From contig JAUICV010000001.1 of the NCBI GenBank assembly GCA_030427725.1, forward strand, positions 605,298 to 669,297: 64,000 nt of DNA, read 5' to 3'. Shown in pieces: positions 1-64,000 of this stretch. The stretch comes from Chlamydiia bacterium (lineage in GTDB: Bacteria > Chlamydiota > Chlamydiia > Chlamydiales > GCA-2402025). The translations under genes and the position numbers were made by a program. Within the stretch, counting starts at the first letter, position 1, and every line of letters begins with the position of its first letter. The notes below the pieces were generated by a model. The model ran no database searches and was not told where the DNA came from. It was given only the letters and a program-made list of their open reading frames with translations.

Positions 1-837
1 TCAAGGGTTCATAAAGGTTTTGATTTGGAAATATATTCTAAATTTATCGCCAATGCTGCTATGTATATCTTCTTAGCTTGTTTTATAGGTCCCTTCATTG
101 GGTATTATCTTTATGACAATCTAAATTGGAGGTATATCTTTGGGTTTCTGCTTGTCTTGAATCTTTTTACCAACTCATTAGTTTCTATAGCATATATCGG
201 AACCAAAACTGAATACGTTTCCACAAACCCCATCAAAACAACTGCCAAAAACTTTTTTTCATTATTTGCCAATAGCTCTTACATGAAATATCTAGTTCCT
301 TGTTCAATAACCCTAGCTGGTTGTTATAGTTATTTTGCAATCTCTTCTCATATTTTAAAAAACTACCTAAGTTATAGCGCACTTAACCTGCTACTAATCA
401 ATGGTCTTGTTGTGGGGTGTTTTATTTTAGGAGGTCTTGTTGAAACTTTTTTAAAACAACGACTTAATCATCAGCTTAGGATCAAACTTACCTATCTTCC
501 ATTTTTAGCAGCATTGACTTTTTTCTTTATTTTTTCGTCCGATCTCAACTTTTCAACTTTAACGCTTTTATTACCGATTTGCCTGTTTACATTTGCTTCA
601 GGGATTTTATGTCCTTTAGCTCTTTCTTTGGCAAAAGAAGCTAGTGGAGATCTTAAGGTTGAAGGGGCTGCTATGCAGCCTTTCATGATCTTTATGTTTT
701 CAGGCATAGCATGTTTTATAGTTACAGCTTTAAATCTTTATGCGCCTTCTAGTTTGAATTTCTTTTATTGTGGAATTATAGCTACTGCTGCAGCTTTTTA
801 TTTTTTTTCAAAAAAACCTTCTAGAAAAATGAAATAA
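1..837 (+). CDS. MFS transporter, C-terminal part (5' end lies upstream of the window)
   Basis: Frame 1 is open from base 1 (SRVHKGFDLEIY...). Continuous run of hydrophobic helices, similar in style to the Bcr/CflA-type MFS at 3954-5165. Confidence 0.6.
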   Translation, partial: SRVHKGFDLEIYSKFIANAAMYIFLACFIGPFIGYYLYDNLNWRYIFGFLLVLNLFTNSLVSIAYIGTKTEYVSTNPIKTTAKNFFSLFANSSYMKYLVPCSITLAGCYSYFAISSHILKNYLSYSALNLLLINGLVVGCFILGGLVETFLKQRLNHQLRIKLTYLPFLAALTFFFIFSSDLNFSTLTLLLPICLFTFASGILCPLALSLAKEASGDLKVEGAAMQPFMIFMFSGIACFIVTALNLYAPSSLNFFYCGIIATAAAFYFFSKKPSRKMK

Positions 838-843
838 TCCCCT

Positions 844-2004
844 TTATCTACCTATCGGCAAAGAAAGTAGAGTTGGAAGCTGTTTTGCTTCATTTGATTG
901 AAGGCTATAAAGAAGTTGGAGTAGAACAAATGTTCTTTTAGAACATATGTCACTATTATCTATGTAGTACCAGAAATCGCGAAACCTGACAGCCACAAAA
1001 GCATGAGCTGGATAGCTACTACTATGATGAACTGTTAAAAGGCCTTTTAACATTTCTTGCCAGTCAAATACTGAGCCATCTTCATGACAAGCAACGGGAA
1101 CTGTACCTAATACCCTGTCTTTTTTGGGAATAGTTACTCCCAGGCTTAAATAATACATACAGCCAAGGATAGATCTTGGCATAAGCCCAAATCCTGCATC
1201 TTTACTAAATCCAAGATCGATATCTAAGACATATCTACCATTTTTTTTTCTTATACCATTTAACATCGAGGCTAATTTGTCTGAGCCTTGACCTTTAGAC
1301 GGAAAAACAATCCTCATTGAATTAAATCGATGTCTAAAATCTTTTTTGATATCTTCACAAGATTCTGAGTTTTTACCAGGTGTTTCATTATTTTCTGTTT
1401 CAACAACATTTGAACCTACGTGCAGATCACCATCTAACTGAAACTCTCTCATTAATTTAGTCATTTCAAAAAACATCTTGTAATCAGGAACTTGATCTGG
1501 GATAGGTCCTGCTGCAGTAGGCGCGTTATGAATGTCATCAAAACTTTGTATCGTCAACTTAAAAACTCTATCGATATCCCAACCTGATAAAATCAAATGC
1601 TGAATCGTTAATATGTCAATTGGTCTTAAAAGTTGAGTCGCAAAAGCCTGCCCTTCTAGCGGAGAGTACTGAATAGTTGGTTGATTCTGCCATAAGAACT
1701 GCCCTCCAAGCTCTGCTGGATTGCTACTATTAAATCCTGGAATTGGGAACAAAGGGCTAGCTTTTGTACTATAGGTAAATTGTGTTGTTATTGTGTTTAC
1801 ATCTAGAAAATAAGGACTTTCACAAAAACGAAGTCTAACAAGATTTAAGAGCATTTGCTCACTTGTTGTCATTTGAAGAGTTGTATTGTATGAATTCCTT
1901 CCTCCTTTACCACCAAGAGCTACTTTTGAAGGAACACTACACGATGATAAAAAAAGGAGCACAAAAACAAATAAACAACACAAGCTGTTTTTTCTAAGTT
2001 CCAT
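844..2004 (-). CDS. hypothetical lipoprotein
   Basis: 386-aa ORF. N-terminal signal peptide with lipobox (LLFLSS|C). No family recognised. Confidence 0.55.
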   Translation of the reverse strand: MELRKNSLCCLFVFVLLFLSSCSVPSKVALGGKGGRNSYNTTLQMTTSEQMLLNLVRLRFCESPYFLDVNTITTQFTYSTKASPLFPIPGFNSSNPAELGGQFLWQNQPTIQYSPLEGQAFATQLLRPIDILTIQHLILSGWDIDRVFKLTIQSFDDIHNAPTAAGPIPDQVPDYKMFFEMTKLMREFQLDGDLHVGSNVVETENNETPGKNSESCEDIKKDFRHRFNSMRIVFPSKGQGSDKLASMLNGIRKKNGRYVLDIDLGFSKDAGFGLMPRSILGCMYYLSLGVTIPKKDRVLGTVPVACHEDGSVFDWQEMLKGLLTVHHSSSYPAHAFVAVRFRDFWYYIDNSDICSKRTFVLLQLLYSLQSNEAKQLPTLLSLPIGR

Positions 2005-2192
2005 TTCATCACCTCTCTTCCTATTTTTTTATAAATAATTAGTTGAATTTTTTACATCAACAAAAAAACTCACAAACACCTCTAACACTAACCTAATAAA
2101 AAAAATTATACACAGTTAATTTATGGACTTATAACAAACGAATGTTTAAACTGTTTCTTTTTTTGTATTAAAAAACGATCTAAGAGACAACT

Positions 2193-3521
2193 ATGACAAG
2201 TATTTCAGCACAAAACAACCCTAGTCACCAAGCTCAATTAGCCTGCGTAACATCAGGAAATCCACTCTCACATTTTTTGTCGCAAGCAGGTGCTGAGGTT
2301 TTTGAAAGTATTTCAGGTCTATTGAACGAAAGTGATATTCAAAATCTTTCTAATTTAAGCCAAGCTATTAACAACGCTGTTCATAGAAACATTAAACAAA
2401 CATTATATCCTTCGTTGGAAGGATTTGTGATTATAATGAACGAGATTTTCTCCTCTCAAGTTCATGACACTTTTCGATCCGACTTACAAAATGCATGGCG
2501 CACAATTAACCAAACGACAGATTCTGCTCAACAATGCCAAGAAATTAAGAAAGTCAAACAAATAGCTGATCAACATCTAAAACAACTTTCCTTGAATAGT
2601 CTAAACTCTTTAGTTGAAAAGGTAGCAAAAAGACGTTTTCCTCAAGCTGAAGAAACTTCTGGGAATTTCCTCTCAATTGCTGATTTCTCCCCAATCTATA
2701 GAAGACTAGAACAAATACAAGTCTTAAAAGAACAAACAGAACCTTTACAATCTCTGACAACCGATTTGCACTTTAGAGAGAATATTTCTATAGCATCACC
2801 AAGATTTGTTGCTGATTTACAAAGTACTGTAAATTATTTTAATAGTGGTTTTTATCAAGCTGGCTTTGAGGCTGCAAAAACATTCAAAAGAGCGAAAAAC
2901 CGAAATCAATCTATTTTAAATATGGTTGATCAAATATGCAGAAAAGAAAACCCAACAACACCAGAGCTTCTTCAAGCACTAGAGTTTTCTTATCACATTT
3001 CTGAAAAAAGGTTGCGAGAAGAGGCTCAATGTGTAATTTTCCAATACAAAATATACAACGAAATACCATCAACTACTGCGCAATTTAATCAAAAATATGA
3101 TCAATTATTAACTCTCTTACAAGCTTTTAGGTTTAATCCACAGACAAAAAGAAATAATACTGCAGAAAATAAAAAACTTTTTAAAGAGCAAAAAGCTGAG
3201 TTTGCTATGAAAGTTATTAAGCGAGGATGTGAAGAAAGAGCTCAATTTCAGGATTTGAATTTCACTCAATCATCCAAAATTCTGATGACTAACCCAGATT
3301 TTGGAGAAGATGCAATCCCCCTATTGAGAGCTAAAAATTTTCCAGCTCTAACAACACATATAACTGAAAATTTTTCTCCTCGCTGGAAGTTAATTATTAT
3401 TGACGCCTTAGTACAGTTTGTTGTTCACGATCAAAGCGATCTAAAAAACGCTTTTTTCACATACTACTCTAAACAACCTTTATTAGGGTGTCTATTGCAA
3501 AGACAAACAAGCTCTTCTTGA
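2193..3521 (+). CDS. hypothetical soluble protein (no TM segment, Q/N/S-rich N-terminus); possible secreted effector
   Basis: 442-aa ORF after a long AT-rich upstream region. No recognisable motifs. Confidence 0.5.
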   Translation: MTSISAQNNPSHQAQLACVTSGNPLSHFLSQAGAEVFESISGLLNESDIQNLSNLSQAINNAVHRNIKQTLYPSLEGFVIIMNEIFSSQVHDTFRSDLQNAWRTINQTTDSAQQCQEIKKVKQIADQHLKQLSLNSLNSLVEKVAKRRFPQAEETSGNFLSIADFSPIYRRLEQIQVLKEQTEPLQSLTTDLHFRENISIASPRFVADLQSTVNYFNSGFYQAGFEAAKTFKRAKNRNQSILNMVDQICRKENPTTPELLQALEFSYHISEKRLREEAQCVIFQYKIYNEIPSTTAQFNQKYDQLLTLLQAFRFNPQTKRNNTAENKKLFKEQKAEFAMKVIKRGCEERAQFQDLNFTQSSKILMTNPDFGEDAIPLLRAKNFPALTTHITENFSPRWKLIIIDALVQFVVHDQSDLKNAFFTYYSKQPLLGCLLQRQTSSS

Positions 3522-3568
3522 GCTCAATATTATCTTTTGGTAAAGGTAAAAGAGACCAGGAGAGTTAA

Positions 3569-3919
3569 ATGATATTTTTCTTTTTCAGAATTTTATTCAC
3601 TGCGATAGCGGTTGTTGTATCAGCCTATTACATTCCAGAGATAAGAATTAAAGACTTTAGTGATTGCGTAATTTTTGGGCTAATTGTTGGGCTTATAAAC
3701 GCTACAGTAAGACCTATTTTAATCTTCATCACCCTTCCGATTAATTTTTTTACACTAGGTCTTTTTTCCTTAGTCATCAATATCTTTACTTATTGGCTTG
3801 CTGCAGAGATTTCCTATGGTGTCCATATTTTAGATTTTTGGGGAGCTTTTTGGGGAGGCTTAGTTATTTGGATTATAGGCATCCTAACTAACAGATATCT
3901 TTGGAAAAAAGAACTATAG
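3569..3919 (+). CDS. small 4-TM membrane protein, phage-holin-4/DUF360 (YvlD)-like
   Basis: 116 aa, almost entirely hydrophobic helices. SD-like aggag upstream. Followed by a 15-bp-stem terminator. Confidence 0.45.
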   Translation: MIFFFFRILFTAIAVVVSAYYIPEIRIKDFSDCVIFGLIVGLINATVRPILIFITLPINFFTLGLFSLVINIFTYWLAAEISYGVHILDFWGAFWGGLVIWIIGILTNRYLWKKEL

Positions 3920-3929
3920 TTTCAAAACT

Positions 3930-3967
3930 AAAATCCTAATATTTTATTAAATATTAGGATTTTTTTT
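3930..3967. terminator. bidirectional rho-independent terminator shared by convergent genes
   Basis: Perfect 15-bp stem (3930-3944 / 3949-3963), 4-nt loop, T7 run on +, T-run on -. The stop codon of the minus-strand MFS gene (3954-3956) lies inside the stem. Confidence 0.7.
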
Positions 3968-5165
3968 CATTTGATTGGCGAGAGTAAATTCGGTACAAAA
4001 ACAACGCCAAAATAGCTAAAGCTAAAAATACACTTGGCATAACTATTGGCTCGACAGTATCCGGGAAGCTAATAAATACAACAAAGAACGCACATACAGA
4101 TAAATTTATAAAATTGATAATCGCAGATGTTGAGGCCTTATTTTCATTGCTATGCATAGACAAAGTCAATACGTTTGCTTCGATGATGGGCTGACCTATT
4201 AAAGCTATCGTAAAGGGAATAAATAACGTATAGACATTTACCAAATTGAAAATAAAGAGCCCAAATAAAGGGATAGCGCCAAAAAAGACCAAAACCAAAG
4301 CTAGCTTGATTAATGTTAACGAATGATAATATTTCGACAGATATGCAGAGCACAATGAACCTAGAATTATCCCAAGAGATGGAATCAAGTTTAATGCTCC
4401 GTATTGAGATGGTGTTAACCCTAACACTTCAATACCTATAAATGGTGCAATTGTTGCAAAAATATAGCTAAATGAAACAACGCATCCTATCAGGATCGAT
4501 CCAGATAAGATTTTTTTACATTTGAATTTTGATGAATATTCTTTACAAATGTTTGGGATTTTAATCGCGTGATTATCTTTTTTTAGAGCTGTTTCAGGTA
4601 GTTTTTTTGTTAAGTAGATCAAAACTAAACAATAGACAAATAGAAAGTAAAAACAACTCTCCCAAGTGAGATATTGCGTTAAAAAACCACCAATAGTAAT
4701 CCCTATGCTAGGTCCAATGGCAAAAGCTAAAGTTAAATAAGAAGCAACTTGTGCACTTTTAGGAGGCTTATAAAAGTCTCCTACCATTGTAAAAATCACT
4801 TGCAACCCAACTGAGGCACCGAGTGCAAAGACAAATCTAGACACAACAAGAAGCCAGAAATAACTAGTATAACCAGAAAGAGCACCGACCAAAGCTCCAA
4901 TAGCAGCAACAAAAAGGCCTAGCTTAATTGCAGATTTTCTGCCAAAGGCGTTAGAAATCGGTCCAAATGGAAGTTGACCAAGAGCATAACCAATTAAATA
5001 ACAAGTCATCGTTAATTCAGAGCGGTCACTTGTTATTTTAAAATGCTCAGTGATTGCTGGGAGCGCTGGAGAGTATAATACCCCTCCAATGGTTCCTATG
5101 CAAATGAGTAGAAGCATAAGATACATAGGAGGCTCTTGTGGAGAGCTTTTGGACTCTGCTTTCAT
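3954..5165 (-). CDS. MFS transporter, Bcr/CflA drug-resistance-like
   Basis: 403 aa, 12 predicted TM helices, N-terminal LPAI...F motif region typical of Bcr/CflA. Start ATG overlaps the aconitase stop (TAATG). Confidence 0.7.
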   Translation of the reverse strand: MKAESKSSPQEPPMYLMLLLICIGTIGGVLYSPALPAITEHFKITSDRSELTMTCYLIGYALGQLPFGPISNAFGRKSAIKLGLFVAAIGALVGALSGYTSYFWLLVVSRFVFALGASVGLQVIFTMVGDFYKPPKSAQVASYLTLAFAIGPSIGITIGGFLTQYLTWESCFYFLFVYCLVLIYLTKKLPETALKKDNHAIKIPNICKEYSSKFKCKKILSGSILIGCVVSFSYIFATIAPFIGIEVLGLTPSQYGALNLIPSLGIILGSLCSAYLSKYYHSLTLIKLALVLVFFGAIPLFGLFIFNLVNVYTLFIPFTIALIGQPIIEANVLTLSMHSNENKASTSAIINFINLSVCAFFVVFISFPDTVEPIVMPSVFLALAILALFLYRIYSRQSNEKKS

Positions 5166-7099
5166 TAATTATGCTTTTCTAAAATAATGTTAATCAAACT
5201 TCCAGCTAAAATAGACTCTTTTTGTCTTTCTGTCAGATCTAAAACAGCCTTAAAAGATGTATTTTTAGTCTTATTAATAACTTCTACACTGTTTCCAGAT
5301 TGGACAGCTTTTTTTACATCTTTAATCTCTAAAACATCGTTTTGATCTATTCCATCGTAATCAGCTTTATTTTCAAAAGTAAGGGGTAAGATTCCAAAGT
5401 TAATAAGATTTTTTCTGTGGATTCTAGCGTAACTTTTAGCAATGACAGCTTTCACACCTAAATACCTAGGAGCTATTGCGGCATGCTCTCTAGAAGACCC
5501 TTGACCGTAATTTTCTCCTCCCACAATCATTGAACCGGATGATTGATGCTCCATGGCTCTGTCATAATAAGTTTCATCAACTTGGTAATAGGTAAACTTA
5601 CTAATTTCTGGGATATTACTTCTAAATGGCAGTACCTTTGTTCCTGCTGGCAAAATCTCATCTGTAGAAACATTGTCACCAGTTTTTAAAAGAGCTGGTC
5701 CTTCTATGTGGTCTGATAAGGATTCAAATTTTGGCAGAGGTTTAATGTTTGGCCCCATAATAAGCTCGTGCTTATGACCATCTTTCACAGGAGGTGTTAA
5801 ACACTCCACAATCTCTATCTGATCAGGCTCTTTAAATTTAGGATATTCCATCTCTAAAGTTCTTGGATCTGTGATAACTCCAGTTAAAGCAGCAGCTGCT
5901 GCTGTCTCAGGACTACACAGGTAGACTTGGTCTTCTTTTGTTCCTGATCTTCCTGGAAAATTTCTAGGAACTGTTCGTAAGCTGATTTTGTTAGTTGCTG
6001 GAGCCTGCCCCATTCCTATACATCCATTACATCCAGCTTGGTGGACTCTGGCTCCAGCTCTTACTAAGTCATTTAGGAAGCCAAAGTTTGCTAAGTTTTC
6101 TAGGTTTTGTCTTGAACTTGGGTTGATGTCAAAAGAAACCTGATCTTGAGTTCTTCGGCCCTTAACCATCATTGCAGGGATAGCAAAATCTCTATATGCA
6201 GGGTTAGCAGAAGATCCGATCATTGCTTGAAAGACAGGTTTCCCAGCAACTTTTGAAACCTCAACCACATTACCTGGGCTACTTGGACAAGCAATAAGTG
6301 GAACAAGTTTTGACAGATCAATCTCTTCATGCTCATCATAAGTCGCATCTTCATCAGCGACAAGCTCTACCCAATCTTTTTCTCTACCATGAACTTTTAA
6401 AAAGCGTTTCACTTCTTCATCTGATGGAAAAACGCTTGTTGTCGCTCCAAGCTCTGCTCCCATATTAGCTATAACATGTCTATCCATAGCGCTTAAGTTT
6501 TTTAATCCAGGCCCGTAATACTCGATGACCTTACCAACACCACCTGACACATCATGACGACGTAAAAGCTCTAAAATTACATCTTTTGCGCTGATCCAAT
6601 CAGGAAGCTCTCCCGTCAACTTAACTCCCCAGACCTTAGGCATGTTAACATAAAATGGCTCTCCAGCTATTGCTAAAGCTACTTCCAATCCTCCCGTTCC
6701 GATCGCAAGCATTCCTAAACTTCCTGCTGCTGGGGTATGGCTGTCAGAGCCTACCATAGTTTTTCCAGAAACACCTAAATTTTCCATGTGAACCGGATGC
6801 GACACTCCATTTCCTGGTTTACTAAACCATAATCCAAATTTTCTGCAGGCGCTCCACAAAAATAGGTGGTCATCAGGGTTTTTGAAGTCATTTTGAATAA
6901 TGTTGTGATCAACATATTGACAAGAGACTTCAGTTTTGGGTTCTTTTAATCCCATAGCATCTAACTCTAGCATGACCATTGTTCCAGTAGCATCTTGAGT
7001 GAGCGTCTGATCAATTTTTATAGCGATCTCTTCACCCGGGTTCATTTCCCCAGATACTAAGTGAGATTTGATTAGTTTTTGAGTAACATTGAGTCCCAT
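5165..7099 (-). CDS. aconitate hydratase, short (~645 aa) aconitase-family enzyme
   Basis: Fe-S ligand motifs GSDSHT and CNGCIGMGQAP. Swivel-domain motif GENYGQGSSREHAA. The length fits the short 'Aquifex-type' aconitases rather than AcnA/AcnB. Confidence 0.8.
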   Translation of the reverse strand: MGLNVTQKLIKSHLVSGEMNPGEEIAIKIDQTLTQDATGTMVMLELDAMGLKEPKTEVSCQYVDHNIIQNDFKNPDDHLFLWSACRKFGLWFSKPGNGVSHPVHMENLGVSGKTMVGSDSHTPAAGSLGMLAIGTGGLEVALAIAGEPFYVNMPKVWGVKLTGELPDWISAKDVILELLRRHDVSGGVGKVIEYYGPGLKNLSAMDRHVIANMGAELGATTSVFPSDEEVKRFLKVHGREKDWVELVADEDATYDEHEEIDLSKLVPLIACPSSPGNVVEVSKVAGKPVFQAMIGSSANPAYRDFAIPAMMVKGRRTQDQVSFDINPSSRQNLENLANFGFLNDLVRAGARVHQAGCNGCIGMGQAPATNKISLRTVPRNFPGRSGTKEDQVYLCSPETAAAAALTGVITDPRTLEMEYPKFKEPDQIEIVECLTPPVKDGHKHELIMGPNIKPLPKFESLSDHIEGPALLKTGDNVSTDEILPAGTKVLPFRSNIPEISKFTYYQVDETYYDRAMEHQSSGSMIVGGENYGQGSSREHAAIAPRYLGVKAVIAKSYARIHRKNLINFGILPLTFENKADYDGIDQNDVLEIKDVKKAVQSGNSVEVINKTKNTSFKAVLDLTERQKESILAGSLINIILEKHN

Positions 7100-7282
7100 A
7101 TGAACAACCTAAATTATCTATTTTACATGCCAGGAAAAAAGGCAGTTTTTCACGCCTGTCCCAAGTTTGTAAATTACGTTAATTTCGATTTTGTGTCTAA
7201 AAAATTTTGAGCTTTTAAGTATGATTTGTTTTGTAGGAGGATTTTTAGAGTTTGTATATAATTACGTCCTCACATTAAGGCT

Positions 7283-8296
7283 TTGAAAATGTTAGACGAA
7301 AGAATTTTGAAAGGTCATATTGATCCAAGCTTAAATTTATTTTCCAGAATTCATAAAAGTTTATGCCTATCATCGAAAAACGCCCACGTTTTTATAAAAC
7401 GAGACGATGAACTAAGCGCTATGATCTCAGGATCAAAATATAGAAAATACGCGGGGTTACTGCCTTTTTTGAAAAATCAAAAAATTAAAAATTGTATTCT
7501 AATGGGATCAAGCTTTTCTAATCATCTAGTTGGATTTCCTCAACTCCTTATCGAAAACAACATCACTCCCTACACTGTAACACTTTCAAGAACTTATCAA
7601 AAAGAAGTTGGAAACTTGGTGTATCTTAAAAGCATCATCCCCTCTTCTAACCGTTTGGAACTTCCCTCAGATCTTTGGTCAAATCGAGTGGAAATATCAA
7701 AAAAATATTTTTCTGATTTAGTCGATTCGTTTATTTTAGATGAGGGAGGAGAAAGCCCTTTTTCTATATTAGGAGCTATGTCAATTGCGTTAGACTTGCA
7801 AAAACAGGGTCCCTTTGATCACATTTTTGTTGATGTAGGCTCTGGTTTATCTGCAATTGGACTATTGATTGGATTAAATTTTGTATCCTATACACCTTTA
7901 GTTCATGTTGTATCGATGGCTATTAGCAATGAGCAGTTCGAAAACAAGTATAATGATTACTTAAAGAAGCTTGAAGGTCTTCTCTCATTTCCTTTGAGGA
8001 AATATAAGTACACATTTGAGCATGCAGTTCCCAAATCTTTTGGATCAACCTCCCCTACCCTTTTTAAGAAAATCATCAATGTAGTAAGGTCTGAAGGAGT
8101 GTTTTTTGATCCGCTATATGGGATTAAACTATATGGATCGGCTGAAAAGTTTATCGAAACATCGAATGGAAAAATTTTGATCATTCACTCAGGAGGAGTA
8201 CAATCTCTATCCGGATTTCAAGAGCAGTTAAAAAAAGCTATAACTCAAGAGGAGAAGACCTTTTTTTCCAATAGTAAGGACCATAGTCATAAGTAA
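7283..8296 (+). CDS. PLP-dependent ACC deaminase / D-cysteine desulfhydrase family protein
   Basis: IKRDDELS..SGSKYRKY (PLP-lysine motif like KRDD..GGNKxRK) and C-terminal IIHSGG. TTG start at 7283, ATG at 7289. Confidence 0.6.
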   Translation: MKMLDERILKGHIDPSLNLFSRIHKSLCLSSKNAHVFIKRDDELSAMISGSKYRKYAGLLPFLKNQKIKNCILMGSSFSNHLVGFPQLLIENNITPYTVTLSRTYQKEVGNLVYLKSIIPSSNRLELPSDLWSNRVEISKKYFSDLVDSFILDEGGESPFSILGAMSIALDLQKQGPFDHIFVDVGSGLSAIGLLIGLNFVSYTPLVHVVSMAISNEQFENKYNDYLKKLEGLLSFPLRKYKYTFEHAVPKSFGSTSPTLFKKIINVVRSEGVFFDPLYGIKLYGSAEKFIETSNGKILIIHSGGVQSLSGFQEQLKKAITQEEKTFFSNSKDHSHK

Positions 8297-9092
8297 GTTG
8301 TGATCCTTTAGGAATGAATTGTGTTGCATACAAGATAATATGACAAATTCCTTTTGAAATCATCCAAGTAGAGTTTAGGTTAGGACTGTCATTATGGTTA
8401 ATAAAACGCGTAAAATTCCCCTGGTATTGAGCATCAATGACAAATGGAGTCTCTAAAGGCCCGCAGACATACCCAAAAATATAATCATTCGAAAGATCTT
8501 TTTTAGACTGTCTTCTTTTTACAACTCCAGTATAGCTTCCTACATAACTGTATTGAGCGATATCCTCTTTTGCAAATAATCCATATCCCACAATTGGATC
8601 TATCCATTTGACAAAGACCTTTGGATGCTTATGGGCAATGTGTTCTTTTTCATGCATACAAACAGTCCAATGATTTTTCCACTTGTTGGAAATATCTTTC
8701 AGGACTTTATGGCATTTTCTAGTCGTCCACTTCAAAAACCTAGGGTTTTTAAAAGTCAAATGGTCACTATATTGAAATTTAAAATGTTTGAGTATTTGAT
8801 CTTTATCAAAAAGTTCAAAGCGCTTTTCTTTAGTTAGATAGATTTCTAGACCAGAAAAGCTCTCCTTTTGTTTCACTTCATGCCTTCCGAGCAAAATCGC
8901 TAGCTCAACTGGCGTTAACCCGTAATGATTGACCTTTTTATAATCACCTTCACACGCCTTAAAATGGTCCATATGATTATATAGGGCACTTAAATGTGCG
9001 AGTGTATTCCCATCCTTGTCTCGATAAGAAGCGTCATTATATTTCTTTATAAGCCTTTCAAAGGATTTTGATGATTTGATCGACGAAATCAT
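8238..9092 (-). CDS. ankyrin-repeat + SET-domain protein lysine methyltransferase (eukaryote-like)
   Basis: ANK repeats (DKDGNTLAHLSALYNH, NHYGLTPVELAILLGRHEV). SET motifs GYGLFA, RFINHNDSPNLN, GSQLTYDYG. Confidence 0.8.
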   Translation of the reverse strand: MISSIKSSKSFERLIKKYNDASYRDKDGNTLAHLSALYNHMDHFKACEGDYKKVNHYGLTPVELAILLGRHEVKQKESFSGLEIYLTKEKRFELFDKDQILKHFKFQYSDHLTFKNPRFLKWTTRKCHKVLKDISNKWKNHWTVCMHEKEHIAHKHPKVFVKWIDPIVGYGLFAKEDIAQYSYVGSYTGVVKRRQSKKDLSNDYIFGYVCGPLETPFVIDAQYQGNFTRFINHNDSPNLNSTWMISKGICHIILYATQFIPKGSQLTYDYGPYYWKKRSSPLEL

Positions 9093-9139
9093 GCCAGATG
9101 TTTGTTTTTTTGGATAAAGTTGTCTTTATATATTCAGGG

Positions 9140-10549
9140 TTAAAAAATACCAAGTAGTTTCCACCAAAAACCTCCGACACCCATCCAAATGATAATGTTG
9201 ATCAATCCGAAAATAAATCCGAATTTCCACCACGCTCCAATTTTAACGTACCCAGCGCCAAATAAGATTGGAGCAGGTCCGCACCCATAATGTGTTAATC
9301 CACCAAATAAAGAGCTGAAAAAACATAGAACCAGTGCTGCGTAGCCTGCAGGTGCCCCAAGAGCGACACTTAAGAAAAGAAAAGGAGCGAACATCGAGCC
9401 AATATGAGCTACGTTACTAGCAAAGAAATAGTGACTAAAGAAATAAACGATCGACAGAATGAAAAAACCGAGTCTCCAATCAAGTGATTTTAAATGCGAA
9501 ACAACCCATTGACTAAACCATTCAGTTAATCCAAACTTACTCATAAACGCTGCCATAGTTATTAAGACAGAAAACCAAATAAGAGTATTCCAAGCGCCTT
9601 TTTCCTTAATGATTTCATCCCAGGTTAGAACTTGAGTTATCATCAAAAAGACAAGACCTAACATAGCAGCTGTTGTAGCATTCATCTTTATAGTTGCACC
9701 GAAGGTCCAAAGCCCTATAAGAATGACAAAGACAAAAAGCATGATCCACTCTTTTGAGCTCATCTTACCAAGTTCTTTAAGTTTGCTTTTAGCAAAATCC
9801 TTTGCATCAGGAGTGCTTTTTAATTCTGGCGGATAGGCTTTGTAAAGAATAAATGGGATCAAAAGAAGGCTAATAAGACCTGGAACAGAGGCTGCAATAG
9901 CCCAGGTTCCCCAACTTAAATTGACACCAACTTCTCTTGCCATATCAGCTACAAGAGGATTTCCAGCCATCGAAGTTAAAAACATAGCGCTCGTTACTAT
10001 AGCTGCTTGAAATGAAACCATAAACAAAAACGAACCCACCTTTTTAGGGTGAGAGTGAGGCTCTGATCCAAAAGCTTTACAAAGCGAGGACACGACAGGG
10101 AAAATGATGCCTCCAGATCTTGCTGTAAGACTTGGAATAGCTGGAGCCATAACGAGGTCTGTAGCTACGATTCCATAAGCAAGTCCAAGAGTACTACTTC
10201 CAAGTAAACTGATCACTCCATATGCTAGCCTGGATCCAAGACCTGTTTTGATAAACCCTCTAGCTATGAAAAAGGCAATGACGATAAGCCAAACAATGTT
10301 GTGACTAAATCCACTAAAGGCTTCAGCCATCGTAAGTGTTCTTGTAGCAATCATTAAAGTAAGGCCTATAAACGCCATAGCACCCATAGGAAGAGGTTTT
10401 AAGATGATCCCTAAAACTGTAAACACAAAAATTGCAAAGAGTTCCCACGCTTGGGATGAGACTCCTTCAGGTGGAGAAGAAAACCAGATTAGCAATCCTG
10501 CTACAACTGCTATCAAAAACGAAAAAACATCTTTATACTTGGAAAACAT
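9140..10549 (-). CDS. DASS (SLC13-like) anion/dicarboxylate transporter, 2-oxoglutarate/malate translocator-like
   Basis: 469 aa polytopic membrane protein with the DASS-type layout and duplicated hairpin-like regions (..SGGIIFPV.. / ..HIGSMFAPF..). Confidence 0.7.
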   Translation of the reverse strand: MFSKYKDVFSFLIAVVAGLLIWFSSPPEGVSSQAWELFAIFVFTVLGIILKPLPMGAMAFIGLTLMIATRTLTMAEAFSGFSHNIVWLIVIAFFIARGFIKTGLGSRLAYGVISLLGSSTLGLAYGIVATDLVMAPAIPSLTARSGGIIFPVVSSLCKAFGSEPHSHPKKVGSFLFMVSFQAAIVTSAMFLTSMAGNPLVADMAREVGVNLSWGTWAIAASVPGLISLLLIPFILYKAYPPELKSTPDAKDFAKSKLKELGKMSSKEWIMLFVFVILIGLWTFGATIKMNATTAAMLGLVFLMITQVLTWDEIIKEKGAWNTLIWFSVLITMAAFMSKFGLTEWFSQWVVSHLKSLDWRLGFFILSIVYFFSHYFFASNVAHIGSMFAPFLFLSVALGAPAGYAALVLCFFSSLFGGLTHYGCGPAPILFGAGYVKIGAWWKFGFIFGLINIIIWMGVGGFWWKLLGIF

Positions 10550-19623: not shown

Positions 19624-20890
19624 AAAATCAACACTCACTGGCTCTATTACAGTGCCCCCATCTAAATCTCATACGATGAGAGCCTTGATCTTTGCCTTAA
19701 TGGCTGATGGACAATCTACCATCAGAAACTACTTAAATTCTCCTGACACTGACGCTCTACTTTTGTCTATGGAAAAGCTTGGGGCTAAGATTAAAAAAAC
19801 TAAAGACTATATTACCGTTGAAGGGGTTGATAATGCTTCTTTTCAAGATTCTCAAGTCATTGACTGTAACAACTCAGGAATCGCTCTACGTTTTTTAACT
19901 GCCATTAGCTGTTTACAGAAAGTGAAGATTTCAATGACAGGAGATGAATCTCTACAAAATCAAAGACCCATGAAGCCTTTGATTGAAGCTTTGAAAAAAC
20001 TTGGAGCAAAATTTACATTTGAGAAAAAAGAGTATTTCTGTCCCTTTACAATTACACAAGGCATCGACAAATCCGAAACAACTGTAGAGGGTTCAGACTC
20101 TCAATTTGTTTCGGCATTACTTTTGATGGGCGCTTTTTCTGAAAACCCGTTTACTTTAAATGTTACGTCTCCTGGAGAGATTCCCTGGGTTAAACTAACC
20201 CTTTATTGGCTTGATAAATTTAACATCCCCTACAAAGTAAATAAGGCATTTACAAGATACCGTATTTACCCCACAAAAAAGTTTCATGGATTTGAGTATA
20301 CGGTACCATCTGATTTAAGCTCTGCAGCTTTCCCCATAGTTGGAGCTTTAATCACCAACTCAGAAATCACCTTAAATCACATCGACTTAAATGACCCTCA
20401 AGGTGATAAAAAGCTTATTTCAGTATTAAGCTCCATGGGAGCGAATTTTAGTTATGATAAAAACAAACAAACCTTGAAAGTACATAGAAGCCCTGCTCTT
20501 CAAGGGAAGAAAATCGACATGAACGATTTTATCGATGGAATTTGTGTGATGGCAATTATTGGATGTTTTGCGGAAGGTAAAACAACACTTTATAACGCAT
20601 CAATAGCAAGAACAAAAGAATGCAACAGACTAAGTGCCATGGAAACTGAATTAAAAAAAATGGGAGCTAACATAACTCAAACTAAAGATGGATTGGAGAT
20701 TTTTCCATCAAAGTTAAAAGGTGCTACGCTACATAGCTACTTTGATCATCGAGTGATATTATCTTTATCTGTAGCAGCTCTTGGAGTGGATGGGCAAACC
20801 GTTATATCACCATCCGATCCCATAACAAAAACATACTCTACCTTTGTGGAAGATTTTAAAAATATGTCCGCCCATATAAAGGTTTTATAG
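19604..20890 (+). CDS. aroA: 3-phosphoshikimate 1-carboxyvinyltransferase (EPSP synthase)
   Basis: PPSKSHTMRALIFA, NNSGIALRFL, 428 aa. TTG start overlapping aroB by 20 nt. Confidence 0.9.
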   Translation: MSSLSIEKSTLTGSITVPPSKSHTMRALIFALMADGQSTIRNYLNSPDTDALLLSMEKLGAKIKKTKDYITVEGVDNASFQDSQVIDCNNSGIALRFLTAISCLQKVKISMTGDESLQNQRPMKPLIEALKKLGAKFTFEKKEYFCPFTITQGIDKSETTVEGSDSQFVSALLLMGAFSENPFTLNVTSPGEIPWVKLTLYWLDKFNIPYKVNKAFTRYRIYPTKKFHGFEYTVPSDLSSAAFPIVGALITNSEITLNHIDLNDPQGDKKLISVLSSMGANFSYDKNKQTLKVHRSPALQGKKIDMNDFIDGICVMAIIGCFAEGKTTLYNASIARTKECNRLSAMETELKKMGANITQTKDGLEIFPSKLKGATLHSYFDHRVILSLSVAALGVDGQTVISPSDPITKTYSTFVEDFKNMSAHIKVL

Positions 20891-21435
20891 TGAATCTAAT
20901 CTTGTTTGGGTTTAAATCATCTGGGAAAAGTTATTATGGAAAGCTTTTAGCCTCCCATCTAAACTGTCCATTCATTGATACTGATCAATTAATTGAGCAA
21001 GAATTTAACGAGCAAACAGGACTCGGTTTTTCATGTTATATGATTAATAAAACCTATGGGAACGATTATTTCCGATCTTTAGAAAAAAAAATCATACAGC
21101 AACTAAGTCCTGCACAAAATTCAATCATCTCCTTAGGTGGAGGTACTATTTTATCTCGAAGATCTCAAAATATCTTAAAAAAAATGGGTCTTTTAATTTT
21201 TTTAGACACTCCCAAAAAGATTCTATTTACAAGGCTTTTAAAGGCTAAAAATTTTCCTAGTTTTTTAGACAGCGACAACCGGGAAACCTCGTTTTTAGAA
21301 CATTTTGAGCAAAGATACCCCCTTTATAACTCCCTATTTGATTATAAAATCGATATAAGCACAAAAAGTGATGCTATGGTTTTACAAGAATTGAAAGACC
21401 TATACTTTAAAGGAACGAAATTTAATGTCATATAA
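20890..21435 (+). CDS. aroK: shikimate kinase
   Basis: Walker A GFKSSGKS, DTDQLIE, GGG lid. GTG start shares 1 nt with the aroA stop. Confidence 0.85.
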   Translation: MNLILFGFKSSGKSYYGKLLASHLNCPFIDTDQLIEQEFNEQTGLGFSCYMINKTYGNDYFRSLEKKIIQQLSPAQNSIISLGGGTILSRRSQNILKKMGLLIFLDTPKKILFTRLLKAKNFPSFLDSDNRETSFLEHFEQRYPLYNSLFDYKIDISTKSDAMVLQELKDLYFKGTKFNVI

Positions 21436-22528
21436 TAGTTTTGGAAAGATATTCCGCATCACCACTTGGGGTGAGTCCCATGGAAAAGCTTTAGGCGTTG
21501 TCATTGATGGTTGTCCTGCAGGTCTAGAGATTGATGAAAGCATTATCAATTCTGAGTTAACCCTTAGACAAGGAGGAAAAACTTCTTACACCACACCGAG
21601 GAAAGAGCCCGATATAGCTGAGATCTATTCTGGAATCTTTGAAGGAAAAACAACTGGAGCACCTATTTCCATTATTATAGAAAATAAGGCCTTTGACTCT
21701 AGTAAATATGACACAGTAAAAGACCTGATTAAACCAGGTCATGCTAACTACACTTACTTAAAAAAATATGGCCTTTTTGATCATCGTGGAAGTGGTCGAT
21801 CGTCTGCTAGAGAAACGGTTTGTAGAGTAGCTGCCGGAGCAGTTGCAAAAAAACTATTAGAAAGAGCCAATATCAAGCTTTGCGCTTATTTACACCAAGT
21901 TGGAAACATTAGCTCTAGCATAAACCTAGAAACTCATATTCAAGAAATCAAAACTAAAAGAAATCAAAGTCCTATTTTTTGCCCAGACCCTACTGCATCA
22001 AAAAGCATGATGAACCTTATTGAAACAAGCCTTAATGATAATGATTCTATTGGCGGAATAGTCAGGTTAATCTCATCCCCGTTGCCCGTTGGATTAGGAG
22101 AACCACTTTATTATAAATTTGAAGCTATTTTAGCATCGGCTATGATGAGCATCCCAGCTTCTAAAGGTTTTGAGATAGGATCTGGATTTGCAGCTGCGTC
22201 CTTTAAAGGATCTCAACATAATGACATTCCAACTGTAGATGAGGATAACAACGTAACATTTAACTCAAACAACTCTGGTGGTGTTTTAGGAGGAATTTCA
22301 AACGGCATGCCCTTAGATGTAAAAGTAGCCTTCAAGCCAACATCTTCTATCAAAAAACCTCAAGGTACACTTGATCACAATCTATCGAAACAGGTGTTTA
22401 ATCTTCCGAAAGGATCTAAGCATGATCCATGTGTTGCAATCAGAGCTGTTCCAATTGTTGAATCAATGGCTGCCATTGTCTTGGCAGACCTTATGCTTTG
22501 CATGGGTCATTCAAAAATAGACTCTTAA
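21425..22528 (+). CDS. aroC: chorismate synthase
   Basis: FRITTWGESHGKALGVVIDGCPAGL, RSSARET, 367 aa. Overlaps aroK by 11 nt. Confidence 0.9.
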   Translation: MSYNSFGKIFRITTWGESHGKALGVVIDGCPAGLEIDESIINSELTLRQGGKTSYTTPRKEPDIAEIYSGIFEGKTTGAPISIIIENKAFDSSKYDTVKDLIKPGHANYTYLKKYGLFDHRGSGRSSARETVCRVAAGAVAKKLLERANIKLCAYLHQVGNISSSINLETHIQEIKTKRNQSPIFCPDPTASKSMMNLIETSLNDNDSIGGIVRLISSPLPVGLGEPLYYKFEAILASAMMSIPASKGFEIGSGFAAASFKGSQHNDIPTVDEDNNVTFNSNNSGGVLGGISNGMPLDVKVAFKPTSSIKKPQGTLDHNLSKQVFNLPKGSKHDPCVAIRAVPIVESMAAIVLADLMLCMGHSKIDS

Positions 22529-23075
22529 AAAAACTCTAAGATTTACACTATCAAGCTAGTTTCGCGAGAATCTCTTGCGTTCTAGCCACTATACGTAATG
22601 GAGGTCCGATGGAACCTTCTGAGTTTTCATATTCATCATTTGTTTGATAGAAAAAACCCTCGTTAACAACTTATAATTAGACACTTACATTACATCGATT
22701 AAGTTAGCGATTTATAGAAAGAATCCAACATTGCGTGTCTGTGGCGATTAAATAAATATAAAACTTTACACAATAAACGGTATGTAAATTTTTAAGTTTA
22801 CAATTGAAGAAATCAATTAATGGTTTATAAAAAAAATTAATCTATTTAAGAGCTAACAAACAAGCGTCTGGTTTAATTATTTTTTTGAATATTGATTCAT
22901 GAATTTTGATTTATTGTATTTATTTTTTTGAAACTTAAAATAAAAAAAACAATAACACAACAACTTAAAATTTAAATAATTATAGTTTTTAATTTTGTGT
23001 TTTTATTTAAAATTAAATGATAAAATAAAACTAATTATAATTATTATATTTAATAAAAAATAAAAGGTGTTTGAT

Positions 23076-23948
23076 ATGACTACAAGCAGCGGATTATATC
23101 CAGATACTAGTCAACTTACGCGGGAACTAGATTCTCCTCCTGCATATACGTTTACAAAACCAAGTTCTAATTTCAAGACAGGTCAATCTTATAATCGTGA
23201 GCCAAGCGCTCCTCCTATGCCCCCTTCATTTAATCAATTTGAACCTAGCGCTCCTCCTATGCCAAATAATTTCTATAGCCCCCAACCTAGTGCACCTTTC
23301 CGCCCAGTGAACTATCCTCAACATTCGTACACTCAAAGAAAAACTCTCAGCGAGCATCTTAAGCCCGTCGCAGACGCTACCAGCTCTGTTTTTAATGGAA
23401 TAGCCCTTCGCGTTAACGACTTTAGAAAGCAGTTTAATGAACTCCAGGAAAAAAGTGATATAAGTCTAGGTTTTAAATGGCGTCATTTAGGTCATGATTT
23501 TAGTGACAGAAATAGGTATAAATTAACAACTGAAGAAAATTCAGGAACTTTTTACCCTTTCCAAACAAATAATGAACTGCGCCTGAGTCATGTAGCTCTT
23601 CTTGTAGCTAATATACCTTTTAAAGTTTTCAATCTAGCTTCTGTAGTGATAGAAAAGGTATTAAGACTTACCTTTATTACTGATATTTTTAAAGCAGGAC
23701 TAGAAGAGAGCAAAACTCCTAAATACTCTTTAAAGCAAAGAGCTATCATGTGGGTAAAAGATCTAGCTACAATTCCAGCAGCTATTATTTCTACAGCGTT
23801 ATTTCCTGTGATTAATCTTTTAGGAGCCACCCTTAGACCTAAAGATTGCAGAAGGTTATATGACCTTCTTGATCAAGCTGCACCAAAAACCTCCATGAAA
23901 CCTGTTCAAAAGCTTGAAATTAAACTTGAGAGTTTTATACCAGTTTAG
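23076..23948 (+). CDS. hypothetical proline-rich protein with C-terminal hydrophobic segments
   Basis: ATG 23076 preceded by aaaagg (the ORF track starts at GTG 23067). Repeated (E)PSAPPMP / PSAPFRP motifs at 23197-23300. Amphipathic/hydrophobic C-terminal half. Confidence 0.55.
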   Translation: MTTSSGLYPDTSQLTRELDSPPAYTFTKPSSNFKTGQSYNREPSAPPMPPSFNQFEPSAPPMPNNFYSPQPSAPFRPVNYPQHSYTQRKTLSEHLKPVADATSSVFNGIALRVNDFRKQFNELQEKSDISLGFKWRHLGHDFSDRNRYKLTTEENSGTFYPFQTNNELRLSHVALLVANIPFKVFNLASVVIEKVLRLTFITDIFKAGLEESKTPKYSLKQRAIMWVKDLATIPAAIISTALFPVINLLGATLRPKDCRRLYDLLDQAAPKTSMKPVQKLEIKLESFIPV

Positions 23949-23984
23949 AGAAAGTTAAAGACTACTTTTAAACTTTAGGTTCGC

Positions 23985-24887
23985 TTGAGACATTTCAAAT
24001 TAACAACAGTGATAAGTTTTTGCAGCCTCGATGCTAGATTTTTACCTTTTTGCATCGAAGCTGCTTTAAAATTTTCTGATGAGATAATCATTCCAGTTTG
24101 CGATCATTTCTATGATGGTTCTCCAGAAAACCTTCCTCTTTTAAATCAAATCTATCTCAGTTACCCAAATGTAAAATTTGTCCAATTTGCCTATCAGAAA
24201 GATAAAATTTATGGAGTCGAGTTAGAGAAATCTAAAGAAGACTTAGACTGGAGTAGGCTTTGGACTGCTTCTTCGAGGTATTTAGGCTATTTTTTTTCCT
24301 CAGATCCCGACTATATTCTATTTTTAGATGCTGATGAAATCATTGAACCCAACCTTTTTCTAAACTGGCTTGATACGCTTTTAGAAAAACCCTACGAGCT
24401 CTACCTATTCCTAGCATATGCCTATTTTAGATCACCTCTCTATCAATCTACACAGTTTCAAAACACTTCACTTTTGGCAAAAAGAAGCTGCCTTGATAAA
24501 CAGAAGCTTTTGCTCCCCGATGAGAGGTTAGGGCTTTTTGATTTACACAATGGTTCTAAAAAAAAAATAGCGCTCAGCTCATGCTCAAAGCCTATGGTTC
24601 ATCACTATAGCTGGTCTAGAACAAAAGAAGAGCTATTAAAAAAAACCAAATGTTGGGGTCACCACTTTGAAAAAGATTGGTCAAACCTTATTGAAAATGA
24701 ATTTAAAGGTTCATTTTCTGGTAAGGACTTTTGGTCAAAAAGCTCCTATAAAACACTGGAAAAGCCTATTCACAACGTACTTTCTCCTCCCAAATTCAAA
24801 AGGATTGCAACCTCATTAAATCATGTTAGAAAGATTGATTATGAAATGTTTTATTACTTAGAAACAAAACGAGAGTTTAATCTTTGA
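23985..24887 (+). CDS. putative glycosyltransferase (GT-A-like, DxD 'LDADE')
   Basis: 300-aa ORF, TTG start. ..TVISFCSLD.. N-terminus and FLDADEII motif resemble GT-A fold enzymes. Weak assignment. Confidence 0.35.
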   Translation: MRHFKLTTVISFCSLDARFLPFCIEAALKFSDEIIIPVCDHFYDGSPENLPLLNQIYLSYPNVKFVQFAYQKDKIYGVELEKSKEDLDWSRLWTASSRYLGYFFSSDPDYILFLDADEIIEPNLFLNWLDTLLEKPYELYLFLAYAYFRSPLYQSTQFQNTSLLAKRSCLDKQKLLLPDERLGLFDLHNGSKKKIALSSCSKPMVHHYSWSRTKEELLKKTKCWGHHFEKDWSNLIENEFKGSFSGKDFWSKSSYKTLEKPIHNVLSPPKFKRIATSLNHVRKIDYEMFYYLETKREFNL

Positions 24888-26793
24888 GAGAAGAAAATAG
24901 GCTTGGAAAATCCCTTTTAGCTTCTTTTGTGCTCACCTTTATTTCTTTCCCATTTTGATACATCGTAAGAAATTTAATCCGACGTTTGCGAGAAGATAAG
25001 CCTTCAGAAAATTTCATATAAAGTCTAACTTTTCCGTTATCTGCTACAAAATAATTTGGCCTTTTACAAGTGTTATACCTAGCTGAAATAGCATAGCGCT
25101 TTTGTGGAGTTAACAAGAGAGAATCTCCCTCAAAATATTTATTAAAATCACTAGAAGATGTCAGGTAATGAATAAGGGTTGGAAAAATATCTATATGTGA
25201 TGCGACACCAATTGTTGTCTTTGATTTACGTAAGCCAAGCTTAAGATAAAGAGGTACCTTGGTTTGCATCTCAGACAAGTTCGAGGCATGAAAAAGCTTT
25301 CCTTGTTCCTTAAATTCTTCCCCATGGTCCCCCGTAAATACAACGATAGATTCATCATAAATTTTCTCACTTTTCAAAGTGGAAACAAAGTCTCCAAAAA
25401 GCGAATCAATAAAAAAGATTGAATTTTTGTATCGATTTTTTATTCCATCTAAGGCTTTTGGAGATGACGATAAATAGGTTGCTATAGTCAATTTATCTGG
25501 GCAATCAAAGGGAACTTTCAAATCTTTCGGCCAACTATATGTAAAATGAGTGGAATCCAAAAAGACAATAAACACCTGCCCCTTTTTGTACTTCCTTTCT
25601 TTAAGCTTCGATGTGAGGCTTTTCATAACGTCTTGGTCGCTATTTGCAGGTGTTATTTCACCTTTATGAGGATAATGCTCGTATGAATTAGCGAGATAAC
25701 TATTTGTTCCAAATAAGACATCTCTAAGACCAAAATATCTAAGCTCTGCTGCTGTTAGAACGTTAATATCATATCCCATTTTTTTTAACAGTTTTAGAGG
25801 TGGAGAGCCTTTTGAAAATGTTTTGTTAGCCATGTAAGACCACAGAAATGGATAGTGGCTGTAGAAAATTGAAAACCATGACAGATGCGAGGCGTTCGAG
25901 TTTGAAAAAGAATTTTGGACAGCTAAAGCGTCTTCTTTAAATTGCAGCAAATTGCTAGCCGTTTTTTCTGTTAAAAACTCTTCTCTTAAACTCTCTGCAA
26001 CAAAAAGATAAATATTTGGCTTATCTTGTGAAATAACGTTCACATCTTCAATAGCCTCATACAGACCTGCTAAGTCCTCATGAAAATGAAAAGGGTTTGT
26101 CTCGAGTTGTGCTTTTCTATTTTCTTTTAAAAAGGTCATTTTCCAAGGAAGCATTTTTTTATGAGCGTTATATTCCGAACTTCTCAGCTGATATGAGACA
26201 AAAAAATCGATAGCTAAGAGAAATAAAGGAACAATGAACACACTCTTGATCAAATAACCTTTTTTGATACGAAAACTTGTCTTTTTGAACCATTTATCAG
26301 ACAAAATATAAAAAGCGACGCTAACTAGGGAGATTAGACCTGCAAGAACAAAAGAAACTGACAGCTGATATAGTCCTATCTCAGATAAATGAATCACTTC
26401 GATAAAGTTGCTAAGGGATGCTCCAAAAAACAAATTAAAAATCTCTAGAATGGAAACATCCATAATGCGGACTGTAATCAATTCTGCAATCATAACAAAA
26501 AAACAAAAAGTCACAATCGCAATAAACCCATAATAGATCTTTAAGATTCTCTTTTTCTTTATGAAAGATGCCACAAGGATTAGAAGTGATAGCTCTACAA
26601 CAGTCTGCCCTAAGCTATGTAAAATAAAAAAGCTTTTAGCAAGATATGAAGAGCTTTCTATGATGGTAATATGGAAAAGGTTGATAATGAGAAAAGCTAA
26701 GCAAAACAAACCGAAGAATACATAGTTTACATCTATTTTAGCTTCGAACAAACGTCTTATAAATTTTCTAAGTCTATTTTTTTTATTCAACAT
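24877..26793 (-). CDS. membrane-anchored alkaline-phosphatase/sulfatase-superfamily transferase (LtaS / phosphoglycerol- or phosphoethanolamine-transferase-like)
   Basis: N-terminal ~5 TM helices, then an extracytoplasmic domain with NIYLFVAESLRE and TGDHGEEF (metal/nucleophile motifs of the sulfatase fold). Confidence 0.65.
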   Translation of the reverse strand: MLNKKNRLRKFIRRLFEAKIDVNYVFFGLFCLAFLIINLFHITIIESSSYLAKSFFILHSLGQTVVELSLLILVASFIKKKRILKIYYGFIAIVTFCFFVMIAELITVRIMDVSILEIFNLFFGASLSNFIEVIHLSEIGLYQLSVSFVLAGLISLVSVAFYILSDKWFKKTSFRIKKGYLIKSVFIVPLFLLAIDFFVSYQLRSSEYNAHKKMLPWKMTFLKENRKAQLETNPFHFHEDLAGLYEAIEDVNVISQDKPNIYLFVAESLREEFLTEKTASNLLQFKEDALAVQNSFSNSNASHLSWFSIFYSHYPFLWSYMANKTFSKGSPPLKLLKKMGYDINVLTAAELRYFGLRDVLFGTNSYLANSYEHYPHKGEITPANSDQDVMKSLTSKLKERKYKKGQVFIVFLDSTHFTYSWPKDLKVPFDCPDKLTIATYLSSSPKALDGIKNRYKNSIFFIDSLFGDFVSTLKSEKIYDESIVVFTGDHGEEFKEQGKLFHASNLSEMQTKVPLYLKLGLRKSKTTIGVASHIDIFPTLIHYLTSSSDFNKYFEGDSLLLTPQKRYAISARYNTCKRPNYFVADNGKVRLYMKFSEGLSSRKRRIKFLTMYQNGKEIKVSTKEAKRDFPSLFSSLKD

Positions 26794-26918
26794 GAAGCTA
26801 TTTACCTTTCAGACTCTCTTTAAACACATTAATTATAATCAAACAAAACTATTGTCAATAAAATATAATTATTTTAATAAATTAAATTAAGGGTTAATAG
26901 TTTTTTGAGCATGAATTT

Positions 26919-27665
26919 ATGAAAGTATTTTGGTCTGTTTTTATTGGTATATTGATTGTAATATTTTCCGTTATCTTCTTCGGATGGAGTTATGTACCAT
27001 CTTACATATCTAGCGCATTGTCTGCTAAGGCAAAAGTTCCAGTTTCAATTAGCTATATTTCAGTAACTCCAAATTCAATTAACATTTCAGACCTTCGGAT
27101 TCGTAACCCTAAAGGGAGCATTTTACCAATGGCTCTAAAAGCCAAAAAAACCGTCTCTAGAGCCCCTATAATGACTTACTTTAAGGATCATGTACTTATT
27201 GACGAAATAGCCCTTAATGGGTGTTATTTAGGCTTAGAATTTGAATCAGCATTAAACTCAAATGGAAATTGGTCTACGATTATCAATAATTTGAGATCCT
27301 CTATGCAAACTGACTCCAAAGCTGCTAAAGGCAACAAAACAGTCCTTATAAAGAAGCTAATTGTCAGGAATTTAAATATAGACCTAGTCTTTAGGCAAAA
27401 TAATCAAGGCGTTAGAAGACTCAATCCAGTTTCTTATATGGAGTTTAACAATATTTCTTCAGAAGGTGGATTTCCTACTTCACAAATTATGAATCTCATA
27501 ATGTCTGAAATCTTAAGAGAGGTCTTTAGTAAAGAAAATCTGATGAATATGCTCCGAGATACCATAAAATCACCTGGAAGAAGCGGTACCGATGTCTTCG
27601 ATAGCTTGAAATCTCTGTTTTCATCCCAAGAAAACACTTCTACAAGAGCACCATTTAAGCTGTAA
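26919..27665 (+). CDS. hypothetical N-terminally anchored protein (AsmA/DUF748-like flavour)
   Basis: 248 aa, single N-terminal TM (VFWSVFIGILIVIFSVIFF), beta-rich remainder. No firm family. Confidence 0.45.
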   Translation: MKVFWSVFIGILIVIFSVIFFGWSYVPSYISSALSAKAKVPVSISYISVTPNSINISDLRIRNPKGSILPMALKAKKTVSRAPIMTYFKDHVLIDEIALNGCYLGLEFESALNSNGNWSTIINNLRSSMQTDSKAAKGNKTVLIKKLIVRNLNIDLVFRQNNQGVRRLNPVSYMEFNNISSEGGFPTSQIMNLIMSEILREVFSKENLMNMLRDTIKSPGRSGTDVFDSLKSLFSSQENTSTRAPFKL

Positions 27666-28929
27666 CAACTTCTAGTTCAGACTGCTCGTCTAGTTTTTCG
27701 TTTTTTTCTTTAGAGCGCTGACATGAGCCAACAGCTTTAAAGACACCAGCTCCCCCAGCAACGCTTGCTGCAAGAGGTAATAAGTATCCAGACATGTAAA
27801 GGCTGATCAATAACTTTCCAAGAGAAAGAGTTAAAACCCCAGTTGAGATCAATCCAGATATAGATTGTTGATAGGTCTTATGAACCTTCTCTAGCATCTG
27901 TTTTTCTTCATCGGTCTTTGGAGATGTTGTTACATGTAAAAGACTTTTTCCACTAAATGATGTAACAGTAGAAAACACTTTTCTTGTCGCAAGCCTTACA
28001 GTTTGCGCTAATGCTCCATCGATTGGTTTAGCGCTAATAAGCGCACCGCCATAACCCATCGAAGAAAGTGCTATATTCACAACACTCGTCTCTGAGCTTT
28101 TTGCAAAAAAAGAATAAAGGTTTTGAAGCGCTGGAGCAAACCCAATCATCCCTACTAAATATCTCAAAACACCTTCGCTAGGGATGTACTTTGTAACAGA
28201 TGGCGATAATAGTTTTGATATATAGGGAATATTAAATGAAAATGAGATAGTCGCTAAGCCTTCTAAAGCCCCCGCAAACACACCTAAAGCCTTAGCTTTA
28301 GTTATATCTGATGGTTGCATGCCAAAAACAGATGTATCTTCAAGCTTGTTAGCTGTCTTAGTTAACTCTTTAAGTTCCGCATCTAGCTTTATTAGCTGCT
28401 CTTTTACTCGTTCACGATCTGAACTTTCTTCTGAGTTTATACTGTTTATAAAATCTATTGTACCATCTAATTCTTCATCAAATCCTGTGTCTATTCCCTC
28501 ATCTTCAATTTCTTTACTTTGCTGAAAAGTAGTTTTATTCAGAGTATTGTGCTCAATGTTTTTATCTAAACCTTGCCTGACATGACCGACAGTCATGGTA
28601 GGATCACTAACTGCTTGTAAAGCTAAATCTTTAACGCTAGTTTGTCTAAGATCATCTAGTTCCCTTTCTTTTGTGATCGGAGACTCAATTTCTACCTTAC
28701 CTGGAAAAAGCTTATACATTCCGAAAAGGTTCCCTAAACCAATAAAAACATTACAAGCCACATAAAGAATTTTTTTTATAATCGAAGTGCTCTCATCAAC
28801 CTTTAGATAGCTCCATTTGCGAGCCTTATATGTGGTACTAGTTTTTTCAGGTATTTCATATCTAGAAATACAGTCGTGAGCCAATTCAGGTGTTTTGACT
28901 AGATGTAGTTCAGTCATATTATTATCCAA
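27655..28929 (-). CDS. hypothetical membrane protein (Inc-like hydrophobic lobes, acidic coiled-coil middle)
   Basis: 424-aa ORF (TTG 28929; ATG at 28917). TM near residue 55. C-terminal paired hydrophobic stretch ISTGVLTLSLGKLLISLYMSGYLLPLAASVAGGAGVF. Confidence 0.5.
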   Translation of the reverse strand: MDNNMTELHLVKTPELAHDCISRYEIPEKTSTTYKARKWSYLKVDESTSIIKKILYVACNVFIGLGNLFGMYKLFPGKVEIESPITKERELDDLRQTSVKDLALQAVSDPTMTVGHVRQGLDKNIEHNTLNKTTFQQSKEIEDEGIDTGFDEELDGTIDFINSINSEESSDRERVKEQLIKLDAELKELTKTANKLEDTSVFGMQPSDITKAKALGVFAGALEGLATISFSFNIPYISKLLSPSVTKYIPSEGVLRYLVGMIGFAPALQNLYSFFAKSSETSVVNIALSSMGYGGALISAKPIDGALAQTVRLATRKVFSTVTSFSGKSLLHVTTSPKTDEEKQMLEKVHKTYQQSISGLISTGVLTLSLGKLLISLYMSGYLLPLAASVAGGAGVFKAVGSCQRSKEKNEKLDEQSELEVVTA

Positions 28930-29124
28930 ATATTATAATTTTTATATATATTATAAAAAATATAACTTTAATTATTAACAATAATTATAATTAAATTAAT
29001 TACATTACACTAATTGTTAAATCATTATTTTAACTAGGGTGGCAGCGTAATTAATTCAAATTATTATTTTACACAAAAAGGGGGGATGTAGATCAGCTGT
29101 AGAAAAAAAATTATAGATTACGGT

Positions 29125-29709
29125 ATGAGATGTAGTATTTCATTTAAGTTTAAAAAAGGCCTTATCCCAATGAGTCACGTATTTAATTCAATAGTTTCCA
29201 TCTCTTTGTTAGCTAGTGGTTTATGCATATCAGGAGAGTCTAGCTCATCCAAAACAACAACGGTAGAAGCACCTTCAACTATTTCAACCCAAACAGCCCT
29301 TGTTCAGCAGTTTTTTAACGCATACTCAAGTAATAACGTATCTGAACTCAGTCAAATTATGGCAAAAGATTACTCTATAGAAAATGCATCAGATATTCAT
29401 GAAATTACCTATAGTAAATACTCTGAAATGAGCAAGAACATCAAAGTGAGAGCTAGCGCTATGCATAAAGCCCTCCCAAACTTCTCTTTAGATGTCAAAG
29501 AGGTTTTTTCAAACGGTAACAAGGTGTTTGCAAAAACTGTCATTTCTGGGCTGCAGAAAGGGCAGTTTTTAGGAACAGTTCCAAGTAACAAACCAATTCA
29601 CATCCACATCTACTCAGTCTTTACAATTAAAAACGATAAAATTGTGAAGATCTCCGAGATGTGGAACGAACTCAGTATTATGAAGCAACTTGGTTGTGTT
29701 GTTTTATAG
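29125..29709 (+). CDS. exported SnoaL-like / ester-cyclase-family protein
   Basis: C-terminal ..IHIHIYSVFTIKNDKIVKISEMWNELSIMKQLG typical of the SnoaL-like ester cyclase family. Signal peptide after the alternative start ATG 29170 (MSHVFNSIVSISLLASGLC). Confidence 0.5.
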   Translation: MRCSISFKFKKGLIPMSHVFNSIVSISLLASGLCISGESSSSKTTTVEAPSTISTQTALVQQFFNAYSSNNVSELSQIMAKDYSIENASDIHEITYSKYSEMSKNIKVRASAMHKALPNFSLDVKEVFSNGNKVFAKTVISGLQKGQFLGTVPSNKPIHIHIYSVFTIKNDKIVKISEMWNELSIMKQLGCVVL

Positions 29710-39920: not shown

Positions 39921-39956
39921 AAAAAAAAGCCCCTCCATATGGAGGGGCTTTTTTTG
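39921..39956 (-). terminator. rho-independent terminator of the 40011-41486 gene
   Basis: A8-GCCCCTCC-ATAT-GGAGGGGC-T7: GC-rich 10-bp stem. Confidence 0.7.
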
Positions 39957-40010
39957 AGGTTAACGCAATATTAATCTACAGATTTTCTATCCTTACTGTT
40001 TTAACAATAA

Positions 40011-41486
40011 CTAGAAACCAAAATCTTGAGCCAGTCTAATGATAGTTTCAATAAATTCCCCTGGACGTTTCTGCGAGGAGAGTTGATATAACACCTGATG
40101 CATAGTTCCGTCATCATCAATATAATAATCACAAAATGCAGCAGCTGATGCATTTTGTTTTGCAGCTATAACAACGCTTCTTACCTTGTCATAATCAGCT
40201 TCTTTAAATTTTGTGTTTCTTTTAGAGACATAACTAGCAATAATATCACTTACCCCTGTTGGATCTGTTCTAACTAGAGAAAATTGATATTTTCTAGATC
40301 CTATTTTGCTTGCAAGAAGGGATAAAAAACTTGAGTTTAGAGTAAGGGTTGTGTTGCTATTACCTTTTTGCTCTGAAACACTAACTCCTGTGTATGGCTT
40401 CCCTAAAGAATTAGTTGAATAGGTGACTACTTTTTCATCAAATACAGCAAATCTTTGACTATATCCTCCAACATTTGCAGCTAATACAGTACTTCCATAA
40501 GAATTTGCACTAAGTTCTGTAATAGCATCAATTTTACCACTGGCAAGAACTGTTATTTCAGTAGGAGCCTCACTTAAAATATCAGAGACTTGAGCCAGCT
40601 CTGATCCAGTTAAGTAAGCGATATAGCCCTGTCTTCGTTCATTAGACGTCAGTATAGTTGATCCTTGAGACACAACATCAGCTAACCGACTAACTTGTTT
40701 AGATGTTGCATAAGCCCCACTTTTTGATGTTTGATAAGCTGCATAGACTTTATTAGATTTTTCATAGACAACACAAGCTGTGTTTGCTGTATTTGCAAAA
40801 GCTCCAACAAGACTTGCAGATTTCACAACACTTTTCTTATAGACCTGCGTTCCGTTTTTTATTCCAATAGCGCTAATTTCTACTTGATTGCTTTTATTTT
40901 TGTGCTCGACAACAACCTCTGCTTGCCCTGAGCTTTTTTTAACTACAAAAACCTTACTAACACCTGTTAGTTCTTTAATATTTTCGATAAGCGTTTCTTT
41001 CAGCTCTTTAGACTCAACAGAAACGGATTTCACCACAAGTTTGTTATTAGGAGAGCGAAATGCAAAAAGGGCCGTTGTATCATCAATCCAATCTACGCTT
41101 ACATTTTCTTTTGAAGCATCGGTTGTCCAAACCGTATCACCAAGTTCAATCTGTCTATAGGATGGCAGAACAGAAGGGTTAGAAATGGTAGCTTTTACTG
41201 TTGCTTTAGAGCCACCTTGGTATCTAGCTATTGCTGTTACAAATTTTCCAGTAGATGCATTAAGAGAAGAACTGACTATATCATAAACGTTCTTGTCAAA
41301 CTCAAGGTTTTTCCCAGGTGTAATCATTTGGTTATCCAATACTTGCCCTACCGGTACAGCACTCTGAAGACCTCTTTCGAATGCTTTAAAAAAAGCCTCA
41401 TAAGCCTCATCCTGTTCACAACCACAGAATAAAATCACTCCTGTCACTAAAAATAAATGTGGGAACATTTTGTAGATACGCTTCAT
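40011..41486 (-). CDS. exported ~490-aa hypothetical lipoprotein (paralog 2 of a tandem pair)
   Basis: ATG 41486 with GGAG 8 nt upstream (the ORF track starts at TTG 41510). Signal peptide ending LFCG|C. Collinear similarity to 38275-39786. Confidence 0.7.
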   Translation of the reverse strand: MKRIYKMFPHLFLVTGVILFCGCEQDEAYEAFFKAFERGLQSAVPVGQVLDNQMITPGKNLEFDKNVYDIVSSSLNASTGKFVTAIARYQGGSKATVKATISNPSVLPSYRQIELGDTVWTTDASKENVSVDWIDDTTALFAFRSPNNKLVVKSVSVESKELKETLIENIKELTGVSKVFVVKKSSGQAEVVVEHKNKSNQVEISAIGIKNGTQVYKKSVVKSASLVGAFANTANTACVVYEKSNKVYAAYQTSKSGAYATSKQVSRLADVVSQGSTILTSNERRQGYIAYLTGSELAQVSDILSEAPTEITVLASGKIDAITELSANSYGSTVLAANVGGYSQRFAVFDEKVVTYSTNSLGKPYTGVSVSEQKGNSNTTLTLNSSFLSLLASKIGSRKYQFSLVRTDPTGVSDIIASYVSKRNTKFKEADYDKVRSVVIAAKQNASAAAFCDYYIDDDGTMHQVLYQLSSQKRPGEFIETIIRLAQDFGF

Positions 41487-41528
41487 AAAAACAACTCCTA
41501 TATTTTTCAAAATTTAATTTTTTTTTTT

Positions 41529-41557
41529 ACAGTAAGCATCTCTTTGCTAAAAGTCAA
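41529..41557 (-). promoter_or_regulatory. candidate sigma70-type promoter of paralog 2
   Basis: Minus strand reads T-run + TTGACT-17 nt-TACTGT, 42 nt upstream of ATG 41486. Same layout as the paralog-1 promoter. Confidence 0.35.
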
Positions 41558-41606
41558 AAAAAAAGCATTGCTACCAAACGCCTATGAAACGCGTTTATTT
41601 TTCTCC

Positions 41607-41635
41607 TTGAATCTACCTTTTAGACACTGTATTAA
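41607..41635 (+). promoter_or_regulatory. candidate promoter of the dehydrogenase gene
   Basis: TTGAAT-17 nt-TATTAA, 22 nt upstream of ATG 41658. Confidence 0.3.
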
Positions 41636-41657
41636 AACATCAAACAAAGGAGTGTTT

Positions 41658-42761
41658 ATGAAAGCTATCGTTTTAAAACCAGGAACAACGTCCATTCAAT
41701 TAAAAGATGTCGAAGAACCAATGATCCAAAAACCAACAGACGTTAAGATGAAGGTTTTGTCCGTTGGCATTTGCGGCACAGATAGAGAAGAAGCATCTGG
41801 TGGCAGGGCTGACGCTCCTCAAGGTGAAAGTGAACTTGTGATAGGTCACGAAATGTGCGGACAAATTGTCGAAGTAGGCTCTTTAGTTAAAGATTTTAAG
41901 GTTGGTGATTACGCAGTTTTTACAGTTCGCAGAGGATGTGGTCATTGCGAGGCCTGTTTAGCAGATCACTATGACATGTGTTATACCGGGCAATACACAG
42001 AAAGGGGCATTAAAGGTAGACATGGCTACCAAGCAGAGTTTGCAGTAGACGATGAAAAATATTTAATTAAAATACCTGAGACTATCAAAGACATCGCTGT
42101 ACTAACAGAACCAACAACTGTTGTTGAAAAAGCCATTGAAGAAGCATGTCATATCCAAACTAGTCGACTCCCAGGGCATAATAAAGAGAGCTGGCTACAA
42201 GGAAAAACAGCTTTAATCGCAGGTCTTGGACCTATCGGGCTTTTAGGAGCTATGGTCTTAGCTCTCAGAGGAGCTAAAGTTATAGGAATAGACATCGTTG
42301 ATAAGGATAGCTCGAGACCAAAAATCTTAGAAGAGCTTGGAGGAACATATATCAACGCAAAAGAAACCTCATTAGATAACCTTTTGAAACAACACCCTCA
42401 AATCGATTTAATTTTAGAAGCTGCAGGAATCGCTAAACTTGATTTTGATTTATTCGACATCTTAGGAATGAACGGGGTGTATGTTTTAACAGGAGTGCCA
42501 GCTGAAGGCAAACCCCTTGACGTCAATGGAGCACACATCATGAAACAAATAGTGCTAAAAAACCAAGTGGTTTTAGGAAGTGTTAACGCTAGCTTTGATA
42601 ACTTTCATTCAGCTGTAAAAGACCTAGAGTCAGGGCTCAAAAAATGGCCAACTACTATCCCGAAAATCATCTCTCATAAAATCCCTTTCAAAGAGTTTGA
42701 AAAAGTTTTATCTAAACACTCCCCCGATGAAATTAAGGTCATTATAACTTGGGCAGCTTAA
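41658..42761 (+). CDS. zinc-dependent MDR dehydrogenase, archaeal glucose-1-dehydrogenase-like
   Basis: ATG 41658 with aaaggag SD. MKAIVLKPG...GICGTDRE, GHEMCGQIVEVG, structural-zinc CGHCEAC..C, Rossmann GLGPIGL. The N-terminus closely resembles Sulfolobus-type GDH as I remember it. Confidence 0.6.
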   Translation: MKAIVLKPGTTSIQLKDVEEPMIQKPTDVKMKVLSVGICGTDREEASGGRADAPQGESELVIGHEMCGQIVEVGSLVKDFKVGDYAVFTVRRGCGHCEACLADHYDMCYTGQYTERGIKGRHGYQAEFAVDDEKYLIKIPETIKDIAVLTEPTTVVEKAIEEACHIQTSRLPGHNKESWLQGKTALIAGLGPIGLLGAMVLALRGAKVIGIDIVDKDSSRPKILEELGGTYINAKETSLDNLLKQHPQIDLILEAAGIAKLDFDLFDILGMNGVYVLTGVPAEGKPLDVNGAHIMKQIVLKNQVVLGSVNASFDNFHSAVKDLESGLKKWPTTIPKIISHKIPFKEFEKVLSKHSPDEIKVIITWAA

Positions 42762-42822
42762 TGATTATGGACGCAAAAGCCTTCGGCATTTTAGAATCTA
42801 AGTTTTGTAAAGGGAGGCTTTT

Positions 42823-43770
42823 GTGAGATCCAAAAACGTTTTACTTTTGATTATTTTAGCTCTTTGTTGGGGCCCATCATTTTTCTTTATCAAAATCATT
42901 TTAGAAGAGATCCCGACATTTACTTTGGTAACGCTTAGACTCTCTATTGCAACATGTATTTTGTATCTCATCATCAAGGCTCAAAAAAAGAAACTAACCC
43001 CCTTTCTAAAATACTGGAAAGAATTTGTGATTATGGGTTTTTTCGCTTCAGCTCTCCCCTTTTGCCTTATCACTTATTCTGAGACAAAAATTCCGTCATC
43101 ATTAGCCGGAATTATCAATGGATCCCCTCCAATATTTACAGCAATTTTAGCTCATATTTTTTTAGAAAATGAAAAGATGAGCTTTAAGAAAATCTCTGGG
43201 ATTTTAGTTGGATTTTTAGGAATATTAGTCGTATTTATGCCTTCGATCCTAAAAGGATTGGATGCTAATATTACGGGTATTAGTTTAGTTGTTATTGCTT
43301 CAATCTCCTACTCGATTGCCATGGTTTTTTCTAGAAAAAAGCTATCACACCTTCCCAATTTGATCGGCCCTATATTTCAAGTAATGATGGGGGCTTTAAT
43401 TGTCCTGCCGTTCTCGATTTTTGTTGATAAATCGTACACTCTCTCCATCCCTTCTCCAAAAATTATTACCGCTATCTTTAGCTTAGCTATTCTTGGAACA
43501 GTTTTGTCATTTACGATATATTACGTTCTTTTAAAAACAGCTGGAGCTACCTATCTTTCCACCTCAACCTTGCTCTTTCCTTTTGTCTCAATATTCTTAG
43601 GTGTCGTTTTTTTAAAGGAAACCCTTGGCTGGAATGAATACCTTGGATGCTCACTCATTTTGCTTGGTTTGACCATTACAAATTCATTAATAAAAGCAAA
43701 AGATCTCACAAGTCTTTTTAAAGTTAAAAAGCTTGTACGTAATAAAGATAAAACATCTAACAAGAGCTAA
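42823..43770 (+). CDS. EamA/DMT-family transporter
   Basis: 315 aa, 10 TM, two EamA-like halves. GTG start with gggagg SD. Confidence 0.7.
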   Translation: MRSKNVLLLIILALCWGPSFFFIKIILEEIPTFTLVTLRLSIATCILYLIIKAQKKKLTPFLKYWKEFVIMGFFASALPFCLITYSETKIPSSLAGIINGSPPIFTAILAHIFLENEKMSFKKISGILVGFLGILVVFMPSILKGLDANITGISLVVIASISYSIAMVFSRKKLSHLPNLIGPIFQVMMGALIVLPFSIFVDKSYTLSIPSPKIITAIFSLAILGTVLSFTIYYVLLKTAGATYLSTSTLLFPFVSIFLGVVFLKETLGWNEYLGCSLILLGLTITNSLIKAKDLTSLFKVKKLVRNKDKTSNKS

Positions 43771-46387
43771 GCAAAAGATAGGTTTGGTCCTTTAATAGGT
43801 CTTTTAGGCTTTCATTTGAGTTAATTTGATACAATTGACCTGTGATTATGCACTGATAATCGCCAGTAATTGAGTCTGGAATACTCAGGGATTCATCCGT
43901 TAAGTCCATAGACAAAAACCTTCTAGCAACAACTAAAAGCTTTTTGTCTTTGCTGACCCTGGCATAGGAGACGAAAAGTGACTTTGATTTTTCACTTGAG
44001 TTTATAGGGATGTATTCCCCATTGAAAATTAGATCTTTGTTAGCTTTCCTAAACGTAAATCCAGCACTTAAAAGCTTCATTTTTTCTAAATTAGTTGTCA
44101 TGGGAACTGGATCGTTCTCTAAAAGAGCCTTTTCTCGTTTATCAAAATCCACATCTCTTCTGTTATCTGGATCAACAAGCGCAAAATCAACCCACTCTGT
44201 TCCTTGATAGGTGTCTAAAGCAGCTGGCAGGCCAATTTTTAAAGCCATGCAGCTCAAAACATTCAAATAACCCAGTCTAGCCAAAGGCTTAACAAACTCC
44301 CCTAAAGCAGAAATAGATGTGTTATCTTCGAAGAACTCTATCAAGAACTTAGAAATCGCATGTTCATATGAAACGTTTCTTTCTGTCCAACTCGTATAAG
44401 CTTTAGACTCTTTCGCAGCCTTAAAAAAATACTCTTCTAACCTATTTTGAAGATCTTTTTTTTGAGTTTGATCTATAGGAGCGTCTGGCCAAAGCCCAAC
44501 AAGTGTTTGGTACATGAAATATATCATGTTTGTATCAAGATACTTAACTGACATATAGTTTTTCTTTTGAAGCTCATAAAGCGTCTCACAAAAATATTGA
44601 AATTGATCGAAACATTCACTAAGAGCTGCTAAGCGTAACCTAACACCTTCACTACGTTTAGTGTCATGAGTCGAAGAGGTAATCCACGATAATGGAGATG
44701 TGTTGAGCTTTTTGATCATTCTTTCATGAAATTCTAAACTTGTAATTCCAAACAGATCTAACCAACCGCCCACTTCATTTAACGCTAAAAACTTGTTGTT
44801 GTTGTAAAGATGAGTGTCCTCAAAACCTTTAGCCATAATCGACGGACAAATTTGCTGAAAACGCATCACAAAAGATATCTTATCTTCCAAAAAAGGACTT
44901 TGAAGCTCAAACACTTTTTCAAGCTCATCTAAAACATTTTTGTAAGAACATTTTGATTTAGCTTTTGCAAAGCTAATCTTCAAAATAGCTTTATCCTGTA
45001 AAGAAGGCTTTTCTAAACCTTTTTCCAAATACGTTCTATAAACTGGAAATGAGCAAAACAAGCAAACAAGAGCTTCATAAACCATGAAATCCTCAAAAAC
45101 AAGTTGTTGTCTTTTACAGATCATTTGAAGCTTTTCTACTAACTTGTCGATCTCTGACCGTAGAGAAACAGCGGCTATAGAACGTTTTTCCTCAAAAAGC
45201 TTGGCCTCTTCATCTAATTTAGAACCTACAAATTTTTCATAAAAACTATACACCTCATCTTGTTTCATAGGATTAATAAAAAGATGTGTCATCATGTTTA
45301 AATGCTCATAACCAACAGATCCTAACACCTGCCAGTTTTCTGGAATCTCTTCATCTTTTTCTAAGATTTTCTCTACGGTGACATACAGCTGTTGGTCGAA
45401 AGGCACTTGAAGCCATTTGAAATACTCTCTAGGGCTATAAAACCCATCTGGGTGATCAATCCTCACGCCTTGAACAACATCTTCTTTAATAAGCTCTATT
45501 AAAAGTTTATGATATCTATTAAATAACTCCTTGTTTTGCATAGAGACTGCAGCAAGCTCATTGATATCAAAAAACCTTCGATAATTGATATTTTTGGGAG
45601 CGGCTCTCCAGTACTCAAACAAGTAATGTTGCTTGGCAATCAAATGACTCAAAGCTTCATTATCATTTGAAATTTTCTGACAGAGGTTAGTTAGATTGCT
45701 TAAGTTACCTTGTTCAATTTCTTTCCAAAGCTGATATAAACTCTGACTTTTTTTGGAATACGAAATGGTAGTTAAATCAGCCGCGGCTTCACAAAACCTA
45801 TGAGCTTTAATACCCTCTAAATGTTGTATAATACTTCTATAAGACGATATGGCAAGAGGATACTTTATATTGTTATAACAAAGCCAAAGCTCGTGATTGG
45901 ATAAACACAACTGAAATTTATTCAGTTCAAGACTCTCTTGATAACTCTCTTCTAAAACAGGCAACATTACCTTGTTTTTAAGGCTTTTATTTGTCACATC
46001 CCAGCTTATATCAAAATCTTGGGCATGCTTTGAGTTCTTACCGTGTTTTAAGACATCTACCCACCACGGATTGGTAGTATCTGTAGACATATGATTTGCA
46101 ACGACATCAACAACTAAAGAGATCCCAAGTTTTTTCGCTTTTTGACTAAGGGTAAGTAGGGCTTGTTTACCTCCCAGATCTTCACTAACAACAAGAGGGT
46201 TAACTATATCATAGCCATGAAGACTTTTAGGTTTAGCTTGAAAAACTGGCGAAAGATATAACGCATCTACGCCAAGTTTTTGAAAATACTCAAGCCTTTC
46301 TATCACAGAACTAAAGGGAAACTTGTAGTTTAGCTGCAAACGGTAAAGGTTTACAAAAGCGTGTTGACTCTTAGAAGGCGATTTCAT
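43757..46387 (-). CDS. treY: malto-oligosyltrehalose synthase
   Basis: YRLQL..F.F...LEYFQKLGVDALYLSPVFQAKPKSLHGYDIVNP, VVDVVANHM, NPWWVDVL, FDISW, GVRIDHPDG. ATG 46387 forms an ATGA overlap with the upstream gene (the ORF track uses TTG 46408). Confidence 0.85.
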   Translation of the reverse strand: MKSPSKSQHAFVNLYRLQLNYKFPFSSVIERLEYFQKLGVDALYLSPVFQAKPKSLHGYDIVNPLVVSEDLGGKQALLTLSQKAKKLGISLVVDVVANHMSTDTTNPWWVDVLKHGKNSKHAQDFDISWDVTNKSLKNKVMLPVLEESYQESLELNKFQLCLSNHELWLCYNNIKYPLAISSYRSIIQHLEGIKAHRFCEAAADLTTISYSKKSQSLYQLWKEIEQGNLSNLTNLCQKISNDNEALSHLIAKQHYLFEYWRAAPKNINYRRFFDINELAAVSMQNKELFNRYHKLLIELIKEDVVQGVRIDHPDGFYSPREYFKWLQVPFDQQLYVTVEKILEKDEEIPENWQVLGSVGYEHLNMMTHLFINPMKQDEVYSFYEKFVGSKLDEEAKLFEEKRSIAAVSLRSEIDKLVEKLQMICKRQQLVFEDFMVYEALVCLFCSFPVYRTYLEKGLEKPSLQDKAILKISFAKAKSKCSYKNVLDELEKVFELQSPFLEDKISFVMRFQQICPSIMAKGFEDTHLYNNNKFLALNEVGGWLDLFGITSLEFHERMIKKLNTSPLSWITSSTHDTKRSEGVRLRLAALSECFDQFQYFCETLYELQKKNYMSVKYLDTNMIYFMYQTLVGLWPDAPIDQTQKKDLQNRLEEYFFKAAKESKAYTSWTERNVSYEHAISKFLIEFFEDNTSISALGEFVKPLARLGYLNVLSCMALKIGLPAALDTYQGTEWVDFALVDPDNRRDVDFDKREKALLENDPVPMTTNLEKMKLLSAGFTFRKANKDLIFNGEYIPINSSEKSKSLFVSYARVSKDKKLLVVARRFLSMDLTDESLSIPDSITGDYQCIITGQLYQINSNESLKDLLKDQTYLLLSSC

Positions 46388-47241
46388 TGATACTGATAAA
46401 ACTGACAATAGGGTTTAAAACCTAATTGATGATAAAAATAGCATTGCTCCTTTAAAGCTTTAACGACACTATAATGATATCCCTGGTGCTTTGCTTGGCA
46501 AAGCATCTTCGATGTTAAATCAACAGTTAAATCCCTTTTTTCAGCTTCAAATTCAGATGATATGCAAGTTGAGATCCCAGCTATTCCATTTCCTAAATAA
46601 AGATCGCCCACTATTGCTGGTTTATTATTTAAATATCCTACATAAAGCTTCACGGGATCAGATACATTTAGATTTAAACTTCCAAGTTTTGAAAAATATT
46701 CATCTATAAATTTCGATGTTTTCCCAGAATTTTTTAAAACCTTTAAAAATTCATCAATCCCAGCTTTTGACAAAACCTGCTGAACATGAAACCCTCTTAT
46801 GTAACTTAGTCTCTTCCTAAAATGAGATAAATTTATAAGCATACAAAAGCTATCTTGGACCTTTTTTAACCCAAATTTGCTTAAGGCATTTTTTGCATCT
46901 TCATCTAAAATTGTAGGCCCTATAAGCCAGGTAAACGGGCGGTTGTTTTTTTTGATATAATCTAGAGGTTGTAAAATATCTTCATTTTGCAGCTCTTTGT
47001 CAGATTTTGTCATAAAGACATAGTTATACCCTTCAGACTTAGTCTCTGTGTCAACAAGTATAAAATGGTCTTTTTTTAATACCTTCATCTGAGGATGCTT
47101 TGAAGCAAAATACAGATTATGCCCTATGATATTTTTCTCGATTGCCTCTAGTAGCGTATCATCTGTATGATCTCGAATTAGCCAATTTCTCATAATATTT
47201 TTTTCCAGTTCAAGAGCTGCATTTTGGACAAAACTTTTCAT
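46384..47241 (-). CDS. hypothetical protein with C-terminal GNAT-like acetyltransferase fold (weak)
   Basis: 285 aa. The C-terminal ..GIAGIST..LCQAKHQGYHYSVVKALKEQCYFYHQLGFKPY resembles a GNAT C-terminal half. Translationally coupled to treY. Confidence 0.35.
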   Translation of the reverse strand: MKSFVQNAALELEKNIMRNWLIRDHTDDTLLEAIEKNIIGHNLYFASKHPQMKVLKKDHFILVDTETKSEGYNYVFMTKSDKELQNEDILQPLDYIKKNNRPFTWLIGPTILDEDAKNALSKFGLKKVQDSFCMLINLSHFRKRLSYIRGFHVQQVLSKAGIDEFLKVLKNSGKTSKFIDEYFSKLGSLNLNVSDPVKLYVGYLNNKPAIVGDLYLGNGIAGISTCISSEFEAEKRDLTVDLTSKMLCQAKHQGYHYSVVKALKEQCYFYHQLGFKPYCQFYQYQ

Positions 47242-47349
47242 CTGTCAAGAATTTTATGAGTTTTTTCAAAAAAAAAATTAAGTAATAAATTTTACCTTCG
47301 AAAAGAATTTTAAAATCTCTTAAAATGTTCCCAAAAATTGGTATTATGT

Positions 47350-48423
47350 ATGAATAAGAGTAATCTAACAGTTGCTGTAGGACTTTCAGGAGGAGTTGAT
47401 TCATCTGTTTCAGCTAAACTATTGAAAGATCAAGGCTATAATGTCATAGCCCTTTTCATGAAAAATTGGGAAGATGACGAACTTTGCCCAGCCGCTAAAG
47501 ATTACCAAGATGTCATCAAAGTCTGTCAAACACTAGATATCCCCTATTACACGCTGAATTTTTCTGAGACGTATTATGAAGAGGTTTTTCAAGAGCTTAT
47601 AGACGGACTAAAAAAAGGAACCACTCCAAATCCTGATATCTTGTGCAACAAGGAAATCAAGTTCAAGCACTTCCTCAATCAAGCAAAAAAACTAGGCGCT
47701 GATTTTTTAGCGACTGGACATTACTGCCAAGTTGAACGCTCAAATGATCAATTCAAGCTAGTACGAGGTCTTGATACCAATAAAGATCAAAGCTATTTCC
47801 TCTATACGCTAGGGCAAGAACAATTAAAGCATGTGCTGTTTCCAATTGGACACTTAACAAAACCGGAAGTTCGCTCAATTGCTAAACAGGCTAATTTAGC
47901 TAACTCAGAAAAAAAAGATTCCACAGGAATCTGTTTCATAGGCAAAAGAAATTTTAAAGATTTCATTTCAACTTACATTCCTATGAGAGAAGGAAACATT
48001 TTAGATGAAAGAGGAAACATCCTTGGCCGTCATCAAGGAGTCTTTTACTACACGATAGGACAACGAAAAGGATTAGGCATTGGAGGAGAAGGTGACGCTT
48101 GGTTTGTCATAGACAAAGATATTCATACAAATGAGCTCATCGTTGCCCAAGGCCACGATCACCCTAAATTACTTTCTAAGTCTCTTTTAGCTAATCAAAT
48201 CCATTGGGTAAATACAGAAAATCTCAAATTTCCCCTCAAATGCTCCGCTAAAATCCGCTATCGCCAAAAAGATGAGCCTTGCATTATTGAATCTTTTGAA
48301 GATGATCAAATTAAAGTAACTTTTTTAAATCCTGTTTGGGCAGCAACCCTTGGTCAATCAATCGTTTTTTATGATAATCAAACCTGTCTTGGTGGAGCGA
48401 TTATATCACATAAATGTGATTAA
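47350..48423 (+). CDS. mnmA: tRNA-specific 2-thiouridylase
   Basis: PP-loop VGLSGGVDSSVSA, FMKNWEDD, DSTGICFIG, QRKGLGIGG. Confidence 0.9.
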   Translation: MNKSNLTVAVGLSGGVDSSVSAKLLKDQGYNVIALFMKNWEDDELCPAAKDYQDVIKVCQTLDIPYYTLNFSETYYEEVFQELIDGLKKGTTPNPDILCNKEIKFKHFLNQAKKLGADFLATGHYCQVERSNDQFKLVRGLDTNKDQSYFLYTLGQEQLKHVLFPIGHLTKPEVRSIAKQANLANSEKKDSTGICFIGKRNFKDFISTYIPMREGNILDERGNILGRHQGVFYYTIGQRKGLGIGGEGDAWFVIDKDIHTNELIVAQGHDHPKLLSKSLLANQIHWVNTENLKFPLKCSAKIRYRQKDEPCIIESFEDDQIKVTFLNPVWAATLGQSIVFYDNQTCLGGAIISHKCD

Positions 48424-48488
48424 ATTTTTTATTATTTAAATTTTGTTAAAACAATATTCTATGGTGTATTTTTAGATCAAAATTGGTT

Positions 48489-49562
48489 ATGATATCGCTT
48501 TTTAATCAATTTAAAAAAATGAGCCAAGCAATGGAATCAAAGGCCTGTTCACACCATCTGCTTAGAAGAATCCTAGCAAGACTTTTAGATTACTCTTTTT
48601 TCTATAGTCTTCTTATTTTACCCCTTTTTTTTACTTCTTTAATTCCAAATGAAATGCTTCATCTAATGATAGGGGCCTTGATCCCTCTTTTTTGGATACC
48701 TATTGAAGCTTTCCTTCTGTCAACTTTTGGAACAACACCTGGAAAAAGCCTACTAGGATTGCACATTAAAAATGATCAAGAAGATACGTTACGGTTTCAC
48801 CCAGCTCTAAAAAGATCTCTAAACATCTGGCTTAGCGTCTTAGCTTGCAGCATTTTACCTTTAACAATTTTTTCTAGTTATCGCAGCTATAAACAACTTA
48901 AACGATTTAATAAACTCAAAATTGATCAAAAGCTTTCAAGTACAGTTTATTTAAAAAAATCTTCGAAAATAAGAGTGGCTATAGCTTCTGCTTTAGTGTT
49001 TTTGTACTCGATCTTTTTTTTAGCGGAATATGAAATGAGAGATGTTTTGATCTCTGATAAAAGCTTTTTTTCATCAAAGCTTTTTAAAGAAGAAGCAGGC
49101 ATGTGGACGGCATTTAATGACCCAAGAGGTGAATTTGTTATACACTTCCCTTCGTCTCCAAAGACCCATGAATCAGCACTACCAACTTCTGAGGGAAAAG
49201 ATCCTTTACCTTTATCTGAAATCAAAATCGTACAAGATAAAATAGAGTATAACTTAAGCTACACTATCCTCCCAAAAAGCTTAACAAAATGGGGATCTTC
49301 TTTAGTGTTAAAAGGCTCGTTAAAGCTTTTAGCAAAACACACTCCTGGTGGAGCGAAAATATACAAAAAAAGCACAACAAAATTCAAAAATCACCCAGCG
49401 ATTGATTTTATTTTAATTCGAAAAGGTGGTTTTGAATCTATGGGAAGACTTGTTCTTATTAAAAGTAAGCTCTACAAAGTAGAAGTCACTTTTCCAGCAA
49501 ATAAAAAGACCGAAATCGCAGAAAAGTCTAATATCTTCTTACAGTCCTTTACACCGAAGTAG
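48489..49562 (+). CDS. RDD-family membrane protein with C-terminal extracytoplasmic domain
   Basis: N-terminal RRILARLLDYSFF.. (RDD-like) plus 3-4 TM, then a ~170-aa soluble tail. Confidence 0.45.
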   Translation: MISLFNQFKKMSQAMESKACSHHLLRRILARLLDYSFFYSLLILPLFFTSLIPNEMLHLMIGALIPLFWIPIEAFLLSTFGTTPGKSLLGLHIKNDQEDTLRFHPALKRSLNIWLSVLACSILPLTIFSSYRSYKQLKRFNKLKIDQKLSSTVYLKKSSKIRVAIASALVFLYSIFFLAEYEMRDVLISDKSFFSSKLFKEEAGMWTAFNDPRGEFVIHFPSSPKTHESALPTSEGKDPLPLSEIKIVQDKIEYNLSYTILPKSLTKWGSSLVLKGSLKLLAKHTPGGAKIYKKSTTKFKNHPAIDFILIRKGGFESMGRLVLIKSKLYKVEVTFPANKKTEIAEKSNIFLQSFTPK

Positions 49563-49563
49563 G

Positions 49564-50049
49564 TCAGCTCTTATCAACGCTTGCGTTAAGCTTTTGATAA
49601 ACACCAACACCGATAATAAATACCGTTGAGGTCAATAGTAAAAGAACTGGATAAACAAGCTGGTCAAGCTGCGTTTTTGCGACCTCTATTGTTAACACAA
49701 GCCCCTCTAAAGCCAGAGCTGTCGCTATAATCACCACAAATTTTGTTAAGATTTCCCTTTCTTCTCTAGGTTTTCTTATATGTGAATGCTTGATGATTTC
49801 TTCTAAGGTTAAATACTTAGCAACATCGATTACAGCTATTGAAAAAACAATTAAGCCAACTTCATCTAGGAGATTGTAAACTGTAAACCCCCCATTCAAC
49901 ACATCTAAAACAATCGAATAAACTGCAGAACCTATGATCCAAAGGGATAATAAATATAAAATGCCACACCCTAAGATGTAGCCTATTTTAGAAAAAATGT
50001 GTACAGCCCTAGACTTATCATCCATAGGATAGCGCCCTCTTTTTTGCAT
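49564..50049 (-). CDS. hypothetical 4-TM membrane protein
   Basis: 161-aa ORF with four hydrophobic helices. No firm family. Confidence 0.45.
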   Translation of the reverse strand: MQKRGRYPMDDKSRAVHIFSKIGYILGCGILYLLSLWIIGSAVYSIVLDVLNGGFTVYNLLDEVGLIVFSIAVIDVAKYLTLEEIIKHSHIRKPREEREILTKFVVIIATALALEGLVLTIEVAKTQLDQLVYPVLLLLTSTVFIIGVGVYQKLNASVDKS

Positions 50050-50179
50050 TTAGACAACAAATAAACAAAAAATGCGCAGGATTCAATAAAAAATTTACAA
50101 AAGATCGTTATTTCTCTTAACATCTTCGATAATAGATCTAATTAAAACATGGACTTTTGAGCCCTTTAAATTCTCAAAT

Positions 50180-50188
50180 TGGTATAAT
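50180..50188 (+). promoter_or_regulatory. candidate extended -10 element (TGgTATAAT)
   Basis: Perfect TGnTATAAT 21 nt upstream of ATG 50209, with an agagg SD between. Confidence 0.35.
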
Positions 50189-50208
50189 CTCCAGAAAAAA
50201 GAGGCCAA

Positions 50209-51078
50209 ATGCAAAAATTATCCTTACTTGAAGCTCTAAAAGCTAAATTTCCTGAAAGCTCTTCAAACACTTTGAGAGAGTGGATTAAGCAAAAAAGAGT
50301 CCTAGTTAACAGTCTTACTGCACTTAAAGCCTCAGATCAAGTTTTGCCTACTGATCATATTGCTTTAGAAAAGAAAACGGCCCACCTTCAAGGAGGGCTT
50401 AAAATCGTCTACCAAGATTCTGATATTGTAGTTGTTGATAAGCCAGCTTTCATGCTTAGCGTTGCTACTGAGTTTTCAGACGATCTATCAGCTCATTGCA
50501 TTTTAAAAAGACACTACTTTAAAAAAAGAGTCTACCCTGTTCATAGACTCGACAAAAATACATCAGGACTTTTGGTCTTTGCACTGAATGCAACCGCTAA
50601 AGAAGGCCTCAAAAGTCAATTTAAAAACAGATCTTTATCTAGAAACTATTTAGCTATTGTCCACAGAAAACTAGAAGAAGAAAAAGGCACGTGGAAAAGC
50701 TTTCTATCAGAAGGACCTGATCTTAAGATGAGATCCTCTCAAGTCGATAGTGAGGGAGTTTTGGCAATTACTCACTATAAAGTTATTCATACGACAAAAA
50801 ACCTTTCGCTACTAGATATTAAATTAGAAACTGGCCGCAAAAACCAAATTCGAATCCAAGCCTTAGACAATCTATCGCCTCTTCTTGGTGATAAAAAGTA
50901 CAAACTCATGGATGACAACTTTCCAAGGCTTGCCCTTCACGCATATAGATTACAATTTACGCATCCAACTCAAAAGAAAACTCTTTGCTTTAAATCTCTT
51001 TTTCCAAGAGAATTACAAGATATTATCGATGTAAGGGTCATTATAGGTGAAGAAGCTATATCGCTGCAGATGGGATAA
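50209..51078 (+). CDS. RluA-family rRNA pseudouridine synthase with S4 domain
   Basis: HRLDKNTSGLLVFA catalytic-Asp motif, GRKNQIR, N-terminal S4-like segment. Confidence 0.8.
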   Translation: MQKLSLLEALKAKFPESSSNTLREWIKQKRVLVNSLTALKASDQVLPTDHIALEKKTAHLQGGLKIVYQDSDIVVVDKPAFMLSVATEFSDDLSAHCILKRHYFKKRVYPVHRLDKNTSGLLVFALNATAKEGLKSQFKNRSLSRNYLAIVHRKLEEEKGTWKSFLSEGPDLKMRSSQVDSEGVLAITHYKVIHTTKNLSLLDIKLETGRKNQIRIQALDNLSPLLGDKKYKLMDDNFPRLALHAYRLQFTHPTQKKTLCFKSLFPRELQDIIDVRVIIGEEAISLQMG

Positions 51079-51451
51079 AAAAATTGGTGGTGTTTGCGGA
51101 GGGCTTGCGCAGTACTTTCAATGTGATGCGACCATTGTGCGGATTGTAATCACGGCTCTTTTTTTCTTAACAGGTATGCTACCAGTAGCTGTCGCTTACT
51201 TTATTGCTTATCTTGTGACCCCCCTTGGACCTAAGGTCTATGTTGAAATTCCAGGTAGAAAGCTATATCGATCTCGTACCAACAGAAAAATTTCTGGCGT
51301 CTGCGGTGGTATTGGAGAGTACTTCAACATTGACCCTCTTATCATTAGGATCGCTTACCTAATTCTTTGTATCAGTACGGCCGTAGCGCCACTTTTGATT
51401 ACCTATGTAATTGGTGTCATGATTATTCCGGAAAACCCTGACCAGATTTAA
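51047..51451 (+). CDS. PspC-domain membrane protein (two PspC repeats)
   Basis: Twice KLYR(C/S)R..KI(G/S)GVCGG(L/I)..YF..D..I(V/I)RI followed by a TM. GTG start overlapping the upstream gene. Confidence 0.7.
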   Translation: MKKLYRCRWDKKIGGVCGGLAQYFQCDATIVRIVITALFFLTGMLPVAVAYFIAYLVTPLGPKVYVEIPGRKLYRSRTNRKISGVCGGIGEYFNIDPLIIRIAYLILCISTAVAPLLITYVIGVMIIPENPDQI

Positions 51452-51526
51452 AAGCCTTACTTTTTAAATATTCCACCATTTTCTATACTCTCCTCATAAT
51501 GCAAAGTTCAAATAAAAGGAATAGTC

Positions 51527-52195
51527 GTGGAGAAAACGTTAGTTGTTATTTTACTCGGTCCACCAGGTGTTGGAAAAGGATCACAAGCTACAAAAATCTG
51601 CAGTCAATACAAACTAACTCATATCTCAACCGGAGATCTTTTTAGAGAAAATATTAAAAATCAAACAGAGCTTGGCAAAAAAGCTCAAGATATCATGGCT
51701 AGTGGAGCCTTAGTTCCTGATGAGCTCGTTTTATCAATGCTTTTTGATAGAATTGAAAAGCAAGATTGTAAAACCGGATATCTTTTAGATGGATTTCCAA
51801 GAACTTTAGCTCAGGCTCAAAGTTTTGATAAAAAGTTGAAACCAACTGATAATCTCATAGTTATTAGCTTGGAAGCTAGCGACGAAACCGTTGTTGAAAG
51901 AATCAGCGGAAGACTCTCATGCAAAACATGTAACAGAATTTACCACAAAATCGTAAATCCTCCATCTCAAGAAGGTCTCTGTGATCATTGTCACGAAACG
52001 CTTTATCAAAGACCAGACGACAAAGAAGAAGTTGTTAAACGAAGACTTTCTGTTTATAAAACTCAAACAAAGCCTCTAATTGATCACTACAAAAAGCTAA
52101 ATGTTTTAAAGACTATATCTGGTGAACATTCAATCGATAAAGTCTTTGAAGACATATCAATCGTACTTGCATCAACAACTGGAGAAAAAGTCTAA
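51527..52195 (+). CDS. adk: adenylate kinase (zinc-lid type)
   Basis: GPPGVGKGSQ P-loop, GFPRT, lid CKTCNRIYH...CDHC. GTG start with aaagga SD. Confidence 0.9.
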   Translation: MEKTLVVILLGPPGVGKGSQATKICSQYKLTHISTGDLFRENIKNQTELGKKAQDIMASGALVPDELVLSMLFDRIEKQDCKTGYLLDGFPRTLAQAQSFDKKLKPTDNLIVISLEASDETVVERISGRLSCKTCNRIYHKIVNPPSQEGLCDHCHETLYQRPDDKEEVVKRRLSVYKTQTKPLIDHYKKLNVLKTISGEHSIDKVFEDISIVLASTTGEKV

Positions 52196-52587
52196 TGAGC
52201 TCTAATCAATATGAAAATATTCAAGAGGATCTTAAAAAGTTTTTCTCCGATTGGGAGAGCTTTTCTAAAGATGACAATTACCTTTCAGACCCTCATTTGA
52301 AAGCTATGGCAACAGATATTGTGAAACTTTACGAAGACTCCAATACCCTATTAAAAAACCCCAAACTCAAAGAAGATGCAGAGCTAGCAATTTATATGCT
52401 ATCAACTCCATGGGGCGCTCCATTTGTAGCAGACGCCACATTAATCGAAGCGGCAAAATCTTGTCTCGATGAATCAGTAGAGCCTCTAAAACATCTTTTA
52501 AAAGATTTCTCTAGCTACTCTGATGCATTTGATAACCAATTATATTGTATTTTTCAAGATATACAAGACGACTTAAATAAAGATTAG
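52195..52587 (+). CDS. hypothetical small acidic helical protein
   Basis: 130 aa. ATG overlaps the adk stop (TAATG). No family recognised. Confidence 0.5.
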   Translation: MSSNQYENIQEDLKKFFSDWESFSKDDNYLSDPHLKAMATDIVKLYEDSNTLLKNPKLKEDAELAIYMLSTPWGAPFVADATLIEAAKSCLDESVEPLKHLLKDFSSYSDAFDNQLYCIFQDIQDDLNKD

Positions 52588-52662
52588 CTACCTAAAAATA
52601 AAAGATTGCTATATAGATTTTAAAAGAAAAAAACGAAAACCCATCAGTTGAGGTCTCTATCT

Positions 52663-53001
52663 ATGAAAAAATACAGCCTTTTAATCAGTTTGTTTGCAGC
52701 CTTTTTACTCTGTGGTGGTGTCATGGGATTTATCAAGGCCTCATCTATAGCATCTCTTGTTATGAGCCTTTGCTTTTCTATAGGGCTGTTTCTATCTGCT
52801 TACGTTGGTAAACTTGGAAAAATTTGGGGCCTATATTTCGCAGCAGTTCAGATTGTAGCTTTGAATATTTTTTTCTTAGTTCGCTTCACAAAATCATTCG
52901 CTGTTTTTCCTGCAGGAGTTATGTGCGTAGCTACAACTTTGATCGGAATCCCTCTGCTTTCATATCTTACTACAAAAGCCAAGGAAAGAAAGTACAACTA
53001 G
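52663..53001 (+). CDS. TMEM14/UPF0136-family small membrane protein
   Basis: MKKYSLLISLFAAFLLCGGVMGFIKASSIASLVMS... four helices, GG..G(F/Y)xK.S..SL pattern. Confidence 0.55.
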   Translation: MKKYSLLISLFAAFLLCGGVMGFIKASSIASLVMSLCFSIGLFLSAYVGKLGKIWGLYFAAVQIVALNIFFLVRFTKSFAVFPAGVMCVATTLIGIPLLSYLTTKAKERKYN

Positions 53002-53669
53002 AGCAGATTTCTCGACTTAAACCTTTCAGAGACCACTTCCCACGAAATGTTTTTTATAAACGTTTTGATATATCCCATCCTATCTAAACCAAATTCTGTT
53101 AAATAAGCATGTTCCCATACATCCATAACAAGTAAAGGCTTTCCACCTGCTAAATGACCTAAATCATGTTCATTGATCCAACAATTATAAAGTCTTTTTT
53201 CAATGGGGTCTTCATACAAGATAACCCAACCTATGCCTCTCATTAAACCTGTGGAAATAAAGTCTTTTTCAAACGCTTCATAGCTTTTGAAATCACGAAC
53301 AATTCTTTTATATAACGCTCCCTTATTATCAAGGGGCTTAACTTTGCCCATATTTTCAAAATAAAGTTCATGAAGTCTCATACCATCATATTCCCACCCT
53401 AGCCGCCTTTTTAAAGCACCAAAATTTAAGCTCCCTTCTTGATTGCTTAACTTAAGATCTTCAATCTGCTTTAACAGCTTATTAGTATTTATCACATAGC
53501 CTTCATAGAGTTTTAAATGCATTTTCAACAGCTTTTGATCAAGTCCTACAACCTCCGATAAAAGATGAGAAAAATTTTTACTTTTGAACTCAAAAGATGA
53601 GGATATTTTTTCAATAGCTGACACATGTACCGAAGCTAAAAAAATAAATAACAATAAACATTTTTTCAT
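52998..53669 (-). CDS. Fe/Mn superoxide dismutase family protein with signal peptide
   Basis: C-terminal ligand motif MDVWEHAYL, internal H in LHELYF and KMHLKLYEGYV. N-terminus MKKCLLLFIFLASVHVSA. Confidence 0.7.
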   Translation of the reverse strand: MKKCLLLFIFLASVHVSAIEKISSSFEFKSKNFSHLLSEVVGLDQKLLKMHLKLYEGYVINTNKLLKQIEDLKLSNQEGSLNFGALKRRLGWEYDGMRLHELYFENMGKVKPLDNKGALYKRIVRDFKSYEAFEKDFISTGLMRGIGWVILYEDPIEKRLYNCWINEHDLGHLAGGKPLLVMDVWEHAYLTEFGLDRMGYIKTFIKNISWEVVSERFKSRNLL

Positions 53670-53828
53670 TTAAACCCTACTAAAATAACTTTTTAATTAA
53701 TTGTGTTAACTATATTTTTTAACAAAACTAACAATTAAGATTTACATCAAATATTTATTTGAAACCTTAACCCCAATTAATTATCCTGGTATAATAGATG
53801 TCAATTTAAGTCAAAGATTGATAACGTT

Positions 53829-55229
53829 ATGGTTAACACTATTTCACTGTACAGGTACCCTCAAAATACCTCGTTAGACAAGCCTGAATCAAGCATCTCT
53901 AAAAGTGAGTATTTTAAGGCTGTGAAAACAGCTCAAAAAGTCGATCACCAGATTTATACCAAGGAAAGACTAAATAGATTAGGCCTTCCAGTAACGTCCA
54001 ATGCCACAGGAATCACAAATTTAGTAACAGCTCCTATTACATTAGCGACTATTACCTATAAAGCTATTAAAACATCGAAATCTAACCAACTCCCTTTTGA
54101 TTACAAAGAAGCTTTCGTAAAAAGCGCTTCAACTACCGCCTCTTTTGTTCACGCTTTTGGCTTATTGTCTCAATACTTGTATGTATTTGCTGTAAAATTC
54201 GCATCTCCTCTTATTGCCACTTTTGCTGGAGCCATTTTCTACCCTATTGAAATTGTTTATAATGTATGGATGCTACAATCTACACACACAATCAATAAAA
54301 CAATAAACGAAGACTTGATCAAAGCCTTGGCTCCTCTAAAAGATAGTAGCATTTACCAAAATAAAGCTAAGTTTTCAAAAGCTTTAAAAACGTTAGATAA
54401 ACAATTAAAAGCCAATTCAAGCGACTTAAAACAACTTCTTGGAAAAGAAGTTCTAGAAGAAGCTAAAGCTGCAGTAGCTCACGCAAATTTTCGAATGAAC
54501 AAAACCTTCAATATAAAAGAAGTACACACAAACTTGAATAAAAAGTTGTTAAAAACATACACAACAACCATACAAAAATCGATTCAAGCCCTTCAGAAAT
54601 CTAGGCTAGATCTAAAGTCAAAAGACATTAAAAAACTTGATGAGTATGCTAGGAAGGCATACAAATCTCTACCTGCAGAAAAAGCTCTTTATCTTACATT
54701 AGAAAAAATTCAAAAAGCTCACGAAGATAAAAAAAACAAGCTGTCTAGACTACTTAGGCCATGGGTTGTTGAAAAATTCACAAGAGAAAGTGCCACTATC
54801 ATCAAAAATTTACAAAGTGAAGACCCAAAACTTGTACAAAAAGGAATAGAACAAGGACTAGATCTTTTAAACGACATAAATTTTGTAGCCTCCGGGAAAC
54901 AAACTGTTCACTTTAACGCTTGTGTCATGAACTTTATTTTGCTGATAATGCTAGCGGCAACCACAGTAGCTTTGCCTTTTGCGATTCCTGTTCTTATCAG
55001 TGTAACATTTTTTATATGGGGCGTGCTTGACCTTTCTATAAACGTTGGTTTACTCGATAGTCCAGATAAGAAATTCCATGTTGAAAACCTAATTCCGAAC
55101 TGGGTTAAAGATAGCTATAATTACTTAAAGACATTAAGTATCTTTAAAAGCAACACTCCTAAAAGAAAAGATGTGATTAAAGATCCAAGATCTACTACTA
55201 CTCAAAGAGTCTATACAAAAATAGCCTAG
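53829..55229 (+). CDS. hypothetical membrane protein with two bilobed hydrophobic domains (Inc-like) and a coiled-coil middle
   Basis: FVHAFGLLSQYLYVFAVKFASPLIATFAGAIFYPIEIVYNVW and VMNFILLIMLAATTVALPFAIPVLISVTFFIWGVL, separated by a K/E/L-rich helical region. Confidence 0.55.
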   Translation: MVNTISLYRYPQNTSLDKPESSISKSEYFKAVKTAQKVDHQIYTKERLNRLGLPVTSNATGITNLVTAPITLATITYKAIKTSKSNQLPFDYKEAFVKSASTTASFVHAFGLLSQYLYVFAVKFASPLIATFAGAIFYPIEIVYNVWMLQSTHTINKTINEDLIKALAPLKDSSIYQNKAKFSKALKTLDKQLKANSSDLKQLLGKEVLEEAKAAVAHANFRMNKTFNIKEVHTNLNKKLLKTYTTTIQKSIQALQKSRLDLKSKDIKKLDEYARKAYKSLPAEKALYLTLEKIQKAHEDKKNKLSRLLRPWVVEKFTRESATIIKNLQSEDPKLVQKGIEQGLDLLNDINFVASGKQTVHFNACVMNFILLIMLAATTVALPFAIPVLISVTFFIWGVLDLSINVGLLDSPDKKFHVENLIPNWVKDSYNYLKTLSIFKSNTPKRKDVIKDPRSTTTQRVYTKIA

Positions 55230-55285
55230 AGCTCATTTTTTAAATTTAGCGATTCTTTGAAAAAGAATCTGTTGCTCCAAAAGTA

Positions 55286-55999
55286 TTGCTTTTTTTATCG
55301 TTGGCTTTTTCTATCTTTATCAATTGTATTCGCATGACGGGGAAACGTTTTGTTATTTTTATTGCTCTCTTTGGGCTGTTAAACGTCTTTTGCTATTTTT
55401 ATATCGATCCAAATTTTGCTATTAACACCCAAGCCATTAGACGAGACTATTATGTTCTTTTGAAAATTCTATCAATCCTCTTCTCTCCACCCACTTTGCT
55501 TTTCATCTTTCCTACCCTGTTTTTTTCTGCTTTATTTATCCAAAAATCAAAAAAACAAGCTCTTTGGCTCTATCCTTTAGTCGCAAGTCTTATTTACACA
55601 AATGCAATCATCAGAGTTATTAAACTCACAATAGGAAGATCAAGACCAGATTACTTTCTTATGGAAAGCATCTATCGTTTTGATTTTTTCTCATTCGATA
55701 GGAACTTTTCATCATTTCCATCAGGACACTCGGCTACCCTAGCATGTTTTATTGGCTATTTAGCTTGTAAATATCCAAGACACGCTCTATCAATACTAGC
55801 TGGGGGGATGTTACTTTCAACTGTTAGAGCTTTCATAGGAGCTCATTACATCAGTGATGTCCTCACCGGAGATTTCTTAGGTTTTTATATCACCTGGCTT
55901 ATATTCTATAGATTTAATAACAGCACAGCTTACTTGGATTACATGTCCTGTAAAACACAATCAGAAAAAGACTCAGATCTCATACACAAAAGCTCCTAA
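55286..55999 (+). CDS. PAP2-family phosphatase (membrane)
   Basis: KLTIGRSRPD, FPSGHSA, VRAFIGAHYISDV motifs. TTG start (ATG alternative at 55334). Confidence 0.75.
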   Translation: MLFLSLAFSIFINCIRMTGKRFVIFIALFGLLNVFCYFYIDPNFAINTQAIRRDYYVLLKILSILFSPPTLLFIFPTLFFSALFIQKSKKQALWLYPLVASLIYTNAIIRVIKLTIGRSRPDYFLMESIYRFDFFSFDRNFSSFPSGHSATLACFIGYLACKYPRHALSILAGGMLLSTVRAFIGAHYISDVLTGDFLGFYITWLIFYRFNNSTAYLDYMSCKTQSEKDSDLIHKSS

Positions 56000-56022
56000 A
56001 CTTACGTTTAGGAGCTTTTGTT
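55991..56022 (+). terminator. rho-independent terminator
   Basis: AGCTCCTAAAC-TTAC-GTTTAGGAGCT + TTTTGTT. The stop codon of the PAP2 gene lies in the left arm. Confidence 0.6.
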
Positions 56023-56050
56023 AAATTTAAAGATGATTTTGATTCGTTAC

Positions 56051-56590
56051 TTATTTTTTTTTGATAGTTCCAGTTTTTATTGTAACGTAATTTTCATCAA
56101 TCTCCTCAACAAAGGTTAGAAAACCATCATCTTTCCCGATAGCCCCTACTAAATACGGTAAATATTTGAAATATTTACCGTGTTTAGACAAACTCAACTC
56201 TGTCACCTCATCTGTGTCAATATCTTGACCATTGTAGCAAAATTCTCGATACTCCATGACATGTTTTTTGCGACCAACTTCTAGTGCTACAATCTCCCAA
56301 TAGCTTTTGTTGTTTGAGCTTGCTATTATCACCCCTAACGATGAAGTATCATCATCACCTGACCTTATCACAGGCACACTAGCTGAGCATAACCCTAAAC
56401 TGTGTTTTTTTACTAAACCCTCACCAAGATTTGCTAACATTAGCTTTTGTTGAGATGCAGTGTTATAAACAATTGCAACTTCACCATCTGGTGCAGCTAT
56501 AAACTCTAATAATTCTTTGTCCTCAGACTCAACTGTCTCTGAAACTAGAGTTCCTTTTAGATGTGAAAAGAGCTCTAATTCACCATCCAT
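56051..56590 (-). CDS. hypothetical soluble protein
   Basis: 179-aa ORF. No family recognised. Confidence 0.45.
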   Translation of the reverse strand: MDGELELFSHLKGTLVSETVESEDKELLEFIAAPDGEVAIVYNTASQQKLMLANLGEGLVKKHSLGLCSASVPVIRSGDDDTSSLGVIIASSNNKSYWEIVALEVGRKKHVMEYREFCYNGQDIDTDEVTELSLSKHGKYFKYLPYLVGAIGKDDGFLTFVEEIDENYVTIKTGTIKKK

Positions 56591-56696
56591 TTGCGTCTCT
56601 CCTGTCGTTATTTATCAAAATAGTTTTATCTCTTTAAAAAATTACAAGCAACCTCTAAAGTTAAGTTTGTTTTTTATCATTTCCTACAAACAGCCT

Positions 56697-57257
56697 ATGA
56701 ATGAGCCACACCCCTTAATCAAAAATAGATGGTCACCAAGAGCCATGAGTGGAGAAATCCTTTCTGAAAAGGAATTTATGCCGCTTTTTGAAGCGGCTTC
56801 TTTAGCTCCGTCTAGCTCAAATAGTCAGCCATGGAGGTTTTTGATCACAAAAGCTAAAACTGAGCGTTTTGAGCAGTTTTTATCACTATTATTTGAAGGT
56901 AATCGTATATGGGCGAAAAATGCATCATTGCTAGTTCTTGTTATCTCTAGGCTACATTTTGAAAAAAATGATAAATTTTCGAAAACGCATAGCTTTGACA
57001 CAGGAGCCGCATGGGAAAATTTAGCTCTTCAAGGGTGCTTTCAAAATCTTGTTATTCATGGAATGGCTGGTTTTGATTACGTAAAAGCTAAAGAGATTTT
57101 TTCCATTCCAGATATTTATCAAATAGAAATGGCGATAGCCATTGGAAAACCTGGAGACAAAAACTCTCTGCCTGAAGAACTTAAGAAAGTTGAGTACCCA
57201 AAAGAAAGAAAACCCTTAGAAGAACTTATTTGTTTTGATTCATTTGCATTTGAGTAA
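56697..57257 (+). CDS. nitroreductase-family oxidoreductase
   Basis: From ATG 56697: NRWSPRAM, APSSSNSQPWRF, GMAGFD. The upstream part of the ORF-track ORF overlaps the divergent gene and is not conserved-looking. Confidence 0.7.
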   Translation: MNEPHPLIKNRWSPRAMSGEILSEKEFMPLFEAASLAPSSSNSQPWRFLITKAKTERFEQFLSLLFEGNRIWAKNASLLVLVISRLHFEKNDKFSKTHSFDTGAAWENLALQGCFQNLVIHGMAGFDYVKAKEIFSIPDIYQIEMAIAIGKPGDKNSLPEELKKVEYPKERKPLEELICFDSFAFE

Positions 57258-57289
57258 AAAAAATCGAGCAAGTCATAAACTTGCTCGAT
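57256..57289 (-). terminator. rho-independent terminator of the histone-like gene
   Basis: ATCGAGCAAGT-CATAA-ACTTGCTCGAT (11-bp stem). On the minus strand it is followed by T8. Confidence 0.65.
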
Positions 57290-57349
57290 ATACATGGAGT
57301 GGTAGTGAAGTCTTAAAGACTTCAAAACTAACGTATTAGAGAGTAAAAC

Positions 57350-57871
57350 TTACTTTTTAGAAGTTTTTCTTTTAACAGTTCTTCTAGCTTTAGGCTTAGA
57401 AGCTGTTGTTTTTCTCTTAGTTGTTTTTCTACGTGTAGTTTTTTTAGCAGCTGGTTTTCTCTTAGCTGTAGTCTTTCTTTTTGCAGTTGTTTTTTTAGCA
57501 GCTGGTTTTCTTTTAGCTGTAGTCTTTCTTTTTGCAGTTGTTTTTTTCTTAGCAGCTGGTTTTCTTTTAGCTGTAGTCTTTTTTGCAGTTGTTTTTTTCT
57601 TAGCAGCTGGCTTTCTCTTAGCTGTAGTCTTTCTTTTTGTAGTTGTTTTTTTCTTTGCAGCTGGTTTTCTTTTAGCTGTAGTCTTTCTTTTTGTAGTTGT
57701 TTTTTTCTTTGCAGCTGGTTTTCTTTTAGCTGTAGTCTTTTTAGCAGCTGGTTTTCTCTTAGCTGTAGTCTTTCTTGCAGTTGTTTTCTTACGAACAACT
57801 CTTTTTTTAGCTGGAGCAGCCTTCTTTGCAGCAGGCTTTCTCTTAGCTGTAGTTTTTCTTTTTGTTGCCAT
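57350..57871 (-). CDS. hctB: lysine/arginine-rich histone H1-like nucleoid protein, chlamydial Hc2-like
   Basis: 173 aa made almost only of K,R,T,A,P. About 9 units of KRKPAAKK(K)TT(A/T)(KRKTTA). Strong aaggag SD 7 nt upstream of the ATG. Confidence 0.7.
   Translation of the reverse strand: MATKRKTTAKRKPAAKKAAPAKKRVVRKKTTARKTTAKRKPAAKKTTAKRKPAAKKKTTTKRKTTAKRKPAAKKKTTTKRKTTAKRKPAAKKKTTAKKTTAKRKPAAKKKTTAKRKTTAKRKPAAKKTTAKRKTTAKRKPAAKKTTRRKTTKRKTTASKPKARRTVKRKTSKK
57400..57845 (-). repeat. imperfect in-frame tandem repeats (about 51-54 nt units) inside the histone-like gene
   Basis: The core gcagctggttttct(c/t)ttagctgtagtc recurs about every 51-55 nt on the + strand. Boundaries are approximate. 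Confidence 0.7.
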
Positions 57872-58263
57872 TTTGTTTTCTCCTTGATGGTATTACCAAA
57901 TAGGATTTTTATTAACGAAGATAACGCTAATAAAAAATACAATATCTCCTACAATTTTTAATATACAAATAATTCAATATTTTATAAAACAAAAAAGTAT
58001 AAACTTTATTTTACTTAATTAATTTAATTTTGTAATATGCTGCTCAAACCATCTTCTAGGCTTAAATTTACTAATTAATAAAATTTAATAATTTTTTTTT
58101 GAATTTCTACATTTTTGAAAAATAAATCTTAAAAAAACAAAGAAAAGAACTTCTTATTTGTGCAAATTCGAATGTTTGTAAAAGCATTCACTTTTTACAG
58201 TTATTTAAATTTCAAACCGTCACAATTACTCTATTATCCACCTAACTGTTAGTTAGATACGAT

Positions 58264-60126
58264 TTAATCTGTGAGTTGTTCCCATTTTTGGTATAGTTCA
58301 TTTAGCTTGTTTTCAAGCTCTTCACGTTTGTTTAATAACTTTTGCTGTTCTGTTTGTGTTGTTGTTTCGTAAAAGCCTGGTTTAGAAAGGTTTGAATTTA
58401 TTTTTTCTAGCTCTAATTCACTAGAATTGATCGCTTTTTCACATTCTATCAGCTGATTTTTGTTAGATGTCTTTTTTTGTTTAGAGTTTTGTTTTTTTGA
58501 GTTCGATGAACTTATATTTTTAATAGTTTCATTTTCTGTTTCTGCATCTAAATACGTTTGATATCCTCCTAGATGAGAAACAATTTTTTCATGTCTAATT
58601 TCGATTACTCTACTTGCTAAATTCTCAATAAAAAACCGATTGTGCGACACAAACAAAACAGCTCCAGGAAACTCGATCAAAGCTTTTAGAAGCATTTCAG
58701 AGCTCTCCATGTCTAAGTGGTTTGTTGGCTCGTCAAAAATCAAAACATTTACTTCCCTTAACATGATCGTGCAAAGATAAAGTCTTGCTTTTTCTCCCCC
58801 ACTTAATACTTTGATTTTTTTGTTAAAATCATCCTGATGAAACAACATTTTCCCTAAAGCATCGTAAATTTTTTGATCTGGAACATCTACAGTAGAATTT
58901 TTCAAAAACTCAAACAGCCTTTGCTCAAAATCTAGCTTTTTTTCAAATAGCTGTGGAAAGTAGCCAACCTGCACTCGATCTGCAAACTCAAAAGATCCTA
59001 AGTCTGCTTGCTTGTCACCTGTGATAATCTCTAAAATAGTAGATTTACCTATACCGTTAGCTCCAATAATTGCTACCTTTTCATCTCTTTGAACTTCAAA
59101 TGAAACATGATTCAACACCTGGTGGTTTCCATAAGATTTTGATAGGTTTTTAACCTTAAGGAAAATAGCCGGAAGTCTCCCCCCTACTTGAAAGAAAAAA
59201 TTGGGATAACATCTTGAAGAGGGTAAAAGCTCATGAGACAACTTTTCCATTTCTAAGCGATTTATGATTTTTTCTTTTGATTTAGCTTGTTTGGCTTTCG
59301 TAGCTTTTGCCCCAAACTTCTCCACAAACTGACTCAGTTGTTTTTGTTTTTTTGAGATATTTGCAAGAGCTGCTCCCTTTTGCAAAACTTCCTCTTTCTT
59401 CAGTTCGACAAAATCTTCGTAATTCCCAGGATAAATTTTCAACATTCCAAAATCTAAATCTATAATAGATAAGCTTACATCATTTAAAAACTGCCTATCA
59501 TGAGAGCAAACAACAACGGATCCCTTAAACTCTGTTAAATAGCTAGCAAACCATTTAATTGTCTCTATATCTAAATAGTTTGTTGGCTCATCTAAAAGTA
59601 ACAAATCTGGCTGATCAAAAAGCAGTTTAGCAAGCATTACCCTCACTTTGTATCCACCAGAAAAACTAGCTAGAGTCTCTTCTTGTTTTTCTAAATTTAT
59701 CCCTAGACCTGAAAGTAGCGTTTCAATCTCACTTTCTGCTTCATATCCACCCAAATTTTGTATTTTTTCTTCTATCAAACTAAGTGTGTGAATGTCATCG
59801 TTTGAAAGTTCTTTTTCTAATAGCTTATCTTTTTGTAAAATGGCCTCATAAAGGTCTTTTTTTCCGGATAAGACTACCTCTTTTATAGGGAGATTTTCAT
59901 AAAGATAGTAATCTTGGCTTAATGCACCAATTTTTGAATATTTAGGGAAGAAAATATCTCCGCTACTCGGAGCTAATTCTTGGCTTAATATTTTTAAAAA
60001 CGTCGATTTACCACTTCCATTCGCCCCAACTAAACCATAGACATGTTTGGGCTTAAGCTGAAGCGTAACTTTTTCAAATAAAACACGATCAGCAATCTTC
60101 ATCGAAAGATTTTGAATATTAAACAC
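58264..60126 (-). CDS. ABC-F family ATPase (Uup-like, C-terminal coiled coil)
   Basis: Two cassettes (GANGSGKST/LSGGYKVR/LLLDEPTN and GANGIGKST/LSGGEKAR/LIFDEPTN), no TM, K/E-rich C-terminal coiled coil. GTG start. Confidence 0.85.
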   Translation of the reverse strand: MFNIQNLSMKIADRVLFEKVTLQLKPKHVYGLVGANGSGKSTFLKILSQELAPSSGDIFFPKYSKIGALSQDYYLYENLPIKEVVLSGKKDLYEAILQKDKLLEKELSNDDIHTLSLIEEKIQNLGGYEAESEIETLLSGLGINLEKQEETLASFSGGYKVRVMLAKLLFDQPDLLLLDEPTNYLDIETIKWFASYLTEFKGSVVVCSHDRQFLNDVSLSIIDLDFGMLKIYPGNYEDFVELKKEEVLQKGAALANISKKQKQLSQFVEKFGAKATKAKQAKSKEKIINRLEMEKLSHELLPSSRCYPNFFFQVGGRLPAIFLKVKNLSKSYGNHQVLNHVSFEVQRDEKVAIIGANGIGKSTILEIITGDKQADLGSFEFADRVQVGYFPQLFEKKLDFEQRLFEFLKNSTVDVPDQKIYDALGKMLFHQDDFNKKIKVLSGGEKARLYLCTIMLREVNVLIFDEPTNHLDMESSEMLLKALIEFPGAVLFVSHNRFFIENLASRVIEIRHEKIVSHLGGYQTYLDAETENETIKNISSSNSKKQNSKQKKTSNKNQLIECEKAINSSELELEKINSNLSKPGFYETTTQTEQQKLLNKREELENKLNELYQKWEQLTD

Positions 60127-60190
60127 AGATTACCTAATTTGAAGTTATAAGAAGGTCTTTTAGAATAATTTGAAGCATTGGAAGAATTAT

Positions 60191-60541
60191 ATGAAGTCAA
60201 AAAGTGGTTTTTTTTACGTTTTAAGTGTGTTTTTTTTGCTTTTTACATGTTTTGTGGGGATTTCTGCTACAAAACCAAAATTTTTTAAAAAAACAACCTT
60301 AAAACAAAAAAACAAAACGTTACAACTTTATGTTAATCCCTGCTGTCCTTACTGTTCCAAGGTTTTACTTTTTATAAAAAAAAATCACATCTCTTTAGAG
60401 ATAAAGGACGTAAGAAACCCACTTGTGAAGAAAGAACTCATTGAGATTGGAAAGAAATCTCAAGTACCATGCCTTGTAATCAATTACAAACAAGCACTCT
60501 ACGAATCTGATGACATTATTGAGTATTTAAAAAAGTCTTAA
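60191..60541 (+). CDS. glutaredoxin-like thioredoxin-fold protein with N-terminal signal/anchor
   Basis: CPYC active site, ..VPCLVI.. and ..ESDDIIEYL.. Grx pattern. N-terminal FFYVLSVFFLLFTCFVGISA. Confidence 0.65.
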   Translation: MKSKSGFFYVLSVFFLLFTCFVGISATKPKFFKKTTLKQKNKTLQLYVNPCCPYCSKVLLFIKKNHISLEIKDVRNPLVKKELIEIGKKSQVPCLVINYKQALYESDDIIEYLKKS

Positions 60542-60584
60542 GGCAAATCTTGCCTTAAGACTTAATGTATTAAATATTAAATAG

Positions 60585-60731
60585 TTAATCTTGATGTCTT
60601 TTTTGACCTCTAGCGAGAGAGCGTTTTGTATTGTAATCTACATCCTGCTCTTGCATCTGTTTTGATATGTACTTATGTTCTTTCGGGTGCTGTTTTGTGT
60701 GTTTTTTACGACTTGATTTACGATGCTTCAT
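60585..60731 (-). CDS. unannotated 48-aa highly basic small protein (candidate)
   Basis: MKHRKSSRKKHTKQHPKEHKYISKQMQEQDVDYNTKRSLARGQKRHQD. GGAG 8 nt upstream of the ATG. Below the 60-aa cut-off of the ORF track. Confidence 0.4.
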   Translation of the reverse strand: MKHRKSSRKKHTKQHPKEHKYISKQMQEQDVDYNTKRSLARGQKRHQD

Positions 60732-61044
60732 GCTATTGACTCCATGTAACTTAAAGTTAGCAATACCTCTGAATTTATTATTACACCCTAAATCCAGATA
60801 ACTCTAATTTACAATTTGGCAAATTTAATTAAAACACGAAGCAATAAAATAAATTAATTAATTCTTAAACCGTTAAACGCTATTAAGTTAAACAAGTTAA
60901 CAGACACATAACATCTTTACCACATAAGGATTAGTGAGTTGTGTGTTTTTTTAGTGAATCATGAAAGAAAAAACTATTCACTATAATCATAAAATCATAT
61001 ATCTGAGTGTTTGAACCTATGTAATTTATAACTCAATATAGGAG

Positions 61045-62502
61045 TTGGTTTTGGACGTCAAACCACTAGACACCCACAAAAGAGTCATTAATATCTTTGT
61101 TCTCGCTATGTTCAACGTGGCGATTATGGCTAGCCTAAGAAATCTACCTTTAATTGCAGAATTTGGTCTGGGCGCTATTTTCTTTTTCGTTGTCGTTGGC
61201 CTTGGATTTTTAATCCCTTGCGCACTCGTATCTGCTGAGCTGGCAACTGGCTGGCCAAGATCTGGAGGAATATATGTTTGGGTTAGAGAAGCTTTCGGCG
61301 ATCGTTGGGGATTTTTTGCTATTTGGATGCAGTGGATTCATAACGTCTCGTGGTATCCCGCGATTCTATCCTTTGTGGCAGCAACAATTGCCTATATTTT
61401 TGATAGTACACTAGCCACAAATAAATTTTTCATTCTAGGAGTAGTATTAACGTGCTTTTGGGGCATGACTATAATCAACTATTTCGGCATTAAAACATCA
61501 TCGATAGTGAGCACAGTTGGTGTTATTATTGGAACCTTGTTACCAGGTGCTTTCATCATAGGACTTGGGCTAGCTTGGATATTAGGCGGCCACAAACTTC
61601 AAATAGCTACAAATTTATCCTCCGTTATCCCTGACCTAAGTAGCATAGATAACATTGTCTTTATGGGTGGTCTTTTCTTAACATTTGCAGGACTTGAAGT
61701 TTCTGCTGCGTATGCAGGAGAGGTAAAAAACCCGCAAAAGAACTATCCGCGAGCAATAATTTTAGGTGGTCTTATTACATTTTGCGTCCTCCTCTTGGGG
61801 TCCATTTCAATTGCAATTGTTATCCCTAACAAAGAGATTAGTCTCGTAGCTGGTGTTATGGACGCTTTTAAGACATTGCTTGGTAAATATAACATTGGAT
61901 GGCTATTACCTATTGTAGGAGTTCTCCTTGTATTCGGTTCCGTAGCAGAAGTCAACTCTTGGATCATGGGACCTGTTAAGGCTCTTTATACAACATCAAT
62001 TCACGGAAACCTACCTCCAATTTTACAAAACCAAAACAAGTATGGAATGCCAACACACTTACTGCTATTCCAAGCACTTATTGTAACGGCATCATCTTTT
62101 GTCATTCTTTGGATGCCATCACTTAGCTCAGCTTACTGGATACTTAGTGCATTGAGCGCCCAGATGTATCTTGTTATGTATATCATGATGTTTATCTCAG
62201 CAATTAGACTTCGCTATTTAAGACCAGACGTTCCAAGAGCGTATAAGATTCCTCATCCACATAAAGGAATGTGGTTTATCGCAAGCCTTGGACTATTTTC
62301 ATCTATCTTTGCAATTATCATAACATTTTTCCCACCATCTCAACTCCACGTTGGAAGCATATGGGCCTATGATGGATTTTTAGCAGGATCTTTATTGATA
62401 ATGATTACAATACCTCTTATTATTTATCAGTTTAGGAAACCCTCTTGGCTTCAAGTTAATGATATAACAGAACAAAAGCAGTCAGCCCTACCACATGAAT
62501 GA
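61045..62502 (+). CDS. APC-superfamily amino-acid permease/antiporter (GadC-like)
   Basis: 485 aa, 12 TM, typical APC N-terminal block (..SAELATGWPRSGGIYVWV..). Start is uncertain (TTG 61045 or TTG 61051, 6 nt after GGAG). Confidence 0.75.
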   Translation: MVLDVKPLDTHKRVINIFVLAMFNVAIMASLRNLPLIAEFGLGAIFFFVVVGLGFLIPCALVSAELATGWPRSGGIYVWVREAFGDRWGFFAIWMQWIHNVSWYPAILSFVAATIAYIFDSTLATNKFFILGVVLTCFWGMTIINYFGIKTSSIVSTVGVIIGTLLPGAFIIGLGLAWILGGHKLQIATNLSSVIPDLSSIDNIVFMGGLFLTFAGLEVSAAYAGEVKNPQKNYPRAIILGGLITFCVLLLGSISIAIVIPNKEISLVAGVMDAFKTLLGKYNIGWLLPIVGVLLVFGSVAEVNSWIMGPVKALYTTSIHGNLPPILQNQNKYGMPTHLLLFQALIVTASSFVILWMPSLSSAYWILSALSAQMYLVMYIMMFISAIRLRYLRPDVPRAYKIPHPHKGMWFIASLGLFSSIFAIIITFFPPSQLHVGSIWAYDGFLAGSLLIMITIPLIIYQFRKPSWLQVNDITEQKQSALPHE

Positions 62503-63745
62503 TCTTCCTTTGTCGGAAAAACTTAGGCCAAAAGTTTTTTCTGAAATTTTTGGCCAATCGCACCTCTTAAGCTCAGAGGGATTTATCACAAAGCTCCTCA
62601 AGCACAAAAAACCTATATCACTTTTGCTTTGGGGGCCTCCCGGTTGTGGAAAAACATCTCTAGCTAAACTATATTGCCAATCATTTGATTTTCCCTATTT
62701 TGAAATCTCTCCTCTATCCCATGGTGTGTCAGAAGTTAAAAAGCTCATAGAAAAGCAAAGCAAAGAGCCTTTGTTTAAGAGACAAATCATGATCTTTGTT
62801 GATGAAATTCACAGGTTTAATAAAGCTCAGCAAGATGTTTTTTTACCCTACGTTGAAAAAGGCCAAATCATCTTAGTTGGAGCGACAACAGAAAATCCAT
62901 CGTTTAGCTTAAACTCTGCACTATTATCTAGATTAAGAGTCCTTCCTCTTAAGCCTTTAAAAACTGACGCTCTAGAAAAAATCATGGATCGCTATATTTC
63001 TAGATCTAATGTTTCTTTTCAAACTGAAGCCAAAAAGGCGCTTATTGAATTATCATCTGGAGATGGACGACACTTAATTAATTTACTCGAAAACATCAGT
63101 GCATACGGCCTTTCTAAAGTAGATCTAAATTCTCTCAAAACGATCTCTCAGAAAAAACTCCCCGATTATGATAAAAACGGCGACCAGCATTACAACTTTA
63201 TTTCAGCGCTACACAAATCAATCAGAGGTTCTGATCCACAGGCCGCACTTTACTGGGTTTCAAGAATGCTCTACGCTGGAGAAGATCCAAAGTATATTTT
63301 AAGACGCCTAGCTCGCATGGCCTCAGAGGATATAGGTCTAGCTGATCCAGAAGCCATTAGTATTGTTATTAATGCCTTAAAATCATACGAACTCCTCGGG
63401 TCACCTGAAGGTGATTTAACCATTGCCCAAGCTGTCGTATATTTAGCCTTAGCACCAAAAAGCAACAAAGTCTATGAAGGTTTTAAAAAAGCTTTTGAGC
63501 TCGCTAAAAAAACAGCTCACCTGCCCCCTCCTAAACACTTGCTTACAAGCCACACAAAGCTTGCTAAAGATTTAGGACATGGTAAAGACTACAAATACGA
63601 TCATGACATGCCATCGGGATGCTCTGGTCAAAATTATTTTCCTGATGAACTTCCAAGAGATTTTTTCTACGAACCGATTGATAGAGGCTTCGAAAGGGAA
63701 ATGAAAAAGAGACTCTCTTATTTTGATAAATTCAGAAAGAAATAA
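62495..63745 (+). CDS. rarA: replication-associated recombination protein A (AAA+ ATPase)
   Basis: GPPGCGKTSLA, FVDEIHRFNKAQQD, GATTENP, C-terminal HYNFISALHKSIRGSDPQAALYW. Confidence 0.9.
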   Translation: MNDLPLSEKLRPKVFSEIFGQSHLLSSEGFITKLLKHKKPISLLLWGPPGCGKTSLAKLYCQSFDFPYFEISPLSHGVSEVKKLIEKQSKEPLFKRQIMIFVDEIHRFNKAQQDVFLPYVEKGQIILVGATTENPSFSLNSALLSRLRVLPLKPLKTDALEKIMDRYISRSNVSFQTEAKKALIELSSGDGRHLINLLENISAYGLSKVDLNSLKTISQKKLPDYDKNGDQHYNFISALHKSIRGSDPQAALYWVSRMLYAGEDPKYILRRLARMASEDIGLADPEAISIVINALKSYELLGSPEGDLTIAQAVVYLALAPKSNKVYEGFKKAFELAKKTAHLPPPKHLLTSHTKLAKDLGHGKDYKYDHDMPSGCSGQNYFPDELPRDFFYEPIDRGFEREMKKRLSYFDKFRKK

Positions 63746-63810
63746 AAAAACCTTCGTGGGCAGCTAAACCAAACCTGGTTAAGAGCTTAAAATCTAGCCA
63801 CCCGCGAAGG
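63744..63810 (-). terminator. long-hairpin terminator for an unidentified minus-strand transcript
   Basis: On the minus strand, CCTTCGCGGGTGGCTAG pairs with TTAGCTGCCCACGAAGG (17 positions: 1 mismatch, 3 G-U). It is followed by T7, which overlaps the rarA stop codon. Confidence 0.45.
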
Positions 63811-64000
63811 TAAGAATACTATGTTTACCTCAAGCTAAAAGGGCTTAAAAAACCAACCTTAGCCTATCTCTTTGAGAGATTGTGTTACCTTGAGGTGTCT
63901 GTATAAGCAATAAAGCAAATGGACAGACCTAGTCTCTTACAAAAAAAACAAAAACGCGGACTTTGTCACACCTCTTTTGTTTTGAGAGACAAAAACTCCC

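Follow-up and report, generated by a model that had tools for sequence, protein, structure and literature searches.

In a 64,000-nucleotide stretch of chlamydial DNA, here called the window, the interval at 57350-57871 is a genuine monocistronic gene, read on the minus strand in the frame rich in lysine, arginine, threonine and alanine. Sequence comparison places this gene in a separate family, conserved by position and distinct from HctB, the Hc2 protein of Chlamydia. Its product has the features of a histone H1-like polycation of the ordinary kind, and what appears to be new is a well-conserved genomic slot and upstream region. The reading that we favour, with moderate confidence, is that this is a real chlamydial gene of a positional family, encoding a disordered polycation that most likely coats or compacts nucleic acid in the manner of Hc1 and Hc2.

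The 173-Residue Product and Its Repeats

The gene, its repeats, its flanking genes and a second open frame on the same strand are located as follows.

57350-57871, minus strand: coding sequence of the polycationic repeat protein, 173 aa, MATKRKTTAKRKPAAKK...KRKTSKK (from the ORF, its composition, the conserved ATG and ribosome-binding site, and shared terminal motifs)
57439-57740, minus strand: core tandem array, 54-nt (18-aa) unit, 5.7 copies, 93% identical (Tandem Repeats Finder, score 506)
58264-60126, minus strand: ABC-F ATPase gene, upstream anchor (synteny)
56697-57257, plus strand: nitroreductase gene, convergent downstream anchor, likely start ATG at 56697 (Pfam, synteny)
57328-57942, minus strand: alternative-frame ORF, 204 aa, TTG start, rich in L, Q, K and E; a composition by-product and not a gene, as judged by codon shuffles and a start that is not conserved

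The protein, whose N-terminus is MATKRKTTAKRKPAAKK, contains 35.8% K, 22.5% T, 19.7% A, 12.7% R, 5.8% P and 1.7% V. K and R together make up 49% of its residues, acidic residues (D and E) are absent, and the protein has a mass of 19.3 kDa and a pI of about 12. A preliminary description of the window had reported a K/R/T/A/P gene with a product of this length, which the ORF and its composition bear out; the coordinates attached to it, 57328-57942, belong to the alternative-frame ORF. Along the protein, basic triplets alternate with three small neutral residues (T, A or P), and the charge autocorrelation reaches its maximum at lag 6 (0.65, compared with 0.45 at lag 5). The AlphaFold model contains no secondary structure (pTM 0.12), and a PDB search with the protein returned no relatives. 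The 173-aa protein is predicted to be intrinsically disordered, with no fold assigned by the model.

Degenerate repeat copies reach beyond the core array to about 57431-57844. The peptide KRKPAAKK occurs eight times in the protein and delimits units of 11, 17, 18, 18, 18, 17 and 17 aa, together with longer degenerate first and last units. The "about nine units of 51-54 nt" first described are about right as a count, and resolve into five to six clean units plus degenerate ones, one of them just 33 nt long. All five short-read contigs over the locus end inside the gene, so the repeat count in the window may have been affected by assembly.

A Family Conserved by Position

The order RarA, amino-acid permease, glutaredoxin, ABC-F, a K/R-rich ORF on the ABC-F strand, convergent nitroreductase and PAP2 is common to the window, the loci L082-L086 and L089, one JGI contig and 12 metagenome loci, and a K/R/T/A-rich ORF occupies the slot between ABC-F and nitroreductase in more than 20 related loci. 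Four of these (L082-L085) are Logan contigs whose ABC-F proteins are 50-61% identical to that of the window. L086 is the complete genome of Candidatus Neptunichlamydia sp. REUL1, with a slot protein of 147 aa at 6473-6916; L089 is a Chlamydiia metagenome-assembled genome with a slot protein of 114 aa at 6092-6436; and the JGI contig carries a 112-aa ORF in the slot. Loci recovered through the upstream motif described below, where they include flanks, likewise have ABC-F, nitroreductase and PAP2 neighbours. The slot order was not found beside ABC-F in Parachlamydia sp. AcF125 or in one further chlamydial genome.

BLASTP could not align the L086 protein with that of the window. Despite this, the slot proteins have common termini, a start of the form M(A/P)(T/A)KR(K/R).. 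and an end of the form ..KP(K/V)xRR... The window gene displays all of the features by which we define the family: the slot, the terminal motifs, the upstream sequence GTATATT-N5-TTGTAGGA and an AAGGAG before the ATG.

Database searches with the protein itself were less productive. Neither a word-indexed search over 5.8 billion proteins nor exhaustive HMMER against 1.84 billion representatives turned up an orthologue; the matches of both were compositional, at most 60 bits, and fell on basic tails of unrelated proteins, and even the positional orthologues already known were missed. Exact look-ups of the 173-aa, 204-aa and 156-aa products showed that none of them is in a 15-billion-protein collection. 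This absence is uninformative for the 173-aa protein, because the called 147-aa L086 orthologue is missing from the same collection. The proteins encoded next to the gene are singletons in the public collection.

The assignment of the window to the chlamydiae, made earlier from the letters alone, is borne out by its best named matches. MnmA is 70% identical to that of one relative and about 60% identical to proteins of Simkaniaceae, Parachlamydiales, Anoxychlamydiales and Rhabdochlamydiaceae. Matches of the ABC-F neighbour agree with this, and the best named matches of the two proteins are Simkaniaceae, Parachlamydiales, Anoxychlamydiales and Neptunochlamydia; a search with this neighbour of a genome-contig collection that lacks the window's own genome returned only matches of at most 39% identity, from other phyla. 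The GC content of the window is about 35%. These protein matches place the source among the environmental chlamydiae, outside the Chlamydiaceae. "Reclusachlamydia socialis", a species reported to have neither hctA nor hctB, was considered as the source and rejected, since it lacks the DXP pathway and the neighbouring contig L081 encodes ispG/GcpE.

Repeat number was expected to vary, and it does so among close relatives in a sister clade, that is, outside the window's own species. Where flanks are 95-99% identical, the proteins measure 97, 111 and 127 aa in L148, L094 and L097, 147 and 132 aa in L086 and L108, and 142 and 123 aa in L121 and L146. Some lineages (L109, L112, L130) have repeat-less versions of 38-45 aa in the slot. 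The repeat unit, 54 nt in the window, is 15 nt (KKTTA x4.7) and 75 nt in Neptunichlamydia, and by these differences between lineages the arrays have expanded independently. The internal repeats would expand, contract and turn over separately in each lineage through replication slippage or unequal recombination of near-identical units. The array may also serve as a ready strain-typing locus, like hctB in C. trachomatis.

Expression Signals

The region around the gene contains the following putative signals.

57263-57289, minus strand: intrinsic terminator with a 12-bp stem, 3-nt loop and T8, between the gene and the convergent nitroreductase gene (3' fold z = -5.0)
57880-57885, minus strand: Shine-Dalgarno sequence AAGGAG, 8 nt before the ATG (read from the sequence; invariant across orthologous loci)
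57888-57898, minus strand: palindrome TGGTAATACCA beside a UCCU whose predicted pairing partner is the AGGA in the ribosome-binding site; possible anti-Shine-Dalgarno element or operator (alignments, folds)
57906-57936, minus strand: predicted 12-bp hairpin in the 5' untranslated region (single-sequence fold)
57947-57966, minus strand: upstream motif GTATATT-AAAAA-TTGTAGGA (conserved in six loci; occurs once in the window)
57960-57965, minus strand: -10-like TATATT within the upstream motif (promoter scan)
57983-57988, minus strand: -35-like TTTATA, 17 nt upstream of TATATT (promoter scan)

The strong Shine-Dalgarno sequence, the clean terminator and the 390-bp AT-rich upstream region of the preliminary description were all found on re-examination, the last as a 392-bp intergenic region of 21% GC extending up to the ABC-F gene. 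Within it, some 80-95 nt ahead of the ATG, six loci have identical GTATATT and TTGTAGGA blocks separated by five variable bases. As an exact pattern, the motif matched a metagenome collection 59 times; 16 of these matches are family loci, in which AAGGAG, ATG and a K/R-rich ORF follow 75-87 nt downstream, and the other 43 look like chance or unrelated occurrences. A pattern spanning the ribosome-binding site and ATG gave no matches in the metagenomes.

Single-sequence folds of the leader between the motif and the ATG (z -1 to -4) give every lineage a correspondingly placed hairpin, with differing sequence, and predict that a UCCU or UUCC stretch could pair with the ribosome-binding site. In the sister clade, GGAATTCC stands at the position of the window's TGGTAATACCA palindrome. 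These folds are suggestive only. RNAalifold found no consensus structure in an automatic alignment of the 5' leaders, as the hairpins are not aligned in register, and without its confirmation the leader structure stays a lead. An Rfam search of the whole window gave no match.

A sigma-28 promoter for the gene was considered and rejected. The best upstream fit to TAAAGTTT-N10-12-GCCGATAA matches 12 of 16 positions, a score equalled by 11% of shuffled sequences, and it is not conserved in the orthologues.

Relation to Hc2 and Other Basic Proteins

The Hc2 protein (HctB) of Chlamydia, 165-237 aa long, binds DNA and RNA and condenses the nucleoid. It is built of K-rich pentamers (two basic residues and three of A, V, T or P) arranged in 36-aa elements of variable number, between conserved non-repetitive flanks of about 24 N-terminal and about 69 C-terminal residues (PMC2848022). 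A sigma-28 promoter drives the late transcription of hctB in C. trachomatis (PMC12282069). The window protein resembles Hc2 in being chlamydial, small (173 vs 165-237 aa), made almost entirely of repeats combining K/R with A/T/P, evenly spaced in charge and free of acidic residues. Both genes are monocistronic and contain tandem DNA repeats that vary in number between strains. Unlike the A/V-rich Hc2, the window protein is T-rich (22%) and V-poor; its charge has a period of 6 (three basic, three neutral residues), in contrast with pentamers containing two basic residues; its units are 18 aa long rather than 36; it has no counterpart to the C-terminal part of the HC2 profiles (Klint et al. report a conserved 69-residue stretch following the repeats of Hc2); and its gene is without a sigma-28 promoter. 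Within the slot family, the L086 orthologue does show a charge period of 5 (KKTTA x4.7).

HC2 is the sole curated family touched by the 173-aa protein in profile searches, with 16.7 bits for PF07382 (cut-off 40; profile positions 11-146 of 194) and 22.6 bits for NF038052 (cut-off 135; positions 21-135 of 201). Both matches fall within the repeat part of the HC2 profiles, whose C-terminal part is unmatched, and the protein stops about 25 residues past its last repeat. PF07382 is touched by 3 of 16 family members, with a best E-value of 4.7e-4. Of the properties that identify Hc2, the window protein thus has the variable tandem repeats, and it lacks scores above threshold, the conserved flanks, the pentamers and the sigma-28 promoter. 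The likeness to Hc2 noted at the outset stands as far as composition, repeat architecture and the single curated family go, and membership in the HctB/Hc2 family does not.

Could the protein nevertheless be a true HctB/Hc2 orthologue, which shares its ancestral gene and has changed past recognition as its repeats turned over? The organism and the Chlamydiaceae share a phylum, no family other than HC2 gave any match, and BLASTP fails even between positional orthologues of the slot family, so that the lack of detectable similarity to HctB says little. Klint et al. moreover counted Protochlamydia pc1836 as an Hc2 (PMC2848022, supplement 3). We nevertheless regard such orthology as unlikely. Both profile scores fall far short of their cut-offs, with the match limited to the repeats and the C-terminal domain unmatched, no sigma-28 promoter was found, and the genes around hctB in C. 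trachomatis presumably differ from the neighbours of the window gene. The T-rich composition and 6-residue charge period also stand against the A/V-rich pentamers of Hc2 (PMC2848022). Orthology studies confine HctB to the Chlamydiaceae (PMC1403754, PMC10448858, bioRxiv 10.1101/2024.11.28.625222), two of them placing it solely in Chlamydia and Chlamydiifrater (PMC10448858, PMC1403754). The likeness of such a low-complexity sequence to HC2 can also arise by convergence.

Other known proteins share the same general design. Protochlamydia pc1836, Bordetella BpH1 and the H1-like proteins of Burkholderia, Ralstonia and Herminiimonas form a class of lysine-rich, low-complexity DNA-binding proteins with variable repeat length (PMC2848022), to which the window protein is comparable; the H1-like profile NF038053 gave it 9.8 bits against a cut-off of 80. 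Unlike the window protein, pc1836 is reported to be without repeat elements, and BpH1 is expressed in growth and is dispensable. Hc1 (HctA, PF07432) and the C-terminal domain of eukaryotic histone H1 offer a similar disordered, K/A/T/P-rich, DNA-condensing segment, but Hc1 and H1 have a folded or conserved N-terminal domain that is missing from the AlphaFold model of the window protein. The Hc1-family protein P0032 is among the weak matches, through its basic tail.

Lysine-rich tails on DksA, SWIB and YtxH-like proteins and KPAA repeats of the AlgP/PhaF type include near-identical stretches (KRKTTAKRKPAKK in P0201; RRKPAAKKTT in P0001-P0006). These tails are appendages on folded domains in unrelated organisms, whereas the window protein is repeat throughout. 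It is small, composed of K/R and A/T/P, free of acidic residues and devoid of any folded or other domain, as are proteins of the histone H1-like class.

Proposed Function

A disordered polycation with regularly spaced basic triplets, which a chlamydia makes from a strong ribosome-binding site, is most readily understood as a factor that coats or compacts nucleic acid. In the mechanism that we propose, the 173-aa protein would bind the phosphate backbone of DNA, and probably that of RNA, without sequence specificity. This binding would neutralise the charge and make the nucleoid compact, an effect that Hc1 and Hc2 have at the transition from the replicative to the infectious form. Nucleic-acid binding, nucleoid compaction and late developmental regulation of the protein are all inferred. 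A similar composition occurs on many unrelated protein tails, including DksA, SWIB and YtxH-like fusions, and composition alone therefore does not fix function.

A different possibility is that the protein is a secreted effector, in which the KRK and KKK clusters would be nuclear or nucleolar localisation signals and which would bind host chromatin or RNA. The basic clusters do look like classical nuclear localisation signals, and chlamydiae send NUE and the SWIB protein Wcw_0377 to the host nucleus (PMC6426960). The window also encodes a SET-domain protein, at 8238-9092 (Pfam, 72.6 bits), about 49 kb from the 173-aa gene. It was located by Pfam, a regular-expression search for ankyrin and SET motifs having given no match, and its N-terminus matches ankyrin repeats weakly (16.6 bits, cut-off 27.3). 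The preliminary description named the 173-aa protein as a candidate substrate, which this SET protein might methylate. Published results on the methylation of Hc1 and Hc2 by SET proteins are contradictory (PMC6426960). Against an effector, the N-terminus too is highly basic, the strong ribosome-binding site and an architecture typical of abundant proteins suit a structural role, and the gene is conserved within a housekeeping neighbourhood. We consider this explanation quite doubtful.

The protein might instead mainly bind RNA, ribosomes or another polyanion and serve to silence translation or as a storage factor, not to compact the nucleoid. Hc2 is also a strong RNA binder that represses translation (PMC2848022), similar tails occur on DksA and other non-nucleoid proteins, and the gene adjoins that of an ABC-F translation factor. 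This adjacency does not amount to an operon. The gene is equipped with a promoter region of about 390 bp and a terminator of its own, and the sequence does not tell a preference for RNA from one for DNA. Such a role seems to us improbable, and nucleic-acid coating with nucleoid compaction is the function that we retain.

The Reading Frame

That the K/R/T/A frame is the coding frame follows from its conservation. The ATG and AAGGAG that open it are kept in 20 syntenic loci, and the N-terminal MATKRKT is retained in L082 and L084 with synonymous changes only. Dissection of the repeat units showed that they differ in length by whole codons, and many changes between units exchange AAA with AAG or GCT with GCA, silent substitutions in this frame and not in the alternative one.

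The second open frame on the same strand that had been described (204 aa, TTG start) is present, but codon shuffles reduce it to a trivial consequence of composition. Since the 173-aa protein contains hardly any F, L, I, M or V, T is found at codon position 2 in just 4 of its 173 codons, no stop can begin there and the +1 frame stays open. Among shuffles of the gene's codons, the +1 frame is free of stops in 29% (mean 0.7 stops), and two of the three antisense frames are open in 100%. Two opposite-strand frames of the gene are indeed nearly open as well (1-2 stops), so that four of the six frames are open or almost so, and extra open frames are seen likewise in the L086 and L089 orthologues. 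The heptad-like character once ascribed to the alternative product did not hold up, as its period is the 18 aa of the repeat and no true heptad is present. The second open frame is a by-product of composition.

A real or second product of this frame (204 aa, coiled-coil-like), and hence dual coding, is hardly credible. The frame is open across 615 nt, and a public gene caller picked it in L085, but its openness is what composition predicts, its start is unconserved (TTG in the window, ATG at differing sites elsewhere) and AGGAG lies only 3 nt before the TTG. Changes that are synonymous in the K/R frame alter it, and it matches no family. Scarcely any weight attaches to the idea that the locus is no gene, being a non-coding minisatellite or an assembly artefact in which short-read contigs stop and whose exact protein is missing from the 15-billion-protein collection, because ORF, start codon, ribosome-binding site and terminator are kept across lineages with ABC-F proteins just 43-61% identical, including a complete 1.97-Mb genome, and the missing protein says nothing when the called L086 orthologue is missing too.

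Implications

Nucleoid condensation is the defining trait of the chlamydial infectious stage. Outside the Chlamydiaceae, Hc1 alone is thought to be conserved (bioRxiv 10.1101/2024.11.28.625222; PMC10448858), and a syntenic Hc2-like family in environmental chlamydiae would supply a candidate second compaction factor. We suggest, tentatively and from sequence comparison, that the slot family may be an unrecognised "second histone" in at least one environmental clade related to Neptunichlamydia and Simkaniaceae. If so, the restriction of HctB to the Chlamydiaceae would be partly a detection artefact, caused by orthologues that cannot be aligned, by genes called in a false frame or on the opposite strand (as in L089, where the public gene caller took the antisense strand) and by assembly breaks within the gene. 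Low-complexity genes are lost at assembly, at gene calling and at orthology inference, and tables of presence and absence therefore need a synteny check.

If this suggestion is true, the invariant upstream motif, together with a leader that possibly masks the ribosome-binding site, may mark a developmental control element outside the Chlamydiaceae. The finding is of moderate interest, chiefly for chlamydia biologists and annotators, to whom the slot family would offer a simple marker of the late programme in uncultured lineages.

Upstream motif and 5' leader

Features on the 5' side of the repeat gene, which encodes a 173-aa Hc2-like polycation (window 57350-57871, minus strand), are as follows.

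57947-57966, minus strand: motif GTATATT-N5-TTGTAGGA, ~80-95 nt 5' of the repeat-gene ATG
57906-57936, minus strand: predicted 12-bp hairpin in the 5' leader
57888-57898, minus strand: palindrome TGGTAATACCA in the 5' leader, flanked by a UCCU stretch

The flanking blocks of the motif are invariant in the window, in the short-read contigs L082, L084 and L085, in the complete genome of Candidatus Neptunichlamydia sp. REUL1 (L086), in a Chlamydiia metagenome-assembled genome (L089) and in 16 metagenome loci. Because 16 of its 59 exact metagenome matches are members of the gene family, the motif is specific enough for fishing the family out of metagenomes; it may represent a promoter −10 element together with an operator or the transcript start.

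The UCCU stretch beside the palindrome is predicted to pair with the ribosome-binding site of the repeat gene, and the sister clade, which includes L086 and L089, carries GGAATTCC and UUCC at the same leader position. Comparison of the leader hairpin between window and sister clade revealed apparent compensatory changes (TTTAAAGC/GCTTTAAA against TTTAAGGC/GCCTTAAA). The hairpin, the pairing stretch and their sister-clade counterparts suggest that the leader exerts translational control.

Truncation and miscalling

All short-read (Logan) contigs reaching the locus stop within the repeat gene, indicating that it is systematically truncated in short-read assemblies. Fragments lie at these contig ends:

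L081, 1-125
L082, 8252-8352
L083, 4323-4423
L084, 6361-6529
L085, 8206-8331

Public gene calls chose the alternative frame for the L085 fragment and an antisense ORF in place of the K/R-rich frame in L089 (6076-6462, minus strand), while in L086 (6379-6831, minus strand) an antisense ORF was called alongside it. Exact look-ups found none of the products of these three loci, a called one among them, in the protein collection.

Neighboring and other window ORFs

56517-57257, plus strand: nitroreductase ORF as listed, TTG start
8238-9092, minus strand: SET-domain protein, 284 aa
53829-55229, plus strand; 38275-39786, minus strand; 40011-41510, minus strand: large ORFs (466-503 aa)

The listed nitroreductase ORF overlaps an opposite-strand 179-aa ORF (56051-56590, minus strand), and comparison with orthologues (..LILNRWSPRAMSG..) suggests that translation really begins at the ATG at 56697. 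In the sister clade, an extra small basic ORF (43-68 aa, ..KAKRLRRFSNVRRH..; L086 5990-6121, L089 5528-5734) directly follows the ABC-F gene.

The SET-domain protein, proposed in the preliminary description as a candidate modifier of the repeat protein, matches the SET domain clearly, at 72.6 bits, whereas its N-terminus shows only a weak likeness to two ankyrin repeats (16.6 bits, below cut-off). The three large ORFs gave no family matches. Paired hydrophobic stretches were read in the 466-aa ORF, a feature in which it would resemble chlamydial inclusion-membrane proteins.

Variant members of the slot

In metagenome locus L103, an ORF beginning 79 nt 3' of the upstream motif has a K/R-rich N-terminus (MPAKRRKKAASS...) that continues in frame into 373 aa of unrelated sequence; the assembler probably joined two sequences wrongly at the repeat. 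Three further metagenome loci carry 38-45 aa versions without repeats (MAKKRASKKTARK...AAARK) in the repeat gene's slot:

L109, 667-789
L112, 438-575, minus strand
L130, 2149-2265, minus strand

These versions keep the upstream motif and ribosome-binding site of the family, and may show what the repeat gene looks like when unexpanded.
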